56,364 bases of DNA, from the NCBI GenBank assembly GCA_964400475.1, contig CAYNTH010000004.1:1-56364 (forward strand), read 5' to 3'. The notes beneath the pieces were generated by a model, which saw nothing but the letters and a program-made list of their open reading frames with translations, did no database searches and had not been told where the DNA came from. Made by a program: the position numbers and the translations under genes. Each line of letters starts with the position of its first letter. Position 1 is the first letter of the stretch. This DNA is from an uncultured archaeon (GTDB lineage: Archaea > Aenigmatarchaeota > Aenigmatarchaeia > CG10238-14 > SCSR01). Positions 1 through 56,364 of the stretch are shown here, in pieces.

Positions 1-1
1 G

Positions 2-85
2 CGCCCAGGGCGAGATTTGAACTCGCACGGACGGTTGTCCGCTAGCTTAGCAGGCTAGTGCAATACCGGATTATGCGACCTGGGC
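2..85 (-). tRNA. tRNA-Ser (anticodon GCT)
   Basis: Reverse complement folds as GCCCAGG/CCTGGGC acceptor stem, CTAGC-CT-GCT-AA-GCTAG anticodon arm, long variable arm CGGAC-AACC-GTCCG and a TTCAAAT T-loop. Confidence 0.95.
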
Positions 86-182
86 ATGATTATTGAATTG
101 TGTTCTAAGTTTAAATCTAATGATAAATATTAATTTCTAATATACCTAATAATAAGTACGGATATTTAATAGGTGATAATTA

Positions 183-473
183 ATGGCAATAAGCGTGAAA
201 GATATAGGAGAGATGTTCGGTAAAGATGTTTTCACTAACAAGGGTTATTACGCAGGTAAGGTCTCGGATATGGAATTTGATTTATCACGATTCAAGGTAA
301 GATCCGTTATAATCGAAGCTTCCAAAGAAGGAGTTCTGGGTAGGATGGTCGGAGGTAAGAAGGGAGTTATAGTTCCTTTCCCAATGGTCCAATCGATCGG
401 GGATGTGTTGATAATCAAACACATAACGAATGTTCCCGGTGTAGACACCGAATCAGAACTAGAGACTGAATAA
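183..473 (+). CDS. PRC-barrel domain protein (CdpB-like cell-division candidate)
   Basis: 96 aa with PRC-barrel pattern 'GKDVFTNKGYYAGKVSD...IVPFPMVQSIGDVLII'; GGTGA SD upstream; convergent with ftsZ. Confidence 0.8.
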   Translation: MAISVKDIGEMFGKDVFTNKGYYAGKVSDMEFDLSRFKVRSVIIEASKEGVLGRMVGGKKGVIVPFPMVQSIGDVLIIKHITNVPGVDTESELETE

Positions 474-562
474 AACGATTCGAGGATATCGAATCCCCCT
501 TATTTTATTTTTAATTATATTCATACGTACGTTCATCGGTACGCACCTGATTCTAACAAGTT

Positions 563-609
563 AAAAAAAAGAAAAGTTAAAGTGTCTCCTCAAACAACAA
601 AGGGAGACA
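563..609 (-). terminator. Stem-loop plus U-tract downstream of ftsZ
   Basis: TGTCTCCT...AGGGAGACA inverted repeat (583-609) followed on the minus strand by CTTTAACTTTTCTTTTTTTT. Confidence 0.55.
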
Positions 610-646
610 TCAAATTATTTCGATTAGGTCGACCTAAAGACATCAT

Positions 647-1795
647 CTATTTTATGACATCTATTCCCAAAGTTTGGCTTATTTCCTTGACAACAGGTTT
701 CTCATAGCTAACAGGTCCCAATATGTATGGTGATTTTACACCTGTTATTATGCTGATCACTTGGATCTTGCCCTCGAATTCCGGCAGTATTCTAGCACCC
801 CAGAAAACTTGAGCTGATGGGTCCAGATTCTCACCAACGGATTCACCTATCATGCTTACCTCGTCGAGTCGCATATCAGGTCCGCCCGTTATGTGGATCA
901 ATGCTCCCGCAGCACCTGTATAGTCTACTTCCAATAATGGGTTCTTCAATGCCTTTGTAATAGCGTCTTTTGCACGATCGCTACTGTTGCTTTCACCCAC
1001 ACCAATTGCTGCTACGCCACCTGCGTTCATTACAGCCCTGACATCTGCATAATCCAGATTGACCAGACTTGGTAGTGTGATAGTTTCAGTTATACCTTTT
1101 ACCATGCTTGCAATCAATTCATCTGCGACTGCAAATGCCTGCTGGATTGAAAGGTTCCCCGCATATTTCAGCAACTTGTCGTTCTCTATTACTATAGCAG
1201 TATCACAAACCTGTCTAAGAGATGCCAGACCATCTTCTGCCTTGGCTATCCTAGAACCTTCCAGTTTGAATGGCATTGTAACTACTGCCAATACTATGGC
1301 ACCTTGCTGTTTACCCATTTCGCAAACAACAGGAATGCTACCTGTACCTGTACCTTTGCCGAGTCCAGCTACTGCGAAAACGAGATCAGCACCCTCTATG
1401 GCATCCTTGATCTCATTCCTGCTCTCCTCAGCACATTTCTTACCAACTTCAGGATATCCGCCACATCCCAAACCCCTAGTCAGTTCCTTACCGATCAGTA
1501 TCTTCTTGTCGGATTTACCAACCGCCAGGTGCTTTGCATCGGAGTTCAACGAGACCGTTGAAGCTCCCTCGATTCCTATCTCCGTCAATCGCGTGACCGC
1601 GTTCTGACCTGCGCCACCGCAGCCCACTACAATGATTTTCGCCTTCTTGACCGAGAACCCGAATTCCTGCTCCGCCAGCTTGTAATAGTCTACATTGCTG
1701 TACGTAGCACCCGAATTGCTCTCTAACTTGAATTTGTCCTGTGGGACATCCTTAGTTTGACCTTTGCTTAAAGCGTTCTTAACTATTGAATTCAT
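647..1795 (-). CDS. ftsZ: Cell division protein FtsZ (FtsZ2-like)
   Basis: VVGCGGAGQNAV, GLGKGTGTG signature variant, T7 loop NLDYAD, C-terminal LGIDVIK typical of archaeal FtsZ2. Start moved to ATG 1795 after a GGAGG SD. Confidence 0.95.
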   Translation of the reverse strand: MNSIVKNALSKGQTKDVPQDKFKLESNSGATYSNVDYYKLAEQEFGFSVKKAKIIVVGCGGAGQNAVTRLTEIGIEGASTVSLNSDAKHLAVGKSDKKILIGKELTRGLGCGGYPEVGKKCAEESRNEIKDAIEGADLVFAVAGLGKGTGTGSIPVVCEMGKQQGAIVLAVVTMPFKLEGSRIAKAEDGLASLRQVCDTAIVIENDKLLKYAGNLSIQQAFAVADELIASMVKGITETITLPSLVNLDYADVRAVMNAGGVAAIGVGESNSSDRAKDAITKALKNPLLEVDYTGAAGALIHITGGPDMRLDEVSMIGESVGENLDPSAQVFWGARILPEFEGKIQVISIITGVKSPYILGPVSYEKPVVKEISQTLGIDVIK

Positions 1796-2446
1796 TTTCT
1801 TTACACATCCTCCTTTTTTATATCCTATAACATATATTCTTAACAAGCGAAAACTCTTTATTAAGAGCTCCACTTATTATTACTACAAGAAAAAGTTAAA
1901 TAGAACCAACCGTACCTTAACCCCGTACCAAAATCCTATTTACTTTTTTGTTAATCGATATTTAAATTCTTTTGTATTCTGCCTTCTATATGTTTCTAAA
2001 TGCGTTTTAGGAAAGCATGTTCTCAAGTATATACTTTTCACGCGGGTCTCTTTGAAAAAATATATTGTACAGTATATATTTTTTTAGCAACCCCCATAAT
2101 TACTATGGAAAGACATATATATTATAGAATATAATAAATGATATTCTATAAAGCATATATTACATAAAATAATATTACCCATTGCTGACCGGCAGAAATA
2201 ATATATAACTAATACGCTAACCGTCTTTTCGGAATCACCGCTATTTCACATATATACCGAACTACATAGATATAGGGATAATTTTAAATATCCAACCATA
2301 CTAATTTAACAAAGGTGAATGAAATGAAAGGTGAATGTTTTAATATTCGCTCAAACTGATTCTTGTCTAGACATTCCACCATTCACAAAATCAAAACGAA
2401 CTAGAGATATTTCTAGATTACTTAACAACATTTGGAGGTGTTATTA

Positions 2447-3413
2447 GTGAAGGCTATGGATAAAAAAGGGGAATATCGGAATCTGGTCTGAGTCCGATTT
2501 ACGAAAAAGAAGATCAATATTTAGAATACAAGGCGAAATAGTACGTTCGTCAAGAGAATTCCTTGAAAAAGAGGGATTCCTGGAAGTTCTCCCCCCGATA
2601 TTCGAAACATTTACAGACACGGGTATAGGTGATGCGGAGTTCTTCGAAATAGACTATTACGGCAAGCGCTACAAACTGATGAGCGCATTGACCATACACA
2701 AGCCCATACTTGTTACAAATTTGGGTGACATGTTCTCGTTCATGCCTTGTTCCAGGAAAGAACCGGCAGAATTGAAGAATATCAAAAGACACCTGTCCCA
2801 ATTCTACCAGATAGAGGTGGAGATGGAGGGTGGATTCGACAGGGCTGTTGACGAACTTGAGAAGATGACCAAATATATCATAGACAATGTGATAGACAGG
2901 TGTGCGGATGAACTCGACATTCTCGACAGGGATTTGAGCAGCCCGTCCATACCATTCAAGAGGATATCATACCAAGAAGCTGTCAAGATGGCAAAGGATA
3001 TCGGTATGGATATAACCGAGGATAATCCGATAGACTGGGATGTTGAGAAGAGATTGTCCGAACACATAGGAGAACCGTTTTTCCTAACAAGATTCCCTTC
3101 CAGGCTGATATCCGATAGGGGATTCTTGTACAAGGTCGACGGTAAAGAACTATTAGATTTTGACTTGATACTGCCAGAAGGACATGGTGAAGTATCGTCC
3201 GGGAGCGAACGCGAATTCGAATACGATAAAATAGTGGAGAAAATAGGTAGGGATCAGATAAAATCATTTAAATCTTACCTAGATATAATTAAATCAGGAC
3301 TCAAGCCTACATCGGGATTCGGTGTCGGTGTTGAGAGGTTGACTAAATTCATTTGTGGATTGGACGATATCTCAGAAGCTTCACCTTTTCCAAAGGTACC
3401 TGGAGTATCATAA
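2447..3413 (+). CDS. Archaeal asparagine synthetase A (AsnRS-like catalytic core, no anticodon domain); start out of frame with the main ORF
   Basis: The frame of ORF 2679..3413 stays open from 2451 with homologous-looking sequence (IFRIQGEIVRSSREFLEKEGFLEVLPP). Motifs RHLSQFYQIEVE, DLILPEGHGEVSSGSEREFEY, SGFGVGVERL, PFPKVPG match AS-AR proteins. The SD-linked GTG2447/ATG2456 is in a different frame. Confidence 0.8.
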
Positions 3414-3434
3414 ATTTACAAAAAAGGAGGAGAT

Positions 3435-4766
3435 ATGATGAAGAAAGAAGACGTAGAAATAGGTCCAGACGATATTGTAGAAATAAAGGACATAAAAGAA
3501 GGTAAAAAGAAGGGAAAAGTTAGGATCCGGGGGTGGATGGAGAATCAGAGGTCTAGTGGTGGGATACAGTTCCTGATACTAAGAGACAGGACTGGGAGGA
3601 TCCAATGCACGCTAGAAGAGAATGATGTGAATAAGAAATTATTCGAGGAGATGGACGATATTCAGCCTGAATCAGTTTTGGCAATAGAAGGAGAGGCCAA
3701 GAAGGACGATAGGGCTCCTGGTGGATATGAAATATCCGCTGACGAGATTGTCATAATATCCAAATCATTACCGGACTGGCCTATAGCCAAGAAGGAACAT
3801 GGACTCGAATTCCTACTGGATAATAGACATCTATGGCTGAGAAGCGAACAGATGCAGGCCATGCTCAAGATAAGGTCGAAAGTGATAAACATTGCCAGGA
3901 GATGGTTGTTGGATCACGGTTACTACGAGTTCCAATCGCCGATATTCATCTCAGCTGCGTGTGAAGGTGGATCTACTCTGTTCCCTGTGGAATATTTCGG
4001 GAAAGATGCGTACCTCACACAGAGTTGGCAGCTCTATGCGGAATCTGCCATATCGAGTATAGGCAAGATATTCACGGTTGCCCCGAGTTTCCGCGCGGAA
4101 AAATCGAGGACTAGAAGACACCTCACGGAATTCTGGCACCTGGAAGTAGAGGAACCTTTCTGTGATCTAGAAGGGACCATGAAGATGCAGGAAGAGTTCG
4201 TATCGCACATAGCCAACACACTGGCTAAGGAAATGCCCGAGGAATTGAAGAAATTCGGACGTGACCCAGAGGTACTGATGAACGTCAAACCGCCGTTCAA
4301 GAAAATAACCTACGACAAAGCGATAGAGATAATAAACAAAGAGGGCGGGGATGTCGAGTGGGGTGACGATCTCACATGGACGGATGAGAAGATATTGACA
4401 GAGAAACACAAAGTACCGTTCTTCGTTTACAAATATCCGAAAGGTGTGAAAGCATTCTACCACAAACCAGATCCTGAAAATTCTAAGGTCACGCTGTCAG
4501 CAGACTTGTTGGCACCAGAAGGATACGGGGAGTTGATAGGTGGTGGACAGAGAACACACGATTACGACCAGATGATGAAGAGGATAGACGAGGATGGATT
4601 GAATCCAGAGGATTATGAGTGGTATATAGACCTCAGGAGATGGGGCACTGTACCGCATTCGGGATTCGGGATGGGCATCGAGAGACTAATAATGTGGTTG
4701 CTGAAATTGGATCACATCAGAGATGCTATAGCGTTTCCAAGAACTATGACAAGAGCGAGGCCATAA
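3435..4766 (+). CDS. asnS: Asparaginyl-tRNA synthetase
   Basis: OB-fold anticodon domain (VRIRGWM...FLILRD), CEGGSTLF, FRAEKSRTRRHLTEFWHLEVE, motif 3 PHSGFGMGIERL. Confidence 0.93.
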   Translation: MMKKEDVEIGPDDIVEIKDIKEGKKKGKVRIRGWMENQRSSGGIQFLILRDRTGRIQCTLEENDVNKKLFEEMDDIQPESVLAIEGEAKKDDRAPGGYEISADEIVIISKSLPDWPIAKKEHGLEFLLDNRHLWLRSEQMQAMLKIRSKVINIARRWLLDHGYYEFQSPIFISAACEGGSTLFPVEYFGKDAYLTQSWQLYAESAISSIGKIFTVAPSFRAEKSRTRRHLTEFWHLEVEEPFCDLEGTMKMQEEFVSHIANTLAKEMPEELKKFGRDPEVLMNVKPPFKKITYDKAIEIINKEGGDVEWGDDLTWTDEKILTEKHKVPFFVYKYPKGVKAFYHKPDPENSKVTLSADLLAPEGYGELIGGGQRTHDYDQMMKRIDEDGLNPEDYEWYIDLRRWGTVPHSGFGMGIERLIMWLLKLDHIRDAIAFPRTMTRARP

Positions 4767-4847
4767 ACTCGCCTTTCCTTTCTTTTTTTATTTTTAGAAA
4801 GGAATTTAATTTAAATAAGATAAGAGATAATCTAATTTAGTAAAAAG

Positions 4848-4919
4848 GCCCCAGTAGCTCAGTGGTAGAGCGTCTGGCTGTTAACCAGTAGGCCATCGGT
4901 TCGAGTCCGATCTGGGGCG
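4848..4919 (+). tRNA. tRNA-Asn (anticodon GTT)
   Basis: GCCCCAG/CTGGGGC acceptor, GCTC/GAGC D-stem, CT-GTT-AA loop, ATCGG-TTCGAGT-CCGAT T-arm. Confidence 0.96.
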
Positions 4920-4937
4920 CTGTCATTCTATTTTGAA

Positions 4938-5666
4938 TCATTTGTTAATCTCAAATATTTTCCTAATATACCCAATTTCTTCCCTTATGAATTCCAAATT
5001 ACAATGATTCAGATCCTCCTCCACTACGAACGGGACATCGAGTTTCTTGATAGGCATTATCGATGAGATGAATTCATCATCACACTCTCTTAATGGTAGG
5101 TGGGTCACACCATTCTTACCCCCACTAAGATGTATCTGGGATATATTGCCCTTGAATTCATCAATATACTTAATCGTCTCGTGCTTGGACCATGTGAATG
5201 AATGTGTAACATCCAGACACAACTTCATCTTACTATGTTTTTCCAACAACCTCTTCATATCCATCAAAGATACCTCGCTTATATCAGAAAGGTTCTCGAG
5301 AGAGATATGGAAATTATAATCATCCAAGATGTCCGAGCTCGGTAATTCATTCGGGTGCACGACAACTGTTTTAGCTCCGATTTTATCGTATACATGCCCG
5401 ATCTTGTCCAACTGCATCCTAAGTTCTTCATCATCAAAAGAATGACTCACCATCCTAAAAGGGGCGTGTATCGATTTGTATGGCAGGGATTTCAAGATGT
5501 CCATTTGAGAATCGTTCAACTCAAATCTCATAACATCTTCCTTCCTGGCCAATGTTATCTCCACGCCCTGAACACCCAATGCCTTAACGTATTCCAATAA
5601 TTCCGCTATATTCCCGGTTTCGGACCACATCCATATGGTGCCCAGAGACAAACTCAAAATTTTCAT
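4938..5666 (-). CDS. Sugar phosphate isomerase/epimerase / AP-endonuclease-2 family TIM barrel
   Basis: Metal-binding pattern HAPF, VVVHP, SLENL, LDVTHS, QIHLSG, HLPL, VVEE. Confidence 0.75.
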   Translation of the reverse strand: MKILSLSLGTIWMWSETGNIAELLEYVKALGVQGVEITLARKEDVMRFELNDSQMDILKSLPYKSIHAPFRMVSHSFDDEELRMQLDKIGHVYDKIGAKTVVVHPNELPSSDILDDYNFHISLENLSDISEVSLMDMKRLLEKHSKMKLCLDVTHSFTWSKHETIKYIDEFKGNISQIHLSGGKNGVTHLPLRECDDEFISSIMPIKKLDVPFVVEEDLNHCNLEFIREEIGYIRKIFEINK

Positions 5667-5726
5667 AAATTAATTAATATTAATTAGCTAATAAGTAACT
5701 AAATCCAAAAATAAAACACGGATAAA

Positions 5727-5800
5727 GGGCCCGTAGCTTAACTTGGATAGAGCCGCTGGCTTCGGACCAGCTAATCAGGGTTCAAATCCCTGCGGGCTCA
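5727..5800 (+). tRNA. tRNA-Arg (anticodon TCG)
   Basis: GGGCCCG/CGGGCTC acceptor, GCTGG-CT-TCG-GA-CCAGC anticodon arm, CAGGG-TTCAAAT-CCCTG T-arm. Confidence 0.95.
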
Positions 5801-5829
5801 CTAATCCCCGTAATTGCCCGATTCATAAA

Positions 5830-6048
5830 TCACTCTTTTCTCAAGGACCATACGGACTTCCCAGTCACCAGCATGTAAACAGCAGTCGCGATTATCATCA
5901 AAATTATCAGACTTCCCATAAAGGTGAACATGCTACCACCGAACCCGCCTATGGCACGAATCCAAAACAAACCTATCACAGTGGAGATTATCAAAAATAT
6001 CAAAGAATACCATCTGGGGATTTGTAGTGAATACTTTACCATACCCAA
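5830..6048 (-). CDS. Small two-TM membrane protein, function unknown
   Basis: 72 aa with two hydrophobic stretches; fills the gap between two tRNAs. Confidence 0.55.
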   Translation of the reverse strand: MGMVKYSLQIPRWYSLIFLIISTVIGLFWIRAIGGFGGSMFTFMGSLIILMIIATAVYMLVTGKSVWSLRKE

Positions 6049-6131
6049 TATTTTGATAAAATCTCCTTATATTTGTTATTTCACGATTGTAGAAAACATT
6101 TTTATAATCTAAAAGAATAGATTCTCTATAA

Positions 6132-6239
6132 GCTCCCGTTGTCTAGCCCGGCCATATGTTATGCCGAAAGGATTCCTGCCTCTCGCGCATTATTTTGCGG
6201 GGATAGCAGGAGACGCGGGTTCAAATCCCGCCGGGAGCA
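6132..6239 (+). tRNA. tRNA-Glu (anticodon CTC) with two introns (D-loop 6155-6168; canonical 37/38 6186-6204)
   Basis: GCTCCCG/CGGGAGC acceptor. Removing 14 and 19 nt gives a 75-nt cloverleaf with D-loop AGCCCGGCCAA and CCTGC-CT-CTC-GA-GCAGG anticodon arm. Both introns form bulge-helix-bulge motifs. Confidence 0.9.
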
Positions 6240-6435
6240 TTCAATATAATTCCACCCAATATTTACAAATTCTTTCAAAACATTCCATTATCCCCGTATG
6301 ATCGAGATATGATATGTTGATTTTTAAGATACTAACCGCTTTAGCACGTCTTTAGAATACAGAACAACCCATATACGAATATCCTAAAATACATTCATGT
6401 GAAAAAATAAGCCACACATGATGAAGACACGCGGT

Positions 6436-7713
6436 TCACTTACGATTGATTAGAAAATATGCGAACATGCTGATTGCGATCAAAAATGCACCAATTACGA
6501 TTGATTCTAAACTAAGGTGTGTGACCAATAACAATGATGATAATACACCGAAGAATGGTATCAGCGGGAACTTTCCTATATTCAGAGGTGCTTTAAACAT
6601 CCTTTTCAATTTCGGTGACTTGTATCGGAGAATTATCGCGGACAGATTGACGAAAATGAAAATTAAAAAGACCCCAAAATCGGTGACACTCGCAACTGTT
6701 TTGATATTCCCAATGGTTACAAATATGATCGAAAATATCATTACGGTCAATGTGGCCATCCATGGAGTTCCCCGTTTCTCGTGGACATTCGATAATATTT
6801 TTGGTAGCGATTTATCCATACTCATGCCGTAGATCGCACGTGACCCAACTATTGTGCATATGAGAACAGTATTTGCGGTTGCGAAAAGAGCTATCACGGA
6901 CATTATTAAAAACGCACTGTCCCCTAAAACAGTTGAAGCCGCAAGTGCCAAGGGTGCATCAGAAACCCCCAAATCTCTCCAGTCAGCCAGACTAACCACG
7001 GATATTGATACTAAAATATAAACCAGGGTCGTTATCAACACAGATGCCAAAAGTGCTATGGGCACGTTACGCTTGGCATCCTTCACCTCTTCAGTTATAT
7101 TGGCGAGATCCTCGAATCCTATGTAAGCAAAAAATATGAGTGCTGATGTACTCAATACCCCGGATATACCATTCGGCATTTCCATGTAATTCACTGAACC
7201 TATGCGTCCTGAAAACAGGGCAATTCCTATTATTATAACAAGCCCGATAATTTCGACCAATGTAAAGATGACGTTTATCTTTGTGGATTCACCAATCCCC
7301 AAAAATCCGATAAAAGACGCTACAACAATGAGCGCAACTGCTGTTGGTATAATCGGTGTGCCAGCCAGGACATTGAAATATCCTGCAAAGCCAAGAGATA
7401 CTGCTGATGCTGCTATTATACTTACTGAAAAAGTGAACCAGCCGATTATAAATGCTATAAAATTGTTATCGAAGGCATTTTTTACATATATGTATTCTGC
7501 CGCCGCTTTAGGGAACATCGACACAAGCTCCATGTAGCTCATCCCAGTAAACGAACTCACCAATGCGGATATCAGGAAAGATAACCATAATGAATTTCCG
7601 GCAATTCCTGCAGCCTCGCCTATTAGCGCATAAATACCCGCGCCCAGAATAATCCCCACACCGTAGAATATGGCACTGATTAAATTAACATTCTTTTTTA
7701 GTTTCGGTTTCAT
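6436..7713 (-). CDS. APC-family amino acid permease
   Basis: 425 aa with about 12 TM segments; GIILGAGIY (TM1) and FFAYIGFEDLANITEE (TM6) motifs. Confidence 0.92.
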   Translation of the reverse strand: MKPKLKKNVNLISAIFYGVGIILGAGIYALIGEAAGIAGNSLWLSFLISALVSSFTGMSYMELVSMFPKAAAEYIYVKNAFDNNFIAFIIGWFTFSVSIIAASAVSLGFAGYFNVLAGTPIIPTAVALIVVASFIGFLGIGESTKINVIFTLVEIIGLVIIIGIALFSGRIGSVNYMEMPNGISGVLSTSALIFFAYIGFEDLANITEEVKDAKRNVPIALLASVLITTLVYILVSISVVSLADWRDLGVSDAPLALAASTVLGDSAFLIMSVIALFATANTVLICTIVGSRAIYGMSMDKSLPKILSNVHEKRGTPWMATLTVMIFSIIFVTIGNIKTVASVTDFGVFLIFIFVNLSAIILRYKSPKLKRMFKAPLNIGKFPLIPFFGVLSSLLLVTHLSLESIVIGAFLIAISMFAYFLINRK

Positions 7714-7764
7714 ATTATTATTTTAAAATATGTCTTAAAAAGATATGACCGTGCCAGTGATAAA

Positions 7765-7986
7765 ATGAAATACAGAGTATCAGTTAAATTCCACAGGGAT
7801 TTCATAGATGTGGACGAGGAGGAGAAGGAGATAACGATCGGTGTTAAAGCGAAACCCACTAAAGGGAAGGCAAATCGAGAAATAATAAAGAAGATAGCTG
7901 ATTATTTTGGCGTATCGTCTGCATATGTGCACATAGTGCACGGCGGGAAATCGAGGAAAAAGATGGTAGAAATCATAAAAGAATAG
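7765..7986 (+). CDS. DUF167 / UPF0235 (YggU-like) protein
   Basis: VKAKPTKGKANREIIKKIADYFGV...VHIVHGGKSRKK pattern. Confidence 0.85.
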   Translation: MKYRVSVKFHRDFIDVDEEEKEITIGVKAKPTKGKANREIIKKIADYFGVSSAYVHIVHGGKSRKKMVEIIKE

Positions 7987-8002
7987 AAATCCAATTCTTA
8001 TT

Positions 8003-8650
8003 ATGGGTAAAAGATTCCAAGCTATAATTTTCGACAAGGACGGGGTATTGATAGATTCTTTTGACAGCTGTTTCACGGCATTCAACAAGACTCTGGGAGA
8101 ATTCGGAAAACCGAAGATGACCGAAGAGGAGTTCCTAAACGAATGTTGGGGTATAAAGATAGACAATAACATAGACAGAATATTTCGCAAGAAATCCGGA
8201 TCTGAGAAGAAACGGATATCGGAATATTACAGAAAGGAAAGGATGATGGTGGAAAAGTTGACAAAATTATATCCGAACGTTGTCGATGTTCTGGAAGAAT
8301 TGGAAAACGATTACAAGCTGGGGGTAGTCACCAGCAGTTACAAGGACCTGGCAGAAGAAGTACTGGAAGATTTCGGAATAAAGAAATATTTCGAGGTTAT
8401 TGTGGGCGGGGATGAGACCGAACCGAAACCGAGTCCGAAACCCATAATCAAGGCTTGCAAGAAAATGGAAGTCGAAACGAACAAAACGCTCTACATAGGA
8501 GATACCGACCCTGACATAGGCGCGGCCAAGGCGGCGGGGTGTATATTGGCGATGTTGACAACTTCTAAGAATAAGGAAGATCTGGAAAAGATAGGGGATA
8601 TGATGATTATAGATGATATAATGGAAGTACTCAACATAGTGACTTTATAA
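8003..8650 (+). CDS. HAD-superfamily hydrolase (phosphoglycolate phosphatase-like)
   Basis: Motif I IIFDKDGVLIDS, motif II VVTS, motif III KPSP, motif IV YIGDTDPD. Confidence 0.9.
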   Translation: MGKRFQAIIFDKDGVLIDSFDSCFTAFNKTLGEFGKPKMTEEEFLNECWGIKIDNNIDRIFRKKSGSEKKRISEYYRKERMMVEKLTKLYPNVVDVLEELENDYKLGVVTSSYKDLAEEVLEDFGIKKYFEVIVGGDETEPKPSPKPIIKACKKMEVETNKTLYIGDTDPDIGAAKAAGCILAMLTTSKNKEDLEKIGDMMIIDDIMEVLNIVTL

Positions 8651-8676
8651 ACTCCAACGTCATTATTATCTATCAC

Positions 8677-8762
8677 GCAGGGGTCCGATAGTCAGGTCAA
8701 TTCGGCTGGGTTTAGGCCCCAGTGGCTTAGTGCCTCCGTGAGTTCGAATCTCACCCCCTGCA
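8677..8762 (+). tRNA. tRNA-Leu (anticodon TAG)
   Basis: GCAGGGG/CCCCTGC acceptor, CTGGG-TT-TAG-GC-CCCAG anticodon arm, long variable arm, GTGAG-TTCGAAT-CTCAC T-arm. Confidence 0.93.
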
Positions 8763-8781
8763 CTTGTAGATTATTCATTTT

Positions 8782-10293
8782 TTATTTCTTCCGTTTGAAT
8801 GTCCCACCGGCTATTCTCATTCTCTCGATATCATCTTCGGTGATGTACTCGAATAAGTAAAGGGCCTCCAGGAATATCAGCACCCCACCGACTATCCCGA
8901 AAATCATCATTAGAATACTGTCCTTGGGAACGGCTATCAAGAACAAGGCCATCAAGAACGCTGATAGGAGGACCATATGGAGCCCATCGTATATGTCTAT
9001 CCCTATCTCCTTCTTCAAAAAGTATGGCATCAGCAGCATAGATGTGAATCCGGTCAATGTCAACGATAATGCAGCACCCGTGAACCCGAACATCGGGGTG
9101 AGTATTATCAGCGATAGTATATATTGTATTGCAGTGAACCCCATCAACAGTCCGGATAATTTGGGTTTGCCTATACCGACCAATACCGAGGACAGGTTGT
9201 ATCCGAACATCAGCATGAAGGTACCCACCATGAGTATCTGCAGGGGCACGATGGCCTGTGCGAATCTGAAACCGTAGAAAGTCAATATTATGGGTCTTGC
9301 CAATATCAAGACCACAATCGTTATCGGTACACCTATCAATATCGGATACTTCACAGCTATCTTCACGTAGTCTTCTGTCAATTTATCGTCCTTCTTCGAA
9401 TACGCCTCAGCAATAGCGGGTATTATTGGCAATGAGAAGGACGTCATGTAAAACAATATGCTAGACAATGTATCGGCCACGCTGTACACACCGACATGTG
9501 CATACTCAAAGAACATGTTCAATATCACTATGTCCAGACTCTTCATGACATTGAAAGATATCATACCGAGCGATATGAACACACCAAAGACAGCCATCTT
9601 CTTGAACTCGGTAATGCTCTTCATGTCGGTAATACCGCTCTCTGTTTCGAATAGCTTGGTCATATCGAACGGGAATTTCTTCATCCTATATCGAATGAAA
9701 TAAACCGAAAGGCCCAACTGCCACATCGTCATGACCAAGAGCAATATGGGGAACCATCTCGGAGACATCCCAAACGTTATCATCAAGAAACCGACCAACA
9801 ATAGGATTATATATCTGCTGGAGTTGATTATGGACAGATACTTGCTCTGCTGGAATGATCCTATCACGCCCATCAGCGCGTCCTTGGTGCCCGAAAAGAG
9901 AAATGCCAATGCGAGACTGATTATCATTGGTCTGAGTACGAAATCGTCGATATAAAAAATCACAATGGACAACAAGAGAAAAACGGCTATCCCGATGAAC
10001 GTCATGTACTTTATCGAATTCGAGAAGAAATCCAATATATCTTTTTTACTCGCAAGATATTCCGAGCCGTATTTCATCAGCCCCTGGAACAATCCACCGA
10101 ACACCAACACCCATATGAATGTATAGAGCGAATAGGCCGTGTTGAATATACCATATCCGACTGCATCGTACGTCCTGCTGACAGATATACTCCACAACCA
10201 CGACGATATACCGCCCAGCGTCATCAATAATAAAAACCATATCCCGCCAGCGACCAACCTCTCCGGCCCTGAACTTTCAAAAACATCGCCCAT
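8782..10293 (-). CDS. MOP/RfbX-type oligosaccharide flippase (polysaccharide biosynthesis protein)
   Basis: 503 aa polytopic membrane protein with YGIFNTAY, HVGVYSVA, IIPAIAEAY and FGFTGAALS motifs. Confidence 0.8.
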   Translation of the reverse strand: MGDVFESSGPERLVAGGIWFLLLMTLGGISSWLWSISVSRTYDAVGYGIFNTAYSLYTFIWVLVFGGLFQGLMKYGSEYLASKKDILDFFSNSIKYMTFIGIAVFLLLSIVIFYIDDFVLRPMIISLALAFLFSGTKDALMGVIGSFQQSKYLSIINSSRYIILLLVGFLMITFGMSPRWFPILLLVMTMWQLGLSVYFIRYRMKKFPFDMTKLFETESGITDMKSITEFKKMAVFGVFISLGMISFNVMKSLDIVILNMFFEYAHVGVYSVADTLSSILFYMTSFSLPIIPAIAEAYSKKDDKLTEDYVKIAVKYPILIGVPITIVVLILARPIILTFYGFRFAQAIVPLQILMVGTFMLMFGYNLSSVLVGIGKPKLSGLLMGFTAIQYILSLIILTPMFGFTGAALSLTLTGFTSMLLMPYFLKKEIGIDIYDGLHMVLLSAFLMALFLIAVPKDSILMMIFGIVGGVLIFLEALYLFEYITEDDIERMRIAGGTFKRKK

Positions 10294-10369
10294 TTAAACC
10301 TCTCCGACAAACATTATTAAGAGACCTAAATAATTACTTGATATCTGAGAATAAATTGATTAAGGGGTC

Positions 10370-10729
10370 ATGGAAATGGAAGACGAAGTCGAAACGATAT
10401 ATACGGACGGTTCTGGAGACGGCAGGATGGCATGGTACAACAAGACCACCGGTGAGATATGGTCCGGCAAGGAGGAAGGACTGACGAACAACGAAACCGA
10501 ATATATGGCAGTGTATTATGCATTGAAATTCGTTGATTCGAAAAATATCGAGATATTCAGCGATTCGAAATTGGTGGTCAATCAACTCAACAGGAACTGG
10601 CACATAAAGAACGACAGAATGAGGAAATTGTTCGACAAAATCCAAGAAATCATAAAGGACAGGAAATTGATAGTGAATTTCCATTGGGTGAACAGGGAGG
10701 ACAATCCAGCTGGCAAATATCTTGGCTAG
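10370..10729 (+). CDS. Ribonuclease HI-like protein (archaeal type)
   Basis: IYTDGS, TNNETEY, IFSDSKLVVNQL, FHWVNREDN motifs; the fourth carboxylate position appears to be Gly (NPAGK). Confidence 0.85.
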   Translation: MEMEDEVETIYTDGSGDGRMAWYNKTTGEIWSGKEEGLTNNETEYMAVYYALKFVDSKNIEIFSDSKLVVNQLNRNWHIKNDRMRKLFDKIQEIIKDRKLIVNFHWVNREDNPAGKYLG

Positions 10730-11229
10730 CAGTAATCTTTCCCGGATTCTCTTTTTTCCCTGGCTATACCGGTTCCTTTCACGACCTTCCCGTGCATTTC
10801 TTCAAGTTCGTCTGAAATCGACATGTCGTTTTTCTTATAATATTGATATATCGCTTCATGTAGCGCGTCCGATGATAGCATCGAACAGTGCACCTTCATC
10901 TTTGGCAGACCCCCCAATTTCTCGATGATATCATCCCTGTCGATATCCAGAGCTTCTTCAAGTGTCTTACCCATCGCAATCTCGGTTATAACACTTCCGG
11001 TAGCAACAGAGGCAGCACATCCCAAACTCTGAAACTTTATGTCTTCTATGTATAAATCCCCGTTACCATTCTCACCTATCTTAAGGTATAACCACAACTC
11101 ATCACCACATATCGGACTACCTACCTTGGCAACAGTATCTGCATCATCCATATCCCCCATGTTCCTGGGATTCTTGAAATGATCTATAACTTCCTTGCTG
11201 TAAGGGCCATATCTATTTTCATCTGTCAT
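10726..11229 (-). CDS. iscU: IscU/NifU-N Fe-S cluster scaffold
   Basis: YSKEVIDHFKNPRNMG, ICGD, GCAAS, KVHCSML conserved Cys motifs. Confidence 0.93.
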   Translation of the reverse strand: MTDENRYGPYSKEVIDHFKNPRNMGDMDDADTVAKVGSPICGDELWLYLKIGENGNGDLYIEDIKFQSLGCAASVATGSVITEIAMGKTLEEALDIDRDDIIEKLGGLPKMKVHCSMLSSDALHEAIYQYYKKNDMSISDELEEMHGKVVKGTGIAREKRESGKDYC

Positions 11230-11285
11230 TATTTATTTATAACAGTGTTATAATTTATATCTTTCGATGCGTTTGATTCTTAAAT

Positions 11286-11774
11286 ATGAATGGATTATCT
11301 AAATCTGTGTTGGACTACAAAAAGACTGACAAATGCATATATCCGCTTTCGGATGTGTTCGAATTGCTGGACGTGTTTGAATTCCACGAAGATTATGAAA
11401 AAATGGAATCCGGATATTCATGGAATCTACACATAGCAGAATTGGAGGATTCGTTGTATACCAACATCTACCTGGCAGTCCTGGAAAATCACAAAGTTGC
11501 GGGTATGGTAAATGCGTTATATTCTAGAGATTCGGCGGTGTTGGACATCACCAACATAAACACGAAAAATAAATACAAAGGTATCGGATTGGGAAAATCA
11601 AGGATATCGGATTTGATAAAAATAGCCAAATACATAGGACCTGCACCGAAGAAGGTGAGACTAAAAGGGTACGTCAAACCAGAGGGAAAATCGTTCTTCA
11701 GCTACCTTGGTTTCAAATTAACCGATGACATTTGGGAAATTGAATACAACCACCTGATGAAAAGGCTCGAATAA
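11286..11774 (+). CDS. Putative GNAT-family acetyltransferase
   Basis: Motif A-like NKYKGIGLGK after a beta strand, and C-terminal FFSYLGF. Confidence 0.55.
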   Translation: MNGLSKSVLDYKKTDKCIYPLSDVFELLDVFEFHEDYEKMESGYSWNLHIAELEDSLYTNIYLAVLENHKVAGMVNALYSRDSAVLDITNINTKNKYKGIGLGKSRISDLIKIAKYIGPAPKKVRLKGYVKPEGKSFFSYLGFKLTDDIWEIEYNHLMKRLE

Positions 11775-11835
11775 CCAACATTTTTTAACTTTTAAATCAA
11801 TTAATTCAAAAGTAATAATATTGTAGACAATTGAA

Positions 11836-12630
11836 GTGAACAAGATGGTCAAGAGGAGAGGATATCCGAGAAGGGGGGAAATCGTATTATGTACAGTCAC
11901 CCGTATAACACCATACGCGGCATGGTGCACTCTTGATGAATACGAACATGATGACGGATCATCTATTGAAGGTATGATACACATTTCACAGGTGACTGGA
12001 AAATGGGTCAGGGATATCAGAAAGCACGTTAAACATGGAAAACAATATGTCGCAAAGGTCATCAGGGTAGACCATGAAAAGGGCCACATCAATCTGAGCC
12101 TTAAGAAGGTCAACAATGTTGACAAGCGGGAAAAGATGAACAATTATAGGAGGAACAAGCGGGCAAGCGCGATGTTGCTACAAGCTGCCAAATCTATAGG
12201 GGAGACCCAACGGAAAGCGGAGGAGAAGGTAGCGGAAAAGCTAGCGAACAACTACAACGACCTATTCATAGTCTTTGAGGAGATACACGAAAACCCAGAA
12301 ATATTGAAGGAGGCAGGGATATCGAAAAAATGGAGGGACGCGATAATCAAGATAGTTGAGGACAACTTCCAGCCGAAGAAGATAACAATAAAGGCCGAAC
12401 TCGAACTCAAATCTTATCACGAAAAAGGGGTAGAAAAAATCAAGAAGGCTTTGAAGGGGATAAAGAAGGACACCAAAGCGGATATAACGTACATATCTGC
12501 ACCCAAATATCTCATAGAGATAGATACCACAACACCTAAGGAGGACGAAAGGGAGCTGAAAAAGGCAATGAAGAAGGCCATCAAAAAAGTGGAAAAGAGC
12601 GACGGTATCGGCGAATACAAATTCATCTGA
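11836..12630 (+). CDS. eif2a: Translation initiation factor aIF2 alpha subunit
   Basis: RRGYPRRGEIVLCTV S1 domain, EGMIHISQV, KGHINLSLK, YISAPKY. The first codon is GTG. Confidence 0.95.
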   Translation: MNKMVKRRGYPRRGEIVLCTVTRITPYAAWCTLDEYEHDDGSSIEGMIHISQVTGKWVRDIRKHVKHGKQYVAKVIRVDHEKGHINLSLKKVNNVDKREKMNNYRRNKRASAMLLQAAKSIGETQRKAEEKVAEKLANNYNDLFIVFEEIHENPEILKEAGISKKWRDAIIKIVEDNFQPKKITIKAELELKSYHEKGVEKIKKALKGIKKDTKADITYISAPKYLIEIDTTTPKEDERELKKAMKKAIKKVEKSDGIGEYKFI

Positions 12631-12639
12631 TCGATATTT

Positions 12640-12813
12640 ATGAAAATGAGGAAATGCGGTGAATGTGATACCTATACTCTAAAAACAGAGTGCCCAAAAT
12701 GCGGTGCAGACACAATTACACCGCATCCGCCCTCTTTCTCGCTGTCGGATAAACACGGGAAATTTAGGAGGGCCGCGAAAATCAAGATGAAAGAATCTAA
12801 AAAAGAAATATAA
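12640..12813 (+). CDS. nop10: H/ACA RNP protein Nop10 (missed by the ORF track)
   Basis: My translation: MKMRKCGECDTYTLKTECPKCGADTITPHPPSFSLSDKHGKFRR..., 57 aa, in the conserved aIF2a-Nop10-PAC2 order. Confidence 0.92.
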   Translation: MKMRKCGECDTYTLKTECPKCGADTITPHPPSFSLSDKHGKFRRAAKIKMKESKKEI

Positions 12814-12848
12814 TAACGAAACAACAATATTATTTAAAAGGTGTACTC

Positions 12849-13658
12849 ATGGTAACAAAAATAACTGAATTCGAAAAACCTAAATTAAAGAATCCTATTT
12901 TAATCGAGGGTCTCCCCGGAGTCGGGAATGTAGGGAGAATAGCAGCAGGCTATTTGATAGAGGAATTGGGTGCCAAAAAATTCGCTGAATTGCACAGCTC
13001 ACATTTCATGCCATTCGTTCTTATGAAAAAGGATTCGAACGTACATGTTTTGAATAACGAATTCTATTACTGGAAGGCCAAGAAAAAGAGCCAGAGGGAC
13101 ATGATAATACTTATTGGTGATTCCCAGAGCGTTAATCCAGAGGGACACTACGAAATCGTGGATATCATATTGGAATATATGGAAAAACTGGGAGTGAAAC
13201 AAATAATCACACTGGCCGGATTGGGAATAGGTGATAAGGAAGAAAAACCCGAAGTGGTCGGTGTTGTGAACAATCCAAAACTTGTCAAAAAATATTCGAA
13301 CAAAAAGATCGAGTTTGGAACAGATGATAAGGTCGGGACCATAGTGGGTGCATCAGGACTGCTGATAGGACTTGGTGAGAAACACGGGATGGACGGTCTA
13401 TGTCTACTGGGCGAGACTAAGGGTGTCCCAATAATACCTGATCCAAAGGCCGCGGAAGCTGTCCTAGAAGTATTGACCGATATATTGAAGGTAGAAATAG
13501 ACACTACCAAGATAGAGAAGAAGGTCAAGGAAATGGAGGAATTCATAAAACGAGTGGAAGACGTACAGAGGAAGACTGTCATGCAGATGTTGAAACAGCA
13601 GATGCCCAAATCATCGGATGAAAAGGATGATAAAAAGGACCTGAGCTACATCGGATGA
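12849..13658 (+). CDS. PAC2-family proteasome assembly chaperone
   Basis: LIEGLPGVGNVGRIAA, ITLAGLG, IVGASGLL, PDPKAA motifs. Confidence 0.92.
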   Translation: MVTKITEFEKPKLKNPILIEGLPGVGNVGRIAAGYLIEELGAKKFAELHSSHFMPFVLMKKDSNVHVLNNEFYYWKAKKKSQRDMIILIGDSQSVNPEGHYEIVDIILEYMEKLGVKQIITLAGLGIGDKEEKPEVVGVVNNPKLVKKYSNKKIEFGTDDKVGTIVGASGLLIGLGEKHGMDGLCLLGETKGVPIIPDPKAAEAVLEVLTDILKVEIDTTKIEKKVKEMEEFIKRVEDVQRKTVMQMLKQQMPKSSDEKDDKKDLSYIG

Positions 13659-13740
13659 TGAAAGAAGATTTAAATCTTTGAATTCTTCAACCTTTATAAA
13701 ACTAGAATAACAAATAAAGAACTATCATCAATGTGATTAT

Positions 13741-14409
13741 ATGACGGATGAAACGAATGATGCGGAAGACGAGGGACTACTGGTTTCCAGACAGAAATAT
13801 CTGGCATCGGGAATGCATATAGGGATGAAGCAGAAAACAGAAAAGATGAAGAGATTCATCTACAAGATAAGGCCTGATGGGTTGGCAGTACTGAATATAC
13901 AGTTGATCAATGATAGATTGAAAACAGCCGCCGAATTTATTTCCAAATATGAGAATATAGCCATAGTCAGTCGAAAGGAAATAGGCCAAAAGGCAGTCAG
14001 TAAATTTGCAGAAATAACGGGTACACATGCCGTGGTCGGTAGATTCATGCCGGGCACATTGACGAATCCCGATTATAGAGATTATTACGAAGCGGATGTA
14101 TTGATCGTTATTGATCCTATATACGATTACCAAGCGATAAAGGAGGCGTCCACTGCAAGAATACCGGTGGTCGCGTTATGTGGAACATCCAACATAACCA
14201 ACAACTTGGATTTCATAATACCTGTTAACAACAAGAGCATGAAATCTATAGCAACATCGTTGTGGATATTGAGCAGGGAGTTGCTCAAGGAACAAGGGAA
14301 GATAAAAAACGATGATGAATTCGAACACGATGACAAGGAGTTCATGGAAAAATCGTACATGAACAGATCTGAATCTCGTGGCCGTGGGAGAAAGAGACGG
14401 TCGAGATAG
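13741..14409 (+). CDS. rps2: 30S ribosomal protein S2 (uS2)
   Basis: YLASGMHIG, GRFMPGTLTNP, IPVVALC, IIPVNNKS. Confidence 0.95.
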   Translation: MTDETNDAEDEGLLVSRQKYLASGMHIGMKQKTEKMKRFIYKIRPDGLAVLNIQLINDRLKTAAEFISKYENIAIVSRKEIGQKAVSKFAEITGTHAVVGRFMPGTLTNPDYRDYYEADVLIVIDPIYDYQAIKEASTARIPVVALCGTSNITNNLDFIIPVNNKSMKSIATSLWILSRELLKEQGKIKNDDEFEHDDKEFMEKSYMNRSESRGRGRKRRSR

Positions 14410-14558
14410 AAACGATCACATTCTAAGAATTTCCGCTCAGCACGACTGAGCAGTTATCCCACAACTCCATAATATAATTCGTAGAAAACAAATCAATATT
14501 AAAATAGATTACGAAAATATATTTTACACGCTGTATTAACACATGGTTTATGAGGTAA

Positions 14559-17500
14559 GTGCCAATGACAAAAATTTCTAAGATAAAAAAAAGGGATGGA
14601 CGCATAGTTGATTTTGACAAGGACAAGATAGCGAAAGCTATTTGGAAAGCTGCTGAATCTGTTGGTGGTGAAGATCGCACCAGATCGAAAGAACTGGCTG
14701 AAATAGTTGCAAAGGAATTGGAAAAACGATATGAAGGAAATGACGACATGCCGACAGTGGAAGAAGTCCAAGATATAGTAGAGAAGACACTTATAGAAGA
14801 GAGACACGCCACGGTGGCAAAATCCTATATATTGTACAGACAGAAAAGAACCGATGTAAGAAAGATAAAATCGCTGTTGGGTGTGGAAGACGAACTGAAG
14901 ATGAGTTTGAATGCCATAAAGGTCATGGCGAGTAGATATTTGTTGAAGGACGAAAACTTGAACATAATAGAAAGTACAGACGACCTGTTCAAGAGGGTCG
15001 CAAAGGCCATAGCGGAACCTGAGAAAAAATACGGTGGGGAGGAAAAGACTAAGGAATACGAGGAAAAATTCTATGATATCATGACTAAGAGGGAATTCAT
15101 GCCGAATAGCCCAACCTTGATGAATGCCGGAACCGAGATAGGACAATTATCCGCTTGTTTTGTTCTACCCGTTGAAGATTCTATAAGGGGCATATTCGAA
15201 GCAGTTAAACAAACTGCCATAATACATAAATCCGGTGGTGGAACGGGGTTCTCATTCGCGAGGCTCAGGCCAAAGGGGGATGTTGTAAAAAGTACAGGAG
15301 GAATAGCTTCTGGGCCATTGTCATTTATGCAGGTATTCAATTCTGCAACTGAGGTCATCAAACAGGGTGGTAAAAGAAGGGGTGCCAACATGGGTATATT
15401 GCGAGTGGATCACCCAGATATATTGGAATTCATAACATCCAAGGAAAAGGAAGGTAAATTGAGTAATTTTAATATTTCCATAACTGCTACGGATGAATTC
15501 ATGCGGGCAGTTGAGACGAATTCGGAATATTCTTTGAAGAATCCGAGAACAACCCAGCCAGCCAAAAAAATGCCTGCAAGGGCTGTATTCAATCTGATGG
15601 TGATGATGGCGTGGAAAAACGGTGAACCCGGCATGATATTTATAGACAGGGTTAACGAGAAAAACCCAACACCGCATGTGGGCGAGATAGAATCCACTAA
15701 TCCATGTGTGGTTGGTGATACGATAATTTCAACAGAGAATGGATTAGAAAGAATAAAAGACATTGTAAAAAAATACCCTGACGGTGGATTTAAGATTTCT
15801 ACGGATAATCGGATACCTATTGTAACTACAAGTAACGGTAATACGCTATTGATGAAACAAAAATCTAAGGGAACTTCACTCAGAACTGTCTCAAATACAT
15901 GGGACGTAGGTAATAGAGATGTATTTAAAATTGTTACTAAATCTGGTTATGAGCTCATGGCTACTCCCGACCACAAGATAATGACAAATAATGGATGGGT
16001 TAAAACCAAAGATTTGATACCGAACAAACACAAGGTATTCATTCAATCGGGAACAGGATGCTTCAATAAAGATAAAAAATTACCATTTGAGCCAAACAAT
16101 ATGATTAAAGGTAGAAATGGGAGAACATACTCTTTCAATTTACCTTCAAAATGGTCTAAAGAACTAGGAATCACCTTAGGATGGTTGATAGGAGATGGTT
16201 GGCTTAGAGATGGTGATAAAAATTGTAGAGTTGGCTTTTCCTTCGGCAAAGAAGACAAAGAAGTTTTCGATTATCTTAAACCAATTGTTAATCATATGTA
16301 TGGAAAAGATATAAAAGAAGTTGAAAGAGAAAACGAAGTTATCCATTTGTCATATCATTCGAAATTTTTTGTAAACTTTTTCAAAAGACTCGGGGTAAAA
16401 GCAGTTAAAGCTGACAAAAAAATTGTACCGGAAGCTCTATTTACAGCTCCAAAAGAAGCCGTTATCGGATTTATACAGGGACTGTTCACAGCTGATGGCA
16501 CTGTTAGAAACAGTCGTAAAAGTTCCAGCGATTGGGTAGCACTTTCGTCCAAAAGTAAAAAATTACTTAAAGATGTACAAATGTTACTCTTAAATTTAGG
16601 TATAAGATCTGTTATATTTGACAGATCGCGACCACGTAGAGATAACTTATTTGAATATGTAAATATTGATGGTGAAAAAAAGACATATGGTTCAGATGGG
16701 ATTTTATATGAAATTGGGATTTTTGGATCAAGTCTTGATAAATTCAAAAAAGAAATAGGGTTCATTTCTAGACATAAAACAAATAGTCTTAATAACATTC
16801 GATATAAGAAAAGAAGATCCATGAAATTTGTTGATGATATCGAATCAGTTGAACATGTGGGTAAAAGGAAAGTTTTTGATTTAACGGAGCCATTGACCCA
16901 TTCGATGATTTGTAACTGTTTAGTAGTACACCAATGTGGGGAGCAGCCTTTATTGCCTTGGGAATCGTGCAATCTGGGTTCTATAAATCTGGAAAAGATG
17001 ATGACCAATGGCGACATCGACTGGGATAAATTGAGAGAAACCGTCAGACTGGCAGTGAGATTCCTCGATAACGTGATAGATGTCAACAAATACCCGATCA
17101 AGGAGATAGAAGAGATGACCAAATCCAACAGGAAAATCGGGTTGGGTGTGATGGGATTCGCGGATTTGCTAATCAAGATGAAAATAAAATATGATTCGCA
17201 AGAAGCAATAAACCTAGCACAAAAGATAATGAAATTTATACAGGATGAATCAAAGAAGATGTCGGAAGAATTGGGGAAGGAGAAGGGATCGTTCCAAAAT
17301 TTCAAAGGAAGCAAATTGGATGGAAAGTACGAACATATGAGGAACGCAACAACGACCACGATAGCACCAACAGGGACAATAAGCGTGATATCCAACTGCT
17401 CATCCGGTATAGAACCGATATTCGCGGTGTCTTATATCAGGGATGTCAGTGACAGTCTTGGACATGAGTTGATCGAGATTAACAATAATTTCGAAACAAT

Positions 17501-17903
17501 GATGATAGAAAGGGAGATGTATACAGAAGAACTGATCAAAAAGATAAGCCAAAGGGGCAGTATACAGAACATAGGGGAAATCCCTGAAGATGTTAGAGAT
17601 ATATTTGTAACAGCGCTGGATATAGAACCAGAATGGCATGTTAGGATACAAGCTGCTTTCCAAAAATACGTGGACAACGCGGTTTCAAAAACAATAAACT
17701 TCCCGATGTCTGCAACACCCCATGATGTTGAAAAGGCATTCCTGCTAGCGTGGAAACTCGGATGCAAAGGAATCACGGTCTATAGATATGGGAGCAGGGA
17801 GAAACAGGTGCTGAACATAAGTAATGGGAACAAAAGTTCATCAGAACCAAAGAAGGCGAAATTGGGGGAAGCTCTAGGCGGTTGTCCAAACTGTCACATA
17901 TAA
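14559..17903 (+). CDS. nrdJ: Class II (AdoCbl-dependent) ribonucleotide reductase with N-terminal ATP cone, interrupted by an intein
   Basis: ATP cone ([13 protein letters not shown]), [23 protein letters not shown]|CGEQPL, CNLGS, TIAPTGT, C-terminal CPNC. About 704 aa after splicing. Start may be GTG 14559 or ATG 14565. Confidence 0.93.
15705..16934 (+). mobile_element. LAGLIDADG homing-endonuclease intein (410 aa) at the RNR active-site Cys
   Basis: Starts [13 protein letters not shown] after ESTNP; block B ATPDHKI; LGWLIGDG and IQGLFTADG motifs; ends LVVHQ before CGEQPL. Confidence 0.93.
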
Positions 17904-17941
17904 ATTTTAATTTTAAATAACTGGATATTGTAAATGATTTT

Positions 17942-18250
17942 ATGAATCCTATATTTTTGATACTGGGTCTGGTAGATACTCTTGCAGCAGGATTGATATT
18001 CTATCCCATACACGAGGCATTGTACCTTTACTTCATGATATATATGATAGCGAAGGGTGGATTTTTCTTCATAAACGGAATCGCGTCAAAAAACATAACA
18101 CCCTGCTTGACACTATCCTTAATAGACATAATAACCGGTTTATTGCTTGGTGCCATATCTATGGGATACAGTTATGATTTTTTCACAATATTGGGTATGA
18201 TATCGGTTGGTAAGGGACTGTTCTGTGTTATACTACCGTTTTTGTATTGA
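17942..18250 (+). CDS. Small four-TM membrane protein, function unknown
   Basis: 102 aa, hydrophobic, with an internal repeat (D-x-x-x-GL ... KG-x-F twice); lies between nrdJ and the adenosyltransferase. Confidence 0.7.
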   Translation: MNPIFLILGLVDTLAAGLIFYPIHEALYLYFMIYMIAKGGFFFINGIASKNITPCLTLSLIDIITGLLLGAISMGYSYDFFTILGMISVGKGLFCVILPFLY

Positions 18251-18259
18251 GGTTTTCTT

Positions 18260-18823
18260 ATGAAAGACAAGATGTCAGCAAAGACCAAGAAGGAGATTGG
18301 GGAAAAGAGACGTGGAATGATATATCTATATACAGGAACAGGTGCCGGCAAGACCACCAATGCACTGGGAATCGCTATGAGATGCGTGGGACATGAAAAA
18401 AAGGTGGTCATTATACAATTCCTGAAATGGTTGAAAGAGACGGGCGAATATAAAATCAGGGATAAGTTAAAACCATATTATGAGATATACCAATTCGGTA
18501 GGAAGGGATGGATAGGATTGGACAATCTCAATGAAGAGGATGAAAAATTGGCCAAAGAGGGATTCGAATTCGCCAAAAAAATCGTGGAAGAAAAACACCC
18601 GCATGTACTGGTGTTGGACGAACTTACAATAGCCATGAGCAGGGGGTTATTGGATAAAGATGAAGTATCGGAATTTCTATTGAACATGCCACCAAGCACG
18701 GACGTTGTTATAACAGGGAGATACGCTCCGGGCGAGTTGTGGGATATAGCGGATTTTGTCAATATAATTGTAGAAAATAAATATCCTAAGGAAATGGTGT
18801 CCAAGAAGGGGATACAATATTAG
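18260..18823 (+). CDS. Cob(I)yrinic acid a,c-diamide / cobalamin adenosyltransferase (CobA/BtuR family)
   Basis: YLYTGTGAGKTTNALGIAMR, IIQFLK, VLVLDEL, VVITGRYAP. Confidence 0.9.
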   Translation: MKDKMSAKTKKEIGEKRRGMIYLYTGTGAGKTTNALGIAMRCVGHEKKVVIIQFLKWLKETGEYKIRDKLKPYYEIYQFGRKGWIGLDNLNEEDEKLAKEGFEFAKKIVEEKHPHVLVLDELTIAMSRGLLDKDEVSEFLLNMPPSTDVVITGRYAPGELWDIADFVNIIVENKYPKEMVSKKGIQY

Positions 18824-18870
18824 AATTATTTAAAAATGATAAAATCAAGATAGATAATAAGTGAATTGTT

Positions 18871-19062
18871 ATGGCAAATGTGAAAATAGATCAGGAAAAA
18901 TGTATTGGATGCGGTCTTTGTGCCGGAATGTGCGAAGATGTATTCGAATTGAAGCTAGATGGCAAAGCATATGTAAAAAACGGATCGAATTGCGGAGAAA
19001 ACTGTGATTGTAAATCTGTTTCAGAGAGTTGTCCAGTAGATGCCATAGAATACAGCGAATGA
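18871..19062 (+). CDS. Ferredoxin
   Basis: CIGCGLC...SCPVDAI motif, 63 aa. Confidence 0.92.
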   Translation: MANVKIDQEKCIGCGLCAGMCEDVFELKLDGKAYVKNGSNCGENCDCKSVSESCPVDAIEYSE

Positions 19063-19064
19063 TT

Positions 19065-19799
19065 CTATATCTCTATTTTACTTTCTTTACCCCTTAATTT
19101 GATTATCCTGGCGTTTTCTTTTGTCTTTTTGACTTTTACAGTATCCCCGGTTCTCAGTGGTATCATCGTGGTATTGTTATCAGCACACATAAGCCCGGGA
19201 CCACGCTTGATAGAAACTTTAACCGTATCTTCTGGCTTGGCATGTTTGTAATTCATTATCTCTCCGGTTTTTATCGATTTGGTATTGTTGAATGCTATAC
19301 CTATTCCATTTGAAAATTTACGGCCAACTATCGTATGATAATATGCTGTGCTTCCATAAGGCGTTGCTATTATCACACCATCACCAATTAACCCATTCTC
19401 AGAAGATTTTCCGTCAACGAATAAATCATATCTGATGGCCTTTGTCGGAAATGCGTGCGCAACGTTAATCTCATTCAGACCGACCAATTTTCTATGTTTA
19501 TCATCGTTCACTATACCTTCCAATTTCATCTTCTCGATAACACTATATTTTCCATTTTTCAATTTTTTGAGTATCTTAGATAAACTGTGACTGCCGGCCT
19601 CGCATTTTTCACAATGTTTGCTATGTTTTATCGTCAATCTGGGTATACCTGGATATAGCTGCTCTGCAAAAAGTGCGGAACCATCACCGCCATAAGAAAC
19701 CACTAAATTTGGATTTATCTTATCTATATCGAATCCCTCGTGTTTCAGCTCCCCTTCAATGACCTTCGTATCTACTCCTATTACAGCAACTTTCTTCAT
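19065..19799 (-). CDS. NAD(+) kinase
   Basis: GGDG, LNE, DGVIIATPYGSTAY motifs. Confidence 0.92.
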   Translation of the reverse strand: MKKVAVIGVDTKVIEGELKHEGFDIDKINPNLVVSYGGDGSALFAEQLYPGIPRLTIKHSKHCEKCEAGSHSLSKILKKLKNGKYSVIEKMKLEGIVNDDKHRKLVGLNEINVAHAFPTKAIRYDLFVDGKSSENGLIGDGVIIATPYGSTAYYHTIVGRKFSNGIGIAFNNTKSIKTGEIMNYKHAKPEDTVKVSIKRGPGLMCADNNTTMIPLRTGDTVKVKKTKENARIIKLRGKESKIEI

Positions 19800-29384: not shown

Positions 29385-30836
29385 TTAACCCTTAACTACT
29401 CCTATAGGTTTCATCTTGGCAACAATATCAGCTATACCAACATCCCTGCAAACTCGAACAACTTCATCAACATCCTTATACACTCCAGGAGCCTCTTCCG
29501 ACAATACTTTCCAACTGGCTGACCGGACAAGTATTCCTTGATCACCTAATGTCTTTTTTATCTTCTCCCCGCGATAGGTCTTCCTCGCCTGAGTCCTTGA
29601 TTTCAACCTACCAGCACCATGGACCATAGAACTGAATGTTTCTTTCTCAGCTTCGCCTGTACCCACCAACACATAACTGGATGTTCCCATGCTTCCAGGG
29701 ACGATAACTGGTTGTCCTGTTGATTTATAATCGGACGGGATTCCATCCATGCCAGGACCGAACGCCCTTGTAGCGCCCTTTCTATGCATATAAACTTTTT
29801 TCCTCTTACCATCTATCTTATGTTCCTCTATCTTTCCGATATTGTGTGCAACATCATATACCACATCTATACCAGCGTCTTCCTCGGAAATATTCAGGGA
29901 ATCGTAAAAACTCTCACGAACCCAGTGCATTATCATATGTCTATTCGTCCATGCATAATTGGCACCGCAAGCCATTGCAGCGAAATAATCATCACACTCC
30001 TTAGTGCCAGAAGGTGCATAAACCAATTCCCTGTCAGGTAACTGGTTCAACTTGTCCTTAAATTTGTTCTCCAATCTCTGGAGGTAATCAGTACATACCT
30101 GATGACCGAATCCTCTCGAGCCTGTGTGAATCATCACAGTGACCTGACCTTCGTGCTCTATACCGAATTTCTTCGCTATATCAGGCAAAAATATCTTATC
30201 CACCTTCTGTATCTCCAAGAAATGATTGCCCGCCCCCAACGTGCCTATTTGAGGCATCCCCCTGTTCAATGCCTTCTCAGAAATCACACTGGAATCAGCG
30301 CCCTTCAAACAGCCGTTTTCTTCGGTATGCAACAAATCGTCCTTTGTACCATAACCATTGTCAACAGCCCAACTAGCACCCATATTCAATAGATTCTTCA
30401 ATTCGTTTTTGGATAATCTCACTTTTCCCTTTCTACCAAGACCCGAAGGTACATTCTGGAACATATTCTCTAATAAATCTGGCAAGTTCGAACGGATGTC
30501 TTCAGATTTTAGATTTGTCCTGAGCATCCTCACGCCACAGTTGATATCGAAACCTATTCCGCCGGGGCTCAATCCACCTTCCTCGAAATCCAAAGCAGCA
30601 ACACCGCCGATTGGAAACCCGTACCCGAAATGCATATCCGGAAGTCCTATGCTGTGCTTTTGTATACCTGGTAAATAGGTTATATTCGCAACTTGTTCAA
30701 TTGCACCTTCCTCAACATCATCCAACAATTTTTCGGATAAAAACAATCTTGCAGGCGCTTTCATACCTTTCTTGGCGTCTTTAGGCAATTCCCATACATT
30801 TGGGCGTATCTTTCTCAATTTGGATTTCAATGTCAT
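29385..30836 (-). CDS. rtcB: tRNA-splicing ligase RtcB
   Basis: LPDMHFGYGFPIGGV, DINCGVR, GTLGAGNHFLE, HTGSRG, HNIGK, HRKGAT, HGAGR. Confidence 0.96.
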   Translation of the reverse strand: MTLKSKLRKIRPNVWELPKDAKKGMKAPARLFLSEKLLDDVEEGAIEQVANITYLPGIQKHSIGLPDMHFGYGFPIGGVAALDFEEGGLSPGGIGFDINCGVRMLRTNLKSEDIRSNLPDLLENMFQNVPSGLGRKGKVRLSKNELKNLLNMGASWAVDNGYGTKDDLLHTEENGCLKGADSSVISEKALNRGMPQIGTLGAGNHFLEIQKVDKIFLPDIAKKFGIEHEGQVTVMIHTGSRGFGHQVCTDYLQRLENKFKDKLNQLPDRELVYAPSGTKECDDYFAAMACGANYAWTNRHMIMHWVRESFYDSLNISEEDAGIDVVYDVAHNIGKIEEHKIDGKRKKVYMHRKGATRAFGPGMDGIPSDYKSTGQPVIVPGSMGTSSYVLVGTGEAEKETFSSMVHGAGRLKSRTQARKTYRGEKIKKTLGDQGILVRSASWKVLSEEAPGVYKDVDEVVRVCRDVGIADIVAKMKPIGVVKG

Positions 30837-30990
30837 ACGAACACTATGAGTATATTGTTTTTATTAATAAAGTATATAATTGTCGATACCGAATGTAAAA
30901 ATCGATTCCGGGTAGAAAATGCCCTTTTTTAAATGAAAAGGGAAAAGAATATTTATCTATCATAATAATCAATATGTGGAAGGTGTAAAT

Positions 30991-31299
30991 ATGCCAATAA
31001 GTACAGCACCCTATAAAAGGGAATATAAACACACGAAGAGCCGTGGTAAAGAGAAGACGGTGAAATGTGATGCATGCGGCAGATTAGTACCCAGATATAA
31101 AACTTTCACTACTACCAGAAAGATGAGATTGGGTCCTGCTGTGATGAAACAGATCGACAAGAGGATGGTACACTTACTACAAAAGAAGAAGAGATTGTGT
31201 CCGTCTTGTGCGAGATTCAGGGGTGTTTCTAAGCCTGGTAAATCCACTAGAAAGAAGTACGGTGGAGGAAACCCGAGCAGAAGAAGCAAGAGAAATTAA
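30991..31299 (+). CDS. rps26e: Ribosomal protein eS26 (S26e)-like
   Basis: Basic protein with RGKEKTVKCDACGRLVPRYK...CPSCARFRG, matching the two CxxC pairs of eS26; ATG 30991 follows a GGAAGGTG SD. Confidence 0.75.
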   Translation: MPISTAPYKREYKHTKSRGKEKTVKCDACGRLVPRYKTFTTTRKMRLGPAVMKQIDKRMVHLLQKKKRLCPSCARFRGVSKPGKSTRKKYGGGNPSRRSKRN

Positions 31300-31406
31300 T
31301 TTCCTAATCCAATTGCCTTTTATTTGGAGTTATTTCTATATTTAATATAAGATTCGTAGATGAAATGTTGTTTCGGAATAAAAAATACTAATTTATCGGT
31401 GTATGG

Positions 31407-33413
31407 ATGGGAGTAGACCTTAAAAAGATAAAGGGCATGAGAGGGGCACTATACAGGAAGATAAAGGGCAATTTAGGTAAAAAGAAGAAAAAGGCCAAGA
31501 ATCAGCTAGACTTGCCTGGGTTCCAGATAAAAGAGATAAACAAAATACCGGAATTCCCGGACTTTGATGATATTTCTAAGGTCGATATATCATACCCGCT
31601 CATAGAACCCTTTGCATATGCTCATATCTACTGGGATGACAAGGACAATGAGATAGAATACCAGGTGATTGAGCCCGAACTCAGCGAGGAAGATGAAAAA
31701 ATTCTGGAAAAAATATCGGAATCCCTCATAGAGTTGGTGGATGTGGAACTCAGTGCAATACAAGAAGAAAATACGATAGTCGAATATTTGGAAAATCAAA
31801 TTTCCAAGATAATACACGAATTCGGATTGAATGTATCAGGTGACCAATATACGAAAATAATGTATTACATATACAGGGATTTTGTCGGATTCAACGAAAT
31901 AGAGCCCATTCTACAGGACCCGAACATCGAGGATATAAGCTGCGATGGACTTGATTTACCGATTTATATCGTGCACAGAAAATTCGGATCTATTAAAACG
32001 AATATTATTTACGAAGACGTGGAATACCTGAGAGAATTTATAGTAAAGATGTCCCAACGGGCTGGCAGATATGTTAGTTATGCCGAACCCGTATTGGAGG
32101 GATCATTGCCTGATGGTTCGCGTATCTCAGCTACATTGGCAGGAGACATTGCTACCAAAGGACCCACATTCACAATAAGAAAATTCAGCGAAAAGCCATT
32201 TTCTCCAACAGAACAAATGCAGATGAAAACAGTGTCTTTGGAATTGTTGGCTTACTACTGGTATATCGTTGAGCACGGGGCATCGATGTTGGTAGTGGGA
32301 GGAGTCGCGACTGGTAAAACGAGTTTCATGAACACAATATGTATGTTCATCCCGCCAGAAGCGAAGATCGTGAGCATAGAGGATACCAGAGAATTGAAAA
32401 TACCGAACGATCATTGGGTGCCAACTTTGGCAAGAACCGGATTCGGAATACCGATGCCCAGTGGTGAAAAATATGGAGGTGTGTCATTATTCGATCTGCT
32501 AAAACAGAGCTTCAGGCAAAACCCCGATTACGTTATTGTGGGAGAGACGAGAGGTAAGGAAGCATACGTAATGTTCCAAGGAATGAGTTCTGGGCACCCG
32601 AGTATGAGTACGTTCCATGCGGGTTCTGTGGATACTGTCATAAAGAGATTGACCACACCACCAATAGAATTATCCCCAACTCTCATCGAAAGCCTGGACA
32701 TCATAACAGTGATGATACACGCAAGAGAAAAGGGAAAATCAGCTAGACGTATCAAAGAAATTTCAGAAATACAAAGCGTTGACCCGAAAACAGGCGAGGT
32801 TAAGACGAACACGGTATTCAAATGGGACCCGGCAAACGACATATGGGTAAAGATGAATGAAAGCGTAGTCGTGAAGAAATTGGTCGAATCCAAGGGCGGT
32901 ACGATGGAAAACGCCCAAAAGGAGATAGAAGAAAGAAAGAAAATACTCGCATGGTTGTATGAAAACGAGGTATTCAATTACAAAGACGTTACGCATGCAA
33001 TCAATAGGTATTATAAGGAGAAAAAATCATTGATGAAGGAAATTGGAGAGTTCAATATACCTGAAAAGATATTGAGGACTAAAACGGGCAAACTTGTAGA
33101 AGAATCTAAAGAAGAGATTGAAAAAAAGGTGGAATCAAAGAAAGAAACTATACAAGCAGAGCCGAAAACTGTACAACCTCCTAAATCTACTGAAGAAATA
33201 CCAAAAAGAAAAGACGTACCTGAGAAGAAAGAAGTCGATAGAAAGGATGAAGGAGAGATTATCAAAAAAGTTGAGAAAATTGCAGAGGAGAAAACTAAAC
33301 AAGCCGAGATAAAGGCTATCGAACCCAAAATGGATATCAAAGACCTTAAAAAATCATCCGTACTCACACTATTCAAATATCCGATTCTAAGAGAGCCCGA
33401 AAAAGAAAATTGA
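31407..33413 (+). CDS. Type IV pilus assembly ATPase (FlaI/TadA/CpaF family)
   Basis: IEDISCDG, FTIRKF, Walker A GGVATGKTS, SIEDTRE, DYVIVGETRG, STFHA; long K/E-rich C-terminal tail. Confidence 0.93.
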   Translation: MGVDLKKIKGMRGALYRKIKGNLGKKKKKAKNQLDLPGFQIKEINKIPEFPDFDDISKVDISYPLIEPFAYAHIYWDDKDNEIEYQVIEPELSEEDEKILEKISESLIELVDVELSAIQEENTIVEYLENQISKIIHEFGLNVSGDQYTKIMYYIYRDFVGFNEIEPILQDPNIEDISCDGLDLPIYIVHRKFGSIKTNIIYEDVEYLREFIVKMSQRAGRYVSYAEPVLEGSLPDGSRISATLAGDIATKGPTFTIRKFSEKPFSPTEQMQMKTVSLELLAYYWYIVEHGASMLVVGGVATGKTSFMNTICMFIPPEAKIVSIEDTRELKIPNDHWVPTLARTGFGIPMPSGEKYGGVSLFDLLKQSFRQNPDYVIVGETRGKEAYVMFQGMSSGHPSMSTFHAGSVDTVIKRLTTPPIELSPTLIESLDIITVMIHAREKGKSARRIKEISEIQSVDPKTGEVKTNTVFKWDPANDIWVKMNESVVVKKLVESKGGTMENAQKEIEERKKILAWLYENEVFNYKDVTHAINRYYKEKKSLMKEIGEFNIPEKILRTKTGKLVEESKEEIEKKVESKKETIQAEPKTVQPPKSTEEIPKRKDVPEKKEVDRKDEGEIIKKVEKIAEEKTKQAEIKAIEPKMDIKDLKKSSVLTLFKYPILREPEKEN

Positions 33414-33459
33414 TTGCAACACTAAAACATTTTCTTAAAGAAGACCCAATATTTATTCA

Positions 33460-34332
33460 ATGTCATCTTTAAAATCCTTAGCTATATCTGCTTTTAGCTG
33501 GATTCCAGACAAATACGGACACTATTTTCGTGTAGTCAAAAATAGCTTACCAAAGGCTAACATGAGATTGACATTCCGAACATATATGAGCATAATGGGA
33601 ATGTCGGCCACAATAGTATATATATCAACTTTGTTTACGCTTTTTTTTGGATTGAGAATTCTCGACATATCGCTCGCTATGAAAATCATTTACATGATAT
33701 TCGTACCAATACTGACGTCGATTGCATGTGTCATAGTCCTAATACTCTATCCTTATCAAAAAGTTATATCCAGAAAGAAGAGTATAGAAGCCAACCTACC
33801 ATTCGTTCTCACACACATGGGTGCAATAGCAGAATCGGGTGTTCCACCATATGTGGTGTTCAAACTTATAGCTGATTTCGAGGAATACGGTGAAATATCG
33901 AAAGAAATGGGAAAAATCGTAAGGAACATGGAGAACTTCGGGTTAGACCCACTCAAATCTGTAAAGGAAGTTGCTGAGAGAACGCCTTCGGACGACTTTA
34001 AGCAAGTTCTGATGGGATTTGTCACAACAACGGAATCTGGTGGGAATGTTAAGGAATACTTAAAAAATGCCGGGAAACAATCACTGTTCGAATGGAGAAT
34101 CAAGCGAGAGAAGTTCCTACAACAGTTATCGGCGTATTCAGAATTCTATACAGGTATACTCATAGCAGCACCGCTGTTCATAATCGCATTATTTGCAGTA
34201 ATGAATATGATACAGCCAACAATAGCGGGTTTTGATATCTTATTTCTTACCAAGGTGAGTATATATCTCATAGTACCTGCTCTCAATGCAGGATTCTTGT
34301 TATTCCTGAGGGGAATGGAGGTGGAAATGTAA
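33460..34332 (+). CDS. Type IV pilus membrane platform protein (TadC/FlaJ, T2SSF domain)
   Basis: IEANLPFVLTHMGAIAESG, EVAERTPS, GGNVKEYL, plus TM segments. Confidence 0.88.
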   Translation: MSSLKSLAISAFSWIPDKYGHYFRVVKNSLPKANMRLTFRTYMSIMGMSATIVYISTLFTLFFGLRILDISLAMKIIYMIFVPILTSIACVIVLILYPYQKVISRKKSIEANLPFVLTHMGAIAESGVPPYVVFKLIADFEEYGEISKEMGKIVRNMENFGLDPLKSVKEVAERTPSDDFKQVLMGFVTTTESGGNVKEYLKNAGKQSLFEWRIKREKFLQQLSAYSEFYTGILIAAPLFIIALFAVMNMIQPTIAGFDILFLTKVSIYLIVPALNAGFLLFLRGMEVEM

Positions 34333-35417
34333 TGGACGAAGAAGAAAATAATGAAAGGCCGAAAGAATCGGAATCCATGAAATTGGATGTTGAAACAAAG
34401 GAGCCCAAAAAGAAGAAATTACAATCCATCGAAAAATTCATGCCATCGAAGAAATCCAAAAAAAACGATAAAGGGGGTGGTGGGTTCTTTTCCAGAATCC
34501 TGAAAATAAAAAAAACGAGTTCAGCTGAATTAATCAGTAAAAGGGAAAAACACATAGTACTTTTTGGAAGAACCATAAAATTCAAGAAGAGGACATTCCT
34601 CATATTATTATTCAACACACTACTGTCCATGGGCATATTACTAATAAATTTCATGATGTTGAGAGACGCACCAACGGTCTTCTCCACCATAAACATATTG
34701 GCACTTTTCGTATTCGCATTCCCTGTAATAATAATCAGATATAATGAATACAAGAAAACACAGGAAGTCGAGGACATGTTCCCAATATTCTTGAGGGATT
34801 TTGTTGAAACAACAAAAGGAGGGATGACCATACCCCACGCAATGAAATCTCTCACTAGGAACGATTACAAAGCATTGAATCCATATGTGAAACAGATGGC
34901 TGCACAACTGAATTGGGGAATACCCGTACAGACGGTTTTGATGAAATTCGCCAAAAAAACAGACTCAACACTCATAATGAGAGTGGTATCATCAGTGATA
35001 GAAAGCCATAAATTCGGTGGTAACCTATCGGACACGTTCGAAGCACTTAGTGGCACTGCTGTTGAAATAGACAGATTGCGGGAAGAGAGGAAATTATACA
35101 TGAACTCCCAGATAATGACCGGTTATATAGTATTTTTCGTGTTCTTGGGGGTCATGATAGGACTTCAGAAATTCCTGGTACCAAGCCTTTCAGAAGTATC
35201 GGCTGGTGGTGTATTTGGAAGTGAAACATCACCAGCTGAGGAAACACCCGATTTGGCACAGGAATATCAGGTGATATTCAAAAATCTGATATTGATACAG
35301 GGACTATTCGCTGGATTATCTGTAGGTAAGATGTCAGAAGGATCAATGGTGTCTGGGACGAAACACAGTCTATTCATGATGTTTGTGGGTTTCCTGGTGT
35401 TCACAGTAGCGTCTTAA
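34332..35417 (+). CDS. Second TadC/FlaJ T2SSF platform protein
   Basis: FPIFLRDFVE...GMTIPHA, QLNWGIP, FGGNLSDTFE, IQGLFAGLSVGKMSEG. Confidence 0.88.
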   Translation: MDEEENNERPKESESMKLDVETKEPKKKKLQSIEKFMPSKKSKKNDKGGGGFFSRILKIKKTSSAELISKREKHIVLFGRTIKFKKRTFLILLFNTLLSMGILLINFMMLRDAPTVFSTINILALFVFAFPVIIIRYNEYKKTQEVEDMFPIFLRDFVETTKGGMTIPHAMKSLTRNDYKALNPYVKQMAAQLNWGIPVQTVLMKFAKKTDSTLIMRVVSSVIESHKFGGNLSDTFEALSGTAVEIDRLREERKLYMNSQIMTGYIVFFVFLGVMIGLQKFLVPSLSEVSAGGVFGSETSPAEETPDLAQEYQVIFKNLILIQGLFAGLSVGKMSEGSMVSGTKHSLFMMFVGFLVFTVAS

Positions 35418-35418
35418 A

Positions 35419-35886
35419 TCAACACGCTGTAACATCCGAGCTCTCCGCGTCGTCTGTAACATCTGAACAATTGGTATAAACGTGTATCCTGTCGTAATTA
35501 CTCCCGCCTATGCTAATATTGAACGATTCTATCTCACCTGGTTCCAACACAATTGGTGTAGTAGTACCGGTCACATTCAAATCGAATTTCTGGCTTGATG
35601 AATTGGTATATATTATCTGCAAAACTATGTCACCCAGATCTATCATGTTCGTATTCTCAACTCTGCCACCCATATAATCGTTGCAGTACCTAAGATTGGA
35701 AACTGATATGCCACCATACACACATGTCAACTCTGTATCGGTTTTATCAGACACATCTTGAGTCGTACTGCTGATAAACCCGGTACCCCATGTCTGAATT
35801 ACACCAAATGCGGCCACCGTAAATGCTATAAGCAATACACTCGCTATAAGTGGAGATATCCCCTTCTTACCCATTTTCTTACCCAT
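35419..35886 (-). CDS. Archaeal type IV pilin
   Basis: Class III signal peptide KKG|ISPLIASVLLIAFT. Confidence 0.85.
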   Translation of the reverse strand: MGKKMGKKGISPLIASVLLIAFTVAAFGVIQTWGTGFISSTTQDVSDKTDTELTCVYGGISVSNLRYCNDYMGGRVENTNMIDLGDIVLQIIYTNSSSQKFDLNVTGTTTPIVLEPGEIESFNISIGGSNYDRIHVYTNCSDVTDDAESSDVTAC

Positions 35887-35890
35887 TTAA

Positions 35891-36322
35891 TCAACTCCTT
35901 GAACAGGTTTTTTCCCTAGAGATTTCCGGACAGTGTGTTTTGACCAATATTTTAGAAAACGTATGATTCACATTCGAAATAGAGAACGATTCTATTCCAG
36001 TGAGAGTGCCGTTCAAATCGTGGGAACCCAATATACTCGAATTTGACAGTATCGTGATTGCCTTCAAATTCCGTAGTTCCACGTCTCCAGTGTTGTCCAA
36101 AATCAGATTCACGGTATCGGTCGAATTCACGTGCTCACAAGAATATATCGAGAATTCGGCATACATACATTCCGATTGGGTCTCATTGGTCTCTGGTAAC
36201 GACGTTTTCACAAAACTACTGGCCCAATAAGCCAGTACACCGGCTATTGTCATTGTAACAGCTATCAACAATACAGCGGCGACTAAAGGAGATATTCCTT
36301 TATCATTTAGCTGTTCTCCCAT
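35891..36322 (-). CDS. Archaeal type IV pilin
   Basis: Class III signal peptide DKG|ISPLVAAVLLIAVT. Confidence 0.85.
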   Translation of the reverse strand: MGEQLNDKGISPLVAAVLLIAVTMTIAGVLAYWASSFVKTSLPETNETQSECMYAEFSIYSCEHVNSTDTVNLILDNTGDVELRNLKAITILSNSSILGSHDLNGTLTGIESFSISNVNHTFSKILVKTHCPEISREKTCSRS

Positions 36323-36420
36323 AGATTTAATTTCATTTTCTCCTTAAATAAAGTTTGTCTTAGGCAAATAGAAGTTATTTGTTAATCGAGCTATATTATC
36401 TAATTGTGGTAAAATTGAGA

Positions 36421-37509
36421 ATGAACCTGTCTAAACACAGCAGCCTGGACGCATTGAAAATGGCGACAATCGGGGAACTATTCCCAAGATACTCGAGGAT
36501 CATTCTGAACGGCGTGCCCCCAAAATTCCAAATAGCGAAAAGGATAATCGTGAAATTCGACAGAGATATGGACCTGAAGGAGATGCTAAAAGAACATTCA
36601 AATCTAATGGAGAAATTCAGGGAAACCGAAAAAATGATAGACAAAAACAAACTAGACATTAATGAATTGGAAGTTCCCAGATTCTCATTGATGGATCTGA
36701 AAATAGAAATCGTAAAGGAAATGATAGAATCGTGTAATTTATGCGAACACTCGTGCGGAATCGATAGAAAATCTGGGGAGATAGGGCAATGCAGATGTGA
36801 GAACACCGAACTGTGTAGAATGGCTTCAGAGGGAATCCACCTCGGGGAGGAATCGCACATAATCCCAAGCCATACGATATTTCTAACCGGTTGCAATTTT
36901 GACTGTCAATATTGTCAAAACTGGAAGATATCGCAAAAATCCTCTGGTTACAGGGAGATACACCCCAGAATGTTGTCGGATATAATACGAAAAAGAGAAG
37001 GGGACAGCAGGAATGTTAATTGGGTGGGTGGAGAACCGACCCCGCACACACTGTCCATACTGGAAACATTGAGAATAAGCGATACCGGATTACCACAAAT
37101 ATGGAACAGTAATTTCTATATGGGTAGAACAACTATGGCCATGCTCGACGGTATAATCGATATGTATCTCTCAGATTTTAAATACGGCAACAACACATGT
37201 GCCAAAACGTTCTCTAAAATAGACGACTATTTCGAGATAGTGGCTAGAAATCACTTATTGGCTGTTGAGCAAGCGGAACTAACTGTCAGACATTTGGTTC
37301 TCCCCGATCATGTCGAATGTTGCACTAAGCCAGTACTAAAATGGATATCTGATAATATACGAACTAATTGTATGGTGAATGTGATGGACCAATACCATCC
37401 ATCATATAAATCAAAAGAATATTTGAATCTCAAAAGAGGTGTTGACAAGAAGGAAATCCATGAAGCACTTAATTACGCTGAAACCCTTAATTTATTCTAT
37501 ACGTGTTAG
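36421..37509 (+). CDS. Radical SAM protein (PflX-like)
   Basis: CNLCEHSC, GCNFDCQYCQN (CxxxCxxC), WVGGEPT, SDFKYG, RHLVLP. Confidence 0.88.
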   Translation: MNLSKHSSLDALKMATIGELFPRYSRIILNGVPPKFQIAKRIIVKFDRDMDLKEMLKEHSNLMEKFRETEKMIDKNKLDINELEVPRFSLMDLKIEIVKEMIESCNLCEHSCGIDRKSGEIGQCRCENTELCRMASEGIHLGEESHIIPSHTIFLTGCNFDCQYCQNWKISQKSSGYREIHPRMLSDIIRKREGDSRNVNWVGGEPTPHTLSILETLRISDTGLPQIWNSNFYMGRTTMAMLDGIIDMYLSDFKYGNNTCAKTFSKIDDYFEIVARNHLLAVEQAELTVRHLVLPDHVECCTKPVLKWISDNIRTNCMVNVMDQYHPSYKSKEYLNLKRGVDKKEIHEALNYAETLNLFYTC

Positions 37510-37521
37510 AGGATTGATTCT

Positions 37522-38085
37522 TTGGGAAAGAAACCGTGGAAAACACCGGAAAGGAAATTCGAATTAGATATGGATAAATTGAATCGTAAGGTCATAGCGA
37601 TTGTATTACTCGCATTGATCATATCGATTGGGTTTCTCGCATATTACAATTATCCCAAAAACGGTGTACCAGTATATCTTGTACCAGCATTATACACGCA
37701 GAATTACACAGAAGTTCAAATTGACGTGGATGTAGATGATGGTGTAGTGGCGTTGACATCTGGGTGTAATCAAATTATAGCCGGTGTAGAACCATATCAG
37801 GCAGAAAGCATAAAATTGGCTTTAATGGGACAAAACGCCGAAAGACCGAATTCTCATGACATTGTAACAGATGCATTCGATTCAATGGACATAGAAGTAG
37901 TTATGGTCAAAATTACCGAAGTCAAAGACAGCAAATTCCATGGAAGATTAATCATCAGGAAAGACAACAAAATCGTAGATTTGGAATCCAGACCGAGCGA
38001 TGCAACTGCAATAGCCCTACGAAAGAGTGCCCCAATATACGTGAAAAACAATCTACTCGAAGAATACGGCAGAAAAATATGTTAA
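37522..38085 (+). CDS. Bifunctional nuclease (DUF151) domain protein with N-terminal TM anchor
   Basis: RPNSHD, FHGRL, ESRPSDATAIALR motifs after the hydrophobic helix VIAIVLLALIISIGFLAYY. Confidence 0.8.
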   Translation: MGKKPWKTPERKFELDMDKLNRKVIAIVLLALIISIGFLAYYNYPKNGVPVYLVPALYTQNYTEVQIDVDVDDGVVALTSGCNQIIAGVEPYQAESIKLALMGQNAERPNSHDIVTDAFDSMDIEVVMVKITEVKDSKFHGRLIIRKDNKIVDLESRPSDATAIALRKSAPIYVKNNLLEEYGRKIC

Positions 38086-38086
38086 T

Positions 38087-38365
38087 CTATTCCTTCAGAG
38101 CTTCTTCGAATTTCTCGATGAATTCTTCCGCTTTATCAACCAATCTATCGGCTGCTTTTTTCAGAGCGGTCTCAGGATATCCCTTCGATGTTTTTACAAA
38201 AATCTTAGCATTCTCCAAATATGGATGTTCTTTAACATGGGCTGCCTCTTCGACCCTGTCTCCCTCCCACAATTCTCCCCTTATGAAATTCGTCATTGTA
38301 ACGTTTTCGTTGGGTAACTCCAGTAAAAGCGATTTATCTTCCTTCTTAACTACATTAAGCTCCAT
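38087..38365 (-). CDS. rpoL: DNA-directed RNA polymerase subunit L (Rpo11)
   Basis: MELNVVKKEDKSLLLEL...TMTNFIR...EHPYL pattern. Confidence 0.85.
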   Translation of the reverse strand: MELNVVKKEDKSLLLELPNENVTMTNFIRGELWEGDRVEEAAHVKEHPYLENAKIFVKTSKGYPETALKKAADRLVDKAEEFIEKFEEALKE

Positions 38366-38376
38366 TTAAACACCAT

Positions 38377-39012
38377 TTATTTATTTATTATATACAAGTC
38401 AACATTATAAGTTACTCTTGGTTTTTTATGAAATTTAAACATATATGGTGTATCGAATTTATATTCTTTAATTTGGGATATTTCCGCGCCTTTGTTTTGT
38501 ATAAAAGACCTTAAAAAATCTCTACTCTTGTTTACACCGTCGTTATCATACCCACCTCGATGTAAAGTATATACAGTATCAGCACATTCCAACGCCTTTT
38601 CTATGAATATTGCATCCATGTGTCTCTCCCCCCTCATACCAAACGGTGGGTTTTGCACAACAGTATCACATTCACCGCTGAATTTCCTTACGTCTTCACA
38701 TAAAAATTCAATATCCAGATCCAATTCATCTGCATTTGTTTTCGCAATATCTATAACATCTGCATCTACGTCAATCCCAATCACTTCTTTGGCACCTAGT
38801 AAAGACGCTCCTATGGAAAAAACACCAGAACCGCAGCCGAAATCGATTACTTTTTTGTTTTTGATATCTCCATTCAAATTAGCCAAATTCAATATATGAG
38901 CAACTATATTCGACGGTGTCGTGTATTGTTCAAAATATTCCTTGGGACTCTCTATCGGCTTTAATTTAGACAAGATTATTTCCAGGTGTTTTTTATCCAA
39001 CATCAATCTCAC
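38377..39012 (-). CDS. METTL5-like SAM-dependent methyltransferase
   Basis: EQYTTP, DFGCGSG, QNPPFG, FHKK. Confidence 0.9.
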   Translation of the reverse strand: MRLMLDKKHLEIILSKLKPIESPKEYFEQYTTPSNIVAHILNLANLNGDIKNKKVIDFGCGSGVFSIGASLLGAKEVIGIDVDADVIDIAKTNADELDLDIEFLCEDVRKFSGECDTVVQNPPFGMRGERHMDAIFIEKALECADTVYTLHRGGYDNDGVNKSRDFLRSFIQNKGAEISQIKEYKFDTPYMFKFHKKPRVTYNVDLYIINK

Positions 39013-39947
39013 TACATGTCCAAATACTTAAAATTAACAATAGGTGTTTTGTACCTATTCAAATCATCTATACCAATCCTCGGACACGCCAAGTTAACGG
39101 CAGCGTCCACTTCCAGACCCATCAATTTTTCGGGTGTTATCTCGTCCATCGCCAATATGTAGACGTCCTTGCCCGAATCCTCTAACTTTTCTTTTAGTTC
39201 AAAAGGCAATCTAACCTGTCCCCTTTTCCAGCTAACCAAAATAGCCACCTTTTCGGCGTCTTCAAGTTCTGACTTATTCCAGGCTATTATCTTCTGGACT
39301 TTCCTCTTGAAATCGTCCAAACTGAATATTTCTCCTTTCTCCAAATCCATGCACAGCATGGGTTTATCAGTTTCCATCACCAAACCCAACCCATAAAATT
39401 TACCCGCGGATATACACAAAAAGCAATCGACGTCATCTTCTACAGCAATCGCTGCATCCAAGTTACACCCCAATATCTGACCGGGATGTTGAAGTGCGGT
39501 ATGTGTAAATACTTCCTTGCCATTATTCTCCAGGTATGTCCTGACCTTCTCTATCGTATCCACGAACTGTATACTGGTGGCCAATCCTATTTTTTCGTAT
39601 TTATCCAACTTGTGTAATTCCTTTTCCAAAATAGGCACCGGATTGGATGGTATGAAATATTCCCAAAAAACAACAGGCATATCGCTCTCAGCGCCATAAT
39701 CTTCATGTCCTATATGTAGAATTGTATCACATCCCAATCTCTTTGCTTCGAAATCTCGGATGTCACATGCACCGAAACAAGGTTCTGTACAGATAATAAC
39801 CTCAAACCCTGAATTCTCCAATTCTTTCGATATTTTCTGTATGCTTAATTTTATACCCTCTGGATATTGCATAAAAACGCGTTTAGCACCCAGTTCTTCC
39901 AATCGATTTAGGGATACTTTGAAATCCTCTCTCATATCAATCATCAT
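39012..39947 (-). CDS. dph2: Diphthamide biosynthesis protein Dph2
   Basis: QYPEGIK, CFGACD, HIGH, GQILGC, ACPRI. Confidence 0.93.
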   Translation of the reverse strand: MMIDMREDFKVSLNRLEELGAKRVFMQYPEGIKLSIQKISKELENSGFEVIICTEPCFGACDIRDFEAKRLGCDTILHIGHEDYGAESDMPVVFWEYFIPSNPVPILEKELHKLDKYEKIGLATSIQFVDTIEKVRTYLENNGKEVFTHTALQHPGQILGCNLDAAIAVEDDVDCFLCISAGKFYGLGLVMETDKPMLCMDLEKGEIFSLDDFKRKVQKIIAWNKSELEDAEKVAILVSWKRGQVRLPFELKEKLEDSGKDVYILAMDEITPEKLMGLEVDAAVNLACPRIGIDDLNRYKTPIVNFKYLDM

Positions 39948-40001
39948 CTTAAAAACAATATAATTAACCCTATTAAAGTTTAAGAATCCAGCTAAAAGTC
40001 C

Positions 40002-40358
40002 TTAAAATTTCATCAAACTTTCTACCAAGTCCTGGGTCGCTTCCTCGGTATCATCATCAGTTGGTCTTACAATCCCCCTTATGATGTCCTCTATCGCCTT
40101 TCTCTTTTTCTTCTCACCAACTTCTACTATGGATTGGAACGGTTTCTCCAATTTAACCTGTATTTTCTGCATCTTGTCCATCTTCTTTTGCATCTCAACC
40201 AACGCACACCATAGTTGGGCGATTTTGACATCTTCTGATTGTATATATGCGCCCTTGTGTCTCTTGGTTTTGTTCAGGATGTTCGCTAGCATATTCCTCG
40301 CTTCAGGACCCAAAAAGTTCTTCCAGTCTTCTTTGTTCTTGTTCAACATAAGTACCAC
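40002..40358 (-). CDS. Hypothetical helical protein
   Basis: 118-aa ORF with coiled-coil character (IAQLWCALVEMQKK...); no named motif. Confidence 0.6.
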   Translation of the reverse strand: MVLMLNKNKEDWKNFLGPEARNMLANILNKTKRHKGAYIQSEDVKIAQLWCALVEMQKKMDKMQKIQVKLEKPFQSIVEVGEKKKRKAIEDIIRGIVRPTDDDTEEATQDLVESLMKF

Positions 40359-40400
40359 TTCTATGACTAACTATTCAATTATCGGTTAAATTTAAATAAT

Positions 40401-41666
40401 CTAATGGAACCTCTCTTCTTCGATCGTATATGATGATCTATATAAAACAATTCTCCTAACCACAAAACCCACAATCACACCAAACACCAACAGGATAAAT
40501 ATATTATACAAATCCCGAGTGAATAATCCGTGTTGTCCCCCATTTATGACTACAACACTTGAATGTGTATCAACCATCTTACTACCCGCTTTAACAACGA
40601 ATTCGTATTCCCCAGGTACAGCATTACAAGGTATTGATATGTGTGAACTCAAATCCTTTATCTCGCCGTGAGATATCTTGACATCATCGACTTCACCCAT
40701 CCAACCCGATGGCTCACCATATATCTCTATTTCAAAATTACCGGTATCGCCAGTGTTCAATATAGAAAATTCAATTTCGGCATCCTCACATCTATCTACG
40801 TTATATTTCGGTTGGACGAAAATCTTGGGCTCACCCGAACGATCAGCCGAGCTGGACGTACCGGATATACAATTGCCGTCCTCACACCCATATTCACAAT
40901 ATTCTAAAATTTCCCATCTCCACTGCATTTCACCCTCTACGTTCTTTGCGTATTTTCTCTGTTTATAGTCATTGAAGCATCTATATTCATTTCCGTAATA
41001 TTTTCCATCTATGTCAACATCGCTCTGCAACTTGCTGAATACTGTGAACGGTGTTGAATAAGCAACGGTTCCACAATCACCGCTGCCAGAAACACTATAA
41101 TCCCTGGATGGGTCTGTAGTATATTTGACTTTTATACCGTAATTGCCTATCCTGCCCACGAATTTCGAAAAATCAACATACCGAGTCCTGTGGCCACCGA
41201 CGTACACACTCGAATCGGATGAATCCATATCTACGCAGTTAGTGAAACAAGAACCGGATGTGGACGTACACTTGGAATCGAAGTTACATATATATGCGTC
41301 CAAATAATACATCCTGCCCTGATCAGCATTATTTTCTATTTTAACAGTAACCTCGACTTCACTGTCTTCAAACATATCGCTTGGTGTTAGAACGCTCACA
41401 CCAGTCAATTCGGTCGGGCAATCCAAACAAGAGCCATCAGTACACCCGTATTTGCATATACTTACCAATCTCCATTCACGACTGCAATCAGAATTCTCCC
41501 ATAGTCTTTCTCTGTTACTATCGGAGCACCTGTAATAATCGATATAACCTGGACTGCAACAATCATCGCATATGTATTCATCGGCCGATGTTACGTTAAT
41601 GAACATCGACAACCCCACTATCAAAAATAGTGCTACTGATGTATAGTAATTATATCGTTCAAACAT
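40401..41666 (-). CDS. Secreted Cys-rich protein with C-terminal TM anchor
   Basis: Signal peptide, two copies of YRC...W...C.YGC.DG.C, Ig-like beta segments, C-terminal TM. Confidence 0.8.
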   Translation of the reverse strand: MFERYNYYTSVALFLIVGLSMFINVTSADEYICDDCCSPGYIDYYRCSDSNRERLWENSDCSREWRLVSICKYGCTDGSCLDCPTELTGVSVLTPSDMFEDSEVEVTVKIENNADQGRMYYLDAYICNFDSKCTSTSGSCFTNCVDMDSSDSSVYVGGHRTRYVDFSKFVGRIGNYGIKVKYTTDPSRDYSVSGSGDCGTVAYSTPFTVFSKLQSDVDIDGKYYGNEYRCFNDYKQRKYAKNVEGEMQWRWEILEYCEYGCEDGNCISGTSSSADRSGEPKIFVQPKYNVDRCEDAEIEFSILNTGDTGNFEIEIYGEPSGWMGEVDDVKISHGEIKDLSSHISIPCNAVPGEYEFVVKAGSKMVDTHSSVVVINGGQHGLFTRDLYNIFILLVFGVIVGFVVRRIVLYRSSYTIEEERFH

Positions 41667-41724
41667 TATTACCCAAATGTATGATAAATAGCAAAATTTA
41701 AAAAGGGCTCACAAAACAATTATT

Positions 41725-41973
41725 ATGATGTCAAAGATATCGAAAAACATCAAAAAAAAGGGTGACAGACTGTTGAAAACTGGGAATATAAAAAAGGATA
41801 TGGATTCCGCTAATAGATTATATTTCACAGTGGAGGGTGACACAGAATCACATTCTGTTATTTTTGATAAAATGAAGGGGAAATGGTCATGCGACTGCAA
41901 ATATAGTTCCATGCAAAACAGACAATGTAGCCACATATACGCATGCAGACTGAAAATGAAAGAAAAGAACTAA
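41725..41973 (+). CDS. SWIM zinc-finger protein
   Basis: WSCDC...CSHIYA motif. Confidence 0.8.
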   Translation: MMSKISKNIKKKGDRLLKTGNIKKDMDSANRLYFTVEGDTESHSVIFDKMKGKWSCDCKYSSMQNRQCSHIYACRLKMKEKN

Positions 41974-43280
41974 GGAAAAATCCTATTCCTATCACGTGGG
42001 AACATCGTAACTTCTCTTATATTTTTCTTATCAGTTATCTGTAGAGTTAGCCTTTCCAATCCTATAGACCATCCCGAATGCGGGGGTGCCCCAAACCTAA
42101 AGAAATCTATGTAGAATTTGAAATCATTTGGATTCAATCCTTTGTCATTTATCCTCTCTATCAATAATTCTGGTACATGTACTCTTTGAGTTCCAGAACA
42201 TATCTCCATCCCATTATACATCAAATCAAATGCTTTACATACCTTAGGATTGTCCTTATCGGGCATCGCATAGAATGGTTTTATCTCACTCGGCCAGTCC
42301 TTCAGAACAAATGCTATCTCACCGACCAGTTCCGTTAATTTCTTCTCTTGTGGTTTCGTGAAATCATGACCCCACTCTATGTCCTCCCCAGCACCTTTCA
42401 ATAAATCTATACACTCTGTGTAGGTCACCTTTCTCAGGGGCAACTCTGGAATTTCCAGGTCATCTCTGCCAAGCAATTTCAGTTCGTCCTTACATTCCTC
42501 CTTGACTTTTCCGAGTATATACACAAAAACTTCTTCCAATACTTTTATAACATCCTCATCAGTTGAGAACCCCTGTTCAATATCCATCTGTCGTATCTCA
42601 TTCAAATGTGCACTGGTATCGTGTTTTTCAGCCCTGAAAACAGGTAATATCATGAATACTTTCTCCAAAGACACTGCACCCATTTGTTTGTAGAGCTGTG
42701 GGGATTGTGCCAGATACGCCTCTTTATCGAAATACGGTAACTTGAATAGTTCTGTCCCGCCTTCTGACGCTGAACCTATAATAACAGGCGCCTGCATCTC
42801 AATATAACCTCTATCCACGAAAAACTCCCGGAATGATTTTGCAATATGTGTTTGTATCTTGAATATGGCCCTTGCTTCATCAGTTCTCATATGAAGAACC
42901 CTCCAATCCAATTGTGTATCCAATAGGGCTTTTGTTACTTCTCTCGGATCAAGGGGTAACGGAGTCCCGGCCTTGTTCAAAATCTCTATACTATCTGGGA
43001 TTATCTCAAATCCAGATTCCGTATGTTCACTTTCAACGACCTTCCCGTGGATCTTTATGACATCTTCCTGGTGCATATCCTCTATAACATCTATCACTTC
43101 GCTGGGGACCTTTCCTTTTTCAGCCGTTATCTGTCCCTTGCCGGTGAAATCCCGGAGTACGACAAAATTTATACCACCGAGTACACGAGTGTCATGAACC
43201 CAGCCGGCAACCACGATATCCTTACCAACATCTTTTCCGATATCCCCGACATATTTCCTGTTTTCCAACATTCTCATCAC
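41970..43280 (-). CDS. aspS: Aspartyl-tRNA synthetase (archaeal type)
   Basis: AGWVHDTR, TPLPLDP, SEGGTELF, AQSPQLYKQ, FRAEKHDT, GAPPHSG. Confidence 0.95.
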   Translation of the reverse strand: MMRMLENRKYVGDIGKDVGKDIVVAGWVHDTRVLGGINFVVLRDFTGKGQITAEKGKVPSEVIDVIEDMHQEDVIKIHGKVVESEHTESGFEIIPDSIEILNKAGTPLPLDPREVTKALLDTQLDWRVLHMRTDEARAIFKIQTHIAKSFREFFVDRGYIEMQAPVIIGSASEGGTELFKLPYFDKEAYLAQSPQLYKQMGAVSLEKVFMILPVFRAEKHDTSAHLNEIRQMDIEQGFSTDEDVIKVLEEVFVYILGKVKEECKDELKLLGRDDLEIPELPLRKVTYTECIDLLKGAGEDIEWGHDFTKPQEKKLTELVGEIAFVLKDWPSEIKPFYAMPDKDNPKVCKAFDLMYNGMEICSGTQRVHVPELLIERINDKGLNPNDFKFYIDFFRFGAPPHSGWSIGLERLTLQITDKKNIREVTMFPRDRNRIFP

Positions 43281-43308
43281 TTATCATTTCCCTTTCAAAT
43301 TTTTAAAA

Positions 43309-43584
43309 CTATAAATTATACAAGAAAGTCCATATCACTATCCACACAGGCAAGAACGTTACAACACTATTCGATATTAAAACCGATTTCTTGATATTAG
43401 GCATAACTCTGGATAAGATGAAAGTTGTCAAACCGTATATTAAAATCGGTATTGATAGTGAATATAAGAGATCACCAATTATAAAATAACCCGATATCAA
43501 CCCGCTCACAATAGCTATGATGGAATATATCAAAACTATCTTTTGATCATCTTTCATGGATCTAACATTCATACGAATACACAC
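43309..43584 (-). CDS. Three-TM membrane protein, EMC6-like (archaeal)
   Basis: Three hydrophobic helices ending TFLPVWIVIWTFLYNL, resembling the EMC6 C-terminal motif; true start may be ATG 43557. Confidence 0.5.
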   Translation of the reverse strand: MCIRMNVRSMKDDQKIVLIYSIIAIVSGLISGYFIIGDLLYSLSIPILIYGLTTFILSRVMPNIKKSVLISNSVVTFLPVWIVIWTFLYNL

Positions 43585-43800
43585 GCCTCTAAATTTTTCT
43601 ATTTTCTGTGAATAAAATACTTACTTATTTTCGATTTTACGATTAATCGAATGTTAACCCATGTCATTATGCGAAACAATATCATAATGGTCATAGAAGC
43701 AACCATCTGTATGATATCATTCGTATGGCAATATGTTGGAGCCGAATAATCCAACAGTGGCGACCACTATTTTGATTATTACAAAGGCATCTGTCCCTCA

Positions 43801-44520
43801 TTATTTAAGATTCAAAAAATCCTTTACCCTCCTTTGCCAATTTTTCTCCTGCAATATCTGGGTAGTCACCCAGGTTTTTCTCACGTAGGACGGCAGTCTC
43901 TTCCTCTTCTTTATCAACTGGTCAACAAAATCTATGGTCCTCTCGTCGTGCGGATAACCAACACCGAAATCAAAATTCTCCATTTCCTTTATCTTCTCTA
44001 TCGCCCTATCACGTTCGACCTTGGCGATAATGGAAGCTGCACCAACAATCGTATATTTCTCATCAGCCTTGTTCTCCGCAAATATCTTAAATCCATCACT
44101 CTTTAGATACGTCTCAACGAACCTCTGGTATTTCTTCGGATTGACAGTCAAGGCATCTATGTATATCTCGTCCCCACCTATCATGTTTATTATCTGGGCC
44201 ATCGCCTTGGCCTCGACCATGTTTAAATTAACACTGTTCTTCTTGTTGTCGTCTATCTTGCAGGACGATATCGATATAGGCATTATGCTTGATACCCTGC
44301 TCTCTTTCTGCAATATTTCCTTGATATTACCATATAACTCTTCCCTCCGGGCATATGTCAGCATCTTAGAATCCTTCACTCCAATATCTCTCAGCTTCTC
44401 TATAACGCCCTCCTCAGCAGTTATGCCGCAGACCACCATAGGACCGATCAACGCGCCTCTACCGGCTTCATCAATACCGGTTATCAACTTGACTTTCTTA
44501 CTGGGAGAATTCATATCCAA
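43801..44520 (-). CDS. rnhB: Ribonuclease HII
   Basis: GIDEAGRG, VKDSK, YIDA, KADEKY, AASIIAKVERD, GVGYPHD. Confidence 0.95.
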   Translation of the reverse strand: MDMNSPSKKVKLITGIDEAGRGALIGPMVVCGITAEEGVIEKLRDIGVKDSKMLTYARREELYGNIKEILQKESRVSSIMPISISSCKIDDNKKNSVNLNMVEAKAMAQIINMIGGDEIYIDALTVNPKKYQRFVETYLKSDGFKIFAENKADEKYTIVGAASIIAKVERDRAIEKIKEMENFDFGVGYPHDERTIDFVDQLIKKRKRLPSYVRKTWVTTQILQEKNWQRRVKDFLNLK

Positions 44521-44918
44521 TGCCTATAACCTATCTTAAACACAACCACATCCTCGAAAAGATCCCACAGGAGGTGAAGAGACGCTGAAGCGCAGAAAAG
44601 CCCTATGAAAAAATAGTCCTGCAATATGACCAGGGAACTACCACCCAACAACAAAAGCAATATCATTAAGTTGTGGAACCTGTACTTCCTGGGCTTACCG
44701 TATTCCTCTATAGTCCTCAATTCCAGATAACCCATTACACCTTTATCCATCCACAGCGGGATGTGATCCAAATCCATTACAAATGTTCCTGCAATTATCA
44801 ATGCCATTTTAACGTAATCCAACGACAAATCCGGCTGGATGGCAAAATACAATAAGAACATGACGAGCAGATGTACGAACACGTGAATGACTGCGTAATT
44901 GTAACCTATTATCTTCAT
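44511..44918 (-). CDS. Membrane-bound metal-dependent hydrolase (YdjM-like)
   Basis: H..H, DLDH, RFH and HLLWD motifs between TM helices. Confidence 0.65.
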   Translation of the reverse strand: MKIIGYNYAVIHVFVHLLVMFLLYFAIQPDLSLDYVKMALIIAGTFVMDLDHIPLWMDKGVMGYLELRTIEEYGKPRKYRFHNLMILLLLLGGSSLVILQDYFFIGLFCASASLHLLWDLFEDVVVFKIGYRHWI

Positions 44919-44981
44919 CTATAATCACTTATTAAATTCCTATTTCACGACTTATTAAATTTCTCCCACATTTATTAATGT

Positions 44982-45458
44982 ATGATTAGGCTGGATGACT
45001 TGGTATCATCTGTCAGAGGAGGCAGGGAAATAGAAGATATCCTAAGGGGATTAGACTGGAGGGGGTTCGAAAAGATGGTGTCTCGCATCTTCGAAGAGAA
45101 CGGATTCAGAACGACCAGGAATTTCAGGTTCAAGACAGAACACAGATATGAGATTGACATAATAGCATCACGACCCAGGACAGTAGTTTGTGTGGATTGC
45201 AAGGAATGGTCCATGGGTAGGAACAAGAAACACGCTCTCAAAAAAGCGTCTATAAAACAAAAACAGAGGACCGAACAGTTCAAAAAATTCATTTCAGAGA
45301 ATCCGGACACATTGGAGAGTATACACATAGTGGATGAACAGGAATTTTACCCGATCATGGTCACTTTGTACGAAGAATCTATAAAGGATGTGAGTAATGT
45401 GAAAATAGTACCTGTGTGGAAGCTAAATACTTTTCTTAACAGAAGCAATCTCATATAA
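44982..45458 (+). CDS. Mrr-cat / PD-(D/E)xK restriction endonuclease-like protein
   Basis: LDWRGFEKMVSRIFEENGF, EIDIIA, VDCKEW. Confidence 0.8.
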   Translation: MIRLDDLVSSVRGGREIEDILRGLDWRGFEKMVSRIFEENGFRTTRNFRFKTEHRYEIDIIASRPRTVVCVDCKEWSMGRNKKHALKKASIKQKQRTEQFKKFISENPDTLESIHIVDEQEFYPIMVTLYEESIKDVSNVKIVPVWKLNTFLNRSNLI

Positions 45459-45475
45459 AAAGATTTCGAAAAGGA

Positions 45476-45492
45476 TAAAACCAGTATATAAA
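45476..45492 (+). promoter_or_regulatory. Putative BRE/TATA promoter of tbp
   Basis: Purine-rich element followed by TATATAAA (45485-45492), about 40 nt upstream of the tbp ATG. Confidence 0.5.
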
Positions 45493-45530
45493 TACTTTAA
45501 CAATGAATTAACTATAGGTGAATTCTAGAA

Positions 45531-46091
45531 ATGGCCAAAAAAAGTAATAAATTTGATATTAAAGTCGAAAATATCGTAGCATCCGCTGCATTTGGTGTTA
45601 AGATACCATTAGAACAAGTCGTGACACTCAGGGAGGGGATGGAATACGAACCTGAACAGTTCCCTGGATTGGTTTACAGGATGAAGAAACCAAAAGCAGC
45701 TGCGTTGATTTTTGGTTCTGGTAAGATCGTTTGTACAGGGGCCAGAAGCACGCGGGATGTCAACAAGGTATTCAAAAAGGTTATTAAGGTTGTCGAAGAG
45801 TCAGGGGTGGATGTTCCTAAGAAATATAAGAAACAGGTCGAGAACATAGTCGCTTCTGCAAAACTAGACGGCAGATTGAACCTAGAAACTATCGCATTTA
45901 ATTTGATCAATTCGGAATACGAACCTGAACAGTTCCCTGGATTGGTTTACAGGATGAAGGACCCTAAGGTTGCTTTCCTGTTGTTCGGTTCCGGGAAGAT
46001 CGTGATAACAGGTGCTAGAACAAAGGAAGACGTCGAAGTTGCAGTAAAGAAAATATCGAAGAAACTGAAAGAAGTCGGAGCGATGGTATAA
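45531..46091 (+). CDS. tbp: TATA-box binding protein
   Basis: Two repeats of ENIVASA...YEPEQFPGLVYR...FGSGKIV.TGA. Confidence 0.97.
   Translation: MAKKSNKFDIKVENIVASAAFGVKIPLEQVVTLREGMEYEPEQFPGLVYRMKKPKAAALIFGSGKIVCTGARSTRDVNKVFKKVIKVVEESGVDVPKKYKKQVENIVASAKLDGRLNLETIAFNLINSEYEPEQFPGLVYRMKDPKVAFLLFGSGKIVITGARTKEDVEVAVKKISKKLKEVGAMV
45641..45959 (+). repeat. Perfect 46-nt direct repeat inside tbp (45641-45686 and 45914-45959)
   Basis: GGAATACGAACCTGAACAGTTCCCTGGATTGGTTTACAGGATGAAG occurs twice, 273 nt apart. Confidence 0.95.
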
Positions 46092-46259
46092 GCCATACCC
46101 TTTCTTTTTTTCTTTTTATTTTTCAATCAATTCTACGGAAATCTGGTATGGAAAACCGGATTAATATCATTAACATAAATAAAGTACCAAATCAAGTTGG
46201 AAACCACATAAAATTTGATTAATAATAATAATATCAAATTCAAAATCATTTTTGAGATT

Positions 46260-49200
46260 ATGGAAAGAGCCGAACTTATAGAAAAATTTTCAGAATTTTT
46301 GAACGATTTTTACCTTGAGGAGCTGGTAACAGCTGCCACAGAGGAGAAAAAATCGATTTCAGTAGACTTTGCTATACTCGACAAGTTCAATGTGGAGATA
46401 ACCGATTATTTCTTCGAGAACCCGAACGAAGTCATAAGTGCGGCTGAAGAGGCCTTGAAACGAATAGATACGGGACTGACCGAATCGGATTTGAAAATAC
46501 GGTTTTACAATCTACCAGATAGCAAGGAGATCAGGATACGTAAACTCAGATCTGAACATATTGGAAGGATTGTTGTAATAGACGGGATTGTGAAAAGAGC
46601 TAGCGAGATAAGACCCGAACTGTCAGAAGCTGTTTTCAGGTGTCCTGATTGTGATAATAGGATTAATGTAATACAAGAAGACAGGTCCATAACAGCACCA
46701 GAACAATGTGATTGCGGCTGTAAGAGGGGATTCAAACTAATAGACCAGACCATGTACGATACCAGGTGGGTCACCATAGAAGAGCCGTTCGAGATAACAA
46801 CGGGCGAGCAGCCGTCCGAACTCACCATATTCTTGAAGGAAGACATGACTTCGCCGACCATGCAAAACCACACCGATCCTGGAAACAGGATAAAGGTTAT
46901 AGGTATATTGAAATCAGTACCCAGAAGGACCAGGGGAAGTGGGAACAGGCAATTCGAATTGTATTTGGAAGCGAACAACATAGAACCTGTTGAGGTCGGG
47001 TGGGAAGAAATCAACATAACCGCGGAAAACGAAAGAGAACTCATAGAACTTTCGAAAGACCCGTTGATATATGATAAACTCGTCAAGTCGATTGCACCCA
47101 CCATTTATGGGTTAAATGAGATAAAGGAAGCAATTGTACTACAAATGTTCGGCGGGGAATCCCACATATTGAAAGATAAAACAAAGGTCAGGAGCAATAT
47201 ACACATACTGCTCGTCGGTGATCCTTCAACAGCGAAATCAAGAATAATGCAACTAGTGTCGTTAATAATGCCGAGGGGGAAATACGCATCGGGAACAGGT
47301 ATAACCGGGGCCGGGCTATGCACTGTATACGACACATTAGTACAACTTGAAAACGGTACAATCACGAAGATAGGGAAACTTGTTGAGGAGAAATTTGAAA
47401 ACACCAAAAACGTCAATGAAATAGATGATGGTGTTTGTTTTGTGGAACCTGATGAAAATGAGAAGGTATCATCATTTGACCAAGACTCCCTAAAGATGAA
47501 ATCCTCCAGGATTACAAAATATTGGAAAATAAAAGCACCTGAAAATCTGGTTAAAATTGTGACTAGAACTGGAAGAGAGGTCATAGTAACACCGGATAAC
47601 CCAATTCCAGTCATCAAGAACAGTAAAATTATTTGGAAATGTGCAAGCGACGTAACACCTGAAAATTATATTGCAACACCAAGGATACTGAAATCAAAAA
47701 TAAAGGAAATTGAAAACAATATTTCGTCAATACCGAAAAAATCATGGATATTGAACAGCAACATAAACATGGATAAAATAAATGAGAAAATAAAAACACG
47801 AGGTACCATACGAAATTTTTGTAATAGATTGGGATTGAACGAAAATGATATTTATCATAATTGGAAATACCACTCGAAAACCCCACAAGGAACAATAAGA
47901 CGTGGTGCACCAACTATAGGAGAGATTAAGATGATTTGTGATGAATTGGACATGGATATAGAAGATGTAATTCCCAGCGAATTGCTACTTTCACAATATC
48001 GTGGACACGAAATTAAATTGCCTCTCTTCGTAAATAATGACATCCTATACATGATGGGATTATTAGCAGGTGATGGTAGTATCAGTAAAACGGGCATGGG
48101 TGGATTCGATATAAAATTTTTCAACACTGACACAGGATTACTGAACGCTCATAAAAACATATGCCATTCTAAATTAGGAATGTCTCTTTCAGAAAAAGAG
48201 ATTAAAGATGTTCCATATCTCAGATTCCATTCAAAAATATTTGGATACTTAGTAAATAAATTCGGAATTACGCATGGGAAAAAATCACACAATATCTACA
48301 TATCGGAACGACTTTCCAAATTACCAAAAATGATGATATCGCATTACCTGAAAGGTGTTTTTGACACTGATGGTTCTGTAATCAAGAGAAGAACAAAGGG
48401 CTCCAACTATGTCGAACTCACGTCAAGTAGTAAAGAATTCATAACCGGAATACATCTACTCTTGCTCAGATATGGAATAATATCAATGATTAGAAAAAGA
48501 GACCCACACACATCTACAATTAAAGGTCGCGAGGTTAAATCGGACTACATATATGAATTAAAAATCAGTGGAATGAAAAATATATCAAAATTTAGAGATG
48601 AGATAGGATTTAACCACGAAGAAAAAGACAAAAAACTAGATGAAATAATAAAAAATATATCACGTCCGCATACTAACATAGATATCATACCAGAAATCGG
48701 AGGATTGATTAGAAAATCCAGAAAGAGAGCTGGTCTAAGCGCAAAAGAGTTATACGGATATAAAACATACAGCTATGAAAAAGGCAGACGAAGACCCACA
48801 AAGAGATTCCTGTCAAAATTAATAGAGAATATTGGGGAGGAATGTTCATCTGAGCTCAGAAAATTCGCGGAATCAGATATATTCTGGGACAAAGTCGATA
48901 AAGTCGAAACAATAAGAAATGATGACCACGATTACGTTTATGACATAACAGTAGAAGGCGATCATAGCTTTATGGCAAACGGTCTGATTATACACAACAC
49001 TGCAACCGTGACGAAAGATGAACAATTCATGGGCGGATGGGTATTGGAAGCAGGTGCCCTGGTGCTAGCCAATAGATCAATATGCGCTATAGACGAATTT
49101 AGCCATGTGGCACCATCAGATATGGTAAAACTTCAAGAAGCGATGTCTATGGAAACTATATCAATAGCGAAGGCGTCCATAGTGGCAACCCTACCAGCAA

Positions 49201-49958
49201 AGACCGCTATATTGGCAGGTGGCAATCCCAAATTCGGGAGGTTTGATCCTTATTTACCAATAAAGGAACAATTGGAAATAGGGGATGTACTGTTATCTAG
49301 GTTTGACCTCAGATTCGCCTTAAGGGACGTACCCAGCCAGGAAAGGGATGAGAAAATAGCGGAGCATATAATGAATATGAGACATTTCGACCAGGAAAGC
49401 GCGAGACCTGTCATCGATCCCGAGCTGTTGAGAAAATATATTTCTTATGCAAGAATTAATTCCCATCCCAAACTGACAAAAGAAGCAGCTAAAAAGATAA
49501 AGGAATTCTACCTTAATATGAGGTCGAAGAGTGGTGAAGAATCACCAGTATCAATAACACTCAGACAGTACGATTCCCTTATAAGGTTGGCAGAAGCTTC
49601 AGCAAAGGTAAGGCTCGACAACAAGGTGAGGGAGGAAGACGCACAAAGGGCCATCAACCTGATGAGTGCATCACTAAGACAATTCGGCTTCGAACCGGAA
49701 ACCGGAAAAATAGACATTGACAGGGTGGAAGGTCAGAAGATGACAGCATCCCAGAGGAGCAAGACCAAGATCATGTTGGACATAATATCCAAATTGGAAT
49801 CCGAAATGGGTAAAGATGTACCAAAGGATGAGATAATCAAAAGGGGAGTCTCGAAGGGTGTAAAGAACGCGGAAGAGATTGTCAGAAAATTGCTGCAGAT
49901 GGGGGAATTATACCAGCCGCAGCCCGGAATCGTGAGAAGAGTTAAAATGTCGGGATGA
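46260..49958 (+). CDS. mcm: MCM replicative helicase with an intein
   Basis: Zn finger CPDC...CDCGC, IAPTIYG, HILLVGDPSTAKS, NPKFGRFD, LLSRFDL, ITLRQ. About 672 aa after splicing; start placed at ATG 46260. Confidence 0.95.
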   Translation: MERAELIEKFSEFLNDFYLEELVTAATEEKKSISVDFAILDKFNVEITDYFFENPNEVISAAEEALKRIDTGLTESDLKIRFYNLPDSKEIRIRKLRSEHIGRIVVIDGIVKRASEIRPELSEAVFRCPDCDNRINVIQEDRSITAPEQCDCGCKRGFKLIDQTMYDTRWVTIEEPFEITTGEQPSELTIFLKEDMTSPTMQNHTDPGNRIKVIGILKSVPRRTRGSGNRQFELYLEANNIEPVEVGWEEINITAENERELIELSKDPLIYDKLVKSIAPTIYGLNEIKEAIVLQMFGGESHILKDKTKVRSNIHILLVGDPSTAKSRIMQLVSLIMPRGKYASGTGITGAGLCTVYDTLVQLENGTITKIGKLVEEKFENTKNVNEIDDGVCFVEPDENEKVSSFDQDSLKMKSSRITKYWKIKAPENLVKIVTRTGREVIVTPDNPIPVIKNSKIIWKCASDVTPENYIATPRILKSKIKEIENNISSIPKKSWILNSNINMDKINEKIKTRGTIRNFCNRLGLNENDIYHNWKYHSKTPQGTIRRGAPTIGEIKMICDELDMDIEDVIPSELLLSQYRGHEIKLPLFVNNDILYMMGLLAGDGSISKTGMGGFDIKFFNTDTGLLNAHKNICHSKLGMSLSEKEIKDVPYLRFHSKIFGYLVNKFGITHGKKSHNIYISERLSKLPKMMISHYLKGVFDTDGSVIKRRTKGSNYVELTSSSKEFITGIHLLLLRYGIISMIRKRDPHTSTIKGREVKSDYIYELKISGMKNISKFRDEIGFNHEEKDKKLDEIIKNISRPHTNIDIIPEIGGLIRKSRKRAGLSAKELYGYKTYSYEKGRRRPTKRFLSKLIENIGEECSSELRKFAESDIFWDKVDKVETIRNDDHDYVYDITVEGDHSFMANGLIIHNTATVTKDEQFMGGWVLEAGALVLANRSICAIDEFSHVAPSDMVKLQEAMSMETISIAKASIVATLPAKTAILAGGNPKFGRFDPYLPIKEQLEIGDVLLSRFDLRFALRDVPSQERDEKIAEHIMNMRHFDQESARPVIDPELLRKYISYARINSHPKLTKEAAKKIKEFYLNMRSKSGEESPVSITLRQYDSLIRLAEASAKVRLDNKVREEDAQRAINLMSASLRQFGFEPETGKIDIDRVEGQKMTASQRSKTKIMLDIISKLESEMGKDVPKDEIIKRGVSKGVKNAEEIVRKLLQMGELYQPQPGIVRRVKMSG
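47319..48998 (+). mobile_element. LAGLIDADG intein (560 aa) with HTH-like insert in MCM
   Basis: Starts CTVYDTLV after GAGL; VTPDNP block B; GLLAGDG and GVFDTDG motifs; HTH-like LIRKSRKRAGLSAKEL; ends IIHN before TATV. Confidence 0.93.
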
Positions 49959-50707
49959 ATCCTATGGCAGACAGCAGATACAAAAACAGACTCGTGACTA
50001 AAAAGACCAGGATTAAAGATGTTGTTAAGGGGAGGTATTTCCCAGGCAGCAAGGAAACGATGAGGGCGTCATATGTCATAACCCCGTTCGGTGAAAGGAT
50101 ATCCAGGATGAATGTACTCGGAACGATTACAGATAAATTCATCAACGACAGCAAGGATTATGGTGTTATCATAATAGACGACGGCACAGGCGCCATACAT
50201 GCCAAGACGTTCGGTGATGATGTAGAGATGTTCAATAACGTCGATAGGGGAGATTTGGCCATAATCATAGGGAAAATCAAGGAATACGAAGGGGAAACGT
50301 ACATCAACGCCGAGATAGTGAACATCATACCACCAGAAAAGTCTAATTACGAGCCCCTGAGGAGATTGGAATTATTGGACAAATTACACGAAAGGAAGGA
50401 TAAGATCGATAATCTAAAGAAGATAAGGAACCATGTTCCGCCCGAAGAATTGGGTAAATACGCGGAGAACATGGGATTCGACCAAGAGACCCTAAAGGTC
50501 GCGATGGAATCTGAAGGAGACGACTACAAGCCGAAATTACTGAAATTGATAGATGAAATGGATGAGGGGAACGGGACAGAGATTATGAAGATATTCGAAG
50601 AATCCAACCTACCGGATGCTGTTGTAGAGAGGACCATGGACAACCTGTTGTCGGATGGTTACATATTTGAACCATCTCCTGGGAGATTTAAAGTAATAAA
50701 AGCTTAA
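49955..50707 (+). CDS. RPA32-like OB-fold single-stranded DNA-binding protein with C-terminal winged helix
   Basis: RMNVLGTI, IIIDDGTGAI, IIGKIKEY; C-terminal LLSDGYIFEPSPGRFK. Confidence 0.75.
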   Translation: MNPMADSRYKNRLVTKKTRIKDVVKGRYFPGSKETMRASYVITPFGERISRMNVLGTITDKFINDSKDYGVIIIDDGTGAIHAKTFGDDVEMFNNVDRGDLAIIIGKIKEYEGETYINAEIVNIIPPEKSNYEPLRRLELLDKLHERKDKIDNLKKIRNHVPPEELGKYAENMGFDQETLKVAMESEGDDYKPKLLKLIDEMDEGNGTEIMKIFEESNLPDAVVERTMDNLLSDGYIFEPSPGRFKVIKA

Positions 50708-50747
50708 CCTTATTATTTGTTATAATAAAACAATATTGAGTGATCGC

Positions 50748-51161
50748 ATGTCGAAAAAAGAGTACACTAAATTGTTAAAATCCGCGATGGAGAAATTGCC
50801 TGAGAAGAAGGAAGAGAAGAAGAGGTTCCAGATCCCGGAAGTGGATGCGTTCACACAGGGGAACAAGACCATAATCAAGAATTTCTCCGATATATTGTCT
50901 ATATTGAGAAGGGACAAGAGACATTTGTCCAAATATTTCTTTGCGGAATTGGCCGCACCAGGAAATGTCGAGGGTGACAGGCTGATAATACAACGGAAAG
51001 TCAAAACAAAATTGATAGAAAAGAAATTGGAAGATTATGTGAAAGAATTCGTATTCTGTAATGAATGTGGAGAGCCTGACACCATATTGGTCACAAAGGA
51101 TAAAAAGACCGTAATGAAGTGCGAGGCGTGCGGGAATAAGAGTTCGATAAGAACACTGTGA
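50748..51161 (+). CDS. eif2b: Translation initiation factor aIF2 beta subunit
   Basis: RFQIPEV, TIIKNFSDI, ELAAPG, CNECGEPDT...CEACG. Confidence 0.93.
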   Translation: MSKKEYTKLLKSAMEKLPEKKEEKKRFQIPEVDAFTQGNKTIIKNFSDILSILRRDKRHLSKYFFAELAAPGNVEGDRLIIQRKVKTKLIEKKLEDYVKEFVFCNECGEPDTILVTKDKKTVMKCEACGNKSSIRTL

Positions 51162-51165
51162 TGGG

Positions 51166-51456
51166 ATGTTTTATAGTAGAGTTTTTCACAACAAGAAAGA
51201 TGTAGTGTTAGCGGTATGTGACAAAGAGCTAATGGGGAAGACCATAAAGGGAGACGGTGTGGAAATAGATATAAACGAGTTCTACGGCGAAGAAGTGGTG
51301 GATGAACGATACGTTGTTGATTTTATGGGGAAGTGTACCATAGCAAATCTTATGGGGAGCAGGATAGTATCCCTGGCCAAAAGACACGGGTTTATTACCG
51401 AAGAAAACGTTATTTCTATTGGTGAAGTACCACATGCCCAATTCATCAAAATCTAG
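51166..51456 (+). CDS. DUF424 family protein
   Basis: VLAVCDKELMGK, FYG, IANLMG, VPHAQ; lies next to aIF2-beta. Confidence 0.85.
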   Translation: MFYSRVFHNKKDVVLAVCDKELMGKTIKGDGVEIDINEFYGEEVVDERYVVDFMGKCTIANLMGSRIVSLAKRHGFITEENVISIGEVPHAQFIKI

Positions 51457-51895
51457 ATTTGGGGTATTCGGCAGTTTCATAAGATCCAGGAAAGCCCAAT
51501 TCTTGATAATCACTGCACTTGTCATCGTGAACATATTCTATCTCGTAAGCAGGTGGACGAGGCCTTACACAATACCGGACACATCCGAAATAGTTCTCAT
51601 GGAAGAACCCTTCATCATGAATAATCTCAGGGAGGAAGCACTGGAAATAGTCAACACGAGCAGTAGTTGTGAAAATCTAGTGGACAACCTGGACGAATAT
51701 AAGATTTATGTAGAAGATTATGCATTCAAGAAACTCATATTGTATTTCGATTATACGTTGGAAACGCCCTGCATGGAATACGACCCAGATTTCCCGATAT
51801 TAGTCATTTTCGACATCAGCATAGAATCATCGGAATCGAAAATCAAGAGCCAATTCTACGGATTCTGGCCCGTAGAATCATCACCTGATGACTAA
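51434..51895 (+). CDS. Putative pilin-like protein with class III signal peptide
   Basis: RKA|QFLIITALVIVNIFYLV; start codon uncertain. Confidence 0.55.
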   Translation: MPNSSKSRFGVFGSFIRSRKAQFLIITALVIVNIFYLVSRWTRPYTIPDTSEIVLMEEPFIMNNLREEALEIVNTSSSCENLVDNLDEYKIYVEDYAFKKLILYFDYTLETPCMEYDPDFPILVIFDISIESSESKIKSQFYGFWPVESSPDD

Positions 51896-53949
51896 GAAAC
51901 ACATTGCACCTTGTATCCCTTCCCGGGCTCTAGAGTAGTCGCGGTTGTGTATTTCTGTGCGATTGGATCATACCACTTCACGACCATGGAATCACAGCTG
52001 CCCGCTGAACCCTGATCACCGCAATTCGAACACCTATCCTTCAATGCCTCAACAGCCGAAGAATCCATTATAGAAGTCGGCGCACCGACGTCGTTCCATC
52101 CACTACTCAATTCCACATCATCGTTGTATATCTCGCCCCTACCGGCTATCACAACATCACAATTTCCAGATGCATAGAAGAAATAGCTATTGCCCGGTTC
52201 CAGACTGGTGATGCCGACAGTATCAACATTCCATTTGCCTGTAGCAGCATCATAATGATAGAACTTTGAATTAGCTGCACCGCATTCATCGAGCATAACG
52301 GAATCTACATTGACCATCGGACTGGATATAAGGTTCCACTTGTTGTAAAACGTATACTCGTATTTCATACAACTGTCGTCTCTTACACACTGATAGCTCG
52401 TATCACCGCATCCATAAGAATCTATCATCTTTTGACACTGTTCGTCCCAGTTGCACCGTCCCTCCATACCACAATCGGCACCGCATCCATAACTCGACCA
52501 ATCACTGTAGGAAGCGTCCATACATCTGGATTCTATATCACATCCGTCCGGTGAACAATCCCTCGTCTGATTCATCTGTTCTTCGGAGCACCCACCGAGC
52601 CCACAATCCACATCTTCCCATAATTCACATGTACACGGACACGGCCACTCCTCCTCCAAACAATTATTATCCTCATCCGTTTCTGGAATTGAATTTTCGT
52701 AGTCTGCGCAAACCTCCACTATATCGGAATCGTCCGAACATCCCCATTCATAATCGAATGATCTCTCCGATGTTGAACCAGCTGACAATGCGTCCAAGGA
52801 GTCCGTACTAACGCCCATACTGTCCACATACAATATACTATCAAAAGGACCGGCGTCCTCTTCACCATCGTTGGTAATCATATAATATATGGTATTATCC
52901 GTCTGCCATACATCATCCACTGCCAAATCAGGACCTATGCAGCTACAAGATGTATCACATGTACCTCCCGAACACGTGTTGTCACCGTATGACGGATCAA
53001 CGAACTTGTCGTCGCAACTGGAATCATAGCTAACAGTACCGTCCTCGCACCTGTCAACCCAGCTCCCGCTTACACACTCATAACAATCCAATGCATCGTT
53101 CGGACAACTGTAGTAATAATCCGTGCCAGCGGCTTCGTCATGGCAGCACCATTCTCCGTTGCCCTTACAAACGTTCCATGCACTACTCCAGCAACAATCG
53201 GAACGCGCCTGGCATTCGCTAGAACCCAGAGACGAACATGATTCTTCATAATATACATATATAGAAGTACACTTACACTCGGAGTCACACTCCCTGTTTG
53301 TATCGCATTCCTCTCCGGTGTACTTGCCGTCACAGCTGGAATCACCGGTGTAATCAACCGAATCAACATCGCACACACAACCACATTCGGAATCACACAA
53401 CTTGTTAACACCGCAACTATCTCCGGGATATTTCTCATCACATGTTGTATTTCCGGTGTAATCCGTGCATGATGACTCGCATGAACCGTCTTCTATTGTA
53501 CAGGACAACGAACAATTGTCTATCCTGTTCAGACTACCATAGCCGCATTCGATCGTTTCCGCCCCGGCCAATATTCCATTGCATTCCGGATCAGCAGTAC
53601 AATCATCATAATAATCAGATGACCTGCAGATGCTGTTAGAGTCCTGATAAAAACAATCCGAATCAATCGTATCCTCGAAATAAGTCTCTCCACCACCACT
53701 GCATTTTTCTACACTGCAGGATTCACTACCCCAACTAGCTGTCCCGTCCCCATCACAGCAACAATAATACACAGAATCCATAGTTTTCGTTTGACCAGGA
53801 TAGTAATCGCCTCCTGTGACCCGGCAAGTTCTCCATACATCGCTTTCTCCAGCATTAACATTTTCATACAGAAATAATGTAAAAAATCCGACTAAAAGGA
53901 AAATAAAAACGATTTTATCTAATTTCGAAAAATTAAGTGATTCGTACAT
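51892..53949 (-). CDS. Large secreted Cys-rich surface protein with CARDB-like and repeat domains
   Basis: N-terminal hydrophobic helix, many Cys-rich repeats, CARDB-like PDLAV...ITNDGEEDAG...IPETDEDNN, two C-terminal WN.I/V..P...LEPG..Y repeats. Confidence 0.85.
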   Translation of the reverse strand: MYESLNFSKLDKIVFIFLLVGFFTLFLYENVNAGESDVWRTCRVTGGDYYPGQTKTMDSVYYCCCDGDGTASWGSESCSVEKCSGGGETYFEDTIDSDCFYQDSNSICRSSDYYDDCTADPECNGILAGAETIECGYGSLNRIDNCSLSCTIEDGSCESSCTDYTGNTTCDEKYPGDSCGVNKLCDSECGCVCDVDSVDYTGDSSCDGKYTGEECDTNRECDSECKCTSIYVYYEESCSSLGSSECQARSDCCWSSAWNVCKGNGEWCCHDEAAGTDYYYSCPNDALDCYECVSGSWVDRCEDGTVSYDSSCDDKFVDPSYGDNTCSGGTCDTSCSCIGPDLAVDDVWQTDNTIYYMITNDGEEDAGPFDSILYVDSMGVSTDSLDALSAGSTSERSFDYEWGCSDDSDIVEVCADYENSIPETDEDNNCLEEEWPCPCTCELWEDVDCGLGGCSEEQMNQTRDCSPDGCDIESRCMDASYSDWSSYGCGADCGMEGRCNWDEQCQKMIDSYGCGDTSYQCVRDDSCMKYEYTFYNKWNLISSPMVNVDSVMLDECGAANSKFYHYDAATGKWNVDTVGITSLEPGNSYFFYASGNCDVVIAGRGEIYNDDVELSSGWNDVGAPTSIMDSSAVEALKDRCSNCGDQGSAGSCDSMVVKWYDPIAQKYTTATTLEPGKGYKVQCVS

Positions 53950-54056
53950 TAATTCTAAATTCGATTTGGCGCAATATAAAGATTGTAAAACATAATATCG
54001 AAAACTAAACAGATATCTTTATATACCACCCAAGAGTAGTTAATAGTAGGGTTTTC

Positions 54057-56364
54057 GTGAATTCGGATAGCAAATCGGAGTATTTTGATACAAGAGCTGA
54101 AAGAACGGATTATCTTTTTGATAAATTGGATTCAGATCCATATTTCTCTTCATTGGATGAAGATATGCAGGATTACATTTCGGAAGAGCTCGTAAAGGAC
54201 ATGTACTCCCACAAAACCGTCAATGATAATATAGAAGTCCCGGTAGCGGTTGCATCTAATGGTAAAATCGGGTCTATCGGAAATGTTGACAGTATATATG
54301 TGGAGAATGTGGAACTCTCTGAAGACAAGTATTCTGAGATAAAGGATGTTATTAAAGACGAGTTCAGGAACATAGATAGCAACAATTTTGACCCTGAGGA
54401 CGAGCTTATGGAAAGGGTTGCTTTCCGGTTGATCGGTAAGGATTATGTTGAGCCCTCTGCAAACAGAGAGGATCTCTTTTTGTCTGATTGGGGGTTGTAT
54501 GATGATTTCTCCAATGCTCTTGTAGAAGCAGAGGCTGGTTATATAAAATGGAACAGGAATGAGAGAGGTATACACAGAGAATCACCATTCAGCAAACTAT
54601 TCAGTTCCAGGGATGTTATACCGGAGGAGGAAGGAAAAGAAAGAGAGCCGATTGTTGTAGAGGATGATGAAAGTTTTTTAAAAAAATATAAGAAGGCTAT
54701 AACACTCGGATTGATCGGAATATTGGGTGTGGCTGGTTATGCTGGATTCAGATATTATACATCACCCGAACAGGAATTGAAAAGAAATGCAGAGGAACAC
54801 GGTGTATCCGAACAAACTGCATCGAATTTTCATTCCGAGTATCCGGATATGGTTGATGCTTATTTGGGCAATGAATTGATTAAGCCGTTATTGGAATTAT
54901 ATGAACAGAATTCCACTTTATTCGAACATATGTACAACGCTTCTGTGAACGATGAACGTGTGATTGGCAATTCGGAATATGTACCTCAATCAGATTTCTT
55001 ACCAAAGTCAACACAATTGGCCATGGACACAGGTGCAGCTGATATGGGGCTGAACAAGAGGGGGGTATGGACATTGGGTAATCTGACACTTGCTTACAAT
55101 GATAAACAATGGATATCGCCTACGGGTATCGTTGTCGATATCGACGCTCTTTCCAGACATGATAATGAAACTGTTAAGGATGTTTTAAGATATGTAACCA
55201 AAAGCGGAGATCTGGCTGATTTTGAACCAGTTGTTATAGAAGATGCACGTGGCAGGACTATTGAGATTGGGAGCGAGGATGTTCCAAGGGACCATTGGAT
55301 TATTACAGAATTCCTCAAACAGAGACCAGATATAGGCGGTGATTTGGAGAAGCATGAATGGATAAATACTATGTTGAAACAGGTCGCTTACAACTTGTTC
55401 GATGAAGAATACCACTACTATGGTAATTTGAAAAGTGTGTCAGATAATCCTGAAAGTGAAGATGTGTGGGATATTATTTTGGATTTTCATGATTATATGA
55501 ATGAACTTCCTAATAATTTGGAAAGAGATGATATAGGAGTTACATTTCCTTATCATGATTCTGAATTGTTGAAAAATTATATCAGCAACGAAGCCGACAG
55601 GGAGTTAGCATTGATGTATTTGGCTAATTTACCAACAGAATTCTGGAACAAGACTCATTATGAATCAGAATATTTGAGAGGTAGAAATTTATTTAAAACT
55701 GATGGGATAAATAGAGATGAGTTTAAGACTATAATAGAAGATGCTAAAAGAAATAGTTATGATCAAGGGATGGAAGCTATTAAAATGTTCTTGGATTTTT
55801 TACCTAAGGAATATGAAGAAATTGTCAACGCTAGAAATAGTTCAGAGTTAATAAATTCAGAGGGGAAAATTGATTCACTATATGGAAAAACTTATAATGA
55901 TAGAGCTTATGGTAATTATAATTGGTGGCTTAAAGATAGGATGATTCATGGGTTATGGCATACCGTCGGGCAGTTTCACGGGTTTAACGATAGTGAAATT
56001 GAAGACTTGAGCGAATTATACTACGAGGCAGCTATAAATAGAAATGCTACAGAAGCTAACATCTTTTATAAAAAACTTTTAGAAAAAAACAAAGGAATAG
56101 ATGAGTTTATTCTAGACGAATTTGAACCATGGGAATTAATTAGATTTATAATAGGATATGAAGATGTCGGATATGATTGGGGTGGGGAAATGAACACTTA
56201 TATATATGGATATCCGTTGGGACTCAAGTCAATGGGAATTCCTTATACAATAATACACAAAGGAACCGGAAAACCTGATGGAACTGGGAGCAACGAATGG
56301 GCTGTACCCGTTCCTGATGATGTTAAAGGGATGTTATTAGATAAAAACCTAGTTATAGGACATG
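54057..56364 (+). CDS. Large acidic single-pass membrane protein, 3'-truncated (missed by the ORF track)
   Basis: I read an uninterrupted frame from GTG 54057 to the window end (769 codons), with one TM at about aa 214-233 (AITLGLIGILGVAGYAGF). Confidence 0.8.
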   Translation, partial: MNSDSKSEYFDTRAERTDYLFDKLDSDPYFSSLDEDMQDYISEELVKDMYSHKTVNDNIEVPVAVASNGKIGSIGNVDSIYVENVELSEDKYSEIKDVIKDEFRNIDSNNFDPEDELMERVAFRLIGKDYVEPSANREDLFLSDWGLYDDFSNALVEAEAGYIKWNRNERGIHRESPFSKLFSSRDVIPEEEGKEREPIVVEDDESFLKKYKKAITLGLIGILGVAGYAGFRYYTSPEQELKRNAEEHGVSEQTASNFHSEYPDMVDAYLGNELIKPLLELYEQNSTLFEHMYNASVNDERVIGNSEYVPQSDFLPKSTQLAMDTGAADMGLNKRGVWTLGNLTLAYNDKQWISPTGIVVDIDALSRHDNETVKDVLRYVTKSGDLADFEPVVIEDARGRTIEIGSEDVPRDHWIITEFLKQRPDIGGDLEKHEWINTMLKQVAYNLFDEEYHYYGNLKSVSDNPESEDVWDIILDFHDYMNELPNNLERDDIGVTFPYHDSELLKNYISNEADRELALMYLANLPTEFWNKTHYESEYLRGRNLFKTDGINRDEFKTIIEDAKRNSYDQGMEAIKMFLDFLPKEYEEIVNARNSSELINSEGKIDSLYGKTYNDRAYGNYNWWLKDRMIHGLWHTVGQFHGFNDSEIEDLSELYYEAAINRNATEANIFYKKLLEKNKGIDEFILDEFEPWELIRFIIGYEDVGYDWGGEMNTYIYGYPLGLKSMGIPYTIIHKGTGKPDGTGSNEWAVPVPDDVKGMLLDKNLVIGH

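Follow-up and report, generated by a model that had tools for sequence, protein, structure and literature searches.

A probably conserved Asn-codon leader ORF cassette at the 5' end of an asnA-like gene in an Aenigmatarchaeota-like archaeon, and the apparent loss of its embedded start

The intact asnA-like frame of an uncultured archaeon has no canonical start codon and is overlapped by a short SD-led ORF in another frame. As judged from sequence comparison, this layout probably reflects a conserved upstream ORF (uORF) cassette whose embedded asnA start has been lost in this genome. The window, i.e. the whole stretch of DNA analysed, is 56,364 nucleotides long. In the explanation we propose, the short ORF (uORF2) would act as a regulatory upstream ORF for the asnA-asnS-tRNA(Asn) operon of this DPANN (Aenigmatarchaeota-like) archaeon. 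The leader would be made of two copies of one cassette, each comprising an SD and a short ORF with a G-x-x-x-N pattern and an invariant Asn codon, and in each of them the GTG of the main gene would sit in the GGT-G of the uORF, one base to the right. Cassette 1 (uORF1) would be separated by about 10 nt from the predicted transcript 5' end and overlap the start of an AbrB-like gene, and cassette 2 (uORF2) would overlap the asnA start. We infer that ribosomes on the uORF may report Asn availability at CGG-AAU, via Asn-tRNA supply or a short arrest peptide, and that this readout may set the number of ribosomes entering the asnA frame. For such an Asn-sensing function of the cassette, we regard the chances as even. 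The features of the region are as follows.

2283 to 2290, forward strand: TATA-like box TTTAAATA, from its position and sequence probably the archaeal promoter that serves leader and operon; conserved in a 4-way alignment
2313 to 2318, forward strand: SD1, AGGTGA, with 5 nt between it and the uORF1 ATG; the leader alignment shows AAAGGTG conserved
2324 to 2359, forward strand: uORF1, MKGECFNIRSN followed by a stop, first Asn-codon leader cassette
2331 to 2447, forward strand: ORF-X, VNVLIFAQTDSCLD..., 38 aa, with its GTG embedded in uORF1 (+1 frame); truncated AbrB/MazE-like remnant
2434 to 2440, forward strand: SD2, GGAGGTG, 6 nt upstream of GTG2447
2447 to 2491, forward strand: uORF2, (M)KAMDKKGEYRNLV followed by a stop, conserved leader ORF over the asnA 5' end, -1 frame; 24 tabulated homologues
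2451 to 3413, forward strand: asnA-like gene (AsnRS-paralogue asparagine synthetase); 320-codon frame intact, no canonical start
2469 to 2471, forward strand: GGG codon where the family has its embedded asnA GTG, the base changed being G2470
2477 to 2482, forward strand: CGG AAT, Arg codon and invariant Asn codon of uORF2; presumed sensor and candidate +1 shift site (CGG-A)
3435 to 4766, forward strand: asnS, full-length AsnRS with OB fold and class II core (Pfam PF01336, PF00152)
4848 to 4920, forward strand: tRNA-Asn(GTT), detected by ARAGORN

The asnA-like frame is preceded by TAG at 2445-2447 and TGA at 2448-2450, and its first ATG, GTG or TTG is the ATG at 2679, which confirms the first-pass annotation of this DNA, where the synthetase frame was described as open from 2451 with no such start over a long 5' stretch. 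The only ORF called in the frame runs from 2679 to 3413 (244 aa, database protein P0002); an exact look-up of this product found no other assembly carrying an identical protein. A start at 2679 would cost motif 1, because in the 2451 frame homology to the class II core sets in as early as residue 17-19 (Pfam PF00152, 1.1e-42, residues 19-316). Residues 130-430 of the AsnRS structure 1x54 align with the 2451-frame protein, in which motifs 2 and 3 are preserved (RHLSQFYQIEVE and GFGVGVERL, respectively). Identity to same-family orthologues is 71-73%, with zero internal stops. Two relatives, L026 and L027 (short calls P0047 and P0051), carry internal frameshifts in asnA.

The OB-fold anticodon-binding domain is absent from the N-terminus of the asnA-like protein (no PF01336 match), while the neighbouring asnS does carry PF01336; one relative, L035 (P0048), retains an N-terminal extension with the OB-fold (PF01336). 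In the PDB search, the protein matched 3P8T at 1.4e-32 and was slightly nearer to the AsnRS catalytic domain (1x54, 1.6e-40). We take 3P8T and 1NNH to be archaeal asparagine synthetase A, the AsnRS paralogue known as Pyrococcus AS-AR. The NCBIfam 'asparagine synthetase A' match reached 5e-80, and the curated equivalog cut-offs were missed (269.2 bits against 368 for NF005052, 216 against 309 for NF005054), so that the protein is best named asnA-like. Its tandem arrangement with asnS and tRNA-Asn makes the product a candidate for the reaction Asp + ATP + NH3 -> Asn. The gene was found in 26 of the 371 genomes of the class, a phylum-level genome search having returned the same 371 genomes as the class-level one. 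Adjacency of asnA and asnS also occurs in L003, L004 and L054-L056. In L018, L051 and L058, an intron-containing tRNA lies directly upstream of uORF2; the anticodon of the L051 copy, read by eye, is GTT (Asn).

That a strong SD at 2434-2440 leads to GTG2447/ATG2456 in another frame had also been pointed out in the first pass; it is borne out by the sequence and recurs in about 25 related loci. Both starts share the frame of uORF2, which has 14 codons, reads VKAMDKKGEYRNLV and ends at TGA 2489-2491, the asnA frame being +1 relative to it. The uORF is present in about 25 lineages distributed over four families of one DPANN (Aenigmatarchaeota-like) class, always SD-led and always needing +1. The SD2 sequence and its 6-nt spacing to the uORF2 start are also found in L021, L022, L052, L055 and L057. 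An out-of-frame SD-led layout repeated, in one and the same relative frame, at about 25 related loci is more than chance, and the comparison indicates that the SD-led start in another frame is an ancient, conserved relationship.

In the 24 tabulated homologues, whose lineages are not phylogenetically independent, the peptide core is K-G-[DE]-x-[RQ]-N, the Asn codon is kept throughout (24/24; AAT in 19, AAC in 5) and the codon preceding it is CGG in 18, CAA in 3, CGT in 2 and GGG in 1. The Asn codon, noticed in the first pass at the junction, proves to be the most conserved feature of the short ORF. L026 has NNN; apart from it, every uORF has one Asn codon. CGGAA is invariant in 14 of 19 aligned cores, the exceptions being the CAA and CGT lineages, and CGG usage in the source genome is 2.4 per 1000 codons. 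The core KGEYRN found here is identical to that of G001, L021 and L057, and the MKA N-terminus is shared with L022 and L057; the differences to G001 in this core, AAA/AAG and GGG/GGT, are both silent in uORF2. Within the 18-nt core, variable sites sit at the uORF wobble, which is position 2 of the asnA frame, with a 3-nt periodicity. Changes on a minimum spanning tree amounted to 18 synonymous and 18 non-synonymous in the uORF frame, and to 10 and 31, respectively, in the asnA frame. The K-G-[DE] conservation may partly be a by-product of the embedded GTG-A.

In most relatives, the asnA GTG is formed from the GGT-G of uORF2 in the +1 frame, an embedded GTG or ATG being present in more than 20 lineages; the called N-termini of asnA relatives read [MV]N[IV]G[IT]. 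For the Gly codon of uORF2, 16 of 19 cores use GGT, which reads GTG in the asnA frame; the window, L018 and L051 use GGG. The embedded GTG can be regarded as a real start because this four-fold-degenerate Gly site is T in 16/19 cores, because L041 keeps the asnA GTG via AGT-G, and because uORF1 copies with GGT-GGA retain GTG. Read against these relatives, the change T2470G is silent in uORF2, converts GTG to GGG and creates the G4 run. Intact asnA without an in-frame start was found in the window, L028, L040 and L044, i.e. 4 of about 26 uORF-bearing lineages versus 0 of about 10 without uORF. L058 (short call P0029) was considered as an extra start-less case and rejected, an in-frame GTG being present; the calls P0047 and P0051 were set aside likewise, their shortness being due to the internal frameshifts.

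The A6G4 run on which the first-pass annotation had centred is indeed there (A2462-A2467 and G2468-G2471), and three readings connected with it find no support in the comparison. A single-base indel or homopolymer error had been considered as the cause of the offset; the assembled frame gives the family uORF exactly, with the SD 6 nt before its start, and dropping one base of the run would destroy the conserved uORF2, its frame and its stop, so that an indel is effectively excluded. Sequence comparison thus indicates that the frame offset is ancestral and not indel-derived. The run had also been proposed as a programmed site, and relatives read AAGGGTGAA, AAAGGTGAA or CAAGGTGAA, the G4 resulting from one T-to-G change. 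Finally, dependence of the enzyme on recoding does not extend to the orthologues, most of which carry their own in-frame GTG or ATG inside uORF2. Production of the enzyme in the source genome and the three other start-less lineages may all the same involve +1 shifting in some form. Among orthologues, the out-of-frame start is conserved and the A6G4 run is not, being absent in G001, L021, L022, L052 and L055-L057.

Further upstream, the TATA-like box is located 40-42 nt upstream of the uORF1 start in at least 10 lineages. Homologues of uORF1 read VKGGCFNILEF, VKGERFNLG, VKGGRFNIA, VKGECFNLR, MGDYKNPSSPA, MGGRQNLGQI and LGGRQNFEARR, and an Asn codon is present in every uORF1 copy found (13 loci). 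Where uORF1 has GGT-GGA, the GTG is kept and the SD-like GGTGA is broken. The N-terminus of ORF-X, V[ND]VLI..DSDFCLA, is conserved among relatives; its match to Pfam PF04014 is weak (22 bits, below cut-off), and L030, L033 and L031/32 have a full AbrB-like ORF in its stead, while in L003 such an ORF is fused to AsnA. The leader RNA fold was not significant (MFE z-score -0.65). The alifold consensus, at -4.7 kcal/mol with 2 compensatory pairs, contains a weak helix TTCTGA/TCGGAA within the ORF-X coding sequence, which we rejected as a regulatory structure, as it is better explained by ORF-X coding (D-S-D-F-C-L-A) and the CGG-AAT codons. No significant alternative structures of the terminator/antiterminator or RBS-sequestration kind were found in the leader. 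A riboswitch, T-box or other known RNA was also discarded, with no Rfam match at E<=1 except a chance miRNA.

No uORF was found upstream of asnS in genomes without asnA. A pattern search of the 371 genomes gave 11 matches, compared with about 12 for a control pattern; the true matches are asnA-linked only, and those not linked to asnA fall within ordinary ORFs, for instance a probable CTP synthase. On these comparisons the cassette appears specific to asnA.

The proposed Asn-sensing function has to face some difficulties. A single Asn codon per uORF, as opposed to the runs of classical attenuators, counts against it, as does the negative outcome of the search for alternative RNA structures. 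Moreover, the embedded start would be hidden under any ribosome that stalls at the Asn codon, so that occlusion by itself would reduce AsnA under Asn scarcity. This would be the wrong regulatory direction, unless shifting, mRNA stabilisation or free-Asn arrest applies. As for the way asnA is translated in the source genome, we tentatively favour a +1 shift from uORF2, at GGG-G or CGG-AAU, though at less than even probability. Non-canonical initiation or re-initiation at an in-frame ATA (2460) or ATC (2475 or 2481) is somewhat doubtful, and we would give the same limited credence to asnA being newly silenced, or only weakly expressed, here.

The right direction would be obtained with a family-wide programmed +1 frameshift of the RF2 type, which we nevertheless hold to be rather questionable. 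Scarcity of Asn-tRNA(Asn) would leave the A site empty at AAU while CGG occupies the P site, and the paused ribosome would slip by +1 into asnA; the embedded GTG would then provide basal expression only, and uORF1 would likewise shift into the AbrB-like frame. Leader ribosomes would thus be fed into asnA by an Asn-starvation shift at a hungry Asn codon (N-XX-AAY with an SD-like GGTGA 4 nt upstream), in a tandem-duplicated device. The main frame is always +1 of the uORF, the four lineages without in-frame start still have intact ORFs, and the rare CGG is retained in 18/20 Arg cases though AGR makes up 76% of Arg codons. The codon before Asn has the form N-XX and is followed by A (CGG, CAA and GGG in uORF2; TTT, AAA, CAA and GAA in uORF1), which lets two of three pairs survive a +1 slip for U34 tRNAs; the tRNA search found only tRNA-Arg(UCG), with no CCG isoacceptor. 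The GGTGA 4 nt upstream of CGG resembles the prfB stimulator (PMC5009743). However, the GTG/ATG start is conserved in most lineages, and the uORF1 GTG is kept even with a broken GGTGA. At position 1, the P-site move from CGG to GGA re-pairs poorly; CGT, which is not slippery, stands in L041 and L043, and TTC-AAT in L028. The genes of the genome show no depletion of in-frame CGG-Asn pairs (18 observed versus 19.9 expected), on which ground CGG-AAY was rejected as an intrinsically shifty pair, and by our estimate the N-XX pattern is marginal after allowing for related codons (about p=0.06). Read-through of TGA or an alternative genetic code was rejected because TAG 2445-2447 precedes TGA 2448-2450 in frame. 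Genome-wide CGGN quadruplet decoding was rejected as well, with 393 in-frame CGG in 430 long ORFs, and ARAGORN detected no four-base anticodon tRNA in the source genome; reading CGGA as one step gives a single ORF, VKAMDKKGEYGIWSES..., only as a local event.

A slip on the A6G4 run itself, as envisaged in the first pass (programmed +1 at AAA-AAA-GGG-G, or transcriptional slippage), is improbable. On GGG-G, tRNA-Gly(CCC), for which the source genome has a gene, could re-pair perfectly after a +1 slip, and AAA-AAG permits re-pairing of tRNA-Lys; as one mutation both removed the GTG and made the G4, a leaky slip could partly compensate. Yet the run is absent from the closest relatives and is therefore not a conserved signal, and no pause is expected after GGG since the next 0-frame codon, GAA, is among the commonest (50 per 1000). 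In L018 and L051, AAAGGGG is likewise present and other starts are used, and a run as short as A6 is not known to support efficient transcriptional slippage. An artefact at position 2470, where the base would really be T through a consensus error or minor variant, or where the homopolymer length would be wrong, is unlikely but a little less so: the assembly is a MAG of 15 contigs, 88% complete, one base would restore the family GTG, and GGT-to-GGG miscalls are a recognised type of short-read error. The assembled length, on the other hand, yields the exact conserved uORF2, frame and stop, contigs of up to 164 kb suggest good coverage, and three other independent assemblies are likewise start-less. 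Early pseudogenisation, with asnA dispensable in a host-dependent archaeon and its start just lost, has a modest chance of being right, given that the gene occurs in only 26/371 class genomes and that L026 and L027 have internal frameshifts. Against it, the 320-codon frame is intact and motifs 2 and 3 are preserved. Start loss was moreover seen in 4 cases and internal lesions in 2, for targets estimated at 3 nt and about 960 nt; start loss is so over-represented for its target size that it seems tolerated rather than lethal to the gene.

Bacteria offer textbook examples of amino-acid-sensing leader peptides, and in eukaryotes uORF sensors are familiar. We know of no described archaeal amino-acid-sensing leader or uORF, and our literature search found none for asnA. 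The cassette proposed here would be compact, duplicated and conserved class-wide, with the regulated start inside the sensing ORF, in hosts not yet culturable, and would offer a testable handle on translational control in DPANN archaea. It also bears on annotation, as gene callers shorten or mis-start these asnA genes, the present one having been called at 244 aa. If the frameshift were true, it would be the first amino-acid-starvation-driven programmed frameshift governing synthesis of that amino acid. In that case archaea would have, in tandem duplicate, an autoregulatory recoding circuit of the RF2 or antizyme style that serves an amino-acid biosynthesis gene. An Asn-starvation shift would then be the sole route to the enzyme in the four start-less lineages, the source genome included.

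Several known systems share part of this organisation. In attenuators of the trpL, hisL and pheM type, ribosome pausing on the leader sets downstream expression. These leaders and the mycobacterial poly-Cys short ORFs have, as here, a short ORF with cognate codons before biosynthetic or aaRS genes. The conserved element here is one codon and not a run, and the main start lies inside the uORF instead of downstream behind a hairpin. A terminator/antiterminator or SD-sequestering structure was not detected here, the cassette is tandem-duplicated and the host is archaeal. The mycobacterial poly-Cys short ORFs act at the translational level (bioRxiv 10.1101/834739), and uORF1 resembles the leaderless ones in standing almost at the transcript 5' end. 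Arrest uORFs (the fungal arginine attenuator peptide (AAP), TnaC, cat/cmlA, erm) have a peptide conserved with synonymous variation, as seen here, and control access to the main start, a relation proposed for uORF2 as well; compared with AAP and TnaC, the uORF peptide is far shorter (7-8 residues, as in MKGEGQN and MMKGEYRN, or even MRN...), and its arrest role is putative.

The concept of termination-reinitiation, or translational coupling of overlapping ORFs (PMC12548453), fits the overlapping chain of uORF1, ORF-X, uORF2 and asnA, in which stops fall near the next start. However, the main start lies 14 to >100 nt upstream of the uORF stop, and simple coupling would not call for the observed conservation of the uORF peptide and its Asn codon. 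Like the asnA-like protein, Pyrococcus AS-AR has a class II core of about 300 aa and no anticodon-binding domain. The bacterial release factor 2 gene, prfB, has its main CDS in the +1 frame behind a short SD-led 5' ORF, with an internal SD-like element a few nt upstream of a conserved site and a slow A-site codon that reports how much of the pathway's own product is present (PMC5009743). The present locus differs from prfB in that for most asnA orthologues the short ORF contains an in-frame start of asnA itself, the putative sensor is a sense codon (Asn) and not a stop, P-site re-pairing is poor, the host is archaeal and the frameshift is only proposed. It shares with this +1 autoregulation the SD-led short ORF, the main frame at +1 and the SD-like element a few nt upstream.

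The asnA-like synthetase frame (hereafter asnA) is closed upstream in the window by TAG 2445-2447 and TGA 2448-2450 and stays open from 2451 to 3413 (320 codons). Its first ATG, GTG or TTG codon is ATG 2679, and the sole ORF listed for this frame is 2679..3413 (244 aa). Homology was found far upstream of that codon: the Pfam tRNA-synt_2 match spans residues 19-316 of the 2451 frame (1.1e-42), and in the alignment with Pyrococcus AsnRS 1x54 query residue 19 corresponds to chain residue 130 at its beginning. Starting at 2679 would thus cost asnA its first helix and motif 1. The layout reported by the first-pass annotation, with a closed frame, a Shine-Dalgarno (SD) site, a start in another frame and an A6G4 run, is real. 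The features of the region are as follows.

2283-2290, forward strand: conserved TATA-like box TTTAAATA
2313-2318, forward strand: SD1, SD site of the first cassette
2324-2359, forward strand: uORF1, MKGECFNIRSN and stop, second Asn-codon leader ORF, near the predicted transcript 5' end
2331-2447, forward strand: ORF-X, from GTG 2331, embedded in the GGT-G of uORF1 in the +1 frame, to TAG 2445-2447
2434-2440, forward strand: SD GGAGGTG, six bases before GTG2447
2447-2491, forward strand: uORF2, VKAMDKKGEYRNLV, GTG2447 to TGA 2489-2491, needing a +1 step into the synthetase frame
2462-2471, forward strand: A6G4 run
3435-4766, forward strand: asnS, full-length AsnRS (PF01336 plus PF00152), directly after asnA
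4848-4920, forward strand: tRNA-Asn(GTT), after the AsnRS gene

The asnA product is an AsnRS paralogue devoid of the anticodon-binding domain. It matches NCBIfam NF005052 'asparagine synthetase A' (5e-80) with 269 bits, under the equivalog cut-off of 368 bits, and the archaeal AsnA structures 3P8T and 1NNH (1e-32 to 4e-34). The gene is patchy (26 of the 371 genomes of the class), and the homologues bearing names come from Aenigmatarchaeota MAGs. The genome of the window amounts to 649 kb on 15 contigs, with 88% completeness and 40% G+C. FtsZ (PF00091 plus PF12327; 647-1873, reverse strand) is the divergent upstream neighbour of the asnA leader, an adjacency shared by orthologous loci L052 and L054; about 575 nt separate the two genes, a long spacer given a genome of 0.65 Mb. 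In a sister clade, an intron-bearing tRNA gene abuts the upstream side of uORF2 (L018 2290-2450, L051 825-935, L058 378-525), its intron following the anticodon loop and asnS lying farther upstream; the L051 anticodon is GTT (Asn) as read by eye. This clade appears to retain the Asn module in another gene order. One distant relative, L027, carries an AsnC-type transcription regulator divergently upstream of its asnA-like gene (687-1130, reverse strand).

Orthologous loci were drawn from whole genomes, contig collections and exact-protein look-ups, and their 5' ends were analysed by scripts. About 25 lineages of four families have, in the frame needing +1, a short ORF led by an SD, so that the out-of-frame start proposed earlier is a conserved arrangement. 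Its SD is GGAGGTG, AGAGGTG or AAGGTGA, 5-6 nt before the start codon.

Peptides of uORF2 in relatives of the window (a stop follows each, except those ending in three dots)
G001 (genome): MMKGEYRN
L021: MKDNKLKGEYRN
L022 and L054: MKADTTKQGERRNLR
L052: MKTDGITKGERRNLA
L055: MRSKTTKGECRN
L056: MKGEIEKKGEYRN
L057: MKAESIKGEYRN
L018: MTVQTKKGDVRN
L051 and L058: M[SE]EGETTKGDRQNVF
L034: MNVKGDVRNLRK...
L035: MKGDSRNLGKTFA
L045 and L048: M[TK]GDSRNFET
L041 and L043: MK[SG]DSRNLRE..IFA
L030 and L033: MKGEGQN
L026: MKGKSRNNNW...
L053: MFDDSGRGCGN
L044: MHKRNLERKIRYRP
L040: MVDKRNI
L031 and L032: MRNLLKK[DN]ESCA

In the window, GTG2447 is the predicted uORF2 start because of its 6-nt SD spacing and of its MKA N-terminus, which L022 and L057 share. 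The A6G4 run is absent from all the closest relatives, which have AAGGGTGAA, AAAGGTGAA or CAAGGTGAA there; the proposed recoding site is not conserved. The cassette is confined to asnA loci: genomes without asnA showed no such uORF before asnS, and matches elsewhere to the pattern AARGGTGANNNNCGGAAY occurred at the control rate, all inside ordinary genes. In L035 (G343, 1113-1163) the same uORF2 precedes a 427-aa protein with an N-terminal extension before the class II core; its homologue P0048 carries PF01336 (OB fold) plus PF00152.

The variable sites of the 19-nt core are positions 3, 6, 9, 10-12, 15 and 18, that is, the uORF wobble positions, which are asnA-frame position 2, and one free codon. 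When 19 core sequences were joined in a minimum spanning tree, the changes counted as 18 synonymous and 18 non-synonymous in the uORF frame, and as 10 and 31, respectively, in that of asnA. The window and G001 differ by AAA/AAG and GGG/GGT, two changes that are silent in the uORF and amino-acid-changing in asnA, as are those between L030 and L033 (GAA/GAG, GGT/GGA), the replacement of CGG by CGT in L041 and L043, and AAT to AAC in 4 of the 19 aligned cores (L022, L056, L018, L051); in the table of 24 lineages, AAC is found in L054 too. The Asn codon of uORF2 is invariant (24/24). This variation on silent uORF positions argues that the uORF is translated as protein, or at least held in frame.

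The third base of the uORF Gly codon, although four-fold degenerate, is T in 16 of the 19 cores, with neither A nor C in any, and GGT with the next G places a GTG in frame with asnA. L041 has lost the Gly and retained the GTG (AGT-G); in L018 the Gly codon is GGG, but an ATG arises one codon later (GGG GAT GTA); in L051 and L058 the asnA GTG lies farther upstream inside the uORF. N-termini called for relatives read [MV]-N-[IV]-G-[IT]. Since the GGT-GGA of the sister cassette uORF1 retains GTG and breaks the SD-like GGTGA, the conserved element is the start codon and not an internal SD. The window has GGG at this position (2469-2471): a single T-to-G substitution of base 2470, synonymous for uORF2, appears to have cost this genome its embedded asnA start and to have given the G4 run. 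The single-base indel suggested at first is refuted, the assembled sequence reproducing the family uORF, SD spacing and stop; with one base fewer in the A6G4 run, a KGEYRN frame without a start would replace the family uORF, which effectively excludes an indel there.

We called start-less the loci in which no ATG, GTG or TTG lies in frame after the upstream stop and before the first conserved helix. Besides the window, this holds for L028, L040 (G093) and L044 (G075), which have the uORF and full-length, uninterrupted ORFs; L026 and L031/32 have a late ATG only. No start loss was found among about 10 lineages without the uORF. Internal lesions affect two loci only, both of them metagenomic: L026 (1-nt deletion in the YYGK region, 250-300) and L027 (frameshift at an A9 run, 1385-1400), which are either early pseudogenes or low-coverage contig errors. 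Start losses thus number 4 against 2 internal lesions, for targets of 3 nt and about 960 nt, an excess far from neutral-decay expectation by our own estimate, which is not a formal test. Loss of the embedded start thus seems tolerated, which implies that another route into the asnA frame exists.

Entry into the asnA frame by +1 shifting out of uORF2, whether here or family-wide, is possible if rather doubtful. The window offers perfect +1 re-pairing of tRNA-Gly(CCC) on GGG-G, and tRNA-Lys can re-pair on AAA-AAG, but GAA, the codon after GGG, is very common and no pause is expected at the G4 site. Among the candidate shift sites, CGG-AAY is the conserved one. Although CGG is rare (2.4 per 1000, AGR making up 76% of Arg codons), it occupies 18 of the 20 Arg cases, and the only tRNA-Arg detected are UCG, UCU and CCU. 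By ARAGORN on all contigs of this genome (window 5727-5801), these genes read TCG, TCT and CCT (with intron), and none with a CCG or GCG/ACG anticodon was found (88% complete; split or multi-intron tRNAs may escape); CGG would be read by wobble, the CGU/CGC reader being undetected. Before Asn, almost every codon has the form N-XX, with the A that opens the Asn codon next to it (CGG, CAA or GGG in uORF2; TTT, AAA, CAA or GAA in uORF1), with L041 and L043 (CGT) and L028 (TTC) outside this pattern. An SD-like GGTGA stands 4 nt upstream of CGG-AAY, a geometry resembling that of prfB (PMC5009743). Against this, only two of three pairs survive when CGG slips by +1, and CGG-Asn pairs are not depleted in the genes of this genome (18 observed, 19.9 expected). 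Reading CGGA locally as one step gives a single ORF; general CGGN quadruplet decoding is excluded by 393 in-frame CGG in long ORFs, and no expanded-anticodon-loop tRNA was found.

Other candidates are non-canonical initiation or re-initiation at in-frame ATA 2460, ATC 2475 or ATC 2481. An in-frame ATA also shortly precedes GGA-AT in L040 and L044, a weak argument, since no codon is commoner (52 per 1000). A base-call error and recent silencing of asnA are candidates as well.

In at least 10 lineages, the TATA-like box lies 40-42 nt before the start of uORF1, and this fixed distance implies a very short 5' UTR beginning at about SD1. Homologues of uORF1 include VKGGCFNILEF, VKGERFNLG, VKGECFNLR, MGDYKNPSSPA, MGGRQNLGQI and LGGRQNFEARR. 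The ORF-X frame encodes in L030, L033 and L031/32 an intact AbrB/MazE-like protein of 54-61 aa (PF04014 match weak, 18-22 bits, under the cut-off), fused to AsnA in L003 (G010). In the clade of the window, conservation is limited to the N-terminal roughly 15 residues, V[ND]VLI..DSDFCLA, and ORF-X is a remnant of this gene. Like uORF2 in most relatives, uORF1 embeds a GTG in the +1 frame, so that the design, an Asn-codon uORF with the GTG of the main gene one base rightward, is present twice in tandem. No Rfam family matched the leader, and nothing significant was found in its RNA fold.

The uORFs are best read as Asn-responsive translational control elements. With AAU in its A site, a paused ribosome would cover the embedded start, located 8 nt before the codon in the P site, so that plain occlusion would repress asnA at low Asn-tRNA, the wrong direction for a biosynthetic gene. 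Three models would give a sensible direction: hungry-codon +1 shifting into the asnA frame; shielding of the mRNA 5' end by a ribosome stalled on uORF1, as in ermC-type stabilisation, where a stalled ribosome protects the 5' end; or a short arrest peptide stalling at high free Asn, AAP and TnaC being peptides that stall in response to their ligands. Such a conserved, duplicated leader-uORF cassette before an archaeal Asn module has apparently not been described before. The mycobacterial poly-Cys short ORFs, which sense an amino acid at the level of translation (bioRxiv 10.1101/834739), are its closest experimentally shown analogue.

Follow-up and report, generated by a model that had tools for sequence, protein, structure and literature searches.

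The window, that is the whole stretch of 56,364 nucleotides analyzed here, belongs to an Aenigmatarchaeota MAG (G000; 649 kb, 88% complete, about 40% GC). We observed four co-oriented genes on the + strand, encoding in this order an intein-containing NrdJ, a 102-aa membrane protein (hereafter TM4), a CobA/BtuR protein and a 63-aa 4Fe-4S ferredoxin. This arrangement had been described in an earlier note, with gaps of 38, 9 and 47 nt, and the ORF coordinates agree. The features of the locus are as follows:

14559..17903, + strand: nrdJ, class II RNR with an N-terminal ATP-cone (PF02867, 1.4e-143; PF03477; PF00317; TIGR02504)
15705..16934, + strand: LAGLIDADG intein in NrdJ, aa 383-792 (PF14528, PF14890 and alignment to an intein-less orthologue)
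17911..17919, + strand: TTTTAAATA, putative archaeal TATA-box-like element (read from the sequence)
17942..18250, + strand: TM4, four-helix membrane protein of 102 aa (conservation, AlphaFold2, hhalign)
18249..18253, + strand: GAGGT, putative Shine-Dalgarno-like element (read from the sequence)
18260..18823, + strand: cobA/btuR, ATP:co(I)rrinoid adenosyltransferase (PF02572, 4.5e-46)
18871..19062, + strand: ferredoxin of 63 aa with a CxxCxxC...CP [4Fe-4S] motif (PF13370, PF13459, sequence)

The element TTTTAAATA lies about 27 nt upstream of the TM4 ATG and, by its resemblance to a TATA box, is a possible internal promoter for TM4. GAGGT overlaps the TM4 stop codon, 7 nt 5' of the cobA ATG, a position that would imply that TM4 and cobA are transcribed together and translationally coupled. 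The order RNR, small gene, CobA, ferredoxin and NAD kinase is shared by homologues of TM4 at 54-57% identity. No cobalamin riboswitch was detected within the window using Rfam, the matches being RNase P RNA and tRNAs only.

NrdJ contains the ATP-cone and the all-alpha and barrel domains of RNR (Pfam; 479.7 bits for PF02867), and its score of 739.1 bits against the NrdJ_Z equivalog TIGR02504 passes the cut-off of 399.95. The LAGLIDADG intein, which the earlier note did not mention, splits the catalytic N-P-C-G-E motif between C and G. The alignment with the intein-less orthologue in L004 is interrupted at Cys383 and Cys793, and the exteins rejoin as NP-C-GEQ with the motif intact and 77-78% identity to this orthologue. 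In a scan of the 88%-complete genome, neither NrdD nor a second RNR barrel was detected, making NrdJ the sole RNR found; all deoxynucleotide synthesis of the organism appears to require B12. Outside this locus, the genome carries another two or three radical SAM genes with B12-binding domains.

CobA matched PF02572 (CobA_CobO_BtuR) with 157.6 bits for a cut-off of 25.7, covering positions 2-172 of the 172 in the profile, and stayed under the NCBIfam equivalog cut-offs (121.6 vs 167.75 for TIGR00708 and 137.4 vs 185 for NF004637). Judging by these scores, it is a divergent archaeal member of the PF02572 family, below equivalog level. The cobA gene is single-copy in G000 and was the only cobamide-pathway gene found there. 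Whole-genome profile scans (88% complete) did not detect FecCD (PF01032), Peripla_BP_2 (PF01497), ECF_trnsprt (PF12822), CbiQ (PF02361), DUF4430, CobS or CbiB, and the absence of corrin synthesis genes and BtuCDF, first reported for the window, extends to the whole of this 88%-complete genome. With no capacity for cobamide synthesis or remodelling, the cell would have to take up an intact corrinoid, either from its surroundings or from its host. The ferredoxin is a single-cluster 4Fe-4S protein (Pfam), and its gene lies 3' of cobA in every close relative (L001 and L004-L012). From this gene position, the ferredoxin is a plausible reductant of Co(II) to Co(I).

Our comparison set comprised 371 Aenigmatarchaeota genomes; its odds ratios and genome counts are raw values with kinship ignored, and the scans miss some genes. 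NrdJ was present in 103 of the 109 CobA-positive genomes (odds ratio 19), and the coordinates placed nrdJ and cobA directly adjacent in many lineages, making the nrdJ-cobA(-ferredoxin) unit a phylum-wide design. With NrdJ as the sole RNR, this co-occurrence and adjacency bear out the enzymatic half of the earlier proposal, in which NrdJ needs AdoCbl, CobA supplies it and the ferredoxin is a plausible donor. In many genomes (e.g. G036, G037, G067, G206, G208 and G344-G351), nrdJ and cobA are adjacent with no space for TM4, and in G036, G037, G124 and G245 TM4 lies on a different contig from nrdJ-cobA.

The AlphaFold2 model of TM4 (P0001; pLDDT 90) displayed helices at residues 3-20, 25-48, 54-73 and 80-101, and external loops of 4-6 residues. 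The protein consists of two repeats of a 2-TM hairpin, and in both of them an Asp at mid-helix is accompanied by a Lys-Gly; D12/K38 and D62/K91 are invariant or nearly so. The internal duplication claimed in the earlier note was confirmed when the halves of an alignment of 109 sequences were compared with each other by hhalign (probability 98.3%, E 2e-14). Members of the family come in three forms, single hairpins of 50 aa, double hairpins of 100 aa and tandem pairs, and therefore presumably work as oligomers. Half-size paralogues adjoin the gene of ribosomal protein S27e, and none was found in the window's own genome. As the 102-aa ORF is short, lacks a Pfam match and lies in a genome of about 40% GC, it might be taken for a spurious reading frame that arose by chance in an AT-rich spacer. 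This is extremely improbable and is refuted by conservation: we observed homologues in 187 of the 371 genomes with invariant D/K positions, a conserved placement and orientation relative to the neighbours, and a confident AlphaFold2 model.

TM4 gave no match to NCBIfam or to Pfam, where relaxing the threshold to E 10 still brought up no known B12-transporter family, nor to PDB sequences in a profile search at E up to 10. With the model as query, the best E obtained by Foldseek against the PDB was 0.7. Both this search and a wide VIA-align search returned only generic four-helix bundles, among them TRP S1-S4 domains and several designed proteins, one of which had the top VIA-align Z of 10.5; neither search provided a fold assignment. 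Related loci were recovered from only two genomes by a narrow-alignment search, and the one long match of an exhaustive search, P0019, was low-complexity noise. CbiN, an SMR/ArnEF-type pair, an ATP-synthase c-subunit and SemiSWEET were considered and rejected, each with no profile match and the wrong repeat architecture. DUF308 (PF03729) matched 35 of the 109 TM4 relatives at E up to 1 (best E 1.7e-6), with scores of 12-24 bits in members inspected singly, nearly all below the cut-off of 25 bits, and the window's TM4 itself had no DUF308 match. A protein-language-model search likewise points to DUF308. The TM4 family is DUF308/HdeD-like and restricted to Aenigmatarchaeota. This likeness gives TM4 no mechanism.

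The earlier note had proposed a cobamide uptake or binding role for TM4. Over the 371 genomes, with kinship ignored, TM4 presence was independent of NrdJ (odds ratio 1.00), CobA (0.66) and B12-binding domains (1.07). At least nine TM4-positive genomes, five of them at least 90% complete, carry the B12-independent class III RNR NrdD and have no NrdJ, CobA or B12-binding match. In genus g23, TM4 is kept in 9 of 9 genomes, only 3 of which have NrdJ and CobA. Some B12 marker was found in 172 of 187 TM4-positive vs 152 of 184 TM4-negative genomes, a slight excess with kinship ignored, and neither TM4 nor DUF4430 was found in 116 of the 324 B12-using genomes. Because 87% of genomes carry a B12 marker of some kind, and DUF4430 itself is not associated with NrdJ (odds ratio 0.9), genome-level co-occurrence discriminates poorly.

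We also analyzed the neighbours of TM4. In most lineages it adjoins LeuRS/primase, RadA/topoisomerase or ribosomal genes, as in LeuRS>TM4>primase/DUF2284 (family f38), RadA>TM4...Topo (f8, f12-14 and f21) and S2<PAC2<TM4>eIF2a< (g23); these lineages and f31 displayed no B12-gene neighbourhood of TM4. GDH, NAD kinase, TM4, RNR and S2 recur as a block in f1, f6, f7 and f25. In the window's family, f1, 15 of the 17 genus groups have an RNR gene at most three genes from TM4, an association that has outlasted flips and insertions and is far ahead of CobA (6) and S2 (5), a proximity that hints at selection for the pairing. RNR or CobA genes were likewise found near TM4 in f7 and in one f25 genome, RNR being a neighbour in both families. 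The order RNR, TM4, CobA is kept in genera g1, g5, g18 and g22, and CobA is divergent or 2-3 kb off in g4 and g2. Linkage of TM4 to cobA is limited to a small number of genera, all in a single family.

Family f3 has a TM4 subtype of 118 aa whose immediate neighbours are DUF4430 (transcobalamin beta-domain-like) and ECF-S-like genes, arranged in either of two ways, and TM4 is present in all six DUF4430-positive f3 genomes. In transcobalamins, DUF4430 is located in the C-terminal region (PMC4350170). The DUF4430/ECF-S pair adjoins nrdJ-cobA in families f39 and f31, and no TM4-like small genes were found inside these clusters. Two routes thus connect TM4 with cobamide genes. No such pair was found in the window's genome or in any of the 69 genomes of its family. 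The ECF-S-like and DUF4430 genes next to nrdJ-cobA represent the better candidate uptake module, in sister families and not in that of the window.

In a softened form of the earlier proposal, TM4 could be read as a small oligomeric accessory or docking subunit of corrinoid acquisition, which would hand imported cobamide to CobA/NrdJ in f1 and work with the ECF-S-like and DUF4430 proteins in f3. Its place in the operon (the 9-nt gap and the Shine-Dalgarno-like element across its stop codon), the gene order conserved in four genera, the proximity of RNR in f1, f7 and f25, the f3 subtype beside DUF4430 and ECF-S-like genes, which adjoin nrdJ-cobA in other families, and the slight excess of B12 markers argue for such a role, and the job is vacant in a genome that has no recognisable corrinoid importer. 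However, the nine NrdD genomes without a B12 marker keep TM4, the associations with NrdJ, CobA and B12-binding domains are absent, more than a third of B12-using genomes lack both candidates and the contexts are housekeeping ones in most lineages. Moreover, TM4 has no similarity to BtuC, BtuM, CbrT or CbiN, a search for longer, fused forms of TM4 found none (a finding of little weight), and a monomer of this size with such short external loops would, as modeled, have no obvious site for a 1.3-kDa corrinoid. The proposal of a cobamide role mostly fails the independence test, but keeps the RNR proximity in f1 and the DUF4430/ECF-S-like neighbours in f3. Taken together, we consider the accessory subunit unlikely. 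It is also doubtful that the hairpin family as a whole is a novel corrinoid-acquisition membrane component in DPANN, a lone oligomer here and a partner of ECF-S-like/DUF4430 proteins elsewhere, with B12-free carriers keeping it for a second substrate, e.g. another tetrapyrrole.

The buried carboxylates of TM4 raise another explanation, in which hairpins would oligomerize into a channel or transporter of a small ion, metal or proton, with these carboxylates as the binding ring, and TM4 would act in metal/redox homeostasis around RNR and not on cobamide. Two invariant mid-membrane Asp per protomer are consistent with it, the single-hairpin, double-hairpin and tandem forms are those expected of ring-forming subunits, and the fold search returned four-helix channel domains, with generic scores only. 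Recurrent neighbours also fit: VIT1 transporters for iron/manganese occur at 10 loci, and DUF2284, which is predicted to bind metal, adjoins TM4 at all 8 of the loci that contain it; for DUF2284, which is frequent beside TM4 in f38, we found no literature tying it to B12. In contrast, no sequence or fold match to known ion transporters was obtained, each Asp is paired with a Lys and may be simply structural, and VIT1 belongs to the same f1 synteny block and hence is not independent evidence. A channel or transporter of this kind seems quite improbable.

The explanation that we favour, with a confidence somewhat better than even, is an adenosylcobalamin-supply operon for the sole RNR, in which TM4 is most likely not a dedicated cobamide importer. 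A complete corrinoid would be acquired from outside or from the host, CobA would adenosylate it after reduction of cobalt to Co(I), for which the neighbouring low-potential 4Fe-4S ferredoxin is the probable donor, and the resulting AdoCbl would serve NrdJ. TM4 would be an ancestral neighbour of RNR in a housekeeping block (S2, RNR, TM4, NAD kinase, GDH) that became enclosed in the nrdJ-cobA unit in a few genera and may now be co-transcribed with cobA. It is probably a membrane passenger unrelated to the AdoCbl supply of the operon, and its buried Asp-Lys pairs suggest a role in ion or proton handling or in membrane homeostasis; we leave a small chance to a corrinoid role. The organism of the window, a genome-reduced DPANN archaeon, is seemingly B12-dependent, yet without a recognisable importer. 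The nrdJ-cobA unit, the DUF4430/ECF-S module and the mostly failed co-occurrence test of TM4 together narrow the search for the route of B12 acquisition in such archaea and provide concrete genes. If true, the corrinoid reading would make the TM4 family a new kind of vitamin transporter component, and a very small one.

Among known systems, the DUF308/HdeD acid-resistance family (PF03729) has in common with TM4 the repeated 2-TM hairpin unit, of which TM4 has two. BtuCDF (ABC), the B12 importer ECF-CbrT (PMC5997447) and BtuM (solitary, S-component-like) share with TM4 the role proposed for it and the position beside B12 genes. In contrast, TM4 has 4 helices in 102 aa, where S-components have 6 and BtuC has 10. 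Neither its sequence nor its fold showed similarity to these importers, and no EcfT or ABC partners were found in the 88%-complete genome. The pair found beside nrdJ-cobA or the 118-aa TM4 in other Aenigmatarchaeota resembles the DUF4430 plus ECF-S-type operons exemplified by lsa1836-1840 of L. sakei (bioRxiv 10.1101/864751). TM4 is a neighbour of this module and not a homologue. CbiN, a small accessory membrane subunit of the CbiMNQO cobalt importers, resembles TM4 in size (about 100 aa), in its cobalt/cobamide gene context and in that it could act only as an accessory, but no sequence similarity was detected (no PF02553 match), and the four-helix TM4 lacks an extracytoplasmic loop. In Salmonella, CobA works with the flavodoxin/ferredoxin-type reductant FldA, and B12 enzymes in general tend to be encoded beside their own adenosyltransferase, as PduO in pdu, EutT in eut and MMAB with methylmalonyl-CoA mutase. 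The locus described here follows the same pattern, a CobA-family gene beside an AdoCbl-dependent client and a low-potential electron carrier, whereas its client is NrdJ and its carrier a 63-aa 4Fe-4S ferredoxin instead of a flavodoxin.

The ORF coordinates bear out the earlier description of four co-oriented genes separated by gaps of 38, 9 and 47 nt. The cluster, with an intein inside its first gene, reads as follows.

14559-17903, + strand: NrdJ, the class II AdoCbl-dependent RNR, with ATP-cone, all-alpha and barrel domains (TIGR02504 NrdJ_Z, 739 bits against a cut-off of 400)
15705-16934, + strand: LAGLIDADG intein of 410 aa, NrdJ residues 383-792, aligned against an intein-less orthologue
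17942-18250, + strand: TM4, a 102-aa ORF without Pfam or NCBIfam match
18260-18823, + strand: full-length CobA_CobO_BtuR adenosyltransferase, CobA (PF02572, 157.6 bits; under the NCBIfam equivalog cut-offs)
18871-19062, + strand: ferredoxin of 63 aa with a CxxCxxC...CP motif

Because a GAGGT spans the TM4 stop codon, 7 nt 5' of the cobA ATG, and TTTTAAATA, a TATA-like box at 17911, lies 27 nt 5' of TM4's own ATG, we infer from this sequence reading that TM4 and cobA are co-transcribed, possibly from an internal promoter. The intein, which the earlier note does not mention, splits the catalytic NPC|GE motif of NrdJ exactly and is missing from the NrdJ of close relatives (e.g., locus L004). Its final residues, ...VVHQ, precede a Cys, so that the last one is Gln; the usual last residue of inteins is Asn. 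The window also carries an archaeal RNase P RNA (25927-26253, 91 bits) and three tRNA genes (2-85 on the minus strand, 4848-4919 and 5727-5800).

NrdJ is the sole RNR found in the genome (649 kb in 15 contigs, the window being contig 4; 88% complete), in which neither NrdD, the class III B12-independent RNR, nor a second RNR barrel was detected. The absence of BtuCDF, noted earlier for the window, extends across this 88% complete genome to FecCD/BtuC and BtuF-type binding proteins, and EcfT, an ECF S-component, DUF4430, CobS and CbiB were not found there either. CobA is thus the only cobamide-pathway enzyme of the cell and, with no B12 transporter, CobS or CbiB found, a complete corrinoid is needed from outside. 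NrdJ has fellow B12 clients, since B12-binding radical SAM genes, two clear and one weak, lie on other contigs (L096-L098; C1:44416-45828, C5:43188-44594 and C1:18033-19643); the cofactor of their products would be methyl- or cob(I)alamin, not AdoCbl.

Profile scans of 371 Aenigmatarchaeota genomes detected NrdJ in 226 and CobA in 109; of these 109, 103 also possess NrdJ (odds ratio 19). In many genomes, cobA lies directly 3' of nrdJ with spacers of ~90-260 nt (genomes G036, G037, G067, G033, G021, G206, G208 and G166, as well as G124, G125, G130, G245, G326 and G344-G351). The proposed coupling of NrdJ and CobA therefore holds, and nrdJ-cobA is a genuine unit, general across the phylum. The ferredoxin follows cobA in the window's close relatives only; from its gene position and the known chemistry of CobA, it would be the reductant taking Co(II) to Co(I).

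TM4, the four-helix membrane protein between nrdJ and cobA, had been put forward as a possible cobamide uptake or binding component. A word-based search returned three homologues (54-57% identical). HMMER, run exhaustively against 1.84 billion representatives, yielded only 20 clusters, all of ~100 aa, and a profile scan placed the family in 187/371 Aenigmatarchaeota genomes. TM4 is a genuine gene, and its family is restricted to the phylum. In a 109-sequence alignment D62 and K91 are invariant, with D12 and K38 almost as strictly conserved, and AlphaFold2 gave a confident four-helix bundle (pLDDT 90, pTM 0.78). By hhalign the two halves of the protein are homologues (98.3%, E 2e-14), which confirms the internal duplication described earlier. 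Single-hairpin paralogues of 46-51 aa keep the D...KG signature and are convergent with ribosomal protein S27e (L120-L124 in G122, G120, G083, G115 and G116, at ~1492-1644 in each); none was found in the window's genome. In addition, the 100-aa form occurs as tandem pairs (L042, L043, L055 and L035 in genus g15; L083-L085 and L093 in family f38), which suggest hetero-oligomers, and the mix of single-hairpin, 100-aa and tandem forms suggests that TM4 works as an oligomer. Sub-threshold matches to the DUF308 (HdeD) repeat were observed in 35/109 members (best E 1.7e-6), and a language-model lead likewise indicated DUF308; searches by fold and against PDB sequences returned no specific match. The family is undescribed, and by sequence TM4 looks like a divergent DUF308-type protein. 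This kinship, the small size of the protein, its external loops of 4-6 residues and the ribosomal neighbour of its single-hairpin paralogues argue against a corrinoid role.

Co-occurrence argues in the same direction. TM4 and NrdJ occur together in 114 genomes, TM4 alone in 73, NrdJ alone in 112 and neither in 72 (odds ratio 1.00), and the odds ratios of TM4 with CobA and with the B12-binding domain are 0.66 and 1.07 (371 genomes), all from raw genome counts that ignore phylogeny. The underlying six-frame scan loses some genes (G107 scored negative though an RNR fragment adjoins its TM4), and the test is weak in power because 87% of genomes carry some B12 marker; DUF4430 shows no association with NrdJ either (odds ratio 0.9). 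Fifteen TM4-positive genomes have no B12 marker. Among the ten re-examined, none gave an RNR barrel match and nine encode NrdD, five of these nine being at least 90% complete. In genus g23, TM4 is present in 9/9 genomes in one context (S2, PAC2, TM4, eIF2-alpha), with NrdJ and CobA in 3/9. In these counts, and with the caveats just given, TM4 occurs independently of B12 enzymes, the outcome that the earlier note had itself set against its proposal.

Gene neighbourhoods, examined at 91 loci, gave a mixed answer: linkage to B12 genes is conserved with RNR in the window's family, f1, but the window's order (RNR>TM4>CobA>Fdx>NADK<) is found in genera g1, g5, g18 and g22 only. CobA is divergent from TM4 in g4 and 2-3 kb distant in g2, and in most other f1 genera, f7 and one f25 genome TM4 is convergent with a long NrdJ bearing a TSCPD domain. 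At L015 (G138) and L020 (G139), TM4 sits between such a long NrdJ (convergent) and a short NrdJ of ~700 aa (divergent). In favor of a corrinoid role, an RNR gene lies within three genes of TM4 in 15/17 f1 genus groups (next CobA with 6 and S2 with 5), a pair that outlasts rearrangements scattering the other neighbours. However, GDH, NAD kinase, TM4, RNR and S2 are grouped repeatedly (f1, f6, f7, f25), and the position of TM4 next to the RNR gene therefore belongs to a block passed on by descent. Outside the RNR-linked lineages the contexts are housekeeping genes, stable in most families, with LeuRS>TM4>primase or DUF2284 in f38 and RadA>TM4...topoisomerase in f8, f12-14 and f21. We consider that TM4 probably has a general membrane role, in a gene order that was inherited and then captured. 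DUF2284, a predicted metal-binding protein by its family description and tied to nothing in the literature, lies directly 3' of TM4 in all eight loci having it (f38, f8; L057, L022, L029, L076, L084, L085, L088 and L093). Together with VIT1 neighbours and the buried Asp residues of TM4, it hints at a small-ion or metal role, which we judge quite improbable.

A second neighbourhood signal came from a 118-aa TM4 subtype without K38 and with an N-terminal extension (M-x-YYLT-x-EERWN). In f3 genomes and several metagenome contigs (L048 2249-5321, G066; L100 134-1520; L050 3775-5303, G046), two arrangements place this subtype directly next to DUF4430 proteins and an ECF-S-like protein of 238 aa (PF12822, 31.4 bits; cut-off 30.7). 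In several contigs a 205-aa zinc-ribbon protein is found 3' of this subtype. Transcobalamins carry DUF4430 in their C-terminal region (PMC4350170), and the bacterial form of this domain accompanies ECF-type tetrapyrrole/cobalamin systems (bioRxiv 10.1101/864751). TM4 is thus tied to cobamide genes by two routes, RNR/CobA in f1 and DUF4430/ECF-S-like in f3; by our estimate, chance would produce about two such links among ~10 distinct contexts in only a few per cent of cases. These signals lift the corrinoid reading well over its prior, but TM4 is kept in B12-free genomes, most families hold it in stable housekeeping surroundings, and 116 of the 324 B12-using genomes have neither TM4 nor DUF4430, and we regard that role as unlikely.

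In families f39 and f31, the ECF-S-like/DUF4430 pair lies within nrdJ-(NUDIX)-cobA-dCTP deaminase clusters. Clusters of this kind in Aenigmatarchaeota families other than the window's (L106-L113 in G343, G350, G347, G245, G348, G351, G247 and G335) contain nrdJ, (NUDIX), cobA, a dCTP deaminase/dUTPase, an ECF-S-like protein of 250 aa, a DUF4430 protein of 135-150 aa and a ~400-aa thioredoxin-like protein. By gene content, each resembles a joint unit for dNTPs and corrinoid uptake. The ECF-S-like/DUF4430 module was found in 0/69 genomes of family f1; it is a stronger candidate than TM4 for the uptake of corrinoids, and its presence beside nrdJ-cobA in sister lineages is the most useful by-product of the analysis. 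The enzymatic unit itself adds one more case to a familiar pattern, in which a B12 enzyme is encoded beside its own adenosyltransferase.
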